The notes under the pieces are model-generated. The model was not told where the DNA came from, did no database searches, and saw nothing but the letters and a program-made list of their open reading frames with translations. Shown here piece after piece: positions 1-64,000 of a DNA stretch of 64,000 nt (position 1 is its first letter; each line of letters opens with the position of its first letter). Location: the sequence record NC_027364.1. One strand, 5' to 3'. Position numbers and translations under genes: made by a program.

Positions 1-390
1 CAATGCAACAATTGGTGGTACACTAGGTGTAACTGGAAGGCAACTGTACGGTTTCGTACTACGAATTACTAGGTGACGGTATCTGCAACTTCTGGTACAT
101 TTAGTACTACAATAGATGTAACTGGTGCAGCAACCTTTGGTAATAATGTTAACATTACTGGTACATTAACGCCAGGTGCATTGGATTTATCTAGTACTGA
201 TGTAGTTGCAAACAGTCTTTCTGTTGCAACCACACTACATTCAGATGGTAATGCAACAATTGGTGGTACATTAGGTGTAACTGGTGCAGCAACTGCTCCA
301 TCAATCACTCTTAATGGTGAAGGAACTGCATTAGCAGTTACTAACAATGCAACAATTGGTGGTACATTAGGTGTAACTGGTGCAGCAACT
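1..390 (+). repeat. Three near-identical copies of a 36-45 bp coding repeat (aatgcaacaattggtggtac[a/c][c/t]taggtgtaactgg)
   Basis: Copies at about 1-36, 250-294 and 345-390. Confidence 0.8.
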
Positions 391-1620
391 TTAGGTTCAC
401 TAACAACTTCTGGTGCAGTGAAAACTGGTTCTAATGTTATTATTGGTACTAAGATCGGTGAACAACCAGAAACAGTTCAGATTTTCCCTAACACTTACAT
501 TGCTGGTTCCTTGCGTGTAGATGGTGGTATCAACGCTGATATTGATGTTAGTGGTCAAACAATCGAACCTTATGCAGTTGTTGCGGCTGACACTATTAGT
601 GCAGCGGGTAATATTACTTCTGGTGCAGAGTTGATTTCTAAATCAGCAACTATTGGTGATGTTGGTTCACAAAACAACAACTTAACAATCAATGGTAACG
701 TAGTTAACAACGGTAACTTTACAGTAACTGGTGTTCTAAACGCAACACTAAACCAAGCAAACTCTGATGTAGCTGTTAAATCATTAACTGCAACCAACAG
801 TGTTGCTGCTGGTACTAGCATTACCGCAGGTACAAGTATTACTGCAACTGGTCTGCTAAAAGGGAACACCCTTGAAGTAACTACTACTGGTTCATTTGGT
901 GGTGCAGTAACAATGTCAAGTGGTGCTAACATTACTGGAACCGTTGGGATTACTTCTGGTAACCTAACTGTTGGTGGTGATATTTCTGCAACAGGTACTG
1001 CAACCCTAGCAGCAACTTCAGTAACTACTATTACTACTTCTGGTGCAGCAACACTTGCTAGTGCATCTGTTACTGGAGCAGCAACAATCGGTGGTACTTT
1101 AACTGTTACTGGATTAATGACTGCAAATGGTAGTGTTGTTTTAGGTGACGCGGCTGCTGATACATTAACTGTCAATGCAACATCTTCTTTCAAAGAAAAT
1201 GCAGTATTTGATAAAGATGTAACTGTAACTGGTCAATTAACAACTACTAATGCTGACTTGACTACTACAACAGTAACTACTAAAAAATATGATGTTATTC
1301 CTAATCAAGTAACTTCTTCTGTTATTGCACCAACTGGCACTTGGACCCCAGACGGTACTAGCAACGTATACTTTATCACTCTAGATCAAGATACAACTCT
1401 AGCACCAATCACTGGTCTAATCGGTGGTGGTAAAGCATCTTCAGTATACATTTATGTAAAACAAGATGCAACAGGTAATAGAAACTTTACTACTGATGGT
1501 ACTTATGCGGTTGTTGATGGAACTCTAAACAAAACTGCAAACTCTGTAACTATCTACCAAGTCATTTATGACGGGGTGAGTCCAGTAACAGATATGTTTA
1601 TTGCACAACGTACTGCTTAA
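73..1620 (+). CDS. Tail fibre-like protein (5' part lies before the window; reading frame disturbed at about 37-72)
   Basis: G/T/A/V-rich beta-repeat shaft. NATIGGTLGVTGAAT occurs twice in the ORF and NATIGGTLGVTG once at 2-37 in another frame. C-terminal YVKQDATGNR domain is typical of fibre tips. Confidence 0.7.
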   Translation: MTVSATSGTFSTTIDVTGAATFGNNVNITGTLTPGALDLSSTDVVANSLSVATTLHSDGNATIGGTLGVTGAATAPSITLNGEGTALAVTNNATIGGTLGVTGAATLGSLTTSGAVKTGSNVIIGTKIGEQPETVQIFPNTYIAGSLRVDGGINADIDVSGQTIEPYAVVAADTISAAGNITSGAELISKSATIGDVGSQNNNLTINGNVVNNGNFTVTGVLNATLNQANSDVAVKSLTATNSVAAGTSITAGTSITATGLLKGNTLEVTTTGSFGGAVTMSSGANITGTVGITSGNLTVGGDISATGTATLAATSVTTITTSGAATLASASVTGAATIGGTLTVTGLMTANGSVVLGDAAADTLTVNATSSFKENAVFDKDVTVTGQLTTTNADLTTTTVTTKKYDVIPNQVTSSVIAPTGTWTPDGTSNVYFITLDQDTTLAPITGLIGGGKASSVYIYVKQDATGNRNFTTDGTYAVVDGTLNKTANSVTIYQVIYDGVSPVTDMFIAQRTA

Positions 1621-1684
1621 TAATTATAATAATAAAGGTGTCACTCATTTTGGGTGACACCATCATAACAAGTGAGGTAGTTAT

Positions 1685-2464
1685 ATGTTCACATATGTGA
1701 AAGGAAATTCAAAAGAAAATTATGAATTGGGAAGTATTATTTCCAATCCAATTGGTGTAAAAGGACTTAAAGAACGTCCAGGTGCAACACCAGAAGATCC
1801 ACAAACCTATCGTTATCTTTATAGTGATATTAGAACTCTTTATGGTATTTCAAGTAAAGATGGTTCCCCAGTAGAACCTAATGATGCTGTTAGAAAAGAA
1901 GAAGGTTTTTGGTGGTTAGTGTATAAAAATCTTGGAAATGTTAATGCTATTGAACAACCGTTGGAGTTTATTAAATTAAAAGATGAAAATCAACCTATTG
2001 TTGAATTTTTAGAAGACGCTACCGAAGAATATAAAGCACTAACTGTTCTTAAAACATATCATTATATTGATATGCCAATAGCAGATGTTAAAGCTGATTT
2101 AAAAGCAAGAACTATATCAGAACGTACAAATCGTATGAATTCTGGTTATATGTTCAATGGTCATCGTTACAGTACTGATATGTCTGGTCGTCAAATGCTT
2201 CTTAATTATTATACACAAGTTACTTCAGGCTCTGAAAGTGTTTCTATTTTTCTTGATGACGCAATTGTAAAATTATCTGCTGCTGAAATGACTCAACTAT
2301 ATACTGAAGCATTTGCAATGATTGAACAATTGTTTTCGGAATGTGACAAACAGTGTGCTGCAATTGATGCAGTTGATGATTTAGATCCTGATGCAATTTA
2401 TAAAGCACAACAAGCTGCAATTTGGGTATATGAAGGTATTGATATTCCTGAACGTATACGTTAA
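1685..2464 (+). CDS. Fibre-associated protein with DUF4376-like C-terminal domain
   Basis: C-terminal GYMFNGHRYSTD..GRQML motif and helical tail resemble DUF4376 tail assembly proteins; lies between fibre genes. Confidence 0.5.
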   Translation: MFTYVKGNSKENYELGSIISNPIGVKGLKERPGATPEDPQTYRYLYSDIRTLYGISSKDGSPVEPNDAVRKEEGFWWLVYKNLGNVNAIEQPLEFIKLKDENQPIVEFLEDATEEYKALTVLKTYHYIDMPIADVKADLKARTISERTNRMNSGYMFNGHRYSTDMSGRQMLLNYYTQVTSGSESVSIFLDDAIVKLSAAEMTQLYTEAFAMIEQLFSECDKQCAAIDAVDDLDPDAIYKAQQAAIWVYEGIDIPERIR

Positions 2465-2470
2465 TTAATA

Positions 2471-2500
2471 AAGGTCAACTATTGTTGACCTTTTTTGTTT
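2471..2500 (+). terminator. Rho-independent terminator
   Basis: aaggtcaac/gttgacctt stem followed by a T tract. Confidence 0.7.
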
Positions 2501-2518
2501 CATTATAAGGAAAAATAT

Positions 2519-3886
2519 ATGTATAATATAAGAACAGATATTATTGTAAATGGTGATATTAGTTATGACGGAGAACTAATAGGCAAGATACCAGTGCCTG
2601 ATATTAGTACTAAAAATAAAAATATTTTAATTCATGAAAGTGATGGTTTATATGTTCCAGATAACACTATTATCTATCAAGGTGGAACTGGTATATCAAT
2701 ATCCTCTAATTTAATATCCACAAAAATAAGTTCAACACAAGGAAATATTCTTAGTAATGATTCTAATGGTTTATATGTACCTGATAATACAGTAACATAT
2801 ACAGGTAGTGACAGTATTAAAATAGATAATAATATTATATCATCAAAAATAAGCACATCTTTAGGAAATATCCTTACAACTGATAGTACTGGTCTATTCG
2901 TACCGGATAATTCGATAACTTACAATGCTGGTACTGGCATTACTATTAGTGATGATGTAATAAGTGTGAAGGTTGACCCGACATCAGAAAACATACTATC
3001 TTCTACAAGTAATGGTTTATTTGTGCCTGATAATTCAGTATCTTATAGTGCTGGTTCCGGTGTTTCTATCAGTGGTGAAGTAATCAGTACTAAAATTAGT
3101 TCTACTTCTGGTAATATACTATCTACTGACAGTACTGGATTATTTGTACCTAATACAAGAATAAATTACGTTGGTGGTACTGGTATATCTATTAGTTCAG
3201 AAACAATTTCAACTAAAATAAGCACAACTCCAGGAAATACGTTAACAACTGACGTAAATGGGTTGTATGTTCCAACTGGACCATCCTCATATACTGCGGG
3301 AAATGGTATATCTATTGACGCTAATGTAATTTCATCTAAAATCAGTAATACCTCTGGTAATATATTAACATCAGATAGTACTGGATTATTTGTTAATGGT
3401 AATAATACTACTAACCTAATTCGTAGAAAAAGAGAATTATATTATTCAAACTTAAATATACAATTCACTGATGGAATTGAACAAAATTTAATTCAAATAC
3501 TTAAATCATTCACACCCACTAGTGGAACACTAGATAGTTTCTTCAATACAACAAGTAATAAGTTAAATGTTTATAATTTCAATTCCTCTCTAAATTTCAA
3601 ATTAAATATATACGGCACATGGACTACTAGTTCGTCTAATATGAGTTTTGCTATTAATTTTACAAATACTCAATTTAATAATATTAATCAAGTTAGAACA
3701 CCAACTATCACGGTTGATACTATTTCATTTAATACATTTTTAAGTGTTGATGAAAATGGTAACCTAGTAACTAATGGAACACCTATTACGTTAATGTCAC
3801 ATGGTGGTAAGTTTACAGTAACTAATTTATTATTAATTGCTGAACAAATCGTTCCACCTTCAATGAGTGGAGTTTCTGTAGTTTAA
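2519..3886 (+). CDS. Fibre protein: six 41-aa repeats plus Sf6/HK620 tail-needle-type knob domain
   Basis: ATG at 2519 follows an AAGGA SD. The C-terminal RRKRELYYS...FFNTTSNKLNVYN...LIAEQ region matches my recollection of the Sf6 gp9 knob along its length. Confidence 0.75.
   Translation: MYNIRTDIIVNGDISYDGELIGKIPVPDISTKNKNILIHESDGLYVPDNTIIYQGGTGISISSNLISTKISSTQGNILSNDSNGLYVPDNTVTYTGSDSIKIDNNIISSKISTSLGNILTTDSTGLFVPDNSITYNAGTGITISDDVISVKVDPTSENILSSTSNGLFVPDNSVSYSAGSGVSISGEVISTKISSTSGNILSTDSTGLFVPNTRINYVGGTGISISSETISTKISTTPGNTLTTDVNGLYVPTGPSSYTAGNGISIDANVISSKISNTSGNILTSDSTGLFVNGNNTTNLIRRKRELYYSNLNIQFTDGIEQNLIQILKSFTPTSGTLDSFFNTTSNKLNVYNFNSSLNFKLNIYGTWTTSSSNMSFAINFTNTQFNNINQVRTPTITVDTISFNTFLSVDENGNLVTNGTPITLMSHGGKFTVTNLLLIAEQIVPPSMSGVSVV
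2666..3403 (+). repeat. Six tandem 123-bp (41-aa) coding repeats
   Basis: Consensus xxxYxxGxGIxIxxxxISxKISxxxGNILxxDSxGL(F/Y)VPxN is visible in the translation. Confidence 0.85.
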
Positions 3887-3895
3887 TAACATATT

Positions 3896-3926
3896 AAGGT
3901 CAAGTCTATGCTTGGCCTTTTCTTTT
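3896..3926 (+). terminator. Rho-independent terminator
   Basis: aaggtcaag/cttggcctt stem (one G.U pair) plus T tract. Confidence 0.6.
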
Positions 3927-3973
3927 AACTAAAATAAATACATCATATAAATCTATTCTGAGGAAATATTTAA

Positions 3974-5938
3974 ATGAGTATAAATCGAATTAGAGGTGAT
4001 GGTGGTGTAATTATCGATAGTAAATCTTTTTTAGAGTTACCGAAAGCACCATCAAAAGAAACCGCTGATGTAATAAGATCAGGGATGATTAGATACAATA
4101 AGGAATGGAAATCGTTTGAAGGTGTTCTGGATTTTGAAGATGGTACTATGGCATATCGCCGTTTTGCAAACTTAGATGCAAATGGTAAACTTCTTACTTC
4201 CCAATTACCAGATTCAGTAACTAGTGGTTTACAATTTGTTGGTACATATAATCCTATTCCAGATGATATTGATCCACCTTTAGCACAAACTCCACTACCA
4301 GCACCAGCAGCATCACTAAATGGTGATTATTATGTTGTTCGTGGTATTATGGATGCCGCACAAGCCCATTATGAAGCAAATAATCCACAAACAAGTCCTG
4401 TTACATTTACTCCTACAAATCCAACTGGACAAGGTAATTGGATTGAAATTTTATATTATGTTGACTCTAATCCAAATATATCTGGTGCTAAACTAGTAAC
4501 ATACGCTTTCGCTAGAATTATTCCTGCATCTATTCCGAGTACTGGTCATGATGGTCTTAAAAATTTAGCAACAGATGCTGACTTAACCAAACCATTTGCT
4601 TCAGGTGTTCCAATGAACCAAACCGCACTATCAGATGGTGATTGGATTATTATAACTGAAGATAAAAACATACGTCTACGCCAGTCAAGAACAAGCATTT
4701 CCGCTGCTTCAGTATTATATGACAATACTGTAATGATTGCAAATCATCGTCAATTTAGGACAAACGCAGGGACCGTTCAAACATCCATAGATAACGTTGT
4801 GATTGAGTGTTTACGTAGAACTGGTGATTCCATGTATAATGATGGAACAGACGGCTCTGGGCGTTTTGGGGTGGTGTATGGAAGTGCAGCAGCACCAGCA
4901 TTGACATTTAACAATAATCCGTTTGACCCAACGAATAACCCAGGTAATGACCCAACTAAGTGGTCAGATGCTAATACTGGTATATTTCATCCAGCCGATG
5001 ACGCAATTGGGTTCAGTACTGCTGGTACAGAACGTGTTCGAATTAATAATTCAACACTAACATTATATCAATCAACATCAACACCTGCATCAACGCCAGT
5101 ACTAAGATTTGATAATGCAACTAATACTAATGTGGGATTAAGTGCTAGTAGTAATATTATTTCATTTAGTTCAATGAATAAAGTTCAAGTTGAATTTAAA
5201 AATGGCGAAAGTGCGTTTCATGGTAATATTGTTGTTGATGGTACAAGTACATTAACTGGGGATACATCAGCTAGTAATATAACTGCTAGTGGTAATTTGA
5301 ACATTCAAGGTAATACCACATTAGGTGATGCTGCATCAGATACCATTACAGTTAATGGTGTTAGTACTTTTACAGCTAATACTAATTTTAATGGAACAAC
5401 TAATAAATTTAAAAATATAAATCTATTAGCTAATGGTATAATTACATTAGAAAGTGCTACTAATCAAAGTACAATCCAATTAGTTAGTTCTGATTTAAAA
5501 CTATCAATGGGTAATTATGCTGATGTAAGTATCTATGATAATGGAACTATAAGAACACGTTTTAATAGATATGGTATCCAATTACCTGTACTAGCTACTA
5601 TTGATAACTCTGTTGGCGTTGATGGTATGATTGCATACTCCAATACCGAGCGTACTTCAATGCAAAAAGTTCAAGGTCAATGGGTTCCAATTGGTTCAGG
5701 TTCAGTGAGAACCGATGCTTTTACCATTTCATCTTGGGTCTTAAGTGGTAACTACTACACCCTTACTGTAACAGCCTCAAACATCGTCACAGCAGAGATA
5801 CAGGAACAGGTTAGTCCTGGTGTCTATACTCGTGTTGAGGTCGATAGCGTGACGTTTAACGGCACTAACGTAGTGTTCAGTATACCTTCAACACCTGATG
5901 TACGTTTCGACGGAAGAACATTGGTAACAATTAGATAA
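3974..5938 (+). CDS. Virion structural / fibre-like protein
   Basis: Lies in the fibre cluster and shares the LGDAAxDTxTVN shaft motif with the first ORF; ATAAATA late-promoter-like motif upstream. Confidence 0.55.
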   Translation: MSINRIRGDGGVIIDSKSFLELPKAPSKETADVIRSGMIRYNKEWKSFEGVLDFEDGTMAYRRFANLDANGKLLTSQLPDSVTSGLQFVGTYNPIPDDIDPPLAQTPLPAPAASLNGDYYVVRGIMDAAQAHYEANNPQTSPVTFTPTNPTGQGNWIEILYYVDSNPNISGAKLVTYAFARIIPASIPSTGHDGLKNLATDADLTKPFASGVPMNQTALSDGDWIIITEDKNIRLRQSRTSISAASVLYDNTVMIANHRQFRTNAGTVQTSIDNVVIECLRRTGDSMYNDGTDGSGRFGVVYGSAAAPALTFNNNPFDPTNNPGNDPTKWSDANTGIFHPADDAIGFSTAGTERVRINNSTLTLYQSTSTPASTPVLRFDNATNTNVGLSASSNIISFSSMNKVQVEFKNGESAFHGNIVVDGTSTLTGDTSASNITASGNLNIQGNTTLGDAASDTITVNGVSTFTANTNFNGTTNKFKNINLLANGIITLESATNQSTIQLVSSDLKLSMGNYADVSIYDNGTIRTRFNRYGIQLPVLATIDNSVGVDGMIAYSNTERTSMQKVQGQWVPIGSGSVRTDAFTISSWVLSGNYYTLTVTASNIVTAEIQEQVSPGVYTRVEVDSVTFNGTNVVFSIPSTPDVRFDGRTLVTIR

Positions 5939-5974
5939 TAAAAAAGGGAGAACATCAGTTCTCCCTTTTCTTTT
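5939..5974. terminator. Bidirectional terminator between convergent genes
   Basis: aaagggagaac/gttctcccttt stem with A and T tracts on both sides. Confidence 0.85.
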
Positions 5975-6902
5975 ATACAGCCATCGGTGCTTTAATTGTT
6001 GGCATTGGATTGTAATTCACTAATTTGAAAGAATCCATTGTGAAATCTTCAATATTAGTAATTGTAGGATCAAGCCATAATTCAGGTAATTCACGAGGTT
6101 TTCTCTGTAGTTGTTCTTTTACTTGTTCAACGTGGTTTTTATAAATGTGGCAATCACCACCATTCCAAATAAATTCACCAACATCTAAACCCGTAATTTG
6201 TGCAATCATATGAGTTAGTAGTGAATAACTACTGATATTAAATGGAACTCCCAAAAATAGATCAGCGGATCTTTGATGTAGAATGCAGCTTAGTTTCCCT
6301 TGTACTACACAAAATTGTACAAAGCTATGACAAGGTGGCAACGTCATATCATCAAGCTCACCAACGTTCCATGCACTTAGAATATGGCGACGACCATATG
6401 GATCGGAATTTATACCATTGATTAGTTCCTGTAATTGGTCAGTTGTACGTTTCATAACAACACCATGTGAACCAGTATAATCGATAACTTTGTATCCTTT
6501 ATCTTTTAATTCTTGAATTTCTTCAGTACTGGAACTAAATTTATAATCTTCCCATTCACGCCATTGCTTACCATACACTGGACCTAACTCACCATCAGTA
6601 TAACCAAGAGCAACGCCTTGATTTAGGTAATTATCTGTCCAAATAGTTTTCTTTTCTGTATCACGAGTTCCATGCAAAATTTCACAAAGGCGACGCTCAT
6701 CATGGGAACCTTCAATAAACCATAGTAATTCTGAAGTCATTGCTTTCCAAGCTAGACGTTTTGTCGTCACTGCTGGGAAACCATCTTTAAGGTCAAAACG
6801 CATTTGTTGACCGATAAGTTTGATTGTTCCAACACCAGTACGGTCAACGCTTTCTACGCCTTCATCTAGAATTTTTTGATATAGTTCTTGTAGTTGTTTC
6901 AT
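5973..6902 (-). CDS. thyA: Thymidylate synthase
   Basis: DRTGVGT, ELLWFIEG, GPVYGKQWR, LPPCH catalytic Cys, QRSADLFLGVPFN, DCHIY. Confidence 0.97.
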   Translation of the reverse strand: MKQLQELYQKILDEGVESVDRTGVGTIKLIGQQMRFDLKDGFPAVTTKRLAWKAMTSELLWFIEGSHDERRLCEILHGTRDTEKKTIWTDNYLNQGVALGYTDGELGPVYGKQWREWEDYKFSSSTEEIQELKDKGYKVIDYTGSHGVVMKRTTDQLQELINGINSDPYGRRHILSAWNVGELDDMTLPPCHSFVQFCVVQGKLSCILHQRSADLFLGVPFNISSYSLLTHMIAQITGLDVGEFIWNGGDCHIYKNHVEQVKEQLQRKPRELPELWLDPTITNIEDFTMDSFKLVNYNPMPTIKAPMAV

Positions 6903-7495
6903 TATTCTTCCTTGAAAAATGTAATAAAATGTTCCATATGTTTTTCTGTGGCATTGCGTGAACCAATACCAGTCCAGTTACCATGTGGTGCTGGAACGAC
7001 GAATGTTTGTGTGAACTCTTTCAGTACTGTATCGAAATAAAATACTGAACGTGAATTCATATCATAACAATAAATTTCAGGATTTTCAACTGAATCCATA
7101 TACATCTGTACTGCCCATGCAGTACCACCACTTACCTTAGTTGGTGATGTGATATTTGCAATACAATATATTCTTTCTGTATTAAGTATCTGATAACTAT
7201 TCCTTGCAAGTAAGTTGTAAACATAAGAACCAGGCTTTGGCACTTTTCGCTGCAACGAGTAACATGCAATGTTTAGTTGATTTAATATAGAAATATCAGA
7301 TAGAATATTGGATGGTATTTCTAATATAGTACTTTCATCTACACTATGCTCATGACCTTTGAATGAAAAATTAATAACTTCAAATCCATTATTTTTTGCA
7401 TAGATAGAAAAAAGGCGGTCAGCACCTGCTGCCCCGCCACTAAAACATACATTAGATAAACCTTTAATTGCTTCATCTAATTCATTCTTTTTCAT
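6902..7495 (-). CDS. SLOG (YspA/DprA-like) superfamily nucleotide-binding protein
   Basis: FSGGAAGAD glycine-rich loop, LLARN, SGGTAWAV, GIGSR. Confidence 0.5.
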   Translation of the reverse strand: MKKNELDEAIKGLSNVCFSGGAAGADRLFSIYAKNNGFEVINFSFKGHEHSVDESTILEIPSNILSDISILNQLNIACYSLQRKVPKPGSYVYNLLARNSYQILNTERIYCIANITSPTKVSGGTAWAVQMYMDSVENPEIYCYDMNSRSVFYFDTVLKEFTQTFVVPAPHGNWTGIGSRNATEKHMEHFITFFKEE

Positions 7496-7498
7496 ATT

Positions 7499-8155
7499 TT
7501 ATTTTGCTTTACGTTCTGCAAATAGTTGTTTTACTTTCTCAATAGCTTTAGTCTGTGAAATACCTTCTGGAATTTCTAGATAAATTGTTTTACTATCTTT
7601 CGGTTGTTCAACAACTTGTGTTTGCGGACGCAAGCTTGGCTCTAAATTGTATGCACGTTCATAATGTTCTTTAGCCAGTTTTTCATATTTTTGTGCATCA
7701 GTGAGAAGTTGTTCTACAATAGTAGCTTCTTCTACTTTAGTGTCTGCTTCTTGTGGATTGAATGGGTTAAAGTCTTTTACTTTACCATCTTCTTGTACTT
7801 TCGCTTGATTTTCATCTAATGCTTTGTTTAGAACATCAAGAGAAATTTTATTATTACCACCAGTGTGCATATCAATATCACAAGTACGAACGCGACGTAG
7901 ATGCTGCATGTTGTGTAGAACATCTAGCATTTTGCGTCCATCGAGATAACCAATTTTATGCATTACTTCCCACAAATCAATATTAGATTGACCATGACCC
8001 ATAACAATATCAGTTACTGCGTGTACATATGCTTCTGGTAGTGAATCACGATAAACGATAAGGCAGTGTTCAGGATCATCTGGTAGTGAACGCCAAACAA
8101 CAAAAACACGAGAACCTGTATTACGCATTACACCAACATGACGAATAGCTGCCAT
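7499..8155 (-). CDS. Hypothetical protein
   Basis: 218-aa ORF packed tightly with its neighbours. Confidence 0.75.
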   Translation of the reverse strand: MAAIRHVGVMRNTGSRVFVVWRSLPDDPEHCLIVYRDSLPEAYVHAVTDIVMGHGQSNIDLWEVMHKIGYLDGRKMLDVLHNMQHLRRVRTCDIDMHTGGNNKISLDVLNKALDENQAKVQEDGKVKDFNPFNPQEADTKVEEATIVEQLLTDAQKYEKLAKEHYERAYNLEPSLRPQTQVVEQPKDSKTIYLEIPEGISQTKAIEKVKQLFAERKAK

Positions 8156-8157
8156 AA

Positions 8158-8418
8158 TTATTCTCCTTTATCTTCTTGAGTTTCACTATCTTGTGATTCA
8201 GCTTCTTCTTTAGCTGCATCTTCTTGTGCTTTAATATCTTCAAGAGCTACATTTGCAAAAGAAACAAATTTAGATACAACTGGAGCAACCTCAACAAGTT
8301 CTTCAACTTTAAAGGTGTTTCGTGCAACAGCAGCTTCCATGATTTTTGCAGCATTGATTAGGTCTAGAAGGGTTAGTTGAATTTGATTATTTTCTTGTTC
8401 CATTTTAATACTCTCCAT
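8158..8418 (-). CDS. Hypothetical acidic protein
   Basis: 86-aa ORF downstream of a promoter. Confidence 0.7.
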   Translation of the reverse strand: MESIKMEQENNQIQLTLLDLINAAKIMEAAVARNTFKVEELVEVAPVVSKFVSFANVALEDIKAQEDAAKEEAESQDSETQEDKGE

Positions 8419-8437
8419 GTATATTGGTACATTAACT

Positions 8438-8466
8438 ATTATATCATATTTTTATAAGTTGTCCCA
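8438..8466 (-). promoter_or_regulatory. TGGGAC-N17-TATAAT promoter
   Basis: Minus strand TGGGAC aacttataaaaatatga TATAAT. Confidence 0.7.
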
Positions 8467-8471
8467 CTTAT

Positions 8472-8500
8472 AAAAGAAGAGAACGGAATTTTCCGTTCTC
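8472..8500 (-). terminator. Terminator after the VWA gene
   Basis: gagaacgg/ccgttctc stem plus T-rich tail on the minus strand. Confidence 0.65.
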
Positions 8501-8512
8501 ATTATTTAGTAC

Positions 8513-9937
8513 TTAACTACGTTGACGCTTTTTATCAGCTTCATATTCGTAGTGTACAGTCTCACCAAATGGTGCAACTTTATTTGGGTTACTGTGAATC
8601 ACGAACAGTGTTTTACAGTAGTTTGGATCACCCCATGACTGCCACGGTTCACCATCAGTAAACATTACAAGCTGTTTAGGCTTGTAGTTGTCGTTCTTCA
8701 TATGAACCCATACTGCTTCAAAGTCAGTACCACCACCACCTTTTACTGGATATTCCAGAATCTTACGTTCTTCGCCAGTTTTGTAATCCTTTACAGTATA
8801 AACTTCAGTATCAAAAGTCATGATACGAATCTTAAACTGTTTGAATTGTTTAGTGATGCCAAGAACTTCACTAATGAAATCACGAAGCATATCTTCAGAA
8901 ATAGACCCAGAAGCATCTAGTGCAATCGCAATATCAATATCATCATCTGGTTTCATCCCTGGGTAAATTGGATTACCATAGAATGAGCCATTAGAACCAA
9001 AACCTGCACCCCAAGAACGACGATTCGGATTTTGATATGTTGCATCAGACTTCAACCAACTACGAAGTGTACGTTGAAGTTTTGAACGCCAGTCAATCTT
9101 TGGTTCTTTAAAGTTGTTAATCATACGAGCGATTTCTGCTGGTGTACCACCTGCACGAGCAGCATTCATCATTGCTGTTTTGAAATCATCCATGTAATCA
9201 CGTTTTTGCTGTTCACTTGAACCACCCTCTTGACCTTCTTGTGGAACGTCATGCTGGTCAATGGTAGTACCTTTTGGTTTACCCTTACCATCTTTAATAT
9301 CGCCAAAAGTACCGCGATTTTTACCTTCACCTTCACCGCCGCCACTTTGTGGTTGACCTTCACCTTCACCATCTTCTTTTTGTTCTTCTTCTTCAAGAAG
9401 AATGTAAATCTCTTCTGCGGTCATGCCTTCATATTTTTTATCATACAACCATGAACTTTGGATTTTCCCAATTTTCTCACGAACGATGATTTGGTTAATG
9501 GCATAATCCGCTGCACGGTTATAACGTTGTGGATCACGCATACCACGACGAAGGAAGTGATCGTAAGCACAGTGTAGAATTTCATGACAAATTACAGCAA
9601 CAAGGTTTTCATCAGTCAAACCTTCAGTCATTTCTTTTAATTGTTCGTCTGTAACTTCAGGGTGCTTTTCACGAATAGCTTCTTCATATTCTTTCTTTTT
9701 AGATGGGTCTTGAATGCCCATTACAAATTCTACGTTGTAGAATAGATGTTTACCATCCACTGCTAGAGTACGACACCATGTATTATTAGGAACTGGACGT
9801 AAACGTGAAGCGAGTACACCAAAGAATGGTGCAGTTAACATCAAAGATGTACGAGCCAGAACCAGACGTTCTTGACATTCTTTCTGGAGTGCCGGAGATA
9901 CTTCATTGAATCTTGAAGTAGATTTGTTATCTGACAT
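8513..9937 (-). CDS. DUF2201-type protein: HEXXH metallopeptidase-like domain plus C-terminal VWA domain
   Basis: CHEILH zinc motif; ALDASGS MIDAS, GGGGTDF, MFTDG. Confidence 0.85.
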   Translation of the reverse strand: MSDNKSTSRFNEVSPALQKECQERLVLARTSLMLTAPFFGVLASRLRPVPNNTWCRTLAVDGKHLFYNVEFVMGIQDPSKKKEYEEAIREKHPEVTDEQLKEMTEGLTDENLVAVICHEILHCAYDHFLRRGMRDPQRYNRAADYAINQIIVREKIGKIQSSWLYDKKYEGMTAEEIYILLEEEEQKEDGEGEGQPQSGGGEGEGKNRGTFGDIKDGKGKPKGTTIDQHDVPQEGQEGGSSEQQKRDYMDDFKTAMMNAARAGGTPAEIARMINNFKEPKIDWRSKLQRTLRSWLKSDATYQNPNRRSWGAGFGSNGSFYGNPIYPGMKPDDDIDIAIALDASGSISEDMLRDFISEVLGITKQFKQFKIRIMTFDTEVYTVKDYKTGEERKILEYPVKGGGGTDFEAVWVHMKNDNYKPKQLVMFTDGEPWQSWGDPNYCKTLFVIHSNPNKVAPFGETVHYEYEADKKRQRS

Positions 9938-10011
9938 GTATATTTCCTCGTTTAGTTAAGATAAAAGAAGGATACCATTAGGCATCCTTCTTGTCAACAA
10001 CTCTTTGTTAA

Positions 10012-11337
10012 TTAGCCAAGAGAGCGTGCTTTACGTACAAGATCAGAGTACTTAGCGATGAAATCTTTAAACGCTGGTACATCTTTAATGGAAATCGCAA
10101 CCTTATGAAGCGTGATGGTACGAATTGCCAGTACTGCCAGTTCTGCTTGAGTTGCAGAGAAGTTATGGTCTAGGAAGGTGATGAAGTTGTTACACAGTTT
10201 ACCCCATTCTTCCACTGGTAGACGTTGTTCTTGCTTCTCATTGAACAGGTCGATAATTTTATAAACCAAGTTCAGAGTGATAAAGTAGTTCGCAGAAATA
10301 TCCAGCGTTGCGTCGATTTCTTTGATTTCACCAGACAGAATAGACATAGTATCTGGTAATTTAGCAACGTTCTCAACGTACTCAATGTATTCAGTTGCAA
10401 CACCTTCACCAACACGACCAGCAATCATTGCACGGAACACTTCTTTATCAATTGTCTTAGTTTTCTTGAGATCTTCGTAGCGTGCTACTGCTTCCCATGA
10501 ACGTGGAGAAGTACCACCACTGTGAGAAGGATCTTGTGGACTAAGTGTGTTAAAGTACTTAGAACCAGTGTTGTTGATGAACGCAACAGTTGCTGGGTTC
10601 AAACGTTTTGCAATCGCATAATCGTTAATCCAATCTTGATGATAAGGAATCATCTCAATGTGAGTCATACGGTCACGCAGTGGTGTAGCAAGAGAGAAAG
10701 TTACACCGCCATCAGTTTCACGGTTACCTGCTGCAAGAATCAGTGCAGTCTTAGGTAGCTTCATCTCACCAACACAACGGTCGAGGATTAGCTGATAAGA
10801 CGCTGCCTGAACAATAGGCATTGCAGAGTTAATTTCGTCAAACAGAATAACACCTTTCCAATCTTCGGACAATTTCAGAACTTTAGGTGCAGCCCATACT
10901 ACCGCAGTTTCAGCTACATAATCTTTTGCTTCGGCAAGCTCAGATTCTTTCAGAAGAGAACCGTCAGTTTTACGGAAAAGCTTCTCTGGTACTGGAATAC
11001 CGCGAAGGTCACTTGGTTCGATTTGAGACAAACGGAAATCGATAAAGTTAGTATCTTGGTCGATTAGTTTTGCTTCAAATGCAGCCAGTTCACGGCGTAG
11101 CTGATCAGCATTTTCAGGGTCAGCTTCGATTTGTTGTTTCATGAACTCGATTTTAGCTACGTTATCTTTACGCAGTGGGTAATTTTCATCAGCGTATTGA
11201 CGAGCGATTGCAGACTTACCGATACCTGGGCTACCCCAAATCATCAGGCTATCTTGAATCATGTCAGCTAGTGCCATTGCTTCTTTAGCTTTCTTTGGAG
11301 TCAGTTTAACGTTCAGGATATCGTTTTGAGTAGTCAT
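10012..11337 (-). CDS. MoxR-like AAA+ ATPase
   Basis: Walker A GSPGIGKS, Walker B VILFDE, AAGNR, LRDR, SPRSW. Confidence 0.88.
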   Translation of the reverse strand: MTTQNDILNVKLTPKKAKEAMALADMIQDSLMIWGSPGIGKSAIARQYADENYPLRKDNVAKIEFMKQQIEADPENADQLRRELAAFEAKLIDQDTNFIDFRLSQIEPSDLRGIPVPEKLFRKTDGSLLKESELAEAKDYVAETAVVWAAPKVLKLSEDWKGVILFDEINSAMPIVQAASYQLILDRCVGEMKLPKTALILAAGNRETDGGVTFSLATPLRDRMTHIEMIPYHQDWINDYAIAKRLNPATVAFINNTGSKYFNTLSPQDPSHSGGTSPRSWEAVARYEDLKKTKTIDKEVFRAMIAGRVGEGVATEYIEYVENVAKLPDTMSILSGEIKEIDATLDISANYFITLNLVYKIIDLFNEKQEQRLPVEEWGKLCNNFITFLDHNFSATQAELAVLAIRTITLHKVAISIKDVPAFKDFIAKYSDLVRKARSLG

Positions 11338-11378
11338 GTATATATTTCCTTTTGTTGGATAAAATCGTTTAAGTTTCT

Positions 11379-11407
11379 ATTATAGCCAATCCGTGGGCAA
11401 AAGTAAA
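11379..11407 (-). promoter_or_regulatory. Sigma70-type early promoter
   Basis: TTTACT-N17-TATAAT. Confidence 0.6.
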
Positions 11408-11506
11408 GGAACTGTGTTAAAATAATTTAACTTATCAGTTCCTTTGTTACTTCATGAATCATCCGTGTGTTTAAAAGGTAAATCTCTTTGCTGTCTTGAT
11501 GTGAAC

Positions 11507-11534
11507 ATTATATCACATCGTTTCAACTTGTCAA
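11507..11534 (-). promoter_or_regulatory. Sigma70-type early promoter
   Basis: TTGACA-N16-TATAAT with TG extension. Confidence 0.7.
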
Positions 11535-11599
11535 TCACTTTTTTTCTTTTTTTTCAAACTCACATCTTGTGTCGCTTGAAAACTTTATGTCTGATGCTT

Positions 11600-11627
11600 A
11601 TTGTATCACATCATTCTATCTTGTCAA
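11600..11627 (-). promoter_or_regulatory. Sigma70-type early promoter
   Basis: TTGACA-N16-TACAAT with TG extension. Confidence 0.65.
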
Positions 11628-11650
11628 CATTTATTTTTAATTCATTTTTC

Positions 11651-12031
11651 TTACATATGAATAGAAAATAACTGTTTAAAATCATCACAACACAATGTTA
11701 ATTCAGTTATTATCATTGCATCTGTCAGATATATGTACTGACCTTCAACATAATAAGGTGAAGTACATATTCTGTCAAGTGATGTAAACATTATAGAACT
11801 TTTAAATTCTCTTTGCAAGGGGATTTTGGTAAATTCATAAAGATTATTTTCTTTACAAATTCCATACCCAAACTTGCTAAGACGTAAACCACCGCCAGTT
11901 CTGAAATTTTCAAAAATTGACATCAGAAGCATACGGTCTGTTATTTCTGAATCTGATTCATGTACTTCCCTAACTTTGGAAAGTACATTATTTTGATATT
12001 CAGTACTGTTATGTGATGGTTCTGGAAACAT
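11651..12031 (-). CDS. Hypothetical protein
   Basis: 126-aa ORF in operon orientation. Confidence 0.7.
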   Translation of the reverse strand: MFPEPSHNSTEYQNNVLSKVREVHESDSEITDRMLLMSIFENFRTGGGLRLSKFGYGICKENNLYEFTKIPLQREFKSSIMFTSLDRICTSPYYVEGQYIYLTDAMIITELTLCCDDFKQLFSIHM

Positions 12032-12034
12032 ATA

Positions 12035-12430
12035 TTAGTCTCCAACAAAACCTTGACGTGCAGCATAAGATGGTGCACCAGGCTCATTATAGTGTTGTAC
12101 GCCTTCTTTGTCAATTGATGGTCCCATACCTTCAGTTCCAAAACAACCTGCAATGGCTTCCAACACTTCTTCATCAGCAACTTCAGTACTTTCATCATTA
12201 TATCGAATGTCAGACAAAATGTCACAGGCTTTTTGTAGTTTATCTACAATTTCTTTTTGGTCTTCACCAGATTTAATCTTATCAACAATATCAATAAGAC
12301 ATTTGGTAATATCCTTAAGAACATCAACTGCTACAACATCGGATTCAACTTCAACTGAAAAACTTTCGTCTTCATCTCTTCCGGTAATTTCGTCTAACGC
12401 TTCAACTAGTTCACGATAATTATATTGCAT
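12035..12430 (-). CDS. Acidic hypothetical protein (putative head-internal)
   Basis: 131 aa, D/E rich. Confidence 0.7.
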   Translation of the reverse strand: MQYNYRELVEALDEITGRDEDESFSVEVESDVVAVDVLKDITKCLIDIVDKIKSGEDQKEIVDKLQKACDILSDIRYNDESTEVADEEVLEAIAGCFGTEGMGPSIDKEGVQHYNEPGAPSYAARQGFVGD

Positions 12431-12431
12431 A

Positions 12432-13412
12432 TTATTTGTCTCCTAAAAATTTCTTGTATTTTTCTTGGAGACTTTCAAAAATATCTTCTACTTCTTCATC
12501 AGAATCATCTTCCAAGTCAATGTTACCTTCAGGTGAATCATCTTCTTCACTTTCATTAACATTTAGTGGGTTATCTCCTAATGCAGTGCCTGGGAATTTT
12601 GGTTCAAATTTATGAACACGATTTTCGTTCCCTTCATTATCATAATACTCAGGTTCTGGACGATTGTCAAGATCTTCATCTACAACACGTCTCCAATAAA
12701 ATTGATTGCCTTTTGCAATTACAACAAAATGGTCACCTTCAACACCATTAGTCTTTAGTTGACCATCACGAACGGCATCAGCTTCTGTTTCATATGGACC
12801 ATAATCAGTACTGTTAGATGGTTCTTCATCTTCAGAGATACTTAGATCTGGTAGAAATTGGGTATCTTTCATTTCTTTATCGGTAGCAGGATTACCCTCT
12901 ACTGAAAAATCTTCGTCTTCTTCTTCGTTAATACCAGCAAGAGATAGCATACGACTAAAATCGAATTCTTCTTCAATAATTTCTTCTTCTTCCTCATCGT
13001 CTTCTTCAACTGATTCTAGTTGAGGTTGACCACTAAGGTCAAGAGAAAAATCTTCTTCACCTTCTACACCTGGTTCTGAAAATTCAGCATCCATACTAAC
13101 TTCATCTGTGTCAGCACCAAAATCACCAACATCAGCGGAAAGATCATCAACTGCCGCTGCTAGTGGGTCTTCAACTGAAGTTTCAATTCCACCAATTTCT
13201 TCTTCAGCACCAATAGAATCGAGATCTAGTGGAGCAATAGGTGGAAGAGATGGAGTCATAGACCCCATAGATGGTACTGGAGCAGCAACTACTGGGTCTT
13301 GACGTTCAGCTTGACCAGCAAGAGCTAACATACGTGATAGAGTTTCCAAATCATCAGATTCTAAACCTGCGATATCGATTTTAACTTGTGCTTCATTAAT
13401 TTTTTTAGCCAT
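12432..13412 (-). CDS. Highly acidic protein, putative prohead core/scaffold-like
   Basis: Very D/E rich, repeated SRMLxLAG motif, several (I/L)xE sites. Confidence 0.5.
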   Translation of the reverse strand: MAKKINEAQVKIDIAGLESDDLETLSRMLALAGQAERQDPVVAAPVPSMGSMTPSLPPIAPLDLDSIGAEEEIGGIETSVEDPLAAAVDDLSADVGDFGADTDEVSMDAEFSEPGVEGEEDFSLDLSGQPQLESVEEDDEEEEEIIEEEFDFSRMLSLAGINEEEDEDFSVEGNPATDKEMKDTQFLPDLSISEDEEPSNSTDYGPYETEADAVRDGQLKTNGVEGDHFVVIAKGNQFYWRRVVDEDLDNRPEPEYYDNEGNENRVHKFEPKFPGTALGDNPLNVNESEEDDSPEGNIDLEDDSDEEVEDIFESLQEKYKKFLGDK

Positions 13413-13434
13413 TTTAAATAAATCCTTTTAGTTA

Positions 13435-14952
13435 TCAATCATTATTATTTAATGATTTTAAAATTTGCACTGTTTCATCCTTTTTACCTGAAAGTAAAAT
13501 GTCAGCAGCAAGTAGAGAAACCTCATCACCACGAGTTAGTAGTACTGTGATTTTTTTAGCATAAGGTGACTCTTTAATTTTAGAAGCTAATGATTGTACA
13601 TCATCACCAGCAATTGTTTCAGATTTAGTTTCTGGTTCAGAAACTTCGTCTGGTTTTTGTTCAGATTCTGGTTCTTTCTTAGGTTCTTCTTTTGATTGAA
13701 TTTGCTCAGTACCAGAGTCTACTTCAGGTGTTTCATCACTTTTAACTTCTTTATCTTGTTCATATTTGGCAAGTAATTTAGCAGCAGTTGCTTTTGGTAT
13801 AAACTTACCATCAGCACTAATGAATCTGTCACCACCAACATACGAATATTCTTTGCCTTGTTTGGATTTAACTTTTGTACCGATTTTCATAGCACCGGAA
13901 TTGTTATGACGGAAAATATCACGCTGTGCTGCTCGTTCAACACTTTTAGAAGCACTTGTGTTAAGTTGCTTTTTACTTTCGATATCATACCACAAGTTAT
14001 TTTTCTTAGCGTATGTTTTTCCTTTAGAAGAAGTCATTCTATAACCGTCAGGAACAGTAATGCTTTCAAATTCTTCAATTTCTTCATCTGCTTCATTAAT
14101 TGATTCTTTAGTTGCAAATACTGGCTGTTTAGCAGGCTGTGAAGCTTGTTGTGGCTTTTCACCTGAACCAAAACGTTGCTCACTATGTTCTTGTTCACCC
14201 GTTAATGTTGGAAAATCACTTGGGTTATTCTTAACAAATTGCTGATATGCATTAATAATTGCATGTGCATTTTGTTCTGGAATTACTACATTACCATCAT
14301 TATCACAAAATTCTTTACCATTCCACTCACAACGTGTATTGCCTTGTACTAAGGTTGATTTGATTGGAATTAGTTTATTTTTAGAAGCTAACTGACGAGC
14401 AATACGCATACCTTCATCTGATAGTTTACGGGTCATTGCTGGATCAACTGCTCGGCCTGATTTCATATCAACAAAACGGTGATTCTTTGGAACAAATTTA
14501 AAACCACTTACTTCCATACCTGCTGGAATTGATATATCATCAGCATATGGTGGAAGAATGTAAAATTTTAATGCATTCCATTCTTTTTGTAGTGTTTCTT
14601 TAGAAACATTATATACTCGATGATCATCTGCCATTAATTCAGTGATGAATTCACTTTCAGTTAATAGAATTCCATCTTTTGAATTGAAACGGTTTTCACC
14701 AATAAATGTACACTCTTTACCTTCAACAATATATTTGTTACCAATCTTATATTCATTTGAAGCTAGATTGTGCTCGACAATCTGTTGTCGAGCACTTGCG
14801 TACATGGATGGGTATTTTCTAGGGTCTACCATTAACATATTATTGTCATTGAACCAGAATCCTTCAAGAAATACATATTTTGCACCAGTATGTGACGTAT
14901 ATACATATCCATTAGGAACTGTGGTAGTTTCAGTACTGAAAAAATTATCCAT
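13435..14952 (-). CDS. Hypothetical virion protein with three internal repeats of about 85 aa
   Basis: VPNGYVYTS..., IPAGMEVSG... and VPDGYRMTS... modules, each ending F.s.DG. Confidence 0.6.
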   Translation of the reverse strand: MDNFFSTETTTVPNGYVYTSHTGAKYVFLEGFWFNDNNMLMVDPRKYPSMYASARQQIVEHNLASNEYKIGNKYIVEGKECTFIGENRFNSKDGILLTESEFITELMADDHRVYNVSKETLQKEWNALKFYILPPYADDISIPAGMEVSGFKFVPKNHRFVDMKSGRAVDPAMTRKLSDEGMRIARQLASKNKLIPIKSTLVQGNTRCEWNGKEFCDNDGNVVIPEQNAHAIINAYQQFVKNNPSDFPTLTGEQEHSEQRFGSGEKPQQASQPAKQPVFATKESINEADEEIEEFESITVPDGYRMTSSKGKTYAKKNNLWYDIESKKQLNTSASKSVERAAQRDIFRHNNSGAMKIGTKVKSKQGKEYSYVGGDRFISADGKFIPKATAAKLLAKYEQDKEVKSDETPEVDSGTEQIQSKEEPKKEPESEQKPDEVSEPETKSETIAGDDVQSLASKIKESPYAKKITVLLTRGDEVSLLAADILLSGKKDETVQILKSLNNND

Positions 14953-14965
14953 GTGTTGATTCTCC

Positions 14966-15508
14966 TTAAGAAAGCATACGTAACAGTTGGTCGCGTTGCT
15001 CTGGACTTAATTTTTGTAGAGCATCAGGGATACTGGAACCTTGTGCTTTTGGTTGTTCTTGTTGTGCTGGTTGCTCAGTTGAGGTCGATTGTGATGGTTG
15101 TAATTCTGAACTTTCTTCGCCACCTTGTTGGTCACGGTAGTCATTCATTATATCACGAGCAGCATTTAATAGAGCAGTACCTACATCTTTTGGTGTAAAA
15201 GAACGACGAGGATTGTTCCCTAAATGTTTAATATCAAGATTGTTACCTTTAAAAAACTGTGCCACATCAGCGTAAGGTACTGATGGTTGAGCTTTACCAT
15301 ATTTACGTCCAACATAACGTTTAAACTCTGCCCATAAGCGGTTGGCTTCAGCACCAACTTCTTGTGCACCTTGTTCAATCTGTCCACTACCAAAAAAGCC
15401 TTTTACTTTTCCTTTTGCACTATCAACTGCACTTTGTGAACGACTATAAGGACGAGCTTCATTTAACTCATTGTCTTCATAATCTAACATTTCATTAAGT
15501 ATACTCAT
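14966..15508 (-). CDS. Hypothetical protein (putative head-internal)
   Basis: N-terminal ILNE...ELNEA motifs. Confidence 0.65.
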   Translation of the reverse strand: MSILNEMLDYEDNELNEARPYSRSQSAVDSAKGKVKGFFGSGQIEQGAQEVGAEANRLWAEFKRYVGRKYGKAQPSVPYADVAQFFKGNNLDIKHLGNNPRRSFTPKDVGTALLNAARDIMNDYRDQQGGEESSELQPSQSTSTEQPAQQEQPKAQGSSIPDALQKLSPEQRDQLLRMLS

Positions 15509-15511
15509 GTG

Positions 15512-16048
15512 TTAATCCTTTTTACCAAAACCAGCACTCATATATTGAGAGTATTTATTGTCTTTTTTCGATGCTTCAATTGCATCATCAACGGCAGTGT
15601 CTGCACGTTGTTGTCCAGCTAAGTCATAACTGTCTTCTGGTTTGCCAAAATCCACTCCAATAACTGGTTCATCAACATCATCAAAATCGATATCATCTTC
15701 CAAATCAGTCATTTCAATTTGACGAGGTTCATCTTTACTACGAACACGAATCAATGCTTCTGTCATGCTTAGTAAATTGCCAATTTCATACATTAGTACA
15801 TTTGATTGAACGCCACGATGACATTTAAAGTCAAACATCCAAATTTCACCACAATCTAATTCATAGAAATCTAATGGTTTTTCCATAAAAATTGTTTTCT
15901 TTAGTGCTCCAATTTCAAACGCATCATAGCGATCCATTAGTCGCTGTGTTACTTTACTAAGTTGTTCAGGTGTTGGTTCAACTGCAAACTTAACTCGGTA
16001 TTCATAAACTGGTTTCTTTTCAGTTAGGATTTGTTGTAATCTATTCAT
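15512..16048 (-). CDS. Hypothetical protein
   Basis: 178-aa ORF. Confidence 0.7.
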   Translation of the reverse strand: MNRLQQILTEKKPVYEYRVKFAVEPTPEQLSKVTQRLMDRYDAFEIGALKKTIFMEKPLDFYELDCGEIWMFDFKCHRGVQSNVLMYEIGNLLSMTEALIRVRSKDEPRQIEMTDLEDDIDFDDVDEPVIGVDFGKPEDSYDLAGQQRADTAVDDAIEASKKDNKYSQYMSAGFGKKD

Positions 16049-16075
16049 TTTAATAACTCCATAAGGTCGTTTAAG

Positions 16076-18183
<2,108 letters not shown>

Positions 18184-18194
18184 TCATTATCTCC

Positions 18195-18971
18195 TTAAAA
18201 TCCTACACTACCAAAAACACGATCAATGATATCTAAACCTTGATTGACATTTTCAGGTAAAAGTGAATTAATTCTGGTACTATACATTTCTTCAATATTA
18301 TCAAATTGTATACAATTATCTGGTTTGATAGTCACTACCATTTCAACTGGAGAACTTGAGCTATAATCTAATGAATCGTATGATATGTTTTGAATAACAC
18401 ATCCGGTTAAAACAAAGTATTCCATAACACCAGCACTGTTATATGAAGAACCACCAATAAATTGATCTACTGCATTTACTAAGCCAGAATTATTTGTTGC
18501 AGCAGTTGCAGCATCTACTAGAGTATCTCTTCCTAGATTTCCTAGTGTATCATCTGAGTTACGTCCACTCAACATCTGTATAACCAAACCAAATTTATAA
18601 GAACCATAATCTTGGTCACTTCTTGAAGTTATTCTGCGTTGAAAGTCAAGTTGTTTTTGTAATTGGCGTGATAATGCTTTTGCTGATGCATTACCAACTG
18701 AATCACGGATAGATATTGTAATTGGTTCCCAATCATGACTACCTATATAGGAAGTATTAGTAGTAAATTGATATAGTTTATGAGTACTAAATGTTACAGT
18801 AGGTCTATCAATTTTATCAACATCTAATGCGATGTGATCACGTTCATCTATATCAGTACCGAAATTATACACAATAACACGAAACTTGTATTTTGCTTTC
18901 GGTTGTAGCATTGAACGATTACGCCCCGATGGTAAAGGAACGCCATATTTATTAATCATGTTATTTGCCAT
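18195..18971 (-). CDS. Tail tube protein paralogue (gp19-like)
   Basis: YGVPL...QPKAKYKFRVI shared with the next gene; WEPITISIRDSVG; LDYSSS. Confidence 0.7.
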   Translation of the reverse strand: MANNMINKYGVPLPSGRNRSMLQPKAKYKFRVIVYNFGTDIDERDHIALDVDKIDRPTVTFSTHKLYQFTTNTSYIGSHDWEPITISIRDSVGNASAKALSRQLQKQLDFQRRITSRSDQDYGSYKFGLVIQMLSGRNSDDTLGNLGRDTLVDAATAATNNSGLVNAVDQFIGGSSYNSAGVMEYFVLTGCVIQNISYDSLDYSSSSPVEMVVTIKPDNCIQFDNIEEMYSTRINSLLPENVNQGLDIIDRVFGSVGF

Positions 18972-19017
18972 AGCAACCTCTTTTTTATTTTATAAGGCAT
19001 TATACTTTATTTAGCAT

Positions 19018-19045
19018 AAAAAAAGCCCCGAATAGATTCGAGGCT
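19018..19045 (-). terminator. Rho-independent terminator
   Basis: gcctcgaa/ttcggggc stem plus T7 on the minus strand. Confidence 0.75.
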
Positions 19046-19066
19046 ATATATTAAGTTTAAATAAAA

Positions 19067-19753
19067 TTAATTTTCGTAGAAGTTACTATCTGGTAGAGTA
19101 GTACTACTAATATTAGTTTGTGCACCAGAAATAGAGGTAGCAGTTGATGGATTACCGAAGCCACTAACTTCATCACCGAACGCTTCGCCATTTGGACCCA
19201 ATTTAGCACAACCATCTGGTTGAACAGTCATTGAAATAACTTGTGCTTCACTTGAGGAATAATCCCAATCACCAAAGTTACTGGATTCAATAAAGCAACC
19301 TTGACATACCCAAGTACTCAATGTTCCTTCAAACAAGTTTGTTGTATTTTCACTATTAGAACCATCAAGTTCTTGAATCCACATTTCGAATTTAAATTGT
19401 GAATCAGTCATGCGAGATTCTTGACTGTAGTAGTTGAATTCTTTACGCATTTGGTTGTATAGTGCTTTAGCAGAAGCATTACCTACTGAGTCACGGAAAG
19501 CAACATCAATTGTATCCCAAGTGTACTTACCTTTATAGTGTGCAGAACTGTTGTAACTATGAACAGTGACATTTTCATGTGATACAGATACTGCCCCAAC
19601 TGTATTGGTGTCTAGTGTAATCATATTACCATCATCATTAGTACCAAAGCCAAAGAAAATAACACGAAATTTGTATTTTGCTTTTGGTTGTTTCATAGAG
19701 ATACGACCACCGCCAGCGAGCGGTACGCCATATCGATCAAGCATTGTAGCCAT
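19067..19753 (-). CDS. Tail tube protein (gp19-like)
   Basis: KGKYTWDTIDVAFRDSVG, GCFIES.NFGDWDYSSSE; downstream of the sheath gene. Confidence 0.75.
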   Translation of the reverse strand: MATMLDRYGVPLAGGGRISMKQPKAKYKFRVIFFGFGTNDDGNMITLDTNTVGAVSVSHENVTVHSYNSSAHYKGKYTWDTIDVAFRDSVGNASAKALYNQMRKEFNYYSQESRMTDSQFKFEMWIQELDGSNSENTTNLFEGTLSTWVCQGCFIESSNFGDWDYSSSEAQVISMTVQPDGCAKLGPNGEAFGDEVSGFGNPSTATSISGAQTNISSTTLPDSNFYEN

Positions 19754-19813
19754 TTATATTCTCCTATTATGGAATGACATCTTTATATTATTTATCTATC
19801 TGGAAGTATATTT

Positions 19814-20069
19814 TTAATTAACTAAAGTGTCATCAACAGGGAACCAATTAATATTAACACAATATAAGTATCTTTTTCGTTTAGTGTGGTCAATATAGTT
19901 TACTGATATAGACCATTTTCCATTTGTGTATACTTCGTATTTTTCAATTATACCGACAATCTTCCAAATTTTTTAAAAATATATTTAGTATGTGTACTGA
20001 TTCCAACTGAGTTAAAACTATTTTACTGACATCTTGTATTGTTTTTTTTAGTATTTCTTCCATATCCAT
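19814..20069 (-). pseudogene. Small gene (about 84 aa) split by an apparent extra base in a homopolymer run
   Basis: AAGGA SD plus ATG at 20069 gives MDMEEILKK...NIFLK. Removing one A from TTAAAAAATT continues into IWKIVGIIEKYEVY...DTLVN*. Confidence 0.5.
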
Positions 20070-20116
20070 AATGTTCCTTTATAACATCAATATAAAGGTA
20101 TTTAATTTTAATCAAT

Positions 20117-20142
20117 AAAAAAGGGAACCTTTTGGTTCCCTT
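20117..20142 (-). terminator. Terminator after the sheath gene
   Basis: aagggaacc/ggttccctt stem plus T tract. Confidence 0.75.
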
Positions 20143-20148
20143 AGTGTT

Positions 20149-22812
20149 TTATTGAGTTTTCTCGATACGGATTGGTACGTAAATGAAGTTAATACTCTTA
20201 GTTGGTTGAATTGCAATATCCATCCAAAGTTCATTACGGTCAATACGCTCTGCGGTGTTGTTACTTTCATCACAAACCACTGCGAAGTTATAAAGACCCT
20301 GTTGTTGAACAATTTCAGCCAAGAAGCTATTAACTACACCACTAAATTCCTGACGAGTACTTGGAGTATTCAAACGGAATAGGAATGGTTCGGAAATAAT
20401 TTCTAGTTGACGACGAATATAAACAACTAAACGAGCAACGTTAACACGACTTAGTGCAGAAGTTTGATTAGCAGATAGAGTTTTATCTCCATAAACAAGC
20501 AATCCACGGTTAGGACGCATTGCAATTGGGTTAATGTTGTTAGTATACATAACGTCACGTTGACCTTGGTTGTATACTACTGGTTGATATTCACCTTCGC
20601 TGTTGATAAAACCAGTACTTGCAGCGTTTGTTACAACACCACGAGTTGTACCAGCAGGTGGATACCATACATAACTAACACTATCACTGTATGCATATGT
20701 ACGCATTGCAATAGTACTACCAGGAACTGCAACTTCTTCACCATCAACGTTAGTACTTAGACACCAACCCATATACTGAGCAGCATAATCATAAGCAGTT
20801 GTACGACCAACTGAACCGTTGCTTGGTGCATTGTTAGCATTAGTAGCCCATTGTTGTACAGCACTACCGTTTCCGGTTGGATTCAAACGTGCTGGAACGT
20901 CAGTAACAATAAATGCAGTTTCTTTACGATCAGTGTTTAAAGTTACACATTCATCAAGTGTTTCAACGTAACCAGGTACACAAATTAGGTTAAAATCAAT
21001 AAATTCAGAACGAATGTCATCATTACCAATAATAACAGCAGCTAGTGCTTCAACTACTAGTTGACGTTGTGCAGCACGACCAAATAGGCCAGCACCATCA
21101 AGACTTACACCACTAACAACTTCCCATTGACCATTAACCATTTTCTTAACAACACCTTCAGTGTTACCTAGGTCAACTGCAAGCATACCATTTTGATACA
21201 ATGCCGCAGCAGGAACTTGGCTTGGGAAATTAAAGTCTTGGAAAATCATACCATTTAGTGTACTTTGATCAGTACTGTCAAGTTTAACCCATTCACCATC
21301 AACGTTACGATAGAAATCATAACCATCAATGCCTTGAGACAAAGGACAAACCCAAATTAAACGGTCAGCCGCTGGTTCATCAACTTGTACATATTTGTTT
21401 TCTTCTTGTACTAGATCCCATTCATCATTAGCAACATCAGCAACATACATAGTTACAGTTAGATTATCGGAGTTCCCAAAATCATACCAGAGAGTTCCTT
21501 CTTTTGCTACACTACGTGGTACTGAATAACTAACACGGAAGTTATTAACGTTAATTAGAGAGTAGTTGTTACTATCTACAGTTAGTTTTTGTAGTTCAGA
21601 TTCAGCAAAAATATCATCACCACTTTGTGTGATTTTGAAACTGTAACCTTTTGTATTGGAAACAACTAAACCACCATTAGTTTCACGTTTAAATTTAAAA
21701 CCATCGTTAATAATTTCAGCATTTGCATTTAGATTATTGATGATAGTTTGGGTATTAATAACACCGCCTTGTGGAACTGCTAGTACTTTAACTGATTTAT
21801 TCAAATAAACAAAAGTCATATAACTATCAGCACCTGCTTGTTCAATAATAGTTTCACCAAGTGGCAAAGCAGGAGCACTAATTGTTGTTAGTTTTGCACT
21901 TTGAATATAGAAAGAGAAACTCTTACTATCTTCATCAAAACGAGATGCGATATAACTATTGTTTAGTACACCACTTTTCGCTTCAATTTCTTGGAATGAA
22001 TTACCAGTATATGCTGGTACAATATTCCAAACTTGAGTTAGGGATGCATAACGTTTAATAACAAAACGAGTACCAAAATAGTTTGAACCATTTTGGGTGT
22101 AACCATCACGAATCCAAATGTTACCTTTTTCTACAGTTGAGCCAACTGGAACTTTGTTAATTGGTGATAGATAAGTTTCCATTTGCACTAGCCCAGAAGC
22201 AGAACGTTTATACATTAGCATCTGACCATTGCTTGGTTTGTAACGTAGAACTAAATCATCAACATTTAAACCTACTAGACTTACATCTTCAACTTCTTCA
22301 GCACTTACAATAGTTACTGGCTTAAGTTGCCAATCATAAAAACTGCTTGGACTATCTTTCTTCGCTACATACGCTTCTACTTGTGATTGTGCGGTATCAA
22401 ACCACAAAGTACCATTGGATACTGGGCCAGTTGGTGCTTCAGCACTTGGTGCTAGTTGTGCTAGATCGATATCAGCACGAATTACATATGCACGGTTAGT
22501 AATGCCTAGATAAGAATATACTGCATGTAGGCCATATTCGTTTAGTTCATCACCTTGAACAACAGAACCGTTATTCATTTGAAAAATTGGTGTACCATAG
22601 GTATCAAGTGAGCTTTTTTGTGATGTTAGAAGCTGTAGTTTTCCAGCGTTTGCTTTAGTAGTTCCCGCAGCTATTGCACTGCTTCCTGGGACAAGTTTGT
22701 CTTCAGCAGTAGCGATTACAAATAGTGGTACAGTGCCAGGAGCAGCAGCGGTACTCATACTTTCATCAGTTACTGAAATGGAAACGCCAGGTGAGAGTAG
22801 ATCTCCTGCCAT
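20149..22812 (-). CDS. Contractile tail sheath protein (gp18-like)
   Basis: LLSPGVSISVTDES N-terminus; WYPPAG..RG, NINPI, VYGDKT, SRVNVARL, VVCDESNNT..IDRNEL..DI.IQP.KSINFI. Confidence 0.95.
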   Translation of the reverse strand: MAGDLLSPGVSISVTDESMSTAAAPGTVPLFVIATAEDKLVPGSSAIAAGTTKANAGKLQLLTSQKSSLDTYGTPIFQMNNGSVVQGDELNEYGLHAVYSYLGITNRAYVIRADIDLAQLAPSAEAPTGPVSNGTLWFDTAQSQVEAYVAKKDSPSSFYDWQLKPVTIVSAEEVEDVSLVGLNVDDLVLRYKPSNGQMLMYKRSASGLVQMETYLSPINKVPVGSTVEKGNIWIRDGYTQNGSNYFGTRFVIKRYASLTQVWNIVPAYTGNSFQEIEAKSGVLNNSYIASRFDEDSKSFSFYIQSAKLTTISAPALPLGETIIEQAGADSYMTFVYLNKSVKVLAVPQGGVINTQTIINNLNANAEIINDGFKFKRETNGGLVVSNTKGYSFKITQSGDDIFAESELQKLTVDSNNYSLINVNNFRVSYSVPRSVAKEGTLWYDFGNSDNLTVTMYVADVANDEWDLVQEENKYVQVDEPAADRLIWVCPLSQGIDGYDFYRNVDGEWVKLDSTDQSTLNGMIFQDFNFPSQVPAAALYQNGMLAVDLGNTEGVVKKMVNGQWEVVSGVSLDGAGLFGRAAQRQLVVEALAAVIIGNDDIRSEFIDFNLICVPGYVETLDECVTLNTDRKETAFIVTDVPARLNPTGNGSAVQQWATNANNAPSNGSVGRTTAYDYAAQYMGWCLSTNVDGEEVAVPGSTIAMRTYAYSDSVSYVWYPPAGTTRGVVTNAASTGFINSEGEYQPVVYNQGQRDVMYTNNINPIAMRPNRGLLVYGDKTLSANQTSALSRVNVARLVVYIRRQLEIISEPFLFRLNTPSTRQEFSGVVNSFLAEIVQQQGLYNFAVVCDESNNTAERIDRNELWMDIAIQPTKSINFIYVPIRIEKTQ

Positions 22813-22906
22813 ATTAAATCCTCCAAAAATAATTGGTTATTCGAAATATATTCGTATAGTCTTATTTATTGAAGGATTTAATTGTCCAGTCCTTATTGTT
22901 TATAAT

Positions 22907-23533
22907 TTATGTATTAGAATAAATAATGTCCATTGCTTTTTTATGTAAATCATCAATAGTACTGTTATTCTGTACAATTATATCAGGATTGTTTATGCCA
23001 ATCCAAGCCCACTCAGATTCGTGTACTGATTCTAGTTCAACTGGTTTAATATTAATATCCCCTTTATTATAAGAGGCCGCCAAACCATACCAATGTGGTA
23101 GAACACGTTGAACTTCAATAATAGTCCCATTTTGCGATCTAATCATTTTTAATTCATTTGGAAAACGGCAATCAGTGATGATGATATTTCCATCTATTTC
23201 TTGCATTGATTTTTCTAAACTGAATACCCAAATATCATTATGAAAATACTTACGCAAAATATTAGTACCATAATTCTGCAATACCCATCGAGGGGATACA
23301 TCACTACGACCTAACTTATCACACCAGTACTGGTCCGGTTCTTCACGAATCTTACGACTTTCCTTAGTTGAACCTTCAAGCATTTCACGATCCCATCCAA
23401 AAATAGCAGCAACGGAATCTTTAAGATTAGTTGCAAATGACATTCTGGTGTAACCATTATTAATAAAAGTTTCTCCAAAAGTATCTTTACCACTTCCAAT
23501 AGTACCGTTAATTGCAATTATTTGTCTTTCCAT
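22907..23533 (-). CDS. Deoxynucleoside monophosphate kinase (T4 gp1-like)
   Basis: INGTIGSGKDT, SFATNLK, PRWVLQNYGT, ITDCRFPNE, HESE. Confidence 0.9.
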   Translation of the reverse strand: MERQIIAINGTIGSGKDTFGETFINNGYTRMSFATNLKDSVAAIFGWDREMLEGSTKESRKIREEPDQYWCDKLGRSDVSPRWVLQNYGTNILRKYFHNDIWVFSLEKSMQEIDGNIIITDCRFPNELKMIRSQNGTIIEVQRVLPHWYGLAASYNKGDINIKPVELESVHESEWAWIGINNPDIIVQNNSTIDDLHKKAMDIIYSNT

Positions 23534-23551
23534 AATACTTCTCCATGTATA

Positions 23552-23821
23552 TTATATAAGTACTACTAAATCCTTTCCTACTAAACATTCAAGTAATTGA
23601 ACTATAAACTCGCTCCCATAATATATAGTAACATAAGTGATGTAGAATGTTTCTCCATTATCATCACGACATATACTCGCCCACGCGTTTATTCGATCTC
23701 TACCGAAAACATCAACGATTGATTCTTTTAAAAATTTCCAGAATTTTTCTGTTGACTCATAATCTAATGTAGGTGCACCACAACTATATTTGTTATACAT
23801 TGCATTTATGTTATTATTCAT
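23552..23821 (-). CDS. Hypothetical protein
   Basis: 89-aa ORF after a TGATATAAT -10 element. Confidence 0.6.
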   Translation of the reverse strand: MNNNINAMYNKYSCGAPTLDYESTEKFWKFLKESIVDVFGRDRINAWASICRDDNGETFYITYVTIYYGSEFIVQLLECLVGKDLVVLI

Positions 23822-23866
23822 GACAAGTTCCTTTAGATTAATAGTATCATTATATCACATAATGTG

Positions 23867-23893
23867 AAAAAGACTCCATATAGGAGTCTTTTT
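23867..23893 (-). terminator. Terminator after the neck gene
   Basis: aaaaagactcc/ggagtcttttt. Confidence 0.75.
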
Positions 23894-23897
23894 TAAT

Positions 23898-24689
23898 TTA
23901 ACCAATAATCATACCTAGTGGTTCAGCACCATCTTGATAACGTTTCAAACGCTCTTTAAGCTGTTCCTGAAGTTGTAATCCTTCATTACGTAATGTATCA
24001 CCATCCATAGAAAACGTTCCCTGTGGACCTGGAAGAGAAGCAAATTTGGCACGGTTACGACCCAACATAATCATGGCTTCAGACAATGCCCAATCACGTA
24101 GCCAAGGATAACTTTGCTGTCTTTGAAACAACAATGGTTCAGGAATATTATGATATACGTGTAATAGTACTTCTTCAGTACCGCGAATATCACGATCTAT
24201 AATTAATTTTTTGGTCATTGGGTTAAATTGAAATATAATATCACGACCAAACATACGACCTACCAGTTCTTGGAACTGAAAACTAAAATCATATGTAGTT
24301 AGATCATATCCACCTGCATTTCGTGCTGAAGTCAATAAGTAAGTGTTGGTGAATGCTAGAGAAAACGGATCTACTGAGTTCCCACTACCAGAACTTAAGT
24401 AACCATTACCATAACGATAAATCTTTTTAACAATTTCAACTTCAGTTGGTAGCATATATACAGATTGTGAATCATAAAATTTCATATTTAAAAATGCTTC
24501 TTCTTTAGAAGCAGAACTCCACGCTCTGTAATTCGATACCGCATTATCAATTGCAATTTCTAATTGACCATCAGTAATTTCTACCTCAACGGCCCCAGCA
24601 CCCAACATTTGAGTGATAACATCTTTCAGTTTTTCACGATGGTCAAAGTTAGGAGCATCAGGGTTTCCACCCATATAATCGTAAGACAT
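23898..24689 (-). CDS. Neck protein (gp13-like head-tail adaptor)
   Basis: MLGAGAVEVEITDGQL..AID.A; WLRDWAL...LGRNR.KF..LPGPQG...MDG. Likely start is MSYDY. Confidence 0.8.
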   Translation of the reverse strand: MSYDYMGGNPDAPNFDHREKLKDVITQMLGAGAVEVEITDGQLEIAIDNAVSNYRAWSSASKEEAFLNMKFYDSQSVYMLPTEVEIVKKIYRYGNGYLSSGSGNSVDPFSLAFTNTYLLTSARNAGGYDLTTYDFSFQFQELVGRMFGRDIIFQFNPMTKKLIIDRDIRGTEEVLLHVYHNIPEPLLFQRQQSYPWLRDWALSEAMIMLGRNRAKFASLPGPQGTFSMDGDTLRNEGLQLQEQLKERLKRYQDGAEPLGMIIG

Positions 24690-24739
24690 AAAAAAGCACC
24701 TCATTAATGTTTATATACATTATTTAGAGGTGCTAATAG

Positions 24740-24958
24740 TTATTTTGAATTATACAAGCAGTACAGGTATACCAATGGAGTAAAATGCTCAGAATCTATT
24801 ATATATATTAACTGAGTAACATATATTCCATATAGATCTCGTGATTTATCTCTGTACATTAACAATGATTTATTTAAGTAAGGATCAACCCAGTACTTAA
24901 TATCATTGTACTTCAACGTGTTGTTACGGTAACCTGACAGTTTCGAATTTTTATTCAA
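24740..24958 (-). CDS. Hypothetical protein
   Basis: 72-aa ORF overlapping the upstream stop codon. Confidence 0.5.
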   Translation of the reverse strand: MNKNSKLSGYRNNTLKYNDIKYWVDPYLNKSLLMYRDKSRDLYGIYVTQLIYIIDSEHFTPLVYLYCLYNSK

Positions 24959-25328
24959 TTTTCTTACAATTACTCAGTAAGTGAATGATATCATCAGCAG
25001 TGAATGGTCCCAATACCAGAACTTCTTCACCATTACCGAAAATGCTCAATGGTACTGATTGCTGACCAGCTAGATATTCAATTTGTTCCAGTTCGAAAAT
25101 GTCATCAGCAGCATAAACTACCTGCTCCATTTCATTATCTTTAATCCATGACTGCCAATGTTCTTTAAACTTCTTAGCTTCGTATTCTTGAACATAGTTA
25201 GGTGATTCAGGGTTGTATTGATGTAACATAGTCATCCCAGCCATTACTAATTCTTTAGGGGATGGTGTAGAATCTTTCAGTACTACGATAGCTTGGATAG
25301 TTTTTACTTTAACGTCATTAGCAGCCAT
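24951..25328 (-). CDS. Degenerate peptidyl-tRNA hydrolase 2 (Pth2)-like protein
   Basis: QAIVVLKD, W....EQVVYA...EL..I...A....VP and VLVLGP...I..L follow the Pth2 pattern; the DAGxT catalytic motif is absent. Confidence 0.4.
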   Translation of the reverse strand: MAANDVKVKTIQAIVVLKDSTPSPKELVMAGMTMLHQYNPESPNYVQEYEAKKFKEHWQSWIKDNEMEQVVYAADDIFELEQIEYLAGQQSVPLSIFGNGEEVLVLGPFTADDIIHLLSNCKKIE

Positions 25329-25340
25329 TATATACCTCTA

Positions 25341-25658
25341 TTATAGAATGATTTTATTCTCAGGAACGAAAACTTTTGGAGTGTTTTCGATTGCTTTAAT
25401 AGCATCAACATAAGCATCAACTAATGCAGGGTTTGCATCACTAACACTAATAATGTTGGATTTATAAAAAATAACATTTTTCTCCATACTAACAAACTCT
25501 AGATAATCACGAAGAATGATTTCACCATTTTCGTCAGTCCCTAGTTGTGCTGGGTAGTTAACTACAACAGCTTCAGCAGAATCGGTTTGAAGAACTGCTA
25601 GTACTGGGCCAATGTTATTGATGTTTAGTAGTTTAACGGTCATAGTCATTTTTGTCAA
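25341..25658 (-). CDS. Hypothetical protein
   Basis: 105-aa ORF. Confidence 0.65.
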   Translation of the reverse strand: MTKMTMTVKLLNINNIGPVLAVLQTDSAEAVVVNYPAQLGTDENGEIILRDYLEFVSMEKNVIFYKSNIISVSDANPALVDAYVDAIKAIENTPKVFVPENKIIL

Positions 25659-25668
25659 GTCCTTTTGT

Positions 25669-26145
25669 TTATTTTAGAATGTATAAGTGTTTTTCTGCAT
25701 TGACCAGTCGGTGATCAATGATTTCTTTGATAACGTTCCAGTTACCGCCGCCCAAATCGGCTCCAATTTTCGGGAAGTGTACATGAACATCTCGATCAAC
25801 TTTACAAAAATAATTTAGATGTTTGAACACATCGTCGATTGCATCATAACTGACATATTTAGCACCGTCATTACCGTACATTTTTTGGGTAATACAGTTT
25901 GCAATAATCAAATTATCGTTAATTGCTGAATATGCAATTTGTCCAATTCTAAGAAATCCCATTTCCTTTTCATATGCTTTATAATCATCATATGCCATTG
26001 GGTAACGATTTCTTAGCTCTTTTGCAAAACCTGAACCCATTTTACCCTGTGCGTTACAACCATGAGCAATTATATGTATTGCTGTTTTATCATCTGTAAC
26101 AGTACTGAATAATTCAAACAGATTACCTCGGTGTTCATGAATCAT
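25669..26145 (-). CDS. Macrodomain protein (TARG1/Poa1/DarG-like ADP-ribose hydrolase)
   Basis: GNLF, IAHGCNAQGKMGSGFA, ANCITQ, FPKIGADLGGGNW. Confidence 0.88.
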   Translation of the reverse strand: MIHEHRGNLFELFSTVTDDKTAIHIIAHGCNAQGKMGSGFAKELRNRYPMAYDDYKAYEKEMGFLRIGQIAYSAINDNLIIANCITQKMYGNDGAKYVSYDAIDDVFKHLNYFCKVDRDVHVHFPKIGADLGGGNWNVIKEIIDHRLVNAEKHLYILK

Positions 26146-26156
26146 TATATTCTCCG

Positions 26157-26186
26157 AAAAGAAAGGACTCTGTGATCAGAGTCCTT
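26157..26186 (-). terminator. Rho-independent terminator
   Basis: aaggactctg/cagagtcctt. Confidence 0.7.
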
Positions 26187-26194
26187 ATTTTAAA

Positions 26195-26452
26195 TTATTC
26201 TTCTTCACCGAAACGGATTTTCTTTAATTCTTTTCGATGCTTTCTAGCTATTGTACTTTTGTGAAGTCTATTACTGCGTTTTGTGTCTTTTGTAATGTAC
26301 CATGAATCTTCTGGTGCATCATAATCACAAAATCCATCTTCCGTAATTGTTCCTAAAAATGCAGATTTTTTAGGAATATTAGTTTGAGCTTTAGCCTGAA
26401 ATTGACCTTTTGCTAATTGTTCACGAAAACTGAGCATAATAGTATCTCCCAA
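26195..26452 (-). CDS. Hypothetical basic protein
   Basis: 85-aa ORF. Confidence 0.65.
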   Translation of the reverse strand: MGDTIMLSFREQLAKGQFQAKAQTNIPKKSAFLGTITEDGFCDYDAPEDSWYITKDTKRSNRLHKSTIARKHRKELKKIRFGEEE

Positions 26453-26483
26453 ATTGTTAAGAAGAACTTTTTGTTCTTCACAT

Positions 26484-26735
26484 TTATTTAGGGTTGCCAG
26501 AAACCTTCACATATTTGATAAATGCCAAAATATCATCTTTACTAAAAGATTTTACAATAAATTCGACAGCGGAATCATACTGTTCTTGTTTAGATAGATA
26601 TTCTTTCATCTTGTTAATTTTAATCTGGGCTTTTTCTTTAGCTATTGAAATATCAGGAATTTTGAACTCTACTCCCAACGTATCAGCTAGTTGTTTTGCA
26701 CGAGATGATACTTTTTCAATATCCATTAGTTCCAA
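26484..26735 (-). CDS. Hypothetical protein
   Basis: 83-aa ORF overlapping the glutaredoxin stop. Confidence 0.65.
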   Translation of the reverse strand: MELMDIEKVSSRAKQLADTLGVEFKIPDISIAKEKAQIKINKMKEYLSKQEQYDSAVEFIVKSFSKDDILAFIKYVKVSGNPK

Positions 26736-26974
26736 CGACCTTCTTTAAGACCTTCAATAAACCCAGTACAACCACCTGGTACATAAATGTCATTTACGAA
26801 AATTTGAGGAACTTGACGAACTGGTTCACCACAAATTTCAGACAGTTTTGAACCATCGATACCTTCAGCAACAATATCTACAAACTCCATTTCAAATTTA
26901 TTTTGTTCACATACAGCTTTTGCAGTGTCGCAAAATTTACAACCAGTCTTGCGACCATAAATTTTAACTTTCAT
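26726..26974 (-). CDS. Glutaredoxin (T4 NrdC-like)
   Basis: GCKFC active site, VPQIFV, GG. Confidence 0.92.
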   Translation of the reverse strand: MKVKIYGRKTGCKFCDTAKAVCEQNKFEMEFVDIVAEGIDGSKLSEICGEPVRQVPQIFVNDIYVPGGCTGFIEGLKEGRWN

Positions 26975-26975
26975 G

Positions 26976-27408
26976 TTATTTCCTTCTATTTCTTTGAAAA
27001 GCTTTAACAGCTTTAATAATACTGTTACACATTCGTTCAGTCAAATACTTTTGACATTCTCGTACATCAATGTACATGAACTTATCCAATTCTGGATGAC
27101 TCTTACCATATCTATTAGTGTAAGTACTTTTACAAACTAATTCATCTGGTATTGGTTTGTCTTTGGCAGTATAAAAGAAAAGTACTAACCTTTTTCCCTT
27201 TCTATAGGATACATCACCAAGAAACAGAAGATCATCTTCATCGATTTCGTATCCTGTCTCTTCGAAACATTCACGTACAGCAGCTTCTTTGAAAGTTTCA
27301 TTACCCTCAGCTTTCCCTTTAGGTAAATCCCAATGATTCTGTCCGTGTTGTATGTCCGATAAGTATCTGACCATCACGATAAAATATTATACCACAACTA
27401 TAACGCAT
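26976..27408 (-). CDS. Nudix hydrolase (apparent one-base insertion near 27345)
   Basis: Nudix box GKAEGNETFKEAAVRECFEETG. The canonical N-terminus MRYSCGIIFYRDGQILIGHTT starts at 27408 in another frame. Confidence 0.85.
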
Positions 27409-27449
27409 ATCTTATCTCTTTGTCATCAATCGATGTTCAGATACTAATA

Positions 27450-27478
27450 ATTATATCAGTTATTGGTTTTTTGTCCCA
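27450..27478 (-). promoter_or_regulatory. TGGGAC-N17-TATAAT promoter
   Basis: TGGGAC aaaaaaccaataactga TATAAT. Confidence 0.7.
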
Positions 27479-27485
27479 CTATTTT

Positions 27486-28598
27486 TTAGAACATTTGTTT
27501 GATTGCTTCGTAACGAAGTTCACAAACAAAATCACGAATTTCTGACGTTTCAAGTTCACCATCTTTGACCATTTGCTGAATATCAGGCAATTCAACATCA
27601 GTATAACGATCATAAACTTTAATAATTAGATCTTCAAGTTCTAAATCAATTTCTTTTCGCAAAATGAAGTATTCCAAAACTTTATAAAGGAATTCTTCAC
27701 CTCCGTTATTTTTAATATTCATATCCAATAAAATATTACCCATTTCAATAGGGGTCTTTTTACGGAATGTTTTGATATCATCACGGAAACGTTTGATATA
27801 ATTACTAAATTTAACATACTTAACTGGAACTTTAATAGCACCGTTAAGTACTGAATCATTATTTACTTCTTCATTTTCAAGAAGAATAGACCACAGAAAA
27901 TATGGTTTATATACATCTGTACAGTTCTCTGCAATATAATCAATAAGGTCTAAATTCTTTTTGGTCAAAGATGTATTAAACACCTTTTCGTAATAACCAA
28001 ATTTACTTAGCGTCTTAAGGAACTTTGCAGGCTTTTCTTCGGAAAATGCTTTTTCGAATTCCACAAAAACACGGTCAGGAACAAGATGATTTAACTCACC
28101 ACTATTGACCATTCCAATAGCGAGTTCCTCAGTACTTTCATGGATAGTAAAGTCAGAATAACGAGTAGCAAATCGAGCAAGACGTAACACACGTAATGGA
28201 TCTTCTTTAAAATGGTCAGAAACATGACGTAGTACCTTGTTCTTGATATCAGCTTTACCACCGTATGGATCGATATGAATTTGTAGTACTGGATCATACG
28301 AAATTGCATTTATTGTTAGGTCACGGCGATACAAATCTTGTTCGAGTGTTACGCCTTTTGTATCCACTTCAAAGCCACCATATCCAGTACCAGTTTTACG
28401 CTCAGTACGTGCCAATGCGTGCTCATTACCCTCTGGACTTAGATACACGGGAAAATCCTTACCTACTTGCTTATAACCAATACTTTGCAAGTACTTAATA
28501 TCAGATTCAGTTGCTCCGACAATGACATAATCTTTGTCTTTTGCACGAAGACCCATTAAACGGTCACGGACGTAGCCACCAACCAAATACTTTTTCAT
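27486..28598 (-). CDS. cca: tRNA nucleotidyltransferase (CCA-adding, class II)
   Basis: YLVGGYVRDRL, DKDYV, VGKDFPVY, EHALARTERKTG.GY.GF, DLYRRDLTINA, EDPLRVLRLARF; E. coli Cca-like, without the HD domain. Confidence 0.95.
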   Translation of the reverse strand: MKKYLVGGYVRDRLMGLRAKDKDYVIVGATESDIKYLQSIGYKQVGKDFPVYLSPEGNEHALARTERKTGTGYGGFEVDTKGVTLEQDLYRRDLTINAISYDPVLQIHIDPYGGKADIKNKVLRHVSDHFKEDPLRVLRLARFATRYSDFTIHESTEELAIGMVNSGELNHLVPDRVFVEFEKAFSEEKPAKFLKTLSKFGYYEKVFNTSLTKKNLDLIDYIAENCTDVYKPYFLWSILLENEEVNNDSVLNGAIKVPVKYVKFSNYIKRFRDDIKTFRKKTPIEMGNILLDMNIKNNGGEEFLYKVLEYFILRKEIDLELEDLIIKVYDRYTDVELPDIQQMVKDGELETSEIRDFVCELRYEAIKQMF

Positions 28599-28599
28599 A

Positions 28600-28722
28600 T
28601 TATTCCCCCATCAACCAATCACGCAAACGTTCCCAGAAGCCTTTAGGCTTATATTCTGGGTATTCATATTCATCAGTGCCTTGCTCGGAAACACCCCAAT
28701 CTTCTTCTAACATAGCAATCAT
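28600..28722 (-). CDS. Small hypothetical protein (40 aa, not in the ORF track)
   Basis: GGAGG SD; MIAMLEEDWG...GFWERLRDWLMGE* fills the gap exactly. Confidence 0.65.
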   Translation of the reverse strand: MIAMLEEDWGVSEQGTDEYEYPEYKPKGFWERLRDWLMGE

Positions 28723-28733
28723 AATGCCTCCAA

Positions 28734-29156
28734 TTAAATTAATCTATCACGTAGACGGTCGTAATATTTTGCATGTATATCTAGTATACACTGAAATGAT
28801 GGATAGTCAATACTAAATGTATCATCAATGAACATGTACTGATCAAGTGTTTCAGGACCATTATCAACAACTGGCAATGAACCTTCTTTTTTTGACAGTG
28901 TGTTCCACATCAACTCATATGTAGTATCGAAAATTGCGTATGTTAATTCTATCTTACTTTTTCTAAGTGTAATTAATAATTCATCATTCTCTACTAACGA
29001 GTTTCGTATTTTTATACGTACAGTACCCTGAAATTTATTAGTGGTTAGTACTCTATATTGATTATACGAAATTATGCCTCGTATTTCAGTACTGATTTCT
29101 TGTTCAGAAAAGAACCTTAATGTATTGTGGAAATTTGGTATTTTACGAATGTCCAT
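28734..29156 (-). CDS. Hypothetical protein (FIDDTF family)
   Basis: C-terminal QYMFIDDTFSIDY. Confidence 0.7.
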   Translation of the reverse strand: MDIRKIPNFHNTLRFFSEQEISTEIRGIISYNQYRVLTTNKFQGTVRIKIRNSLVENDELLITLRKSKIELTYAIFDTTYELMWNTLSKKEGSLPVVDNGPETLDQYMFIDDTFSIDYPSFQCILDIHAKYYDRLRDRLI

Positions 29157-29556
29157 TCAAACTCCTTTCGTATATATGGTATACGTTCATTATACTATTA
29201 TATAGATCAAAGTCAAATCCAAATGTGTCATCAATGAACTGATATTGCAGATATTCTTCATATGAAGCATCAATTGGTAATGATCCAGAACGAATATCAT
29301 CTGATTTAAAATCGTCAATGTATCTTAATGTTATGTCTTCATCAACCGTGATATCTATCATCAACGTATCGTCACTGTACCATAGGTTGTGTATACGGAT
29401 GTAAAGTCTCTTAGTACGATTAAAACTAGATACATTGGTATTGCGATGGAGTTTATCTAAGTTGAAGTAAAAACCAGACTCGTTCTTACTTATGTTTTTC
29501 ATATGTTCTGCAATCGAATTAATTATATAATCAATGTTGAATGTTCTCATAAACAA
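29143..29556 (-). CDS. Hypothetical protein (FIDDTF family)
   Basis: C-terminal QYQFIDDTFGFDF. Confidence 0.7.
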   Translation of the reverse strand: MFMRTFNIDYIINSIAEHMKNISKNESGFYFNLDKLHRNTNVSSFNRTKRLYIRIHNLWYSDDTLMIDITVDEDITLRYIDDFKSDDIRSGSLPIDASYEEYLQYQFIDDTFGFDFDLYNSIMNVYHIYERSLNGHS

Positions 29557-29732
29557 ATCTCATATCGATTAGTGTTTGGATCATAGCAATAATTATCATT
29601 AACTTTAACACCAGGTTTAAGTGTTATTGTTGTTCCTACTTCAGTACTGGGTTCTGCATCACAATAAATCATCACACCAACCCCGACTAGTAAGGATATG
29701 ATACATATAACTATACATATTGTATATTCCAT
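29547..29732 (-). CDS. Small membrane protein
   Basis: N-terminal hydrophobic helix. Confidence 0.65.
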   Translation of the reverse strand: MEYTICIVICIISLLVGVGVMIYCDAEPSTEVGTTITLKPGVKVNDNYCYDPNTNRYEICL

Positions 29733-29745
29733 AAATTTATCTCCA

Positions 29746-30141
29746 TTATAAAAAGTAATTATACAGTTTATTGTACAATATAAAAAGGTCTTTCACATTA
29801 TCATAAGTAATATCAGATACATCATGAATTAATGATAACTGAAAAAATGAAGCTTCGTCTATTTCTGCTGGAATTATAACATCACCATCGTCTTCGTCCA
29901 TTTTATTGGTGTAGTATTTTATGTGATCTACATTCAACTCAATAGAGAACGCAATGTTGGTTTTTGTATAATCTTCAATTAATCCAATATATTGAGATTT
30001 TTCATTAATAAAAAATCCAATCCCAACACAACGGTTATCTGGATATGGATAGTACCATCTATTAATAACTAAGTGTTCAGGTAAGTCCATATCATGTGTT
30101 GATATTAGAGATTTTACAATTTCCATCCAGGAATAATTCAT
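29746..30141 (-). CDS. Hypothetical protein
   Basis: C-terminal DEASFFQLSLIHD motif. Confidence 0.7.
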   Translation of the reverse strand: MNYSWMEIVKSLISTHDMDLPEHLVINRWYYPYPDNRCVGIGFFINEKSQYIGLIEDYTKTNIAFSIELNVDHIKYYTNKMDEDDGDVIIPAEIDEASFFQLSLIHDVSDITYDNVKDLFILYNKLYNYFL

Positions 30142-30155
30142 AATTAAAACTCCAT

Positions 30156-30186
30156 AAGAAAAGGGACAGAATTAATCTGTCCCTTT
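30156..30186 (-). terminator. Rho-independent terminator
   Basis: aaagggacaga/tctgtcccttt. Confidence 0.75.
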
Positions 30187-30194
30187 AGTATATA

Positions 30195-30527
30195 TTACTC
30201 TTCGTTTTCTGTCAAATCATCAAGAACTGGGTGTTCTGGATGGTTTCGGCGGTGTAATTTAATGCTTTTGTCTTTACTGAATACAGTTTCCATTTTTTCA
30301 AATGAATCACCAATTGCTTTGTATAAATCTGCTGCATCGGCAGTAACTGATTTACTGCCTGATGTTATAGTCACAGAGTATTGAGACTTATGCTCTTTCT
30401 TCACATGAACTTCAATATCCATTACAGTTGAAGTACGGAACTTTTCAAGACATTTAGCACCATCGTAAATTGCATCTTGAATTGCTGTAGTAAAATCAAC
30501 ATTACCTTGAATATTTAATTTTAGCAT
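30195..30527 (-). CDS. Ribosome hibernation factor-like protein (HPF/RaiA, S30AE family)
   Basis: MLKLNIQGNVDFTTAI ... ADAADLYKAIG.SFEK aligns by eye with HPF MQLNITGNNVEITEAL ... AEGQDMYAAID.L.DK. Confidence 0.7.
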   Translation of the reverse strand: MLKLNIQGNVDFTTAIQDAIYDGAKCLEKFRTSTVMDIEVHVKKEHKSQYSVTITSGSKSVTADAADLYKAIGDSFEKMETVFSKDKSIKLHRRNHPEHPVLDDLTENEE

Positions 30528-30543
30528 AATTTACCTACCTTTT

Positions 30544-31470
30544 TTAGAGTGAACTTAACAACAAATCTGCTCGGTTTGTAACTTGACGATACCATAAGGA
30601 ATTCATAATTTCTTTTTTAAATTTCTTAGGGTTATCATTTTTCACACTTTTCCAAAGCTTATTAAACGTAGCCAATTTATCGACGCCCATTGTATAGGAC
30701 ATTTCATAAAGAATACGTTGTTGTTCTTTGGTCAAATTTACTGCTTCTTTTTTCTGCATCAATAATAAAAAGTCATCATATGTTCTTTTCATATCTTGCA
30801 TCAAAAGTTTGTTGGCTTGAGCTTTGGTAATACCGTTTCTGTACTTAATCGCATCAGATTCTTTTCTACCCAAATAATGCCCATAACCTATTGTATAATT
30901 ACCTTTCATGTCCTTGTAAGGATGAAATTTAGAATTGTGGAAAGGAACTCCGACTTTCCCACCAAGTAAACGGCGTTTGTTCTTGGACTGAAATTCAATT
31001 GAACCTTCAGCTTCTTTGATGTGATTGACAATTTCTGGATCATTATAATCAAACAGTACAGTCACATCTGGTAACAATACGTTCTTCAAATCCTCTTTTG
31101 TTGGGATAAAGATACCCTGAGAAGTATGAAGAGTAGCATTTAAATTGATATTTTTCAACAAAATAACATACTCTTCAAGTTGTACATTTTTAGGTTTAAA
31201 CTTTTTAGCAATAGAATAATAACTATCACCAGGTTGAACCGTATAATGCTTCTCGCCGCGTGGAACATCCTTTGATATTTCTACCTTTGGTAATTCCTGC
31301 TTTTGAATTTGCGTAACTTGTGGTTTTAAATTGTGTACCTGACTTTCGTCCGATGATGATACACGATCATTTTGAGAAAAACCATAAAATCCAATCGCAG
31401 CGACAAGTACTGTGCAAACTAGAACACCATAAGTAGTCTTAGTTTTCAGTGCTTTTTTCGCTTGTTTCAA
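30544..31470 (-). CDS. Membrane-anchored LysM plus T4-lysozyme-like (GH24) muramidase
   Basis: AGGAGG SD before TTG at 31470; N-terminal TM helix; LysM HYTVQPGDSYYSIAKKF; EAEG...YKDMKGNYTIGYGH; SLWYRQVTNRA. Confidence 0.85.
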   Translation of the reverse strand: MKQAKKALKTKTTYGVLVCTVLVAAIGFYGFSQNDRVSSSDESQVHNLKPQVTQIQKQELPKVEISKDVPRGEKHYTVQPGDSYYSIAKKFKPKNVQLEEYVILLKNINLNATLHTSQGIFIPTKEDLKNVLLPDVTVLFDYNDPEIVNHIKEAEGSIEFQSKNKRRLLGGKVGVPFHNSKFHPYKDMKGNYTIGYGHYLGRKESDAIKYRNGITKAQANKLLMQDMKRTYDDFLLLMQKKEAVNLTKEQQRILYEMSYTMGVDKLATFNKLWKSVKNDNPKKFKKEIMNSLWYRQVTNRADLLLSSL

Positions 31471-31586
31471 AACGCCTCCTTTGTTGATTGTTAAGATGGG
31501 CAATCACAAAGATGGCAAAGAGGCCATTTGCAAAAGCCTCATCGGACTTTCTACAGTACAAAAACGTTCTTTTCAAATGTTTAAGT

Positions 31587-31614
31587 AGTATAGCATATTT
31601 TTATTTTATTACAA
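31587..31614 (-). promoter_or_regulatory. Possible sigma70-type promoter ahead of the structured lysozyme leader
   Basis: TTGTAA-N16-TATACT with TG extension. Confidence 0.45.
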
Positions 31615-31638
31615 GACATATTTACTGTAAAAACCACA

Positions 31639-32049
31639 TTAATCGTAGTAGGTTCTACCTACAGTGATGTGATATTTAAAGTACTTGGTTGGTAGTCCTA
31701 GTTCATTTCTAATATGTGTGATGAAATCATCTTCAAATTCAATGATAAAGAATGAACCTGGATTCTTTTTATCTTTTACTATCTCAATACAAGGATTGAA
31801 CTTTATCTTTACTTTCATTCCATCGTATTTTTTCCAGAACTCTTGATGTTGTGATACTTCCCCACGAACTATACTAACATGTGCTCCCCATTGAGGATCT
31901 TTAACATCAATATGTAAATCAGTTCTGATGAAGTACTGGTAGTATCTAACCAACTGTAATGGAAGTTGCAGTACTAACCAGAAGTCCTTCTTCTTTTTCA
32001 TAGTGCCACGGTCTGGATCATACACCAGAGTTCCTTCCATTTCAATCAT
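31639..32049 (-). CDS. 2H phosphoesterase family protein
   Basis: Two HxS/T motifs, GAHVSIV and KYHITVG, about 70 aa apart. Confidence 0.7.
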   Translation of the reverse strand: MIEMEGTLVYDPDRGTMKKKKDFWLVLQLPLQLVRYYQYFIRTDLHIDVKDPQWGAHVSIVRGEVSQHQEFWKKYDGMKVKIKFNPCIEIVKDKKNPGSFFIIEFEDDFITHIRNELGLPTKYFKYHITVGRTYYD

Positions 32050-32056
32050 ATTTTAC

Positions 32057-32260
32057 CTATAAATTTACATATATGTTTTTATTTTCAATACGAACATATG
32101 TTTCCAAAACGTCTTTCGGAATTTTATTACTTGTTTTGTGCCATGTAGTATTATCTACTAAAACAAAAGTTTCACCGTCAGTTTCACCAAATGTACTCAA
32201 AGCATAAATGAAGTAATTTGGTGCTGCACTACAATAGATATCAGCATTGATTTCAATCAT
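32057..32260 (-). CDS. Hypothetical protein
   Basis: 67-aa ORF. Confidence 0.6.
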   Translation of the reverse strand: MIEINADIYCSAAPNYFIYALSTFGETDGETFVLVDNTTWHKTSNKIPKDVLETYVRIENKNIYVNL

Positions 32261-32265
32261 ACTTT

Positions 32266-32397
32266 TTACACCACAATAAAACTTAATACAACAAGTGTAA
32301 TAAACACACCCACGATGGCAGTCATTTCTGGATTTGCATCATATGTGTATCGGATGCACTTTAGAAAATCTTTACCAAACTTTTTTAGTCCATTCAT
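32266..32397 (-). CDS. Small membrane protein (43 aa, not in the ORF track)
   Basis: SD plus MNGLKKFGKDFLK...AIVGVFITLVVLSFIVV*. Confidence 0.6.
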   Translation of the reverse strand: MNGLKKFGKDFLKCIRYTYDANPEMTAIVGVFITLVVLSFIVV

Positions 32398-32408
32398 ATA
32401 TTTTCCTT

Positions 32409-32765
32409 TCATTTCTTGTGTAAAGGTTCATCACTTTCATAATAAATTGTATCATTATTTCGCTCTATAGTAAAGCTCTTTTGACACAACTCTTCAGCTA
32501 AACCCTTTGCATAGTTTAATACATCTCGGTTGAGATATACTTCTTCTTTTGGAAAGCGTGGGTACTGAATAATACGAGCACACATCCCACTTTCAAGACC
32601 GCCAGTGTAGATATATTCACAGGGAATTAATTGTACACAAAATCCAAGCTTGAATGCAAACTTTCGTGTGTACTCTCTTGCTGTTTGGATATCACCAGCA
32701 ATATGAATATTCCAGTACTGCGTCTCCACTGTACCTTTGTCGATATATTTCATACTCATCTCCAA
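32409..32765 (-). CDS. Conserved phage hypothetical protein
   Basis: YIYTGGLESG...IIQYPRFP motif. Confidence 0.7.
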   Translation of the reverse strand: MEMSMKYIDKGTVETQYWNIHIAGDIQTAREYTRKFAFKLGFCVQLIPCEYIYTGGLESGMCARIIQYPRFPKEEVYLNRDVLNYAKGLAEELCQKSFTIERNNDTIYYESDEPLHKK

Positions 32766-32782
32766 TTATAGCATAAAAAATC

Positions 32783-33172
32783 CTACTTGCCCAAATCTTC
32801 TATAATTCTTTTTATAGTATCATTGTTTTCCAGACATAAAGTACTGAAATTTCTACCTGTTTTTTCATTGAGTTCATTAATCTCAAGCATAAGATAACCA
32901 TAAGTGATATCTTGAACCCTACTTCGTTTTACCCTTGAGTACAGTCTGATGGGTACAGATACACGAGTATTCAAAAAGAATTCTGATAAATCATAACGAT
33001 ATACCAGGTATTCATTCTTGTAACGTTTACGACTGTACGATTCTAAACACTGTGGGAAACGTCTATCAAAAATACTGGTCCTTAGCTGAAGAATCATCGG
33101 ATCTAACTTATGTGAGTAATATTTTTTAATTATTTTGTCAAAACGCTTAATGTGACGTTTCTTCCATCTCAT
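32783..33172 (-). CDS. Hypothetical protein
   Basis: 129-aa ORF. Confidence 0.65.
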   Translation of the reverse strand: MRWKKRHIKRFDKIIKKYYSHKLDPMILQLRTSIFDRRFPQCLESYSRKRYKNEYLVYRYDLSEFFLNTRVSVPIRLYSRVKRSRVQDITYGYLMLEINELNEKTGRNFSTLCLENNDTIKRIIEDLGK

Positions 33173-33666
33173 GTTCTAACTCCTTTCAATAATACAATAG
33201 GAAAATACTGTGTATCTGTATCAGAAATACTATTACAGTACTCAATAATTTCTTGATGGAGTGTGTTTATATAAATGCTAGGATATGGAATTGGTGTTTG
33301 TATTAGTCCAGAACTATAAACACAATCAGTTCTTTGACAATCAATATAGTGTGTTGTTGGTATACCTTTACCACGTTCCTCAACTACAATTGAGTACGAG
33401 TCAGCAATAAAAATGAACGCATTGTTAATTGATACATATTGTAGGGAATACACATCATCCTGAACTTCAATCAAAGGACCATCAAAATACATCAATACCG
33501 AACGGCGATATCCTAACACATCACTCATTGCATCGAACTGTTCTTGTGATGAAAGATAACAAAAACACGTATCACGACATACGTCAATAAAACGCTTAAA
33601 TGTTTCTGTTTCTATAAGCATATAATTTTCCTTAAAAAAGACCCCACATAGTGAGGTCAAATACAT
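33169..33666 (-). CDS. Hypothetical protein (start probably at MLIETE)
   Basis: ORF track; ATGA overlap with the next gene. Confidence 0.65.
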   Translation of the reverse strand: MYLTSLCGVFFKENYMLIETETFKRFIDVCRDTCFCYLSSQEQFDAMSDVLGYRRSVLMYFDGPLIEVQDDVYSLQYVSINNAFIFIADSYSIVVEERGKGIPTTHYIDCQRTDCVYSSGLIQTPIPYPSIYINTLHQEIIEYCNSISDTDTQYFPIVLLKGVRT

Positions 33667-33891
33667 TTAATCGTTATCATCATCCAATGCGTCACGGTAA
33701 ACATAATAAACATGTGCACCTAGCAGAGCAATAAGTACAATAAAGATTAACCAGAATGGTACAAAATGCAGTACTAGAGAAAACGCCAGTACTGTAATAA
33801 CCATTACAACTGAACTGAAAATAAGACTTACTGCTTTTTCAAATCCAGATAGTAATTTTTTAAAGATTTTTTTCATAAATGAATCAACCAT
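33667..33891 (-). CDS. Small membrane protein
   Basis: Two hydrophobic helices. Confidence 0.65.
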   Translation of the reverse strand: MVDSFMKKIFKKLLSGFEKAVSLIFSSVVMVITVLAFSLVLHFVPFWLIFIVLIALLGAHVYYVYRDALDDDND

Positions 33892-34234
33892 TTTTAATCC
33901 TCAAGAAAGTATGCTTACATTTTAGTTTATTACCATAGAATGAAATAGGAACATTAAACATTTCAATCTTATCTTCTTTCAACAAACGTAGAATATCAGG
34001 ATCGTTTTTTGTTTGAATGCAATGAAGACCATTAACCTGAATTTCTAAACCTTTCTTTAGATATTCATAAATTTTTTGACGACGCATCCCACCATAACTA
34101 TCATTATGTACCACATCACATAATTCTTTATATTCTTGCTTCAATGCTCGGTCTACAAGTGTTCCATCTTTCTTCCTGATCTCTGCAATACATTTATATT
34201 GATTTGAACCTCTAAGAGCCATGTTGTACCTCAT
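33884..34234 (-). CDS. Hypothetical protein
   Basis: 116-aa ORF. Confidence 0.7.
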   Translation of the reverse strand: MRYNMALRGSNQYKCIAEIRKKDGTLVDRALKQEYKELCDVVHNDSYGGMRRQKIYEYLKKGLEIQVNGLHCIQTKNDPDILRLLKEDKIEMFNVPISFYGNKLKCKHTFLRIKNG

Positions 34235-34691
34235 TAGGGTATTTTTTCATCAATTCGTGTAAACGCTGAATCTCTTGTTCTTTTTTTCTATCACTCTCGT
34301 ATTTTCGAGAAAGTTTCTTTTTTGTATTTGCTTCTTCTAATCTAATATCAGTACAGAATTTGTCATTTTTAAAAAAATTGATACGCAATGCATCGAAAAC
34401 AGACTTGAAATCGTTTCCTAATTCTTTAGACGTGTCAGTGTAATTATGAAAATACATGTTATTTGTCATATTTACATGTTCAATAACTGCACCATTATGA
34501 GTTACGATAAACATTATATCTCCATACTGTTCACGTGGTTCAGTACGATATAGATATATATGTTGACGTAAATAATCTTTTAATTCATGTTCAATGCCAC
34601 TTTGTTCATAACTTTGATATACTAAAACCTCACCATCAGTTGAACTGTTGTCAGATTCATATGGTTCGCGGATAATTATAAGATTATACAT
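34212..34691 (-). CDS. Hypothetical protein
   Basis: 159-aa ORF. Confidence 0.7.
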   Translation of the reverse strand: MYNLIIIREPYESDNSSTDGEVLVYQSYEQSGIEHELKDYLRQHIYLYRTEPREQYGDIMFIVTHNGAVIEHVNMTNNMYFHNYTDTSKELGNDFKSVFDALRINFFKNDKFCTDIRLEEANTKKKLSRKYESDRKKEQEIQRLHELMKKYPNEVQHGS

Positions 34692-34699
34692 ATTACTCC

Positions 34700-34981
34700 T
34701 TATACCGGAGATACGGTACTCAACATTAGTAAAGCTGTATTTTCATCAATTTCATGATAGTTGTCGCATACAAGTGTTTCCAACAAATCAGGATGATAAT
34801 AATAATGTTCATAATCAGTATCATTAGGAATATGATGATATACAAATACAATATCAAAAACATCATCATCATTTTCACACTTGAAACGCTTTAATTCATC
34901 GACACTTTCAACAAAGCCATATTCTTCAAAAGCAGTTGTACCATCTGGTAGTTTCATCCATGCACTTGCAACAATTTTCAT
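34700..34981 (-). CDS. Hypothetical protein
   Basis: 93-aa ORF. Confidence 0.7.
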   Translation of the reverse strand: MKIVASAWMKLPDGTTAFEEYGFVESVDELKRFKCENDDDVFDIVFVYHHIPNDTDYEHYYYHPDLLETLVCDNYHEIDENTALLMLSTVSPV

Positions 34982-34998
34982 AAATTTGTGAATCCTTA

Positions 34999-35583
34999 TT
35001 ATTTTGTAATGTTTAGTTTAGAAACGAAGTATTCTTTGGCTTCTTCATATGTCATTGAAGTATACATAGGATTCCATTTATCGTCAATATCGATAAGTAC
35101 TTTAACTTCCATTACATCTTCTGGTGTATAGAATTGCCATGTATTGTGATCTGGCTCATAGTTAGGGTCCAGTACAAAAACCGTACCATCCTGACCATAA
35201 ACTTCTCCATCCTCTAATAGCTCACGGAAGAAATCTTCTCCAGTAGTTGGGTCTTCGTATGCATTATAAAAACGAAAAACAACATTCTCAACATCAGTTC
35301 GGGTAGTACCATCTTCTTCATCATATTCTACCAAACGGTCCTGATGAAATACTAGGTCAATAGCACCAATGCGAGGTTTATTATGTGGAGTTTTGATTTC
35401 TTGCTGGGAATTATAATCAATACGTTCAGTACTGATGAATACTCCACTAGGGGTAATTTCAATACCAGACACATTTTCTGGTGAATAGTAAGCGTCACAC
35501 ATGTCATCAATGTGCATGTGCTCATGATACACTTCCATTTCAGGATTCTGCAACAACAGTGCTGCTAAGTCTTTTGCTTTCAA
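34999..35583 (-). CDS. Hypothetical protein, paralogue of 36319..36936
   Basis: MKAKDLAALLL.NP.MEVY, TPSG, YTPEDV, MTYEEA. Confidence 0.7.
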   Translation of the reverse strand: MKAKDLAALLLQNPEMEVYHEHMHIDDMCDAYYSPENVSGIEITPSGVFISTERIDYNSQQEIKTPHNKPRIGAIDLVFHQDRLVEYDEEDGTTRTDVENVVFRFYNAYEDPTTGEDFFRELLEDGEVYGQDGTVFVLDPNYEPDHNTWQFYTPEDVMEVKVLIDIDDKWNPMYTSMTYEEAKEYFVSKLNITK

Positions 35584-35972
35584 TCTTCAATCTCCATAGA
35601 ATTATCATCATCATAATCATCACTGGTGTACTTAGTTTTTACCTCAATACCATTCTCATGTAGGTATGTGATAAAACCATTACCATAAACGAATTGATTA
35701 TAATATGTATTTTCTTCTACATGTGCATCATAATCATCTTCATAATATGTGGGTATTGTAACATCATGACCTACACTTTGCAAGTACTGGAACAATTCTT
35801 TCAGTACTACTTCGATATCACCTTCTTCTGTACCATAACAATAAGCAGGTTCACCGTGAGTGAATTTGAAACCTTTACAGGAAACTGTATAAATGTCACT
35901 CATTTGTATACCACAATCATCACATTCATGTATAGAACAATGCTGGTGGAATTTAATCTTTTTGATTTGCAT
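35580..35972 (-). CDS. Hypothetical protein, possible zinc-binding N-terminus
   Basis: HCSIHECDDCG. Confidence 0.65.
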   Translation of the reverse strand: MQIKKIKFHQHCSIHECDDCGIQMSDIYTVSCKGFKFTHGEPAYCYGTEEGDIEVVLKELFQYLQSVGHDVTIPTYYEDDYDAHVEENTYYNQFVYGNGFITYLHENGIEVKTKYTSDDYDDDNSMEIED

Positions 35973-36312
35973 TTAGAAAATCCTGTAAAGATGTAGTAGA
36001 CATTGGACTATCAGCACCATCATACCACAGTGATGTATATGGCTGAACTGAACTAATATCAATACAGAATCCTTCACGCTCACATTTTCGAGCGAATTCT
36101 TCAGTAGTTAGTTTGTTACCAAAAGAAATCTCAAATTCATAACTAGACATATCAATATCAGTACTGTAAATCAATGCACCATCATATGTAATATGGAGTT
36201 TAGAATCTGCGTCAAAAAGACGATCTGAAATAGCTTCATAATCATCTTCAGGAACTGCTTCAATAAGACGTGCCATTAGTCCAGATGTTACGCGGTAATC
36301 ACTCATGTTCAA
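35953..36312 (-). CDS. Hypothetical protein
   Basis: 119-aa ORF. Confidence 0.7.
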   Translation of the reverse strand: MNMSDYRVTSGLMARLIEAVPEDDYEAISDRLFDADSKLHITYDGALIYSTDIDMSSYEFEISFGNKLTTEEFARKCEREGFCIDISSVQPYTSLWYDGADSPMSTTSLQDFLNANQKD

Positions 36313-36318
36313 CCTCTT

Positions 36319-36936
36319 TTATTTTTTAATTTTATCAATCATAGAAGGTGATACTTTTACATTGAATTCAGAATCAGGAAAATCTTTAGAAAATGAATCA
36401 ATTTGTTCTTGTGAAAGTTCTTCTTTTTGTGGAAATAACATTTTAACTAAATTTTTACCACATTCAATTGCTTCATCATACGACATAGTTTCCCATGTTC
36501 CATGCCAAGTACTAGGTTCATATTCTGTCAGTACAGAAATGAAATCAATATCATCGGGTGTATACCAAACAGCATTTTGATTCCCTGATGGTGCTGATTG
36601 ATTTTTACCTAATAAAACAATTGGCTTTTCATAAGGAATGTTAAATATCAACCCAGATTCTAAGTTAAGAACAGTTTGAATAGATGAACCCTCCAATTTT
36701 GGAGTAATAGTACCATCCTTAAAGAAAATTTGTACATGACCCAAGAGCGGGGTTTCGTATGGTGTAAGTACATTTTCAGAAACTGATGTGGGTTTTACCG
36801 TTGTGAAAATGCCAGATGGGGTGACCATTAATTTATTATCAAAATTCTGATAATGCAAGTCACTCTCTGCATCATAATGATAAATTTCTAGATTTGGTTG
36901 AGATAGTAGTAATTTTGCTAAATCATGAGATTTCAT
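36319..36936 (-). CDS. Hypothetical protein, paralogue of 34999..35583
   Basis: GGAG SD before ATG 36936; MKSHDLAKLLL.QP.LEIY, TPSG, YTPDDI, MSYDEA. Confidence 0.7.
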   Translation of the reverse strand: MKSHDLAKLLLSQPNLEIYHYDAESDLHYQNFDNKLMVTPSGIFTTVKPTSVSENVLTPYETPLLGHVQIFFKDGTITPKLEGSSIQTVLNLESGLIFNIPYEKPIVLLGKNQSAPSGNQNAVWYTPDDIDFISVLTEYEPSTWHGTWETMSYDEAIECGKNLVKMLFPQKEELSQEQIDSFSKDFPDSEFNVKVSPSMIDKIKK

Positions 36937-36946
36937 TTTATTTCTC

Positions 36947-36977
36947 CAAAAGAAAAGGAGAGTCACAATGACTCTCC
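36947..36977 (-). terminator. Rho-independent terminator
   Basis: ggagagtca/tgactctcc plus T-rich tail. Confidence 0.75.
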
Positions 36978-36984
36978 ATATATT

Positions 36985-37425
36985 TTATTGTAAAACTTTA
37001 AGTTTGTAAAGTGTTCCTTCAACAAAACTCATAATATCTTCTAATGTGTTTACACTGCCGTAATCACCTGATTCTTCAAGCATATCATGAATTGCTCTAC
37101 ATTGCTCAACATATTCTTCAAGAATTGGTACACAATCTTCAATTGGTGTAAAACGATAACTATTACCAGTTCCAACTTGTAAAGCACCACGATTATTCAT
37201 GATACCTTCAACAAATGCGTCTACATATTCTGGTAATTCTTTATATAGTTCATCTAATTGTAAATGCTTTGTATAAAAATGACATTGTAAGTGCCAGTTA
37301 TGTGCAGCAGAACTTAAAAACAAACTATTTTCAATAAAAGTTAATAGTACTTCATCATATGAATTATCTTCTTCAGTACTTCCGATAAAGTCCATTACGT
37401 GTCGTAAATCATTAATATCTTCCAT
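36985..37425 (-). CDS. Dps/ferritin-like protein
   Basis: AAHNWHLQCHFYTKHLQLDELY......VDAFVE matches the Dps AHW....F...H..LD.......D...E ferroxidase pattern. Confidence 0.75.
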   Translation of the reverse strand: MEDINDLRHVMDFIGSTEEDNSYDEVLLTFIENSLFLSSAAHNWHLQCHFYTKHLQLDELYKELPEYVDAFVEGIMNNRGALQVGTGNSYRFTPIEDCVPILEEYVEQCRAIHDMLEESGDYGSVNTLEDIMSFVEGTLYKLKVLQ

Positions 37426-37457
37426 AATATCTCTCCTTAGAGTTATTCTCTTATTAT

Positions 37458-37886
37458 TTAGTTAATAATAAAGGTAATTTCAGGATTCATTTCAGAAACT
37501 GCATTGCGTTTACTTCTATCCCATAGTATTCTGTTATTATACAAAGAAGAATCACATACTACAAGTAAGCAATTTCTTAATCTACTTACAGTACTTTGAT
37601 TATTTAAATCAGTTTCTGAAATAAAAAATACATTTTCAGGAACTACTAAAGGAATAGATTTATCAAAAAACAAAACTACAATAGGTCTTGTTGTATGAAC
37701 TGATTTAACGAAATCCAAAATACTATTATAAAAATTAGTTTCTTTAGTAATTACTGACGGATCTTTAATTCTTTTCAAATATTGCTGTGGTAGTTGTTGT
37801 TCGTCTTTTATCTGAAACTCAAAATATTCTTTGAATAACATTTGTGTTAATTCGGATTTATCGGATATTTTCGTTGTGTTACTCAT
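37458..37886 (-). CDS. Hypothetical protein
   Basis: 142-aa ORF. Confidence 0.65.
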   Translation of the reverse strand: MSNTTKISDKSELTQMLFKEYFEFQIKDEQQLPQQYLKRIKDPSVITKETNFYNSILDFVKSVHTTRPIVVLFFDKSIPLVVPENVFFISETDLNNQSTVSRLRNCLLVVCDSSLYNNRILWDRSKRNAVSEMNPEITFIIN

Positions 37887-38540
37887 TCACTTCGTTCTCT
37901 CGTAACTCAAGAAGTCACTGCGTTTACTTCGTAAACTAGTTCCTTCTGAAAATGATAATGTACTTTAAAAACTTGACGGGATTTGTTGAGGACTATTACA
38001 TCCCCCCGCAGGGGAATGAAGGTAATAAAAAAGAGACAATTAAGTCTCTCTTGACGATGATGGCATCGGATATTATCGAATTGCGAATTTCTCAAATTTT
38101 GGACGGATCTTTCTTGTACCAAAATTTAGAGAGCGAAAGCGGGTTGCTCGGTTTCTCTCTATCGCAGTCATATGCAACGGTCGCTGGTCTTTTCATCAAC
38201 AGCACTCAGTACTAACTCTATTCGATCAAAGTAGTACTTGTTCTCAAATTTTGGACGCAACTTTCTTGTAAAAATTGCGTCCGCTATTCTTGAACTCCCT
38301 TAGCAAATCTGGTAAGGTGCGAACCTTATACATCTATCTAGGAACTCTCTGTATGCTTATCGGAGTTCTTTATACAGCCGTGTCGCCGTGATTCGTGGTC
38401 TTACATCGTGTTTGTTTGAATGCCAGTACTCTAACAGGTTTCTTCTGCTGTTCGCTACAACGGTAAAGCTCATCTATCCTTTACATTTTCAAGAGAAGTA
38501 GGTTCTCAGTGTCCATTTTTCAATGTCCGTTGTCATTTTC
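37887..38540. other. Hairpin-rich non-coding region (candidate replication origin or large structured RNA)
   Basis: About 650 bp with no credible gene, more than 10 inverted repeats, GNRA-type loops and a 30-bp near-identical direct repeat (38089, 38241). Confidence 0.6.
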
Positions 38541-38547
38541 TATATAC

Positions 38548-38576
38548 ATTATATCATTGGAACATATAATGTCCCA
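38548..38576 (-). promoter_or_regulatory. TGGGAC-N17-TATAAT promoter pointing into the non-coding region
   Basis: TGGGAC attatatgttccaatga TATAAT. Confidence 0.7.
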
Positions 38577-38975
38577 TTACATGTATACTTTTTTTAAATC
38601 CTTAGAACAACGATCAAAAATTGTGTTTATGAATTCAACATCTTCGATAATATTCGAATCGTTAGCAACATTTTCATTTCTTGTCGTGTTCCTATATGTG
38701 TGTTCAGGATGATTGTATACCACCTTGACTACATTATTTAGGTCTATAAAATTTGACGTTTTTTGCGTATAGGAAGCCTGAAGCTTGATGAGTTTACCAT
38801 CATTCTCAAGATTGGTTTTATGAATTAGTTCTTCAATACCAGTTAAATGGCTATAGCTATCTTTTTCTTTTACAAAAGTAATAGTAACAAGAACTGCTTT
38901 CTCATCTCCCATATCGGAAATGTTTTTTACAGCACTGATAATTTCTAAGTTTGAAAAATCTAATTCTTTAAGCAT
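38577..38975 (-). CDS. Hypothetical protein
   Basis: 132-aa ORF. Confidence 0.65.
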   Translation of the reverse strand: MLKELDFSNLEIISAVKNISDMGDEKAVLVTITFVKEKDSYSHLTGIEELIHKTNLENDGKLIKLQASYTQKTSNFIDLNNVVKVVYNHPEHTYRNTTRNENVANDSNIIEDVEFINTIFDRCSKDLKKVYM

Positions 38976-38976
38976 T

Positions 38977-39333
38977 TTACAAATATTTCCACAAAGTTCG
39001 ATAAGTGATAATTTCTTCTCTGGTTACAGAAACTTCATTGCACTTAACACCATCAGTTTCATTACTGAATGGTTGTACTAGTCTATCTTCTGTTAAACCT
39101 CGTTCATAAGTACAATGATAAAACTTATTTGTGCTCATGTCAAGAAATACGAGATCAAATTCTTCAGTCCACCTTCTGTGCCCTTTGCTTTCATTGCAGA
39201 TGATTTTATATTTTACATCTGGTTTAAAAGTTTCAGTACTGTCATCCCATGCACCATAGTCAGTATATTCATCATTTTCATCTAACTCTGCTAGATGCCA
39301 CATTAATTGTGGTAAAAAGATTTTAGATTTCAT
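38977..39333 (-). CDS. Hypothetical protein
   Basis: 118-aa ORF, GGAG SD. Confidence 0.7.
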   Translation of the reverse strand: MKSKIFLPQLMWHLAELDENDEYTDYGAWDDSTETFKPDVKYKIICNESKGHRRWTEEFDLVFLDMSTNKFYHCTYERGLTEDRLVQPFSNETDGVKCNEVSVTREEIITYRTLWKYL

Positions 39334-39344
39334 TTATTTTCTCC

Positions 39345-39374
39345 AAAAAAAAGGACTTGAATACTCAAGTCCTT
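39345..39374 (-). terminator. Rho-independent terminator
   Basis: aaggacttga/tcaagtcctt plus T tract. Confidence 0.8.
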
Positions 39375-39385
39375 ATAATATCATA

Positions 39386-40042
39386 TCAATCATGTTTATT
39401 CAATTTCTTCTGTTCTTTTTTCAAAGCTTTCATATGACGACCAAACTCTCGAACATGCCATAGATGATCGGTTTCCCATAATTCTTGACGTAACCTACGT
39501 TCTTCTAGTAGTTTCGACTTGTCAATGTTATTTTTCTTTTTTTGTACATTAAAGAAATTATTCATATGTTCTTGGAGAAGATTACGACCTTTAACTTTTT
39601 CAAGAAACTCATCAACTGTTTCAGTTTTATTCGAACGTAGTTGATTACATCTGGAGCACATAGTATTAAAGTTTGACTCTAAATCAGGTCCACCCTTAGA
39701 TGCCAGATGATTATGGTCAACTGTCATTAAAACTTCATAAAGACCACATACAGCATATACATTTAAATGTGGTTTACCATATACTGGATCAGAACATAAT
39801 GAACGTTCAATGCGTACTTCAGTAGCTTCAATCCCACATGCCACGCATTTTGGATTCTTAACAAAAGTAAGAACTTTTTGTGGGAAATATCGAAAAGTAA
39901 TACCATTTAAAGTGTAGCGTTTCATCTTAGTACTTCGTTGATTTAATTCTTCAAGAAGTGATAATTTTGTCGTATAGTAAACATGATATTTGTTCATTTT
40001 ATTCCTTGATATTGATTTTAATATCTTTACCTTGTAAATCAC
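39386..40042 (-). CDS. Free-standing HNH-type endonuclease-like protein
   Basis: CVACG ... TVDHNHLASKGG.D...NFNTMCSRCNQLRSN. Confidence 0.75.
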   Translation of the reverse strand: MIYKVKILKSISRNKMNKYHVYYTTKLSLLEELNQRSTKMKRYTLNGITFRYFPQKVLTFVKNPKCVACGIEATEVRIERSLCSDPVYGKPHLNVYAVCGLYEVLMTVDHNHLASKGGPDLESNFNTMCSRCNQLRSNKTETVDEFLEKVKGRNLLQEHMNNFFNVQKKKNNIDKSKLLEERRLRQELWETDHLWHVREFGRHMKALKKEQKKLNKHD

Positions 40043-40307
40043 GAATAGTTTTAATCAATGCGTCGTGTTTTAAAGCACATTCATTGTAGACTGCATCCCA
40101 ACGAGTAAGTACTTTAAGAATTTCTGCACCATCATAACCTTTAAAACCATTTTTGTCAATCATAATTTTTTGTGGTAGAGGTGTATCATCATCACATCTT
40201 TCTAACAGAATTTCTTGTTTAATTGGTGCAGGGGATTGTAGTTTTACTTGTTCGGCACACCCACTTATAATTAAAAAAGAAATAAACGGAACTAATAATT
40301 TTTTCAT
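39999..40307 (-). CDS. Outer-membrane spanin (Rz1-like lipoprotein)
   Basis: Signal peptide with lipobox ISGC, Pro-containing body, YNECALKHDALI; overlaps the i-spanin stop. Confidence 0.75.
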   Translation of the reverse strand: MKKLLVPFISFLIISGCAEQVKLQSPAPIKQEILLERCDDDTPLPQKIMIDKNGFKGYDGAEILKVLTRWDAVYNECALKHDALIKTIRDLQGKDIKINIKE

Positions 40308-40678
40308 TTGAATTTATTCCTCGCAGCTTGAGAATTTTGTTTTAGTTCATTCAGTACTTTTACACCATCCTCATCTAAACATACATTCTTATAAACTTCA
40401 CGTTCTACAATAAAAGGAACCTTTGTTTCAATAACTTTAGCATTATCTTCCATGATTTTTTTAGTTTCAAGGTAATTTTTTGCATTTTCTTGTTGCATTT
40501 TATCCAAGGCGGTATCAACTTTTTTAGCTATTTGTTGCTCTATGCTTTGTTGATAGCCACTGTAATAAGTATTAGCTTCCCAACCAGCATAAGCTGAACC
40601 GCCAATCAATAATACAAAAGAAATTGGTTTCCAAAATGGAATCAGAATTTTTGAAACAATTATTTCTAACATACTCAT
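40304..40678 (-). CDS. Inner-membrane spanin (Rz-like)
   Basis: N-terminal TM, coiled coil, VYKNVCLDEDG; paired with the lipoprotein. Confidence 0.75.
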   Translation of the reverse strand: MSMLEIIVSKILIPFWKPISFVLLIGGSAYAGWEANTYYSGYQQSIEQQIAKKVDTALDKMQQENAKNYLETKKIMEDNAKVIETKVPFIVEREVYKNVCLDEDGVKVLNELKQNSQAARNKFK

Positions 40679-40731
40679 AATAATATCTCCTATAGTTGAT
40701 GATATTATTTAGAGCATACAATTGTATAGGT

Positions 40732-41151
40732 TTACAACATGTTTTGAATATGTTCTGCTAGTTCATACAGCTTAGTTTCATTATTCTCGAACTTTTCATC
40801 AACTTCAACATTGAATTTTTCTTCTAGTTCCATCACCATTTCAAGCCAATCAAGCCAATCAAAATTGAATTTTTCTTCTACTTCTAATTTAGTAAGATTG
40901 AAGTTCGCTGATACATCATTCTCTGATGTATCACAGTAACGAGTAGTGATGAATTTGACAATTTCTTTTTCAACATCGTTTAATTCACGAGTTTGATATT
41001 CGGGCTGAAGATACCACCATTCTCCCTTATTAATAGATTCCAATTCTTGTTTGATTTCATGCATTACTTTATAACGGTCAGTACTTTTATCAATAGAATT
41101 TACTTCTTGGTTCAATACATGTAGTGCATTTTTAATACGTTCATTTAACAT
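40732..41151 (-). CDS. Acyl carrier protein-like protein with DSL changed to DWL
   Basis: FNFDWLDWLEMVMELEEKFNVEV aligns with AcpP [23 protein letters not shown]. Confidence 0.7.
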   Translation of the reverse strand: MLNERIKNALHVLNQEVNSIDKSTDRYKVMHEIKQELESINKGEWWYLQPEYQTRELNDVEKEIVKFITTRYCDTSENDVSANFNLTKLEVEEKFNFDWLDWLEMVMELEEKFNVEVDEKFENNETKLYELAEHIQNML

Positions 41152-41164
41152 TTTATCACCTTAT

Positions 41165-41194
41165 AAAAAAAGAGAACTCCATATGAAGTTCTCT
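41165..41194 (-). terminator. Rho-independent terminator
   Basis: agagaact/agttctct plus T tract. Confidence 0.7.
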
Positions 41195-41225
41195 GATTAT
41201 ACATAATTACTTTTTCTATGTCAAG

Positions 41226-44015
41226 TTATAAATCACGGAAACGATTTGGTGTGTTTAAGCGGTACATTGAGTATAATCCCAATCCACGCATAATCTCACC
41301 TGCCCAGAAACCAAAAAACATACCATTATCAGTACCTTCTCTAACTGCTGGACTCCATGAACCATTCATTGGTGAACCTGGATTTACAATAACATAATTC
41401 TTTTGAAGTTCGAGAACTAAGTTATCAGCGAGTGTTGTTAGACCTTCTATTTTACATCCAGCCAATCCAGCAGCACAAGCCCCAGCTAACCACAACCCAC
41501 ACATATGACCTGTAAAGTCCCAATCTGGACCTTCAACTGTGCCATCTTTATTGAAGATTGTTGGTGAACGACCATCATTATCTTTTTGAAATTGAATTAA
41601 AAAGTGAATCCAATTCTCACAAAATTCAACAAGATCTGCTGGTGGTTCAATTCCTCTCTCTGCGAGTTCTTGCCATGCTCTGGCAGCCCCAAAGAACGCA
41701 CGTGGTTCATACCCACTCCATGCTTGATCACCCCAATGTAGCATAGTAAATGTATCTGGTTCACCATATTTTAAGTTATCCCAGCGGTTCCAAACATATG
41801 CTTGTGCACACGGACCAACAGTACCGAATTGTTGAGTAAACCATGTTTGGGAATCTTTCATAAAGCTTAACATGTTTCCTAAGCGTGTGTTATCTACTGG
41901 CTGGTCTTTAAAACAATATATCACAGGATATTGATAACCTGGATACGGTAAACCACGCCATCCTGAATACTGGTTCGCATACGGGTCAGTGATGTTAGAA
42001 AATGGTATTGTTCCTGGTGTGTAATGCAATGAGTTTAACAAATAATCCTTGATTACACAATCCCCTAACTGTGCAGTATATGGTGATTCACCTGCAATTG
42101 TTATTGAAAATGTCATAGTATAGTCATCACCGTCAGCATCCGTGTATAATTCTGGAATGTCATTAATACAATACCAATCAATTATTGCAGCAACACCATC
42201 TACTGGGGTTGTATCAGGTAAAATAGTAATATCTTCTAGTTCACTATAAACTGGTGCATCTGGTCTTGGGTCAGAACTTGGATGATTTGGCTGATACCCA
42301 GATAAACGTAATGTATCGGAACTTAGTGTGATTGTAGTCCATTCCCCGTGTGTTGCAGGAATCATCCACCACCATCTCCAACCATTATCATCTACAATTC
42401 TTATATTGTAATCATCTTCATATGAACGATAGGTAAAAGATTTAACTTCAGACTTATTTGTTGCTAATAGCCAAAATCCAATAACAGCACCATCATCTTC
42501 ACCACAAACTAACTGATTAATGGTATCGCGGCGTGTAACTAATATATCAGTACTATATATCATTTCGGACGTAGCTGCACCATAAGGAACAACAATTCTA
42601 CTATCAGCAATTATATAAGGGGAACCATCTGCTTTCTTTTCTCTAACAAATGCACTTAAAGGTGTTAATGAATGTGTGATATTTTGGTCTTTACTTTCCG
42701 GTAAGCCACAACGATAACGAACAACATCATGGTCATTTTTTGTTTTTGACAATTCCAGTACTGGTTTAAATGATAACGGCTTACCATCATCACATACACC
42801 ACCATAGTCTACAAGTAATTTAGAATCAGCATTGACCCTGAACCAAATAGCTTGTTGTTCCATTGTACTTTGTGCACTTTGGTCTTGCCTGATAGTAATA
42901 TATCCTAGAGAATTTCTACCAAACTTAGCAATAGCATCACTTGGATAAAAATATTCATAGGAAATACCATCAGTGAATGGTGTGGTTACAATTGTACTTT
43001 GTCTGAAAAATTTATCTCTGGAGTCAATATCACCATAAGCATAACACGTTAGTAGTGAACATTTCCAACCCAAATAATGTTTTCTTTCTTTTGTTATTTT
43101 ATATAACAAATAAGAAGCATCACTAAACCATAATTCTGCATCTGATGCGTTATCAGCAAATTCCAAATCAATTGGAACATGAAGAGGGCGGTTGTGTTGC
43201 ATTTCATTTCGTTGAATTATCACACCACCATATTCTACTGGTTGACGATTTGCAAAATTTAATTTATATACACCATTAATTGTTGTATTCTTTAATTGAA
43301 CAGTTCCTTTTTCAGATTCGTCAAAACCTTCTGCTAAAATATTACCATCCCAGTCGATTTTTCTACCCATGAAATCGATAATCCAGTCAACATCATATTG
43401 TTCACCTGGTGTATCCCAATCAACACTACCATCTGGTAATAATGCTTTTACTGACGCATTTATTTGGTTCCATGCTAAAGCACCTTTGAATGCAAATGTT
43501 ACTTTATCCAAGAACTGACCATAATATGGTGCACCATGTGGTATTTTACATTGTCCATTTGTAAATGTAAATTCTACACCCTTGAAACCACCATGTGTAG
43601 GCCATCCATCATCAGCTAAAGGCCAGTTAGCCAAAATCGGTTCTTTGGCATTAACTATCCAGTTACATTGCAGTGGGGTTGGTGGGTCTGGTAATTCACG
43701 CCCAGCATAAAAGTACTGATGATATGCATCCCAGTACCATTTGGCTTTATCTAAAAACATTGGATCATTTGTTGCCAGATACGCATAAATGTATCCTAAA
43801 ATTAATAGACTTTGACCTTCTGTTGTTCCGTCACCGTTTGGTTGACCTTCCATTGCAGAATAGTTAATAAAATGGCGGTTGTTCGCCAAAACACCCTGAT
43901 TGTTCACCACATAATGCTGTACTGTTGGGTCTATTGTATCACCAGTATTTCTTTCAATAAATTTGTGATGCCCATAAAGAAGTTGTACAATATTATCAAT
44001 ATTATTGTTTAACAT
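41226..44015 (-). CDS. Large GH8-like (BcsZ-like) glycoside hydrolase, probably virion-associated
   Basis: TTEGQSL and NASDAELW resemble BcsZ TSEGQSY and SASDGDVW; long inserted beta-rich segment. Confidence 0.6.
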   Translation of the reverse strand: MLNNNIDNIVQLLYGHHKFIERNTGDTIDPTVQHYVVNNQGVLANNRHFINYSAMEGQPNGDGTTEGQSLLILGYIYAYLATNDPMFLDKAKWYWDAYHQYFYAGRELPDPPTPLQCNWIVNAKEPILANWPLADDGWPTHGGFKGVEFTFTNGQCKIPHGAPYYGQFLDKVTFAFKGALAWNQINASVKALLPDGSVDWDTPGEQYDVDWIIDFMGRKIDWDGNILAEGFDESEKGTVQLKNTTINGVYKLNFANRQPVEYGGVIIQRNEMQHNRPLHVPIDLEFADNASDAELWFSDASYLLYKITKERKHYLGWKCSLLTCYAYGDIDSRDKFFRQSTIVTTPFTDGISYEYFYPSDAIAKFGRNSLGYITIRQDQSAQSTMEQQAIWFRVNADSKLLVDYGGVCDDGKPLSFKPVLELSKTKNDHDVVRYRCGLPESKDQNITHSLTPLSAFVREKKADGSPYIIADSRIVVPYGAATSEMIYSTDILVTRRDTINQLVCGEDDGAVIGFWLLATNKSEVKSFTYRSYEDDYNIRIVDDNGWRWWWMIPATHGEWTTITLSSDTLRLSGYQPNHPSSDPRPDAPVYSELEDITILPDTTPVDGVAAIIDWYCINDIPELYTDADGDDYTMTFSITIAGESPYTAQLGDCVIKDYLLNSLHYTPGTIPFSNITDPYANQYSGWRGLPYPGYQYPVIYCFKDQPVDNTRLGNMLSFMKDSQTWFTQQFGTVGPCAQAYVWNRWDNLKYGEPDTFTMLHWGDQAWSGYEPRAFFGAARAWQELAERGIEPPADLVEFCENWIHFLIQFQKDNDGRSPTIFNKDGTVEGPDWDFTGHMCGLWLAGACAAGLAGCKIEGLTTLADNLVLELQKNYVIVNPGSPMNGSWSPAVREGTDNGMFFGFWAGEIMRGLGLYSMYRLNTPNRFRDL

Positions 44016-44016
44016 A

Positions 44017-44644
44017 TCATACTCCTGCTCTAATTAATGCACCGTACCATGTAACTCCTTTATCATATGTTTCTAATGAAATAATATCTTTTTCACCAAT
44101 TTCATAAGAAAGAACAACTGGTCTGTTATATGACCATTTAACATTAGAACCCCAATTAACTAGGTTTGAACCTGTTTGTTGTGTTAATAGGATGGTAATT
44201 GAATAAACTTCAGTAGGAGCCGCACCAATCGAAATAGTAGTATTTCTATCAGATAAATTAATATTAAAAACAGCATTGCCCGACAGTGGATTAATTAAAA
44301 TATTATTAGAACTTAATACATTATATAACTTATTACTTGCACTATCATACAATGTTACCCATTCTGTTTCATGATTCTCATTAGTAGCTTTAGCTTTTAT
44401 TTTTACATTATTTTCGGAAGAAGTCATTCCAGTCCAGCCAGAAATAATAAAAGAACTGTTTTTATTTGTTCCAAATGATGCAATTACTGAATCACTAAGA
44501 GAACTATCTTCACCGTCAATAGATCCGAGTACTGACAATGTTAAAACCATCATTTTTAATGTCTACACCAGTTGCACCTGAAAAATTATTTTGAAATTTA
44601 ATAACTCCGGTAGTGTGGATATCTGTGAAAATTTGTTGTGCCAT
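44017..44644 (-). CDS. Fibre-tip-like structural protein (apparent extra base near 44528)
   Basis: AAGGA SD plus MAQQIFTDIHTTG at 44644. Deleting one C in AGTACTCGGA joins NIVST to GSIDGEDS. C-terminal ILLTQQTGS..VNW..NVKW domain. Confidence 0.6.
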
Positions 44645-44721
44645 ACTTAATCCTTGCGTTAATTTATATTGAGTATTTATCGAGTATAATGGCATTTTTA
44701 GTACCATTATACTCATGTATG

Positions 44722-45954
44722 TTACTTATACCATTGCATTTCTCTGATATCAATGATAATTTTTGATGCTAATTTAATGTTTGGTTTTTTTGGAAGTACT
44801 GATTTCTTATATAGAACATCACGAATGTATTGTACTTTATCATCGAAATATTCTAATACTTCTTCATACTTCCATTTACCATTACGAATATCCATCAACA
44901 TTTGTGCATCTGGTCGTTTAACTTGAATAATTCCACTTTGTAATGCTTCTTCTGCACTATTCAAAAGTCGGATTGTGTGCATAGCATGTTTACAATCGTA
45001 TCCGTGTTGTGATTCTAAAATAGCACGTTTGGCATTACGATTTTCTTTCCATTTATGATAACTTTTCCTATTCTCACTATTTTCCTGATATTCTTTTTCG
45101 TTAAATTTGACAATTAGTTCTGGTTTGGTTTTCAACTCTTCAGTACTACGTTCTTTTGAAAAATAACGCAATGAACCATCATGGTTAATAGTGCTTTCAT
45201 TAGGATTCTTAACAATCGCAAAAATGTTTTCTCCGTAATGAATTAGTTCATAACCATTATTAAAATTCAATAAATTGAAATCACGATCAAGAATTTTTTC
45301 AGTAGTGTAGTTATGCACTAATCTTACGAAATGATATTGCTTTAATGGATTTTTCGAAACTAACTGCAATGATGTATCACGCATATATTTTTCAAAATCA
45401 ATCTTTTTAGCATTAAATGGATGTAAGTTGGATGTATCTAAACGTTCAACAAGATACTGTGGGAATGAATCATACATCCACGCAAGAACCTCATCAACAG
45501 GGTGTTCTTCTAAAATCTCATTTAATCGTTTTTCAGCAATACGCTCTTTATCCATCCAACCGTGATGATTTGTCATACGCTTAATCTGATTATATGCATA
45601 TCCAGTGTATGAAAATGCAATCTTGGAACTAAGAAGTTTTTGGTTAAATGAACGAAGATAGTCATAAATTTCAGTACTTTCCACAATGTGTTCAGGTTCA
45701 ACCCAAAGTGATTCAAGAATATTAGGGTTAGCTTCAGTGTATAATTTTAAATACTGATTCAACTCATAGAATTTAGTATCTTCTTCGCTTTTGTCAGCTA
45801 CCTCTTTGACCTTATAGAAGGGTGTAAGAATAAATTCTTTATTAGCAAGAAAAATACCACGATAATCAGTATCACTTTCCGGTGTACTGGTTCCGTAGGC
45901 TTGTGACCCAGCCAAGTGTTTCACTATTGTTTGTTCAATATATTGGTTATTCAT
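44722..45954 (-). CDS. Pol-beta-family nucleotidyltransferase (RlaP/YcgL-like)
   Basis: LAGSQAYGTSTPESDTDYRGIF, NPNILESLW, YDCKHAMH.IRLL. Confidence 0.85.
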   Translation of the reverse strand: MNNQYIEQTIVKHLAGSQAYGTSTPESDTDYRGIFLANKEFILTPFYKVKEVADKSEEDTKFYELNQYLKLYTEANPNILESLWVEPEHIVESTEIYDYLRSFNQKLLSSKIAFSYTGYAYNQIKRMTNHHGWMDKERIAEKRLNEILEEHPVDEVLAWMYDSFPQYLVERLDTSNLHPFNAKKIDFEKYMRDTSLQLVSKNPLKQYHFVRLVHNYTTEKILDRDFNLLNFNNGYELIHYGENIFAIVKNPNESTINHDGSLRYFSKERSTEELKTKPELIVKFNEKEYQENSENRKSYHKWKENRNAKRAILESQHGYDCKHAMHTIRLLNSAEEALQSGIIQVKRPDAQMLMDIRNGKWKYEEVLEYFDDKVQYIRDVLYKKSVLPKKPNIKLASKIIIDIREMQWYK

Positions 45955-46352
45955 AGATAAATTGTTAACTCCTTTAAGAAACCATTATAATAACGATTAA
46001 AGTCATGTTCTAATGTTTTATAATCATCAAAACTAAAACCTAAATTGATAATTGTATCTTCTTGAAAGAAAGTTTCTTCATTCATACATTCAATAGGTTC
46101 GTAATTAATTCCACCTTTGAAAACTTTTGTAAAAAACATTCCATCATTATTAATTTCAACATACATAAAATTATTTTCTGGGTCACGAGGACAGACGATA
46201 TTCAGTGAACTATTTCCACTTGTATTGTACTCATAAGAAATTATATCAAAAGAATCAATACCATAACACTTAGATTTTTCTTTATCGCCAAATACTTTTC
46301 TATCTGTACTCATATTGCGTATAGTGCTATAGATATCATCAACTGTAGTCAT
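45951..46352 (-). CDS. Hypothetical protein
   Basis: C-terminal NEETFFQ..TII motif. Confidence 0.7.
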   Translation of the reverse strand: MTTVDDIYSTIRNMSTDRKVFGDKEKSKCYGIDSFDIISYEYNTSGNSSLNIVCPRDPENNFMYVEINNDGMFFTKVFKGGINYEPIECMNEETFFQEDTIINLGFSFDDYKTLEHDFNRYYNGFLKELTIYL

Positions 46353-46354
46353 AG

Positions 46355-46864
46355 TTAACCACCATACTTTGACTTGTATGTTTCAAGTGATAAAGATATA
46401 CGATTTTGCTTTTTAATTCTTTCATCAATATCCTTTGAATTCTTCACACTTCGGTATACGTCAGCTAGTAAATTATAATCTTCTTTATTTGAGCTATGCT
46501 GTGCCCAACCTATCTCTGTTTTAATACGAACATTTGCTTTATTTGACGAGTAAAAGAAACTGAATCCATTGGACCCATCAAAAATATCAAAAGTATCTAC
46601 CCAATCACCATAAGGAAAGCTCATTGGAACTGACTCATGGTCTATTGTGATATCCGATAAATTTTTTGAACAGTACTTCGCAAAGTGATAAACGATTGGA
46701 TCACATTTTGATAATTCGTATTTGTATTCAATGATAGTTTTTCTATTAGCATCATTGATAGCATATTCTTTTATCAATGGACTTTTTTTGATGATAAGAG
46801 TCCATAGAAACGATTCTAATCCTGTTTCATCAACTTTTTGTTTCTTTTTGAAAAATGAAATCAT
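46355..46864 (-). CDS. Hypothetical protein, tandem paralogue 1
   Basis: KSPLIK...NDANRK.IIE.KYELSK. Confidence 0.7.
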   Translation of the reverse strand: MISFFKKKQKVDETGLESFLWTLIIKKSPLIKEYAINDANRKTIIEYKYELSKCDPIVYHFAKYCSKNLSDITIDHESVPMSFPYGDWVDTFDIFDGSNGFSFFYSSNKANVRIKTEIGWAQHSSNKEDYNLLADVYRSVKNSKDIDERIKKQNRISLSLETYKSKYGG

Positions 46865-47379
46865 TTATATAAACCCTTAATTTTCTGTCTATTATGTATA
46901 TCATTTTGCTGGATTTTCAATTTAGTAAGGTTGTTTCTTACACCTTCAACACCACGCATTATTTGTAACATAATTAGTGATTCGTCATATGTTAGGACAT
47001 TGCTATTATCGATATATACTTTCACTCCACTTTCAAGATAATCATTTTCTTTGGAGTTAAAGTTTCTAATAACAAACTTAACGCCATTTGATGCATCACT
47101 GAAAACATATCGTTCCGCACCGTAGAATGTTTTTCCACGAAATAAACCGCCGTCTTCCCACTTCCAACGACTAGATTCATAATCATTAACGTAATCAATG
47201 ATTAAAGAAAGTAAAGGGTGTTTGCTCAATTTATATTTTGCATCTAACAGGATACGTCTATCATTATCTGTGGTGATAATATCCTTTAGTGAGTAGCTTT
47301 TAGATATAATTTTAAAGATAATTTCATGCCAAATTAAAGTACTGTTTTGTTTTCCAACTGATCCAAAAAACATATCCAT
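46861..47379 (-). CDS. Hypothetical protein, tandem paralogue 2
   Basis: KSYSLK...TDNDRR.LLD.KYKLSK. Confidence 0.7.
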   Translation of the reverse strand: MDMFFGSVGKQNSTLIWHEIIFKIISKSYSLKDIITTDNDRRILLDAKYKLSKHPLLSLIIDYVNDYESSRWKWEDGGLFRGKTFYGAERYVFSDASNGVKFVIRNFNSKENDYLESGVKVYIDNSNVLTYDESLIMLQIMRGVEGVRNNLTKLKIQQNDIHNRQKIKGLYK

Positions 47380-47385
47380 TCCTCA

Positions 47386-47952
47386 TTAGTATAAATCAGT
47401 AATGTCTTTGTATGCATTAATCTGTTTTTGTTGTAATGAAAGTTCATTGAGTTTAGTTACCATCTTATCTACACCAACACGTGTATAGAAAATAATTAAT
47501 GAATCTAAATTGCCTAGAGTAATTCTTGAACTGTAAGTTGAAAGTTTTCTTGCATAAACATAAATTTCTTCTTCACTTGGTAAACGTTTCTCAATCAGCA
47601 AGTTTTCCACACCATTCGGCTCATAATCAATCTCGAACTCTACGCCTATCACTGTGTCTTGAATGCGATCCGTATATGAACCACCGTAAAAATACTCTCT
47701 TGGTTTGGCTCTCCAACGAGGACTAAATGGGTCAGATGCGTATTCTTTTACAAATTTGTAAAAGGACATTTTACTGAGCATATACTTCATCTCAATTAGT
47801 GCTTTGCGGTCATCATCAGTTTTAAACTCTGCTTTGAGCGATGGACTTTTACACAGTAACTTAACTAAATTGTTGTACATCTTTAATGTACGTTGTTCTT
47901 TCATTTCTTTGATTTTGTGACGTTTTGGTGGTGGTAATAAAGATTTGACCAT
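47386..47952 (-). CDS. Hypothetical protein, tandem paralogue 3
   Basis: KSPSLK...TDDDRK.LIE.KYMLSK. Confidence 0.7.
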   Translation of the reverse strand: MVKSLLPPPKRHKIKEMKEQRTLKMYNNLVKLLCKSPSLKAEFKTDDDRKALIEMKYMLSKMSFYKFVKEYASDPFSPRWRAKPREYFYGGSYTDRIQDTVIGVEFEIDYEPNGVENLLIEKRLPSEEEIYVYARKLSTYSSRITLGNLDSLIIFYTRVGVDKMVTKLNELSLQQKQINAYKDITDLY

Positions 47953-47974
47953 AATTTCCTCCTATTTTTATTCA

Positions 47975-48003
47975 ATTATACACATAAAAGAAAAGCCCGT
48001 CAA
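47975..48003 (-). promoter_or_regulatory. Near-consensus sigma70 promoter overlapping a terminator
   Basis: TTGACG-N17-TATAAT with TG extension. Confidence 0.8.
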
Positions 48004-48015
48004 TAGACGAGCTTT
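47986..48015 (-). terminator. Rho-independent terminator
   Basis: aaagctcgtc/gacgggcttt plus T-rich tail. Confidence 0.7.
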
Positions 48016-48019
48016 AAAT

Positions 48020-50749
48020 TTATTTCCAACGTGTACCTGGACCTGATGGTACACCAGTACTGGCAGGTATCGCTGAACCACGTTTCGTTGTACTTGGACG
48101 ATATGTCAAAAAACGAGTTACTTTTTCTGTATCAATTGAAGTTATTCCTGAAGTTCCAGTAACTATCTTACCAATGTAAGTGCTAGTTAAAGATTCATCA
48201 ATTGTTTCAGTACTAATAACATATGACGCTTTCTTAGTATTCCTGTTCATTTGTATATACAAATAGAACGTAGTATTAGCTGGATTACTTTTTACAGTAC
48301 TTAAATCAACACTTTGTATAGGTAGTCTGTCGAAAATTCCACCTAAAAACACCGGAACTTCACGTGTAAAGTACACTGAGAATCCTTGTGCAACGTCTTG
48401 TGATACTACCACAATCTTTTCTTTAACGCTACCATTTCCGCTAATTAAACCATCCATTTCAGCAGATGTTGTACCAAAAACGCTGAATACAGATTTGGTT
48501 TGATAGTCAGAATCTTGAAAATTGTAATATCCAAAACCAACACCAGGAATAACACCATGTTGATATGCTGCACCAAGTTGGATGTAACTAGATGATAAAA
48601 AACGATTTGATGTTATGACACCATCTACTGTTTTAGCTATCATCATCTTAAATTGTGCATTACCTGGTTGTGAAAATTGATGAACAGCATCAACACCAAT
48701 GTAACCAAATCCTGAATATTTTGCAACTGTTAGACCAGTACAACGTTTCATATATGCTTCAGTAATAATTCCTGTAACAGAACTCAGTGTTTCATATCTA
48801 GTACTCACCAATGTAGCTGAAGTTATGTTAGTTCCAGATAATACAACATCAACTTCGGCATAGATTGCATAACCTTGGTTATTGTTAAGATTATATGCTG
48901 AAACTACTGCGATGGATTTAGAAAAAGTATTATCAGGTACATAATATAATACAATTTGTCCAGATAGTGTACCAACAATGCCAGAGTTTCCTATATTAGC
49001 AAAAATATCTTGTTTTAATGATTCTAATACCGTTGGTTCTATTGTATATGTTTCATCAAATTCTAAAGTATCTGGATTTAATAATCCACCACTTGTTTTA
49101 TATACACCTTCAATGAATGATGTTCCATAGCATCTAACACTACCATCGGTATCAACAAGAGAAATCATAGCAGTGTATGTAAAATCATCGCCTATTTGTT
49201 TACGATTAGATTGTGGTGCAAAACCATTTAATGTAGTATTATTTTGAACTGAGTTATATTGATATGTTGGTTGTGAACCTATTTCAGAAAAAACAGTATT
49301 ATTATAATTATATGTTACATCATCATACGTACCAGAACATGCTAATAATATTTTTCTATTATCGATGAAACGTACACCTAAAAGGTTTGCACCAACAGCA
49401 CTACCAAAAACTGGTAAAACGTTTGCATTTATAACGTTACTTGCGGTTCTAGTACTGGCAACCCATGAATCAAACGGTGTACCACTAACCTTATATCGTT
49501 GTAGACCATAAAATTCAGTTGAACTCCATCTAAATTTAGATGCAAATACCAAACCATCTTTAGTTTGACATAAACCACCTGCGTTTCCTAATACACCAGC
49601 AGCAGTTGTCCCTGTGAAGTTGACCATATCAATTTCAAATGGGTTAGAAACTTGAAATCCATTATTATATGAAACAGTTGCAGGTGCACGAGCACTACCA
49701 TCTAGTGACATAGATTTTGAGTTTATATTATAAACAAAACTGATTCCAGTACCATAAACTGTTGAAATATACAAAGGTGTAACCATTCGATGTGTTGGAT
49801 ATAAAGTTACACGTATTTTTGATAAATCAGGACTAACGTTGGCTTGAATGTTAAAGTCTGTATAGTCTGAAAATTCTACACGTGATACTGGTGATGTAAC
49901 TTCGAATAATGAATCCGAGCTAGTACCAACACTATATAATTTATCGAACACTCTTATGTTATTAGATGCAGAATAACTTGTGTTTCGAACAGTTTGACCT
50001 GATAACCCAGTAACTTTTGTTAATGATGCCATTGAGCTTGCTTTCACATCACTTAGCTCTACTGTATAAATTGAAAGTGCTAATCCTAAATTAGAAACAC
50101 TTTTATCTTTACACCAAATATAAACCTTTGTCCCAACAATATGTGTATATATTGGCATATCATTACCAAAAGAAGTACTTGGCACTTTAGCATGAATATG
50201 TGATATTTCGTTAAATGTGCCATTGGTTATAGTAAAAATATAATTATCTTCAGTACTTAAACATCCAAGCATCTCATAACCATTAGAGCCAATAAAATAC
50301 TTAATATTTTCAGTACTACTCATAATTGAAGGTTTATACATTGAATTGGTTGAAATAACACTTTCTTGTGAAATCATAGTTATATTTCGGAGTTCTCGTA
50401 TAAATGAATAATAAAAACCTTTAGTACTACCATTGGTTCCGCTACGCAGAACAACGGCGGTTCCATCATCTTCAATAATTGTTGGCTGAACTACTTGGTC
50501 ACTTGACATAGGTGTAGCACCTTCATACGACCCACTTACGTTTAATGGTAAGTAATCCATTTCTCCTACACGTGATATAGGCAACATATCTAAAATACTT
50601 TGAACTTCTGAACGCTTATATATTGGATATTGAACAATTCCAGTATTGGCATCCGGTGAGGTTCCATTAAAAGTACGCATAGCGTACCTTTGTCCAATTG
50701 CCAAGTTCCCAAGGATCTCGGCACTTCCTATAATTCGTTTTGATGACAT
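48020..50749 (-). CDS. Large beta-rich virion protein (paralogue of 51365..54061); likely start MSSKR at 50749
   Basis: Shares YLP..VSG...GA, EDDGT.V.LRSGTNGS..G.(F/Y)YS and the VVSQDVAQGF.VYFT...C-terminal domain. Confidence 0.7.
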   Translation of the reverse strand: MSSKRIIGSAEILGNLAIGQRYAMRTFNGTSPDANTGIVQYPIYKRSEVQSILDMLPISRVGEMDYLPLNVSGSYEGATPMSSDQVVQPTIIEDDGTAVVLRSGTNGSTKGFYYSFIRELRNITMISQESVISTNSMYKPSIMSSTENIKYFIGSNGYEMLGCLSTEDNYIFTITNGTFNEISHIHAKVPSTSFGNDMPIYTHIVGTKVYIWCKDKSVSNLGLALSIYTVELSDVKASSMASLTKVTGLSGQTVRNTSYSASNNIRVFDKLYSVGTSSDSLFEVTSPVSRVEFSDYTDFNIQANVSPDLSKIRVTLYPTHRMVTPLYISTVYGTGISFVYNINSKSMSLDGSARAPATVSYNNGFQVSNPFEIDMVNFTGTTAAGVLGNAGGLCQTKDGLVFASKFRWSSTEFYGLQRYKVSGTPFDSWVASTRTASNVINANVLPVFGSAVGANLLGVRFIDNRKILLACSGTYDDVTYNYNNTVFSEIGSQPTYQYNSVQNNTTLNGFAPQSNRKQIGDDFTYTAMISLVDTDGSVRCYGTSFIEGVYKTSGGLLNPDTLEFDETYTIEPTVLESLKQDIFANIGNSGIVGTLSGQIVLYYVPDNTFSKSIAVVSAYNLNNNQGYAIYAEVDVVLSGTNITSATLVSTRYETLSSVTGIITEAYMKRCTGLTVAKYSGFGYIGVDAVHQFSQPGNAQFKMMIAKTVDGVITSNRFLSSSYIQLGAAYQHGVIPGVGFGYYNFQDSDYQTKSVFSVFGTTSAEMDGLISGNGSVKEKIVVVSQDVAQGFSVYFTREVPVFLGGIFDRLPIQSVDLSTVKSNPANTTFYLYIQMNRNTKKASYVISTETIDESLTSTYIGKIVTGTSGITSIDTEKVTRFLTYRPSTTKRGSAIPASTGVPSGPGTRWK

Positions 50750-50765
50750 CTTTCTTTTCCTTAAT

Positions 50766-51353
50766 TTACCAACCAATTGTACCAGTTTCTGATGGTTTTC
50801 CAGTACTGACTGGGAATGAAGAACCTTTTTGTGTAACACTAGGTCTATATGTACTAAATCTGGATACTTTATTAATGTTTATATTTGTAATACCACTTGT
50901 ACCAACGGTCAGTGTTCCAATAAACATTATAATTTCAGATTCTTGTATTTGTGTTGGTGATATTTTATAAATTGGTTCACCGAGAACTAACGTTGCATAT
51001 ACGTATTGTGTTTGTGTTCCAGATGAAACAGTTGAAGCAAAAATAGAAACTGCTGGAAATTTATAAAGATAACCACCAATAAATGATGGTATCTGTCTAT
51101 TAAATGTAAGACTATAGCCTGATGAAGTAATATTTAGACTAGCGTCATCATACAATTCTCCGTATTGTGTAAGTGGTAATCCATTGACAATAAAGTTAAC
51201 TTCATCTTTGGTAATAGAGGGGAATGTACATTCCCCATTTGAATTTGTTGGGTAATAAGTCATATTATTACCTAATACACCAAGACCAGTACTTTTACCC
51301 TGAACTGTAACTTGTTGCATTGCCTTAAGGTCTGCTCTTATTTTATATGCCAT
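50766..51353 (-). CDS. Short virion protein consisting mostly of the shared C-terminal domain
   Basis: ...KVSRFSTYRPSVTQKGSSFPVSTGKPSETGTIGW. Confidence 0.7.
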   Translation of the reverse strand: MAYKIRADLKAMQQVTVQGKSTGLGVLGNNMTYYPTNSNGECTFPSITKDEVNFIVNGLPLTQYGELYDDASLNITSSGYSLTFNRQIPSFIGGYLYKFPAVSIFASTVSSGTQTQYVYATLVLGEPIYKISPTQIQESEIIMFIGTLTVGTSGITNININKVSRFSTYRPSVTQKGSSFPVSTGKPSETGTIGW

Positions 51354-51364
51354 TATGTAATCCT

Positions 51365-54061
51365 TTACCAGTTTATGGTTCCTGTTTGTGATGGTAGACC
51401 GTAGCTAACTGGGAACGATGAACCTGCTGATTCAAGTGAAGCACCAAATATATCTAAACGGGAACGTTTTTGTATATTAATTGTTTCGATTTGAATTGCA
51501 TTAGTTTGAATTGTACCTATCCAAAAAATATTATATGCAGTTGTTCCTGTTTCAGAAATAACATCAGTAGTTATGTAATAGTTTGCCAATCCTTGTTCCA
51601 ATTTAACATATACATAAAATGTTGTATTTGCTGGATTAGACTTAATAGTTCTCAAATCAATATTTGAAACTGGTAGTGAAAATGACTTACCTGAAAGAAT
51701 AACTGGTGTTTCCTCTGTAAAATATACAATAAACCCTTGAGCAACGTCCTGGGATACTACGTTAATTGGGCTACCTTGTGCAGTCCAGTTATTATAGTCT
51801 GCAATCGTTGTTCCATATTTTTTGAATGTCATTTTATTTGAGTAATCAATTGGTTCAAAAATTCCAAAACCAATACCAGGTAATGCTGCTGGTTGACTTC
51901 CTTGTTCATAACTGGCATGAGATCCAGTAATTATAAAACTTGTAAATTGTGCAGTTGATTTAGTTACATATGCTCTAAATTGATGAGTTGCAGTATTACC
52001 TATTGTTGGATGTGATAATGGGTCAGAACCACCAATGAAGTAGAATGAACCACCATCATATATTGTCAAACCAACAGAAGAAGATGCAATCGAACCATTC
52101 CCAGTTGGTGTAAAGTTATCACCATACGTATTCTCAAGTACTAAACGCTTAAATGTAATAGATGTAATATTACCAACTCTAGTATTGACATTAACTTCAG
52201 CAATTCTAATATAGTTTCTATAATCATTAGTAATTGTACTCAACATAACAAAAGCTGGAATGTCTGTTTGTTGTGGAACAAATAGTGTCATATCACGGTA
52301 TGCTTGTGCTGATAAATTCCAATCACTTAGAACTTTGGCATATTCAGTATTTCTAAAATTGTCCAGTACTGATTGTGTAACGCTTATAATTCCTGTGCCA
52401 TTTAAGTTTTTATCATAGGATAATGATTGTGAATAACGTTGCCCAACCATAAAAATACCACCATTGGTTGTGACAGTTGACCCAGAAATACTACTAATAA
52501 AAATTCTATTATTTGCATTATCATCAACATTAGCACGTTCAACTGTAGGTTCATAACCTTGTATTGTTCCTAAAGATAATGATTTAAATGTAAAATTAGG
52601 AGTACTTTTATGAACTGCATATGATGGTCTAAATCCACCACTACCTGATGCACGTGAATATTGTTTAGTACTGTTATCTGGTAGTAATTCTACACCATTA
52701 ATAAATGAACCAACCGCTGAACCAAAAGACGGGCGAACTATACCACCTTTGAAGTCAGTAGAAAGTACAGCACGGACATTCAGCATACTATAAACTATTT
52801 GAATAGGAAACTTAGCTTTTTGCATAAGTAATGGTTCTGCTAAGTTTGGACATGCAGTACAAAAAGCTTCACCAGAATTCAAATAAAAATATGAACTATA
52901 AATGTTTCTTGCATTTGCATGGTTATACAATGGATCGTTATTTAAAACGTTACCAGTAGGAACTAATGCCGAACCAGTATTAGTTATAACTAATGGTGCT
53001 TGATATGAACCAATATCGTTACCTGCATCTAATGTACATTGTTTAGTACTCATATTGAACACAAAACTGTAACTATGCTGTGGACGTGTATTATATGTTG
53101 CCATTGTAAACCAAGCATCCCCGTTCATTCTAAAGCGGAAATTCTGCGTTCCTGGCTGCTGTGCAACATATAAATCAATTGATGTCATGTAAATCCCAAT
53201 ACCACGTAGATTTTGTGGAACATACACATAAGGTTTATCAGCAATATTTGTTGATGTTACCTGATTAGTAATAACCATATTATTTTGTGCAGAATATGTC
53301 GTGTTATAAAATGTTTTAGTAGTCCATCCAGTAATTCGAGTTGCAGTATAAGTACCATTGCTTATATTATAAACAACTTTAACAACAACTAATTGTAGTT
53401 GGTTATTTTCATTAAGTACGTTAAAAACATATATAGAACCATCTTCTGCCATCATAGCATATTCAATACCACCTTCAGGTGATATATCTGCTTGGTTAAC
53501 GAAAAAACCAGTATGCAATTTATCATCTAATGTACCATTGGTAATTGATATGAACAAACCATTAGTACTGTTAGAAGTATCAATATATCTACCGAGTAAA
53601 ATATTTGGATCAGTATTGTATAAACCAATCGCAACTCTATTTGAACCAAAAAACCCAGGCTTGTATTGACGACTAGTGTTAATTGTACGGCTCATGTCAT
53701 CAACTGATAATGCGTTAGCCAAATATGAATAAAATAATCCCTCAACACTACCGTTTGTCCCACTACGTAAAAGTACTAGTGTACCATCGTTTTCTAATAA
53801 AATTTTATTTCTACGTTGTGACTGGTTTTCTGATGCACCATTGAAATCCCCAGAAACACCCGCAGGTAGATAGTTTTGTGAACCATAATGGGAGATTGGC
53901 ATCATACTTACTATATCTAGTACTTCATCTCTGGAATAAGTATCTAATTCCAAGTTACCGTTGGAATCAAAAACTTGTTCATTTATTCCTTGAATTGTTC
54001 TTTTACCATTAACTGTCACATTATGTGTGACATCTAAGCCACCATATATTTTCTTTGACAT
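51365..54061 (-). CDS. Large beta-rich virion protein
   Basis: Same conserved blocks as 48020..50749; perfect TATAAATA upstream. Confidence 0.7.
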   Translation of the reverse strand: MSKKIYGGLDVTHNVTVNGKRTIQGINEQVFDSNGNLELDTYSRDEVLDIVSMMPISHYGSQNYLPAGVSGDFNGASENQSQRRNKILLENDGTLVLLRSGTNGSVEGLFYSYLANALSVDDMSRTINTSRQYKPGFFGSNRVAIGLYNTDPNILLGRYIDTSNSTNGLFISITNGTLDDKLHTGFFVNQADISPEGGIEYAMMAEDGSIYVFNVLNENNQLQLVVVKVVYNISNGTYTATRITGWTTKTFYNTTYSAQNNMVITNQVTSTNIADKPYVYVPQNLRGIGIYMTSIDLYVAQQPGTQNFRFRMNGDAWFTMATYNTRPQHSYSFVFNMSTKQCTLDAGNDIGSYQAPLVITNTGSALVPTGNVLNNDPLYNHANARNIYSSYFYLNSGEAFCTACPNLAEPLLMQKAKFPIQIVYSMLNVRAVLSTDFKGGIVRPSFGSAVGSFINGVELLPDNSTKQYSRASGSGGFRPSYAVHKSTPNFTFKSLSLGTIQGYEPTVERANVDDNANNRIFISSISGSTVTTNGGIFMVGQRYSQSLSYDKNLNGTGIISVTQSVLDNFRNTEYAKVLSDWNLSAQAYRDMTLFVPQQTDIPAFVMLSTITNDYRNYIRIAEVNVNTRVGNITSITFKRLVLENTYGDNFTPTGNGSIASSSVGLTIYDGGSFYFIGGSDPLSHPTIGNTATHQFRAYVTKSTAQFTSFIITGSHASYEQGSQPAALPGIGFGIFEPIDYSNKMTFKKYGTTIADYNNWTAQGSPINVVSQDVAQGFIVYFTEETPVILSGKSFSLPVSNIDLRTIKSNPANTTFYVYVKLEQGLANYYITTDVISETGTTAYNIFWIGTIQTNAIQIETINIQKRSRLDIFGASLESAGSSFPVSYGLPSQTGTINW

Positions 54062-54095
54062 TATATATCCCTTATAAATTAGATATTAGTTAATG

Positions 54096-54103
54096 TATTT
54101 ATA
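54096..54103 (-). promoter_or_regulatory. T4-type late promoter TATAAATA
   Basis: Exact motif 35 bp upstream of the structural gene start; related (C/A)TAAATA motifs precede other structural genes (about 19010, 22865, 24720, 44675). Confidence 0.65.
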
Positions 54104-54111
54104 TACATAAT

Positions 54112-54134
54112 AAAAAAGCACCCAACGGGTGCTT
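54112..54134 (-). terminator. Terminator after nrdG
   Basis: aagcaccc/gggtgctt plus T tract. Confidence 0.75.
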
Positions 54135-54137
54135 ATG

Positions 54138-54608
54138 CTAAAAATCTTTATTTTTATATAGTATTCTTTGATTATTTGAACCACGGAAAGGTAATTTTAA
54201 ATTCTTTTCGGACTCAATAAATTTACCATCAACTAATACATCTAAGTACTGAAGTATATCTTTAGCATGATTTTTCATAATCTCATCTAAAGTATACCCA
54301 CTCCAGCACCAAATAGTTTTACTAGGATAAGTTTTTTTAACTACTTTGCATAGATTTAAAACTTCATCTATATTCTTTTTCATTAATGGATCGCCGCCTA
54401 GAAGTGACAAACCACTAACATATGGTTTTTTTAGTTCCTGTAGTATAATCTCAACTGTTTCAGTACTGAACAATTGACCACTTCTGTAATCCCATGCTTC
54501 TTCATTGAAGCAACCATCACATCCGTGCGAACACCCACTAACAAATAAAGAGCAGCGAACGCCCTCTCCATTTACTAAATCATCCTTGATTATCGTCTGG
54601 TAATTCAT
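54138..54608 (-). CDS. nrdG: Anaerobic ribonucleotide reductase activase
   Basis: NGEGVRCSLFVSGCSHGCDGCFN radical SAM motif, LLGGDP, DVLVDGKF, FRGSNNQR. Confidence 0.96.
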   Translation of the reverse strand: MNYQTIIKDDLVNGEGVRCSLFVSGCSHGCDGCFNEEAWDYRSGQLFSTETVEIILQELKKPYVSGLSLLGGDPLMKKNIDEVLNLCKVVKKTYPSKTIWCWSGYTLDEIMKNHAKDILQYLDVLVDGKFIESEKNLKLPFRGSNNQRILYKNKDF

Positions 54609-54912
54609 CTAATATTGCACTCACTATTTCGACAAGAACATCGCCGTGACATGATTTTGGTTTACAGAAACAACCAAGGCGTTTCCCTGCGAGTTCAAGT
54701 AATTCATCAATCTTAACTTCTCCACAAGAAATACGTTCAATAATGTATTCTCTGAATTTTTCAATTGATTCTTCTCTTGTACTAACAATGAACTCGGCTT
54801 TGGTTTGTTTATCTTTAATATGGGTAAATGGGTTTCCCCATTTAGACCCACGTCCAATATACACATCATACGGTTCTTTGTATTTGTTAACCACAATTGG
54901 CTTTAAATCCAT
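54580..54912 (-). CDS. DUF4326 family protein
   Basis: YDVYIGRGSKWGNPF ... LGCFCKPKSCHGDVL. Confidence 0.88.
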   Translation of the reverse strand: MDLKPIVVNKYKEPYDVYIGRGSKWGNPFTHIKDKQTKAEFIVSTREESIEKFREYIIERISCGEVKIDELLELAGKRLGCFCKPKSCHGDVLVEIVSAILDELPDDNQG

Positions 54913-54920
54913 AATTTACC

Positions 54921-56726
54921 TTATTTGTGCTGAATACGCTCGCAACACTCTTGTTGCTTGCCTTTATTGAAGCCACGCGAAGAAGGATTACCCAAGTACC
55001 CAGAAACACGACGAATCACTGAGATTGTCTTCTCATTACGATTATCACATACAGGACAGTGGAAACCATGTTTATCGACACTGAACTCACCCTGGAAGCC
55101 ACATTCATAACAATGGTCAACTGGTTGGTTAATACCAAAATATGGTATCTTAGTGTACGCATAGTTAACTAATGTTTCAAGTGCTTGAATGTTGTTTGCT
55201 AAGTTTGGAGATTCAACATAACTGATGTTTCCACCGTTACTTAGGTAAGCAAACCCTTCTTCATAACTCCATTTATCAAATGGAGAACTTTCTACCCATA
55301 CTGGTTGATGGAAGGAATTTGTGATGTAATCACGTTTTAGTACTGAAGGATATTTTGCTTCAATGCAACGTGCAAATTTATAACAAAGCGACTCTGCTGG
55401 AGTTCCATATAGACTAAAAGCAATATTACTTTCTTTTTTGAACTCATCACATTTTACTTTCATATAATTCAGTACTGACATACAAAACTCCTTACTGATA
55501 GATCCAGTGAGGATTTCTGAACATTCAACAAGACCAACATAACCAATACTAATACTAGCATAACCATTGTAAAATAGCTTGTCAATCGTTTCTTCTGCTC
55601 CTAAACGTGCTAATGCACCTTCCATGAACAAAATTGGATTCTGCTTCGCTTTAGTGCCTTTTAAACGCTCCACACGGTTCATCTGAGCACGATATGCAAT
55701 ATTCATGTGCTCGTCTATCTTATCAAAAAACTCTCCATCAGAAGCACTCTCAAGAGCAATTAGGGGTAAATTGATAGAAACCACACCTAAATTGAAACGA
55801 CCGTTGTATTGTTCATTTCCATTTGAATCTTCCCATTTTCCTAAGAATGAACGACAGCCCATCGGTGTTACAGCAGTACTACTACTTCCGGTCACTTTAT
55901 GATTTAATGGTACTGAAACAAAATCTGGATAGATTCTTTTTGATGCACAACGCATAGCTAACTGTTTAAGGTCATAATTGCTATCATTTGCATTCATGTT
56001 TATACCATCTTGTAAAAAGAAAATTACTTTAGGAAACACTGGAGTAATCTTATCTTTACCTAAACCATTCTCATGAACTTTTAAGTACTGTTCAGTGATT
56101 AATTTACCAAATTTAGAAGTATTAAGCCCTAAACTAAGAGAAATGAATGCAGCTTGTCCATTAGTGCTAATCATTGAATTAGTCTGGTAAAGTAATGTTT
56201 GACATCCATCGTATACTTCTTTTCGTAATTCTTCTTCAATGAACTCATCACTTAGATTATATTTCTTTTGTTTTTCTAACAGCTTATCCCATGACTTTTG
56301 AACGTAAGGTTCTAAACCGACATCAATGTGAGCCAACGATTGACCGCCGTATTGGGAACTAGCTACAGCTTGTACAATCTGTGTTAGTACTGTACATGCT
56401 ACACTAAAACTTTTTGGTTCTTCAATTTTAGCACAACCAATTGTAAAACCATTTTTAAGCATATCTGGATAGTTAACTAAACAACAGTTTGTTAATGGAC
56501 TAATATAGTAATCTAAGTCATGAATATGACCATAACCATCATTATGCCATTGCATTAACTCGGTTGGAATAACATCTTGTGAATAATGCTTAGATAGGAT
56601 ACCAGCTAGTAAATCTCTGTGTGTGTTGACGCACTTTGCATCTTTATTTGCATTTTCATTTGTAAGATCAGTATTACTCTGATTTAGGAAATTCGTTACG
56701 TCAGTATATAATTTATCTAATTGCAT
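54921..56726 (-). CDS. nrdD: Anaerobic (class III) ribonucleoside-triphosphate reductase, no ATP cone
   Basis: IHDLDY, NCCLV, MGCRSFL, GRFNLGVVSINLP, YGTPAESLC, CxxC...CxxC, RRVSGYLG glycyl radical loop. Likely start MQLDK at 56726 (AAGGA SD). Confidence 0.96.
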   Translation of the reverse strand: MQLDKLYTDVTNFLNQSNTDLTNENANKDAKCVNTHRDLLAGILSKHYSQDVIPTELMQWHNDGYGHIHDLDYYISPLTNCCLVNYPDMLKNGFTIGCAKIEEPKSFSVACTVLTQIVQAVASSQYGGQSLAHIDVGLEPYVQKSWDKLLEKQKKYNLSDEFIEEELRKEVYDGCQTLLYQTNSMISTNGQAAFISLSLGLNTSKFGKLITEQYLKVHENGLGKDKITPVFPKVIFFLQDGINMNANDSNYDLKQLAMRCASKRIYPDFVSVPLNHKVTGSSSTAVTPMGCRSFLGKWEDSNGNEQYNGRFNLGVVSINLPLIALESASDGEFFDKIDEHMNIAYRAQMNRVERLKGTKAKQNPILFMEGALARLGAEETIDKLFYNGYASISIGYVGLVECSEILTGSISKEFCMSVLNYMKVKCDEFKKESNIAFSLYGTPAESLCYKFARCIEAKYPSVLKRDYITNSFHQPVWVESSPFDKWSYEEGFAYLSNGGNISYVESPNLANNIQALETLVNYAYTKIPYFGINQPVDHCYECGFQGEFSVDKHGFHCPVCDNRNEKTISVIRRVSGYLGNPSSRGFNKGKQQECCERIQHK

Positions 56727-56864
56727 TTTACATTCCTTGTATTTTGAAATCATCTGGGGGTGAAGATATTTAATATCACCAGACAACATTATAGCGTCAG
56801 AACAGGTTATTTCTCTTGACCTATATCAAGGAAAAGTGACATTGCTTTTAATTTGCACAAATAG

Positions 56865-56887
56865 AAAAAGCACCACTAGGGTGCTTT
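56865..56887 (-). terminator. Rho-independent terminator
   Basis: aaagcacc/ggtgcttt plus T tract. Confidence 0.65.
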
Positions 56888-57002
56888 AAAGTACTGCTAA
56901 TATAACAACTGCCCAAATTAACAGTAATACATTGGTTGGTGCGGAAAAAAGCATATATGCAGCAATTGCACTACAACCTATGACAAGTTTAGCTAGTCTC
57001 AT
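56886..57002 (-). CDS. Small hydrophobic protein (38 aa, not in the ORF track)
   Basis: MRLAKLVIGCSAIAAYMLFSAPTNVLLLIWAVVILAVL*. Confidence 0.5.
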   Translation of the reverse strand: MRLAKLVIGCSAIAAYMLFSAPTNVLLLIWAVVILAVL

Positions 57003-57174
57003 CTGGACTCCATGTAATAGTCACTGTGAACGTCCCTTCCTGAAAACCAAACTCATCTTGTGGGATTTGTTCAGCTAATGGGTTAAATCTTGAATCGAAG
57101 GCTTCATGTACGTCTCTTTGAATATCATAGAGACTTTCACCATCGTATTCTTTTTTGAAGATTTCATTCTGCAT
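56989..57174 (-). CDS. Conserved small phage protein
   Basis: YDGESLYDIQRDVHEAFD...IPQDEFGF..GTFTVTITW. Confidence 0.7.
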   Translation of the reverse strand: MQNEIFKKEYDGESLYDIQRDVHEAFDSRFNPLAEQIPQDEFGFQEGTFTVTITWSPDETS

Positions 57175-57574
57175 TTAAACGTAACGACCCTCGGATTGTA
57201 TCTGGATAATTATCTAATAGATCGATTAGTCTATTAAATGTATGAGTACTGATGAATGGATGTTTCTTAGCTAGTTCAATGCGTTTTTCAAAATCCATTA
57301 TTGTAATCTCGGTTCTATTGAAACTACCTTTACGTCTGTACGTTAGTAAACGCTCTTTATGTCCATCAAGCTGGAAATCAAAATATGTTGTTGCATTATA
57401 ATCACTATCATCACTGATAGGCTTTGAAAGATCCAGATTATACGTAGTTCCAATCGCAAAAAAGTATCCACCATCTTCCAATGGAATATCTTTGTCGCTT
57501 AGATTGAAATCTGTTTCATCACCTAGTATATCAAATATCTTGATACTTAGTGACATAAATTCATCAGCTAACAT
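57164..57574 (-). CDS. Hypothetical protein
   Basis: 136-aa ORF. Confidence 0.7.
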   Translation of the reverse strand: MLADEFMSLSIKIFDILGDETDFNLSDKDIPLEDGGYFFAIGTTYNLDLSKPISDDSDYNATTYFDFQLDGHKERLLTYRRKGSFNRTEITIMDFEKRIELAKKHPFISTHTFNRLIDLLDNYPDTIRGSLRLNAE

Positions 57575-57585
57575 TTCTTTTTACC

Positions 57586-57804
57586 TTATTTGATAACTCT
57601 ACAGTAGTACTGAATAATGTAAGGAAATAAAGGATTATTTACGTATGTTGCAAAATTAGCTATTGTAACTTTTTTATAGTACGAGTTGTGAATTGTTATA
57701 ATAGTGTGGGGATCTATTGATTCTCTATTAGAGAGTTCAACAAAACGTCCACACTTCATATAAGCCTTACCATAATAATCGTAAATTATCTCGTATTTTT
57801 CCAT
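57586..57804 (-). CDS. Hypothetical protein
   Basis: 72-aa ORF. Confidence 0.6.
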   Translation of the reverse strand: MEKYEIIYDYYGKAYMKCGRFVELSNRESIDPHTIITIHNSYYKKVTIANFATYVNNPLFPYIIQYYCRVIK

Positions 57805-58164
57805 TTATTCAGGATCTTTATTTTTATCAACTGTGTTGTTTTTATTCAAATCAATTTGCAAAGCCATTGCAGCTTCAGCATTTTCTTCATGTGTGCCATT
57901 GAATTTATACCCATTCTTGATGAGATTAACGGTGTAGTACTTATTATAAAGAAATGCCCAAACGATCATCGCAATAGTACCTACAATCCAAAAAGACACT
58001 GCGTTTAGGATGAAGTAAATTACAAATGCACCAATGAACGTAATAAAGTCACCACGGAACAATGCAGGGAAAGGTCCAAAAAATAATGTAGTCCAAGAAA
58101 AACCAAAGAAACCATCTTTGCGTTGTCCTACATTTTCATTTTTTAAAGAAATTGTTTTAGCCAT
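57805..58164 (-). CDS. Membrane protein (GFSWTTLFFG family)
   Basis: AGGAG SD before ATG 58164; GFSWTTLFFGPFPALFRGD, YNKYY...L...GY. Confidence 0.75.
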   Translation of the reverse strand: MAKTISLKNENVGQRKDGFFGFSWTTLFFGPFPALFRGDFITFIGAFVIYFILNAVSFWIVGTIAMIVWAFLYNKYYTVNLIKNGYKFNGTHEENAEAAMALQIDLNKNNTVDKNKDPE

Positions 58165-58174
58165 TTTTAATCTC

Positions 58175-58444
58175 CTACTTTTTATTTGGGTTTGGTATAC
58201 AGTACACAAATACTAAATGATTAAAATGTTCTGTATTCGCATACTTTGCTAAGTCGGTTATGAGGAAGTTTGTATCTTTAAATCTGCCATCATTGTATGT
58301 TGTGATTTGAAAACGTAGTTCAGGTGCAAAAATATAATAATAGAATATATCATTTACACACCCAACAGTATGCTTAGCATATCTTTCAATTTTCATGTGT
58401 GGATAATCTCTTTCACCCCATATTCTTTTATTGCTAATGAGCAA
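58175..58444 (-). CDS. Hypothetical protein (start probably MKIERY)
   Basis: ORF track. Confidence 0.55.
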   Translation of the reverse strand: MLISNKRIWGERDYPHMKIERYAKHTVGCVNDIFYYYIFAPELRFQITTYNDGRFKDTNFLITDLAKYANTEHFNHLVFVYCIPNPNKK

Positions 58445-58761
58445 ATTTCACATGGTTTAGCCGGAACAGGAATTCCATCTTTACTTATCCGTGCAATCAG
58501 TAAAGTATGAACATCAGCACGAGCAGCCAGTAAACATGAAATTTCAGCATGAAGAAACTCACCTTGCGGTCGCCCAGCACGAATGGCGAAACCCTTCTGT
58601 ACTGGGTGAGTCTGTGTATAAGAATTTGTGCGAGTTGCCAGTACTCTACCTTTTTTATCAAGTGCACGAGCAATAACACGATACCGTTTGTAATTTCCTA
58701 CTTGTTCAATAGGTGGCATCTGGCGTAATTCTTCGATTAGTTTCTCCAATTTACTATTCAT
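58393..58761 (-). CDS. Zinc-dependent cytidine/dCMP deaminase-fold protein
   Basis: LHAE ... PCEIC, N-terminal TNS...THP. Confidence 0.8.
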   Translation of the reverse strand: MNSKLEKLIEELRQMPPIEQVGNYKRYRVIARALDKKGRVLATRTNSYTQTHPVQKGFAIRAGRPQGEFLHAEISCLLAARADVHTLLIARISKDGIPVPAKPCEICSLAIKEYGVKEIIHT

Positions 58762-59384
58762 AAGTCTAAGTCTATACCCTTTTCAATAGATTTCTCTAGA
58801 ACCCAAAGTTTACATTCTTCACTCTCCAAATGTATCTTTGCCTCTTTCTGTTGTTCTATTGTACAAGACTTTATGAATTCACGCAAGGCTTCTATTGTAT
58901 TTTTTAAATTTTTTATATCATCGAAGATTTTTTCTTTGGTTTCTTCATCGATTACACATGAACTCCAACTGTGTCGTTCCTCCCAAACAGTTTTAGTGGG
59001 ATTAAAAATTGATGGAGTAGATTTGAATGCATGGATCTTATTAAATGTGTTATCTGCTTCTTGTTGGGTGTAATCACCATATGTGTTTAGCACATTTTTG
59101 TATAATTTATCAATCGCCTCTTCATACGTATCACCACCACAATCCAATTGATAATCATGTGCTTGTACCCATTCGTCGTCTTGCTCAATATACATTGGTG
59201 AAAGAAATTCTACCCAAAATTGAGTCTTTGTATTCAATGCTTTAAAATCTTCAATTCGATTTGTCATTGGACACACATCATGAGGTTCTATATCAATCCT
59301 AGCTGGAACCATGTCTTTGTTTATGAATTTAGGATGACCCAAAATCCACCAGTACTTTTCCGATGTAGTCATAGTAATCTCCAA
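58758..59384 (-). CDS. Hypothetical protein
   Basis: 208-aa ORF. Confidence 0.7.
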   Translation of the reverse strand: MEITMTTSEKYWWILGHPKFINKDMVPARIDIEPHDVCPMTNRIEDFKALNTKTQFWVEFLSPMYIEQDDEWVQAHDYQLDCGGDTYEEAIDKLYKNVLNTYGDYTQQEADNTFNKIHAFKSTPSIFNPTKTVWEERHSWSSCVIDEETKEKIFDDIKNLKNTIEALREFIKSCTIEQQKEAKIHLESEECKLWVLEKSIEKGIDLDL

Positions 59385-59417
59385 TTAAAAAGTACTGCCA
59401 TTATGACAGTACTGATA

Positions 59418-59777
59418 TTAAATGTAACGTTTCTTTTTATAATCATACCCTACTGCTTTGTAAAAGTCAAACAAAGAAGCATGTTCAAATGTAGGTAATA
59501 GGTCATATGGATGCTGATAGTTCGCAATACCAACAATAGCCAGCATTGATTCAGCAGTTCTTACGTTCTCACTATCCCATTCATCCAAACGCCACAGTGA
59601 GCAAAGTACCTCTCGTTCATGTTTCTTACCCAGAAAGAATCCAGCTTCACGGTCACGAAATGCACCTACACTGATAGTACTTTTGTACCAGTCTTTTTCA
59701 CCATATAATGGCATACGGATAATATGTTTTTCTTTAGCTTCTCCAAAGCGATGAAGAAATGCTACATAATCACTCAT
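59418..59777 (-). CDS. Hypothetical protein
   Basis: 119-aa ORF. Confidence 0.7.
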   Translation of the reverse strand: MSDYVAFLHRFGEAKEKHIIRMPLYGEKDWYKSTISVGAFRDREAGFFLGKKHEREVLCSLWRLDEWDSENVRTAESMLAIVGIANYQHPYDLLPTFEHASLFDFYKAVGYDYKKKRYI

Positions 59778-59944
59778 AATTTATAACCCATTACAGGTTT
59801 GGTATGATCCGGTTCGTAAGACTTTTCAGTACTGAACCCTCTGAAATTACCACGACCTGGATTCGGGCAAGCCATCCCTTGTACTGAATGCTTACCCTTA
59901 TCTTTGCCACAATTTTTACATTTGTAGTCAATTACTTCTTTCAT
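59774..59944 (-). CDS. Small Cys/His protein (56 aa, not in the ORF track)
   Basis: MKEVIDYKCKNCGKDKGKHSVQGMACP...; ATGA overlaps on both ends. Confidence 0.7.
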   Translation of the reverse strand: MKEVIDYKCKNCGKDKGKHSVQGMACPNPGRGNFRGFSTEKSYEPDHTKPVMGYKL

Positions 59945-60189
59945 TGTGCATCCTTCGGAACAGTATTAAGACGTTTGCGATTCACAATCTTCCTGCACAT
60001 GAGATTAAGATCTTGCCCATGACGCATAGTATGACATGCGTATAGTGTTCCTTGGTGATTTAGTTTTGTTAAACCTTGACGGATGATTTCAGCATCCATC
60101 TCATCAACTTTAGGAGCACAACCACAGAGAATAATGGATACAAATATTGTTAATGTAATGAATATATTTTTCATGATATTTTTTCTCAT
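59941..60189 (-). CDS. Putative lipoprotein
   Basis: Hydrophobic stretch ending LCGC. Confidence 0.6.
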   Translation of the reverse strand: MRKNIMKNIFITLTIFVSIILCGCAPKVDEMDAEIIRQGLTKLNHQGTLYACHTMRHGQDLNLMCRKIVNRKRLNTVPKDAQ

Positions 60190-60566
60190 TTAGTAAAACA
60201 CGAATTATTACTGATAAGTTCATCAAGTACGTTTTGTACTTCGATAGAATTAATATCAACTTTGTAATAATTATAGTTTTTAACTCTAAAATGTTCTTTT
60301 GATATATCAACTTTAAATTCAATAATATCAAGATTACCAATAAAATCAGACTTATCAGTTCTTAAATCCAAAATACCTAATTCCGGTTTTTGTGGTTTAC
60401 ATAAAATCAAACCAAATTTATTTTCTTCAAATGCCTGATTAAACATATCATAATAATCACTAATAACAAATCTAATATTATCAGTGCTTAACTTTCCTGA
60501 TTTTCCTTTTTTATAAACAGAAACAATGTTTAGTTCAAAGGTTTTACCAAAGCGTGTGATTTTCAT
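60186..60566 (-). CDS. Hypothetical protein
   Basis: 126-aa ORF. Confidence 0.7.
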   Translation of the reverse strand: MKITRFGKTFELNIVSVYKKGKSGKLSTDNIRFVISDYYDMFNQAFEENKFGLILCKPQKPELGILDLRTDKSDFIGNLDIIEFKVDISKEHFRVKNYNYYKVDINSIEVQNVLDELISNNSCFTK

Positions 60567-61534
60567 TTTGGGCTATAACCACTTTTAATTTTGGAAATTA
60601 CTTTCTTCTCGAAGAACTTACGTGCTTCTTCAATAGTTTCGAATTCTTCACCATCAGTAGTACTGGTTTTACCAATAGCACCGTACTCAATAATTACTTC
60701 ACACACTGGAGCATTCAATTCAATATTATAGAATTTGTTTGAAGAACCGTGAACATATTCCAAATGTACATTATCAGGAATGTTCTGTACATAATCATAG
60801 TTCTTGAAGATAATATCAATCATATTTTCTTCGCCGCGATCAGGAAATAGTTCAGTATTATTCAGTACTAAACGCTGTGCAGCACGGAACATATCAAAAT
60901 ATTGTTCGCCTTTTTTCAGTTCTTTTGTATCAGAACAGAAATGACCATAATATTCTACATAATCATTCCAAGGATAAATTCCTTCATCAGCAGTTTCAAA
61001 AACGTAAGTTTCATCTTGTGGAACTTTAAAACCACGAGTTTTTGGATGAGAAATTAAGCACAGTGAAATATTATGACCGATATCTGAATCATCAGTAATA
61101 CTACCACCAACCATATGAACAACATTTTTAATACGTTCAAAATCTACATCTTCAATTTCATGATACATTAAATGTTCTTCAATATTACTTACTAGTAATG
61201 AATTACCATTTCCGGCATCGAATTCAAAAATGAAAAGTTCTACACAATCTTCTTCTTTCATTTCAATAGTATCACTGAGTTTAATATACTCATTTTTTAA
61301 TTGTTCAATATTTTCATGAGAACCAAAACTATAACGTGAACTGATATAACTACTACCGTCCAACCATCCCATATCCCAAGGTTCTTCTGACATGTATTCT
61401 GAGCTATAGAAATGAGTCAAATCATCTCTCTGAGTACAAACCGTAAGAGAGCGAACATTATTAAGACCTTGAACTTCAAGATTCAGTACTGTAGTATTGC
61501 CAATTTTTTGTTCAGAAATAATTTTAGTTTTCAT
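60563..61534 (-). CDS. Protein with C-terminal WGR domain
   Basis: HLEYVHGSSNKFY.IEL....V...YGAIG......EF.T.EEA...F.K.V.SK.K.GY. Confidence 0.75.
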   Translation of the reverse strand: MKTKIISEQKIGNTTVLNLEVQGLNNVRSLTVCTQRDDLTHFYSSEYMSEEPWDMGWLDGSSYISSRYSFGSHENIEQLKNEYIKLSDTIEMKEEDCVELFIFEFDAGNGNSLLVSNIEEHLMYHEIEDVDFERIKNVVHMVGGSITDDSDIGHNISLCLISHPKTRGFKVPQDETYVFETADEGIYPWNDYVEYYGHFCSDTKELKKGEQYFDMFRAAQRLVLNNTELFPDRGEENMIDIIFKNYDYVQNIPDNVHLEYVHGSSNKFYNIELNAPVCEVIIEYGAIGKTSTTDGEEFETIEEARKFFEKKVISKIKSGYSPK

Positions 61535-61543
61535 TTAAAATAC

Positions 61544-61648
61544 CTATTGAATTGATTTACGCCATTTGGCTAGTTTAACATTCATGTAAGTAAGGAACTC
61601 ACGTTCCATCTCTTCTGAACTCATATTATCGCATTGCAAAGCGAACAT
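61544..61648 (-). CDS. 34-aa ORF duplicating the C-terminus of the upstream gene
   Basis: MFALQCDNMSSEEMEREFLT versus LFKTQYEGHSAEEVEREFIT. Confidence 0.45.
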   Translation of the reverse strand: MFALQCDNMSSEEMEREFLTYMNVKLAKWRKSIQ

Positions 61649-61665
61649 GTCAAGTGCACATCATC

Positions 61666-62313
61666 CTACTTTTTCGATTGGAACAATGCAATCTGTACGC
61701 GTGTAATGAACTCACGCTCTACTTCTTCAGCACTGTGTCCTTCATATTGTGTCTTGAAAAGTTCCATTGCTTTTAGTGCCATCTGTACAGAAATGTCTGT
61801 AATACTTTCAGTACTGGTAGTCTCAAATACATTTCTGATGGATAGTTCACCATCATCAGCATGTTCTTGTTGAACCGTGTTGTTTTGTTCATCAATGTAA
61901 CGTAAAGCTTTGTACTCTGCTTTTGTTAGATTTTCATACCAACGTGGGTGGTGGAACAAATCATGCATTGTAACTTTTGCTGCTTCCATGAGAAGTAATA
62001 GCTCTTCATTTCTGCGAATATGTTTTTCTTCACCTTTATGATTTTTGTAAGTATATGCACAACGCATAATGGCTAATCGAACTTCACCTGCTTTGGTGAT
62101 AGTGTATGAATGTATTGCATTATCATAATCACTTTCCCATTTCTGACCAGCATATTCGTACCAAAGTTCATTAGTTTCCCATTTAATGAAATCAAATTCT
62201 AACAAACTGTCAATCAACTTAGCCAAATTACCACTGTACTCACGGCTAATGATATTGAAACCACCATTGTACTTTGCAAGGTACAGAATCTTTTCTTGTG
62301 TTACATTTTTCAT
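61666..62313 (-). CDS. Hypothetical protein
   Basis: 215-aa ORF. Confidence 0.7.
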   Translation of the reverse strand: MKNVTQEKILYLAKYNGGFNIISREYSGNLAKLIDSLLEFDFIKWETNELWYEYAGQKWESDYDNAIHSYTITKAGEVRLAIMRCAYTYKNHKGEEKHIRRNEELLLLMEAAKVTMHDLFHHPRWYENLTKAEYKALRYIDEQNNTVQQEHADDGELSIRNVFETTSTESITDISVQMALKAMELFKTQYEGHSAEEVEREFITRVQIALFQSKK

Positions 62314-62651
62314 TACATGTAATCCTTGATGTATTTTAGCAGTTTAGATTTCTCTTCGGTACTTAATGATTTCTTGTTCATTAAGTGTTTCATTTCTTGA
62401 CGTTCAATTTCTTCACATCTTTTAGATTCAGCTTCAATTCGTGTATTATATTCTTCGTCAGTTTCTTCTCTGGTCCAAATTACATTGTATCCATGAAAAC
62501 CGCCGTAACCACCGTCGGGTGAAAGACTAATGGGACCGTTATATTCAGCACGATACTTATTAAGAGTGTCAATAAAGGTATCAATGCCACACGGTTCAAT
62601 TTCAATATAACCAATCACTACAGTAACGTCAATTTTGTTCATAAAGTTCAC
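62313..62651 (-). CDS. Hypothetical protein
   Basis: REETDEEY..RI motif. Confidence 0.7.
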   Translation of the reverse strand: MNFMNKIDVTVVIGYIEIEPCGIDTFIDTLNKYRAEYNGPISLSPDGGYGGFHGYNVIWTREETDEEYNTRIEAESKRCEEIERQEMKHLMNKKSLSTEEKSKLLKYIKDYM

Positions 62652-62669
62652 CTATAAAATTAGGGAGCA

Positions 62670-63227
62670 TTAGCTCCCTTTGTATTGATGTTTACGTTTA
62701 GTACTGTATTTCCAGCCAGTACTGTGTCTTGTTCTGATATCGTCCCAATACGATGGTAATGAACGCATCTTACGTCTTCCACGTATTTCAGGTTCCCCCT
62801 CATCCTTCAGTACTGCACAAGCCATACGACGCTCTTGCTGAGTCTTAGGACGCTTGTATCGGGAGTGGTTATGTTTGTACATATACGAACGCTTATGTCG
62901 CCATTCCTTATCACGAGCTTTACGTTTATGTTCCCAGTACTCATTATAGAGTATCATGTATTCACCCATAAGTAAATCAGGAGATACAAGTAATCCTTTT
63001 TCAGTACAAAGATAATAACCTACGAACTTTTCTGGATACATTTCGTAATAGAAACGGTTCTTCCAAAATGTTTCACGATTCTTTTTGTTGAATTCAGCTA
63101 AATCGAATTTCATCTTACTGTGGAAACGGTCTATACCGTCATGTTCCGCAATGTACTCTAACAGATTATCAATAATCTCAACTTTACCAGAATCGTGATA
63201 CAACGTAAATGTTTGGTCAAAAAACAT
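62670..63227 (-). CDS. Hypothetical protein with basic C-terminus
   Basis: RPKTQQERR...RGRR...LPSYWDD...WK...KRKHQYK. Confidence 0.75.
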   Translation of the reverse strand: MFFDQTFTLYHDSGKVEIIDNLLEYIAEHDGIDRFHSKMKFDLAEFNKKNRETFWKNRFYYEMYPEKFVGYYLCTEKGLLVSPDLLMGEYMILYNEYWEHKRKARDKEWRHKRSYMYKHNHSRYKRPKTQQERRMACAVLKDEGEPEIRGRRKMRSLPSYWDDIRTRHSTGWKYSTKRKHQYKGS

Positions 63228-63453
63228 ATGAAATCTCCTTTAAGTTAAAATAACCTAATGGAAAGTCATTCTTCCTTTAATACATGTTCTCATGATTTGT
63301 TCCTTTTGTCAAGATATAGATATAAAAAATCCCTGCCAAAAGACAGGGACGAAAAACTGAAATAACACATGGAGTTCTTTTTAATTTAATAAAAAGTATT
63401 ATTATTCTTATAAAAGTATTTATTAAGAACTCCACAATATGGCTTCAAATGAA

Positions 63454-63642
63454 TCAAAAACCTTTCTGAGCTACTAGTTCGCGGTACTGTGCACGAGTTA
63501 GTACACCTTGTTTGCGTAGAGCTTGTAGACCGGATAGGGTTTCACTCTTACGTTGTTCGTACATACGTTGTTCTTTAGATTGAATAACTTTCTCTTTCTT
63601 AACTTTTGCTACTGGTTCTTGTTTCTTAGGTTGTTTAGCCAT
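63454..63642 (-). CDS. Small basic protein
   Basis: 62 aa, K/R rich, GGAG SD. Confidence 0.7.
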   Translation of the reverse strand: MAKQPKKQEPVAKVKKEKVIQSKEQRMYEQRKSETLSGLQALRKQGVLTRAQYRELVAQKGF

Positions 63643-63673
63643 TTTATATCTCCTTCTGTATTATGATAACAAC

Positions 63674-63703
63674 ATTATATCATGTATGGGACATTATGTC
63701 CCA
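63674..63703 (-). promoter_or_regulatory. TGGGAC-N18-TATAAT promoter embedded in the gtatgggac/gtcccatac hairpin
   Basis: TGGGAC ataatgtcccatacatga TATAAT. Confidence 0.55.
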
Positions 63704-63710
63704 TACAATA

Positions 63711-64000
63711 TTACATATTTTCTTCAGCAAATTCTGCAAGTGGTGAACGAACAACACCTTCTAGTTCGATGACACGACAACCTGCCCAATCTTTAAACTT
63801 CTCAGTTACATATGTCAAACCACTGTTAACAGGACTAATAAACTTACTGTCAATCTGACTCAAGTTACCCATAATTACTACTTTACAGTTTAATCCTGCT
63901 CGTGTCAAGATTGTTTTGGCTTGTGCAGGTGTAATGTTTTGGAATTCATCAACTACTAGAATAGTGTTGGTGAATGAACGTCCACGTACAAAGTTTAGTG
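63711..64000 (-). CDS. phoH: PhoH-family ATPase (3' end; gene continues beyond the window)
   Basis: RGRSF.N.ILVVDEFQN.T..Q....LTRAG...K.V.MGN..QID ... RS.LA. Confidence 0.92.
   Translation of the reverse strand, partial: LNFVRGRSFTNTILVVDEFQNITPAQAKTILTRAGLNCKVVIMGNLSQIDSKFISPVNSGLTYVTEKFKDWAGCRVIELEGVVRSPLAEFAEENM

Follow-up and report, generated by a model that had tools for sequence, protein, structure and literature searches.

What can an acyl carrier protein (ACP)-like protein do once the serine that would bear phosphopantetheine has been replaced by tryptophan? Gene gp062 of PBECO4, a jumbo phage of E. coli, raises this question. The window analyzed here is the stretch of 64,000 nucleotides at positions 1–64000 of the Escherichia phage PBECO4 genome (NC_027364.1). 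At 40732–41151 in this window, a sequence-only reading had pointed out an ACP-like protein whose DSL motif reads DWL, and had proposed it as a possible decoy of host ACP. The open reading frame, the alignments, and the predicted structure all confirm the ACP-like protein and its altered motif, and the ends of the 139-aa frame in the ORF list match those of the minus-strand gene exactly (Table 1). ACP is among the most connected of bacterial proteins. The literature searched holds no characterized natural viral ACP mimic, and phage ACPs figure there only as annotations and in one computational prediction of a phage ACP–FabZ contact.

Table 1. Positions of gp062, its parts, its upstream signals, and the adjoining spanin genes in the window
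Feature	Coordinates	Strand	Basis
gp062 CDS, two-domain ACP-like protein	40732..41151	−	RefSeq CDS ACQ29_gp062, 139 aa + stop; PHROG 18343, E 7.8e-61
gp062 N-terminal domain, aa 1–56, helical hairpin	40984..41151	−	AF2 helices; family motif S23-x-D-R26-Y27
gp062 C-terminal ACP-fold domain, aa 57–139	40735..40983	−	ACP-only matches in Foldseek and VIA-align; ACP-family HMM matches
gp062 helix II, aa 98–113, DWLDWLEMVMELEEKF	40813..40860	−	alignments; corresponds to AcpP D35–F50 recognition helix
Trp99 TGG codon	40855..40857	−	at phosphopantetheine Ser position (AcpP Ser36); read from sequence
Trp102 TGG codon	40846..40848	−	AcpP Thr39 position; invariant marker of the Ser-relaxed branch
RBS AAGGTGA	41156..41162	−	read from sequence; 4 nt between RBS end and gp062 ATG
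Hairpin, 10 bp, with T7 run	41164..41194	−	terminator scan; −13.5 kcal/mol, z −3.5; conserved in relatives
Predicted sigma-70 promoter, perfect consensus TTGACA-17-TATAAT	41196..41224	−	12/12 match; overlaps tail-fibre gene end
gp061, i-spanin	40304..40678	−	PHROG 1152, Rz-like spanin, E 6.6e-29; 53 nt after gp062
gp060, o-spanin lipoprotein	39999..40307	−	lipobox LIISGC; PHROG 2425; 4-nt overlap with gp061

The ACP fold and its altered serine site

The family matches of gp062 in Pfam, PHROG, and TIGR00517 are of ACP type only, with no lysis-protein domain among them, and every family score lies below its curated cut-off. PHROG ACP families match at E values of 8e-7 and 5.5e-6, TIGR00517 at 4.4e-5 (23.3 bits against a cut-off of 70.45), and the Pfam family PP-binding_2 at 18.3 bits against a cut-off of 32. 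PF00550 does not match gp062 itself but does match 15 of the 22 aligned family sequences, with a best E value of 1.7e-16. When gp062 was compared with the ACP chains of the PDB by HMMER (E about 2e-3), D-S-L aligned with D-W-L. Identity to E. coli AcpP is 24% over the domain as a whole, and BLASTP gives 48% across helix II. Taken alone, this likeness of the gp062 sequence to ACP is weak, but it is consistent, and the relatives link the protein firmly to PF00550.

The predicted structure agrees. The AF2 model of gp062 has a pLDDT of 84, and its best 50 Foldseek matches in the PDB are all ACPs (TM by target 0.6–0.78). VIA-align superimposes model residues 55–139 on ACPs with Z scores of 8–9.6 and an rmsd of 2.1–2.7 Å over 74–80 residues, so that the C-terminal domain is predicted to have the ACP four-helix bundle that had been expected of it. 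A helical N-terminal extension had also been anticipated, and AF2 places two long helices there, at residues 2–19 and 25–41. As in the rest of the family, this hairpin carries an S/T-x-[DE]-R-Y motif and is fused to the ACP domain; in both of the branches described below, S23 (Ser or Thr in the family) and Y27 hardly vary. A profile of the N-terminal domain finds nothing below an E value of 0.09 among PDB sequences and has no Pfam match, LYR-type families included, and the ESM Atlas neighbors of gp062 score within the range of chance. The net charge of gp062 is −16, and that of its ACP domain is −14, compared with −15 for AcpP. The 139 residues contain no hydrophobic segment or signal peptide.

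Within the ACP domain, Trp99 aligns with AcpP Ser36 by HMMER, BLASTP, and MAFFT alike, and the sole canonical pantetheine site is therefore lost, as the sequence-only reading had held. Its further claim that an acidic helix II is kept also stands: 10 of 16 residues are those of AcpP, and at the contact positions gp062 has DWLDEMEE where AcpP has DSLDEMEE. Seven of these eight positions, taken as the contacts made in ACP complex structures, are AcpP-like. The tryptophan is real and inherited. It occurs in 7 PBECO4-like genomes, in WPEC5, and in 3 metagenomic clusters, and the nearest serine-bearing relatives use TCA, from which TGG is two base changes away; these 8 phage genomes, 3 clusters, and the two-base change exclude a sequencing or isolate error. 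Among homologues, the tryptophan is shared by PBECO4-like phages and WPEC5; A4, ph0011, and P0005–P0008, all of the same genus, have serine.

Two branches of the family

A two-domain ACP-like protein is encoded immediately upstream of the spanin pair in every Rak2-like jumbo phage genus, and the family falls into two branches. Branch 1 (Mimasvirus, Eneladusvirus, and Munch) keeps the serine in all nine of its sequences. Branch 2 (Asteriusvirus, Alcyoneusvirus, and metagenomic relatives) has S, W, N, R, E, T, D, or K at this site. The aligned sequences of branch 2 instead share a tryptophan at the position of W102 (12/12, vs. 0/9 in branch 1). A tree of 15 branch-2 and 9 branch-1 sequences places the gain of W102 in a single change, and at least seven changes at the serine site, all in branch 2. 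The Trp99 clade is nested among serine-bearing Asteriusviruses, and serine-less members span a much deeper divergence (RaK2, P0012, P0015, P0016, and P0018). Since the serine site varies freely across branch 2, the novelty in function probably does not lie in Trp99 itself. The change that defines the branch is the invariant tryptophan at the AcpP Thr39 position, which we take to lie at the entrance of the acyl pocket, between helices II and III. In gp062 the branch signature D-x-[LWC]-D-W reads D98-W-L-D101-W102, and is accompanied by an aromatic-Glu pair at 121–122 (F121–E122).

Within helix II, D98 and D101 are invariant in the alignment, and E104 and E110 are nearly so. In RaK2 and P0013 helix II is degenerate, with only 4–5 of 16 residues identical to AcpP, and these members hardly score as ACPs at all (E 0.15). 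Branch-1 relatives score 42–49 bits against ACP HMMs, also below the cut-offs, yet with E values of 1e-13; one family member has a weak match to Ribosomal_L50. The enterobacterial hosts of RaK2- and P0013-type phages share almost the same AcpP. A degenerate helix II facing a nearly constant host AcpP argues that AcpP mimicry is not the conserved job of the family.

Several Asteriusvirus genomes label the gene “acyl carrier protein,” “acpP,” or “D-alanyl carrier protein.” These labels are functionally wrong where the serine site holds Trp, Asn, or Arg. We also considered whether the phages bring their own AcpS-type phosphopantetheinyl transferase and rejected this, as a tblastn search of Rak2-like phages with E. 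coli AcpS as the query found a homologue in none of them.

Loss of the serine has not released the gene from constraint. Between PBECO4 and WPEC5, both Trp-bearing, dN/dS is 0.21; between PBECO4 and 121Q it is 0.17; and the PBECO4-like phages have a pN/pS ratio of 0.16 among themselves. Neutrality is rejected for the Trp-bearing comparisons (P = 2e-7, the value for PBECO4 vs. WPEC5, and P = 1e-3), where pS reaches 0.50 per site. All eight Trp-bearing genomes checked have the reading frame at full length and the helix II motif undamaged. The gene is thus under purifying selection even after the serine was lost. Two Asteriusvirus assemblies from phages propagated on Salmonella have deletions within the gene; unless these are assembly errors, the gene is dispensable at least in those two phages.

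Gene neighborhood and expression

That gp062 lies directly upstream of a spanin pair was likewise borne out, as gp061 matches an Rz-like spanin PHROG and gp060 has a lipobox; the counterpart of gp060 is annotated as an o-spanin in Munch and XbC2. The family members examined share the gene order RlaP nucleotidyltransferase block, ACP-like gene, and i-spanin/o-spanin pair, so that the spanin adjacency is, on comparison of the genomes, conserved synteny. The terminator scan found none in the gap between gp062 and gp061 in PBECO4; at the same junction a terminator is annotated in Munch and a promoter in Yen9-03. On the other side, 10 nt separate RlaP from the gene in WPEC5 and 1 nt in L007, and PBECO4 has a tail-fibre cassette inserted between the two. 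A functional link to these tail-fibre genes was rejected, since the cassette (gp065–gp063) is missing in slurp01, WPEC5, and ph0011 and the ACP-like gene remains.

A different upstream neighbor is found elsewhere in the family. A gene of phrog_21561 overlaps the ACP-like gene by 4–29 nt in RaK2, CBB, BF, XbC2, Kaldavass, Yen9-03, Munch, and metagenomic contigs, giving translational coupling in all genera other than Asteriusvirus. The phrog_21561 protein is conserved (55–64% identity across genera), and neither Asteriusvirus nor any Escherichia phage has a homologue. Its HxD...H motif, its ESM Atlas neighbors, and weak Foldseek matches offer a lead that it may be a 2OG-Fe(II)/PhyH-type oxygenase; its structure model is poor (pLDDT 57). 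The coupling to this oxygenase-like gene in other genera suggests that the ancestral protein had a partner encoded by the phage itself.

In PBECO4 the gene has a predicted promoter of its own. The window contains three perfect sigma-70 sites, this one included, and all three lie on the coding strand, as do 14 of 15 near-consensus sites, a strong bias. The site is conserved in 121Q, slurp01, and ph0011 and is weaker in A4; it matches the consensus and is predicted to act as a promoter. The hairpin between promoter and ribosome-binding site would serve as a terminator of the upstream tail-fibre gene, as a stem at the 5′ end of the gp062 mRNA, or as both. The RNA runs in which the gene sequence occurs are contigs, from metatranscriptomes or genomes, that give neither depth nor strand, and the timing of expression is thus a prediction. 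In phAPEC6, the homologue is missing from the 62 virion proteins, among which the neighbors gp314c and gp315c are listed (PMC7247149). The Eneladusvirus homologue was found by virion mass spectrometry at a low level (PMC7760394).

Possible functions and known counterparts

We tentatively propose that gp062 is a cofactor-free docking protein with an ACP fold, expressed by way of host RNA polymerase, that occupies the ACP-docking sites of one or more ACP-binding proteins; our confidence in this reading falls short of even. Its ancestor would have been a phage carrier protein, in which an N-terminal helical hairpin was joined to an ACP domain with the DSL serine. On the stem of Asteriusvirus and Alcyoneusvirus, a tryptophan would have been fixed one helical turn past this serine, at the AcpP Thr39 position. 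The serine would thereafter have been dispensable and replaced repeatedly, by tryptophan in the PBECO4/WPEC5 lineage. Because the protein cannot bear phosphopantetheine at the canonical site and yet is selected, it presumably acts via protein–protein contacts, and these may be made by the conserved first part of helix II (D98, D101, W102, E104, and E110) together with F121–E122. For PBECO4 we prefer host clients as the targets, since the oxygenase-like neighbor is lost, the helix II contacts are AcpP-like, and a sigma-70 consensus promoter precedes this gene alone. Transcribed by host RNA polymerase, gp062 would then sit on ACP-docking sites as an obligate apo-ACP look-alike.

There are precedents for such an effect. 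An obligate apo-ACP (S39A) suppresses the growth of E. coli, and apo-ACP is a reported inhibitor of sn-glycerol-3-phosphate acyltransferase (PMC4736557). The PDB matches include, by their entry titles, complexes of ACP with FabZ, LpxD, MukBEF, FabH, FabD, and AcpS, and ACP contacts those clients through the helix II face, which by analogy would be a precedent for docking by gp062. A more specific proposal, which we think rather unlikely, is that branch 2 swapped the pantetheine arm for built-in tryptophans at the start of helix II (W102 in all members, joined by W99 in PBECO4 or W100 in RaK2). Such a “pre-loaded” ACP would plug the pantetheine tunnel and, in PBECO4, might serve as an early inhibitor of a host process such as lipid or lipid A synthesis, MukBEF, or SpoT. 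The decoy of host AcpP first suggested for this gene, with SpoT, MukB, AcpS, or the Lpx/Pls enzymes as putative targets, is plausible for PBECO4, to judge from the seven AcpP-like contact positions, and is weakened by RaK2-type members with their degenerate helix II. Also in favor of docking we count the absence of an AcpS homologue, the absence of phrog_21561 from Escherichia phages, and the absence of the homologue from the phAPEC6 virion table; against it we count the presence of the Eneladusvirus homologue in virions, the low identity to AcpP (24%), and the deletions in two assemblies. Helix II conservation, moreover, is generic to all carrier proteins and singles out no host client.

The conservation of the N-terminal domain in both branches and the coupling to the oxygenase-like gene speak against a decoy and fit a phage-encoded partner. 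The ACP domain and its hairpin might thus form a subunit or regulator that binds such a partner without a cofactor, rather than host clients, the partner having ancestrally been the oxygenase-like protein or the products of the RlaP operon. We consider this somewhat unlikely. It would account for the overlap with a conserved phrog_21561 gene across genera and metagenomic contigs, for the retention of that gene in RaK2 and P0015 despite loss of the serine (to Thr and Asp, respectively), for the close approach to RlaP in WPEC5 and L007, and for the strong divergence of helix II between genera, which is expected under coevolution with a phage partner. Yet purifying selection persists in Asteriusvirus without phrog_21561, in PBECO4 a separate promoter precedes the gene and a mobile cassette splits it from RlaP, and the partner is only a candidate. 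The partner in Asteriusvirus would be something other than the ancestral one. Elsewhere, ACP folds do act in this way as structural subunits.

The constant position of the gene would be explained if gp062 worked with the spanins or another lysis protein, for instance by controlling from the cytoplasm when lysis occurs. The order ACP-like gene, i-spanin, o-spanin holds in all genera and metagenomic contigs examined, the gap in PBECO4 would permit cotranscription, and the adjacency has been remarked on for Eneladusvirus (PMC7760394). But these phages are collinear throughout the region, which makes adjacency alone weak evidence, and the annotated Munch terminator and Yen9-03 promoter fall between the two units. 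Lipoprotein acylation by Lgt and Lnt, furthermore, uses phospholipids, not acyl-ACP. As gp062 also lacks a hydrophobic segment and is strongly acidic, we regard a role in lysis as very unlikely. That the gene is a decaying relic, functionless in PBECO4 after the loss of the serine and of the oxygenase partner and persisting for lack of time, is highly improbable: close relatives retain the serine, making its loss recent within the genus, two assemblies have deletions, and ACP-model scores are far weaker than in branch 1, but the low dN/dS of 0.17–0.21 despite pS values up to 0.50, the eight intact Trp-bearing genomes, and the persistence of serine-less members over much deeper divergence all contradict decay. 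Hardly credible, finally, is a protein that is still a carrier, modified on another residue, such as Ser23, or with a different group, and that shuttles substrate in a phage pathway. The near invariance of Ser/Thr23 in both branches and the likeness of branch 1 to real carriers (serine in 9/9, ACP HMMs at 1e-13) would suit it; in the AF2 model, however, Ser23 occupies a helix-capping position of the hairpin rather than a D-S-L context, and Rak2-like phages have no AcpS-like gene. We know of no phosphopantetheinyl transferase that uses a Ser23-like site.

The cofactor-free docking protein that we favor and the phage-internal subunit would each have consequences. The family is a natural experiment in which one of two sister branches needs the cofactor serine and the other does not, and in which purifying selection acts on the form that lacks it. 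Should this serine-less form bind the client proteins of host ACP, phages would have a takeover factor of a new type, and ACP-dependent enzymes could be probed with it or inhibited by molecules built on its scaffold. Should its partner instead be a phage protein, gp062 would be a new case in which the ACP fold has been turned into a subunit that needs no cofactor.

It is useful to compare gp062 with systems already known. With E. coli AcpP and other PP-binding proteins (PF00550, TIGR00517) it shares the four-helix bundle, the helix II motif D-x-L-D-x-x-E-x-x-M-x-L-E-E-x-F (10/16), and strong acidity. It differs from AcpP in having tryptophan for serine, a second tryptophan at the Thr39 position, and an extra 56-aa N-terminal helical domain, and it is barred from a carrier role at the canonical site. 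Closer in architecture are the two-domain ACPs of Mimasvirus and Eneladusvirus (CBB gp163, GAP32_159, and Serratia phage BF gp158), which belong to the same tree family and share the S/T-x-[DE]-R-Y motif and the position upstream of the spanins. Unlike gp062, these proteins have D-S-L-D in 9/9, lack the tryptophan at the Thr39 position, match ACP HMMs at 1e-13, and are coupled to the 2OG-oxygenase-like gene that PBECO4 is missing. Engineered obligate apo-ACPs (Ser to Ala) and accumulated apo-ACP resemble gp062 in combining the ACP fold and an intact docking helix with the absence of a prosthetic group (PMC4736557). Those proteins, however, are nearly identical to cellular ACP, whereas gp062 is only 24% identical and has an additional domain. 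ACPs that serve as structural subunits offer a final comparison, as they too use the fold as a protein-binding module: mitoribosomal Ribosomal_L50, and ACP with MukBEF, with the Ycf2–FtsHi motor, and in respiratory complex I, the last three types of complex appearing among the fold matches of gp062. Most of these subunits, unlike gp062, still bear acyl-pantetheine; Ribosomal_L50 we take to be a member of the ACP-like clan without a cofactor.

The fold and the replaced serine

In its predicted structure gp062 has the fold of acyl carrier proteins (ACPs). It fails two tests that define carrier proteins as a family, as it scores below the curated cut-off and lacks the attachment serine. Its single-sequence matches are weak, and all point to ACPs: two PHROG ACP families (E 8e-7 and 5.5e-6), TIGR00517 (E 4.4e-5), Pfam PP-binding_2 (E 0.0028, under threshold) and dozens of ACP chains among PDB sequences (E from 0.002), whose D-S-L lies opposite D-W-L. 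Helix II is 48% identical to that of E. coli AcpP. Across the family, PF00550 matches 15 of 22 sequences in the alignment, which comprises 21 members and E. coli AcpP (best E 1.7e-16). The AlphaFold2 model (pLDDT 84) has two long N-terminal helices (2–19 and 25–41) followed by a helical bundle. Every one of its best 50 Foldseek matches in the PDB is an ACP, and model residues 55–139 re-align over entire ACP chains with Z up to 9.6 and rmsd 2.1–2.7 Å. TGG stands in place of the serine codon. Thus, all that the sequence-only reading described is borne out. We consider gp062 best described as a new cofactor-free ACP-fold variant inside a phage-specific two-domain family.

The tryptophan is inherited. 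D-W-L-D-W occurs in seven PBECO4-like genomes (PBECO4, phAPEC6, 121Q, slurp01, SP27, UB and CRJP21) and three metagenomic clusters, as well as in WPEC5, which is more distant (70% identity). In A4 and ph0011, the nearest relatives with Ser, the codon is TCA, and two substitutions separate it from TGG. On the maximum-likelihood tree the Trp-bearing phages form a single clade (support 96/92, or 86/79 without trait columns) inside the Ser-bearing Asteriusviruses. The many genomes, the two-substitution codon and the single clade rule out an error. The PBECO4-like clade also has its own one-codon insertion, an extra Trp in the interdomain linker (GEWWYLQ, aa 45), where all other Asteriusviruses read GE-W[FLVY]L.

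By evolutionary criteria the Ser-less gene is still functional, given purifying selection and intact distant Ser-less members. Between PBECO4 and WPEC5, both Trp-bearing, pS is 0.50 and dN/dS 0.21, and neutrality is rejected (P 2e-7). Segregating codons among PBECO4-like phages number 6 nonsynonymous and 8 synonymous (P 0.001), with pN/pS 0.16, similar to neighbouring genes; Ser-less members at 25–35% identity keep length and motif intact. Two Salmonella-propagated Asteriusvirus assemblies carry deletions in the ACP-like gene: SD-6_S16 has an in-frame 39-nt loss (aa 125–137, helix IV), and in SD-1_S14 the deletion starts near aa 117 and extends into the beginning of the i-spanin gene. Both speak against strict essentiality. 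The two genomes are 20–40 kb shorter than relatives, which reflects either the loss of many accessory genes or faulty assembly.

Two branches of the family

Searched with a profile, 1.8 billion representatives yielded 21 matches only, about a dozen with the full two-domain layout. By tblastn, every Rak2-like genus carries the gene: Asteriusvirus, Alcyoneusvirus (RaK2, K64-1), Mimasvirus (CBB, GAP32, XbC2), Eneladusvirus (BF, pEa_SNUABM, fHe-Yen9) and the Munch group. The aligned members fall into two branches (support 95/87). Branch 1 (Mimasvirus, Eneladusvirus, Munch and two metagenomic members) retains L-D-S-L-D in 9/9 sequences and is variable at the AcpP Thr39 position; ACP HMMs match it with E about 1e-13. 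Branch 2 (Asteriusvirus, Alcyoneusvirus and six metagenomic lineages) has an invariant Trp there (12/12 in the alignment) and, in most members, an aromatic residue then Glu at positions 121–122; the residues found where the serine used to be are S, W, N, R, E, T, D, D and K.

By parsimony on a tree of 15 branch-2 and 9 branch-1 sequences built without the trait columns, the Trp at the Thr39 position needs a single change. The serine site changed state at least seven times and switched between Ser and non-Ser at least four times, all within branch 2. From this pattern of one change against many, the fixed Trp102 is probably the real innovation, with the cofactor serine dispensable once it arose, and Trp99 of PBECO4 is one among several outcomes of Ser-site relaxation.

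Genomic setting and transcription signals

PBECO4 (NC_027364.1; 348 kb) belongs to the Rak2-like jumbo myoviruses, genus Asteriusvirus, and the window covers the first 64 kb of its genome. The fibre cassette is a variable insertion between an RlaP nucleotidyltransferase gene and the ACP-like gene. In slurp01, WPEC5 and ph0011, which do not have it, the ACP-like gene follows the RlaP-family gene. Only the final ~35 nt of the fibre gene and the promoter–hairpin module remain in slurp01 and ph0011, which suggests cassette exchange or deletion there. The HNH gene follows the o-spanin gene in Asteriusvirus, RaK2 and Munch, and annotations of CBB, GAP32, BF and XbC2 show none there, a patchy occurrence that fits a mobile homing-type insertion.

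Features of the gp062 region, recurring signals and related loci
Feature	Coordinates	Strand	Details
gp062, ACP-like	40732..41151	(-)	139 aa (ORF list)
TGG at serine codon	40855-40857		
Extra linker Trp	41017-41019 region		
gp063, tail fibre		same as gp062	929 aa; upstream neighbour
gp061, i-spanin		same as gp062	downstream; Rz-like spanin PHROG, E 6.6e-29
gp060, o-spanin lipoprotein		same as gp062	overlaps gp061; lipobox LIISGC
gp059, HNH endonuclease	39386-39997	(-)	directly after gp060
Fibre cassette gp065-gp063	41226-44644	(-)	42-aa virion protein, 177-aa and 929-aa fibres
Predicted gp062 promoter	41224..41196	(-)	perfect sigma-70, TTGACA-17-TATAAT; overlaps fibre gene stop
Promoter–hairpin layout	41164-41224; about 30187-30215; about 29189-29216	(-)	
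Sigma-70-like cluster	11500-12700	(-)	
phrog_21561, RaK2 ORF008	L003:4015-4578		
phrog_21561, CBB gp162	L004:4412-4981		
phrog_21561, further locus	L009:1115-1690		
SD-6_S16 ACP-like gene	L029:701-1081		
SD-1_S14 ACP-like gene	L030:701-1070		

Downstream of the predicted gp062 promoter lie a 10-bp hairpin that carries a T7 run and a good ribosome binding site, a module kept in 121Q, slurp01 and ph0011. Of 15 near-consensus sigma-70 sites in the window, 14 are coding-strand sites, so chance matches are unlikely. A terminator scan found none between gp062 and the spanins in PBECO4; that junction holds an annotated terminator in Munch and a promoter in Yen9-03. This promoter–hairpin layout recurs, at three sites in all: a near-consensus promoter over a gene end, then immediately a hairpin (T run in 2/3) and the next gene's ribosome binding site. 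Such a hairpin would terminate upstream transcripts and/or give the new mRNA a 5′ stem. Elsewhere, six coding-strand sites scoring at least 11/12 (two perfect) within 1.2 kb overlie short ORFs of 94–131 aa and may form a strong early-promoter cluster.

Possible partners

Public annotations call the gene product a hypothetical protein, acyl carrier protein, acpP, carrier domain-containing protein or D-alanyl carrier protein. In Eneladusvirus, an ACP adjoining the spanin was remarked on and detected at low level by virion mass spectrometry (PMC7760394), and a 2026 preprint predicts contact between host FabZ and an unspecified phage ACP. In the literature on phage ACPs we found no report of serine loss, two branches or a functional test.

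Outside Asteriusvirus, every Rak2-like genus has the ACP-like gene translationally coupled to phrog_21561, a conserved gene (~190 aa; 55–64% identity between genera) that it overlaps by 4–29 nt in RaK2, CBB, GAP32, BF, XbC2, Kaldavass, Yen9-03, Munch and several metagenomic contigs. No homologue was found in any Escherichia phage searched. Its product has an HxD...H pattern and conserved cysteines, and its ESM Atlas neighbours and weak Foldseek matches point to 2OG-Fe(II)/PhyH-type oxygenases; with a poor model (pLDDT 57), this putative assignment is a lead only. Pairing of a carrier protein with an oxygenase of this type would be reminiscent of carrier-dependent hydroxylases and halogenases. 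No AcpS homologue was found by tblastn in any Rak2-like phage.

The sequence-only reading had proposed a Ser-less decoy that hijacks host AcpP partners. That interpretation is partly supported: non-modifiable mimicry is structurally plausible, and host hijack is not favoured by the family-wide data. The main rival, which we hold only slightly less likely than the first-ranked reading below, has gp062 serving a phage-encoded partner as subunit or regulator without a cofactor. In favour of this rival, the N-terminal domain is conserved, and the oxygenase-like gene is coupled even in Ser-less RaK2 and the family member P0015. Helix II is degenerate in RaK2 and another member, P0013 (4–5/16 identical to AcpP), whose hosts have essentially the same AcpP. 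Less likely are a lysis role beside the spanins, a decaying relic, in a gene evolving under constraint, and a non-canonical carrier.

Tentatively, we rank first the possibility that PBECO4 gp062 is an obligate apo-ACP look-alike occupying ACP-docking sites of host proteins. It would dock through the conserved surface where helix II starts (D98, D101, W102, E104, E110). Trp102 and F121 would fill the cleft formed by helices II and III, through which the pantetheine arm and acyl chain enter in a normal ACP. The ranking reflects contact positions 7/8 identical to AcpP, the presumed ancestral oxygenase-like partner missing in PBECO4, the gene's own predicted host-type promoter, the absence of its homologue from the phAPEC6 virion proteome, and a precedent for apo-ACP: an S39A form suppresses E. 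coli growth, and glycerol-3-phosphate acyltransferase is reportedly inhibited by apo-ACP (PMC4736557).
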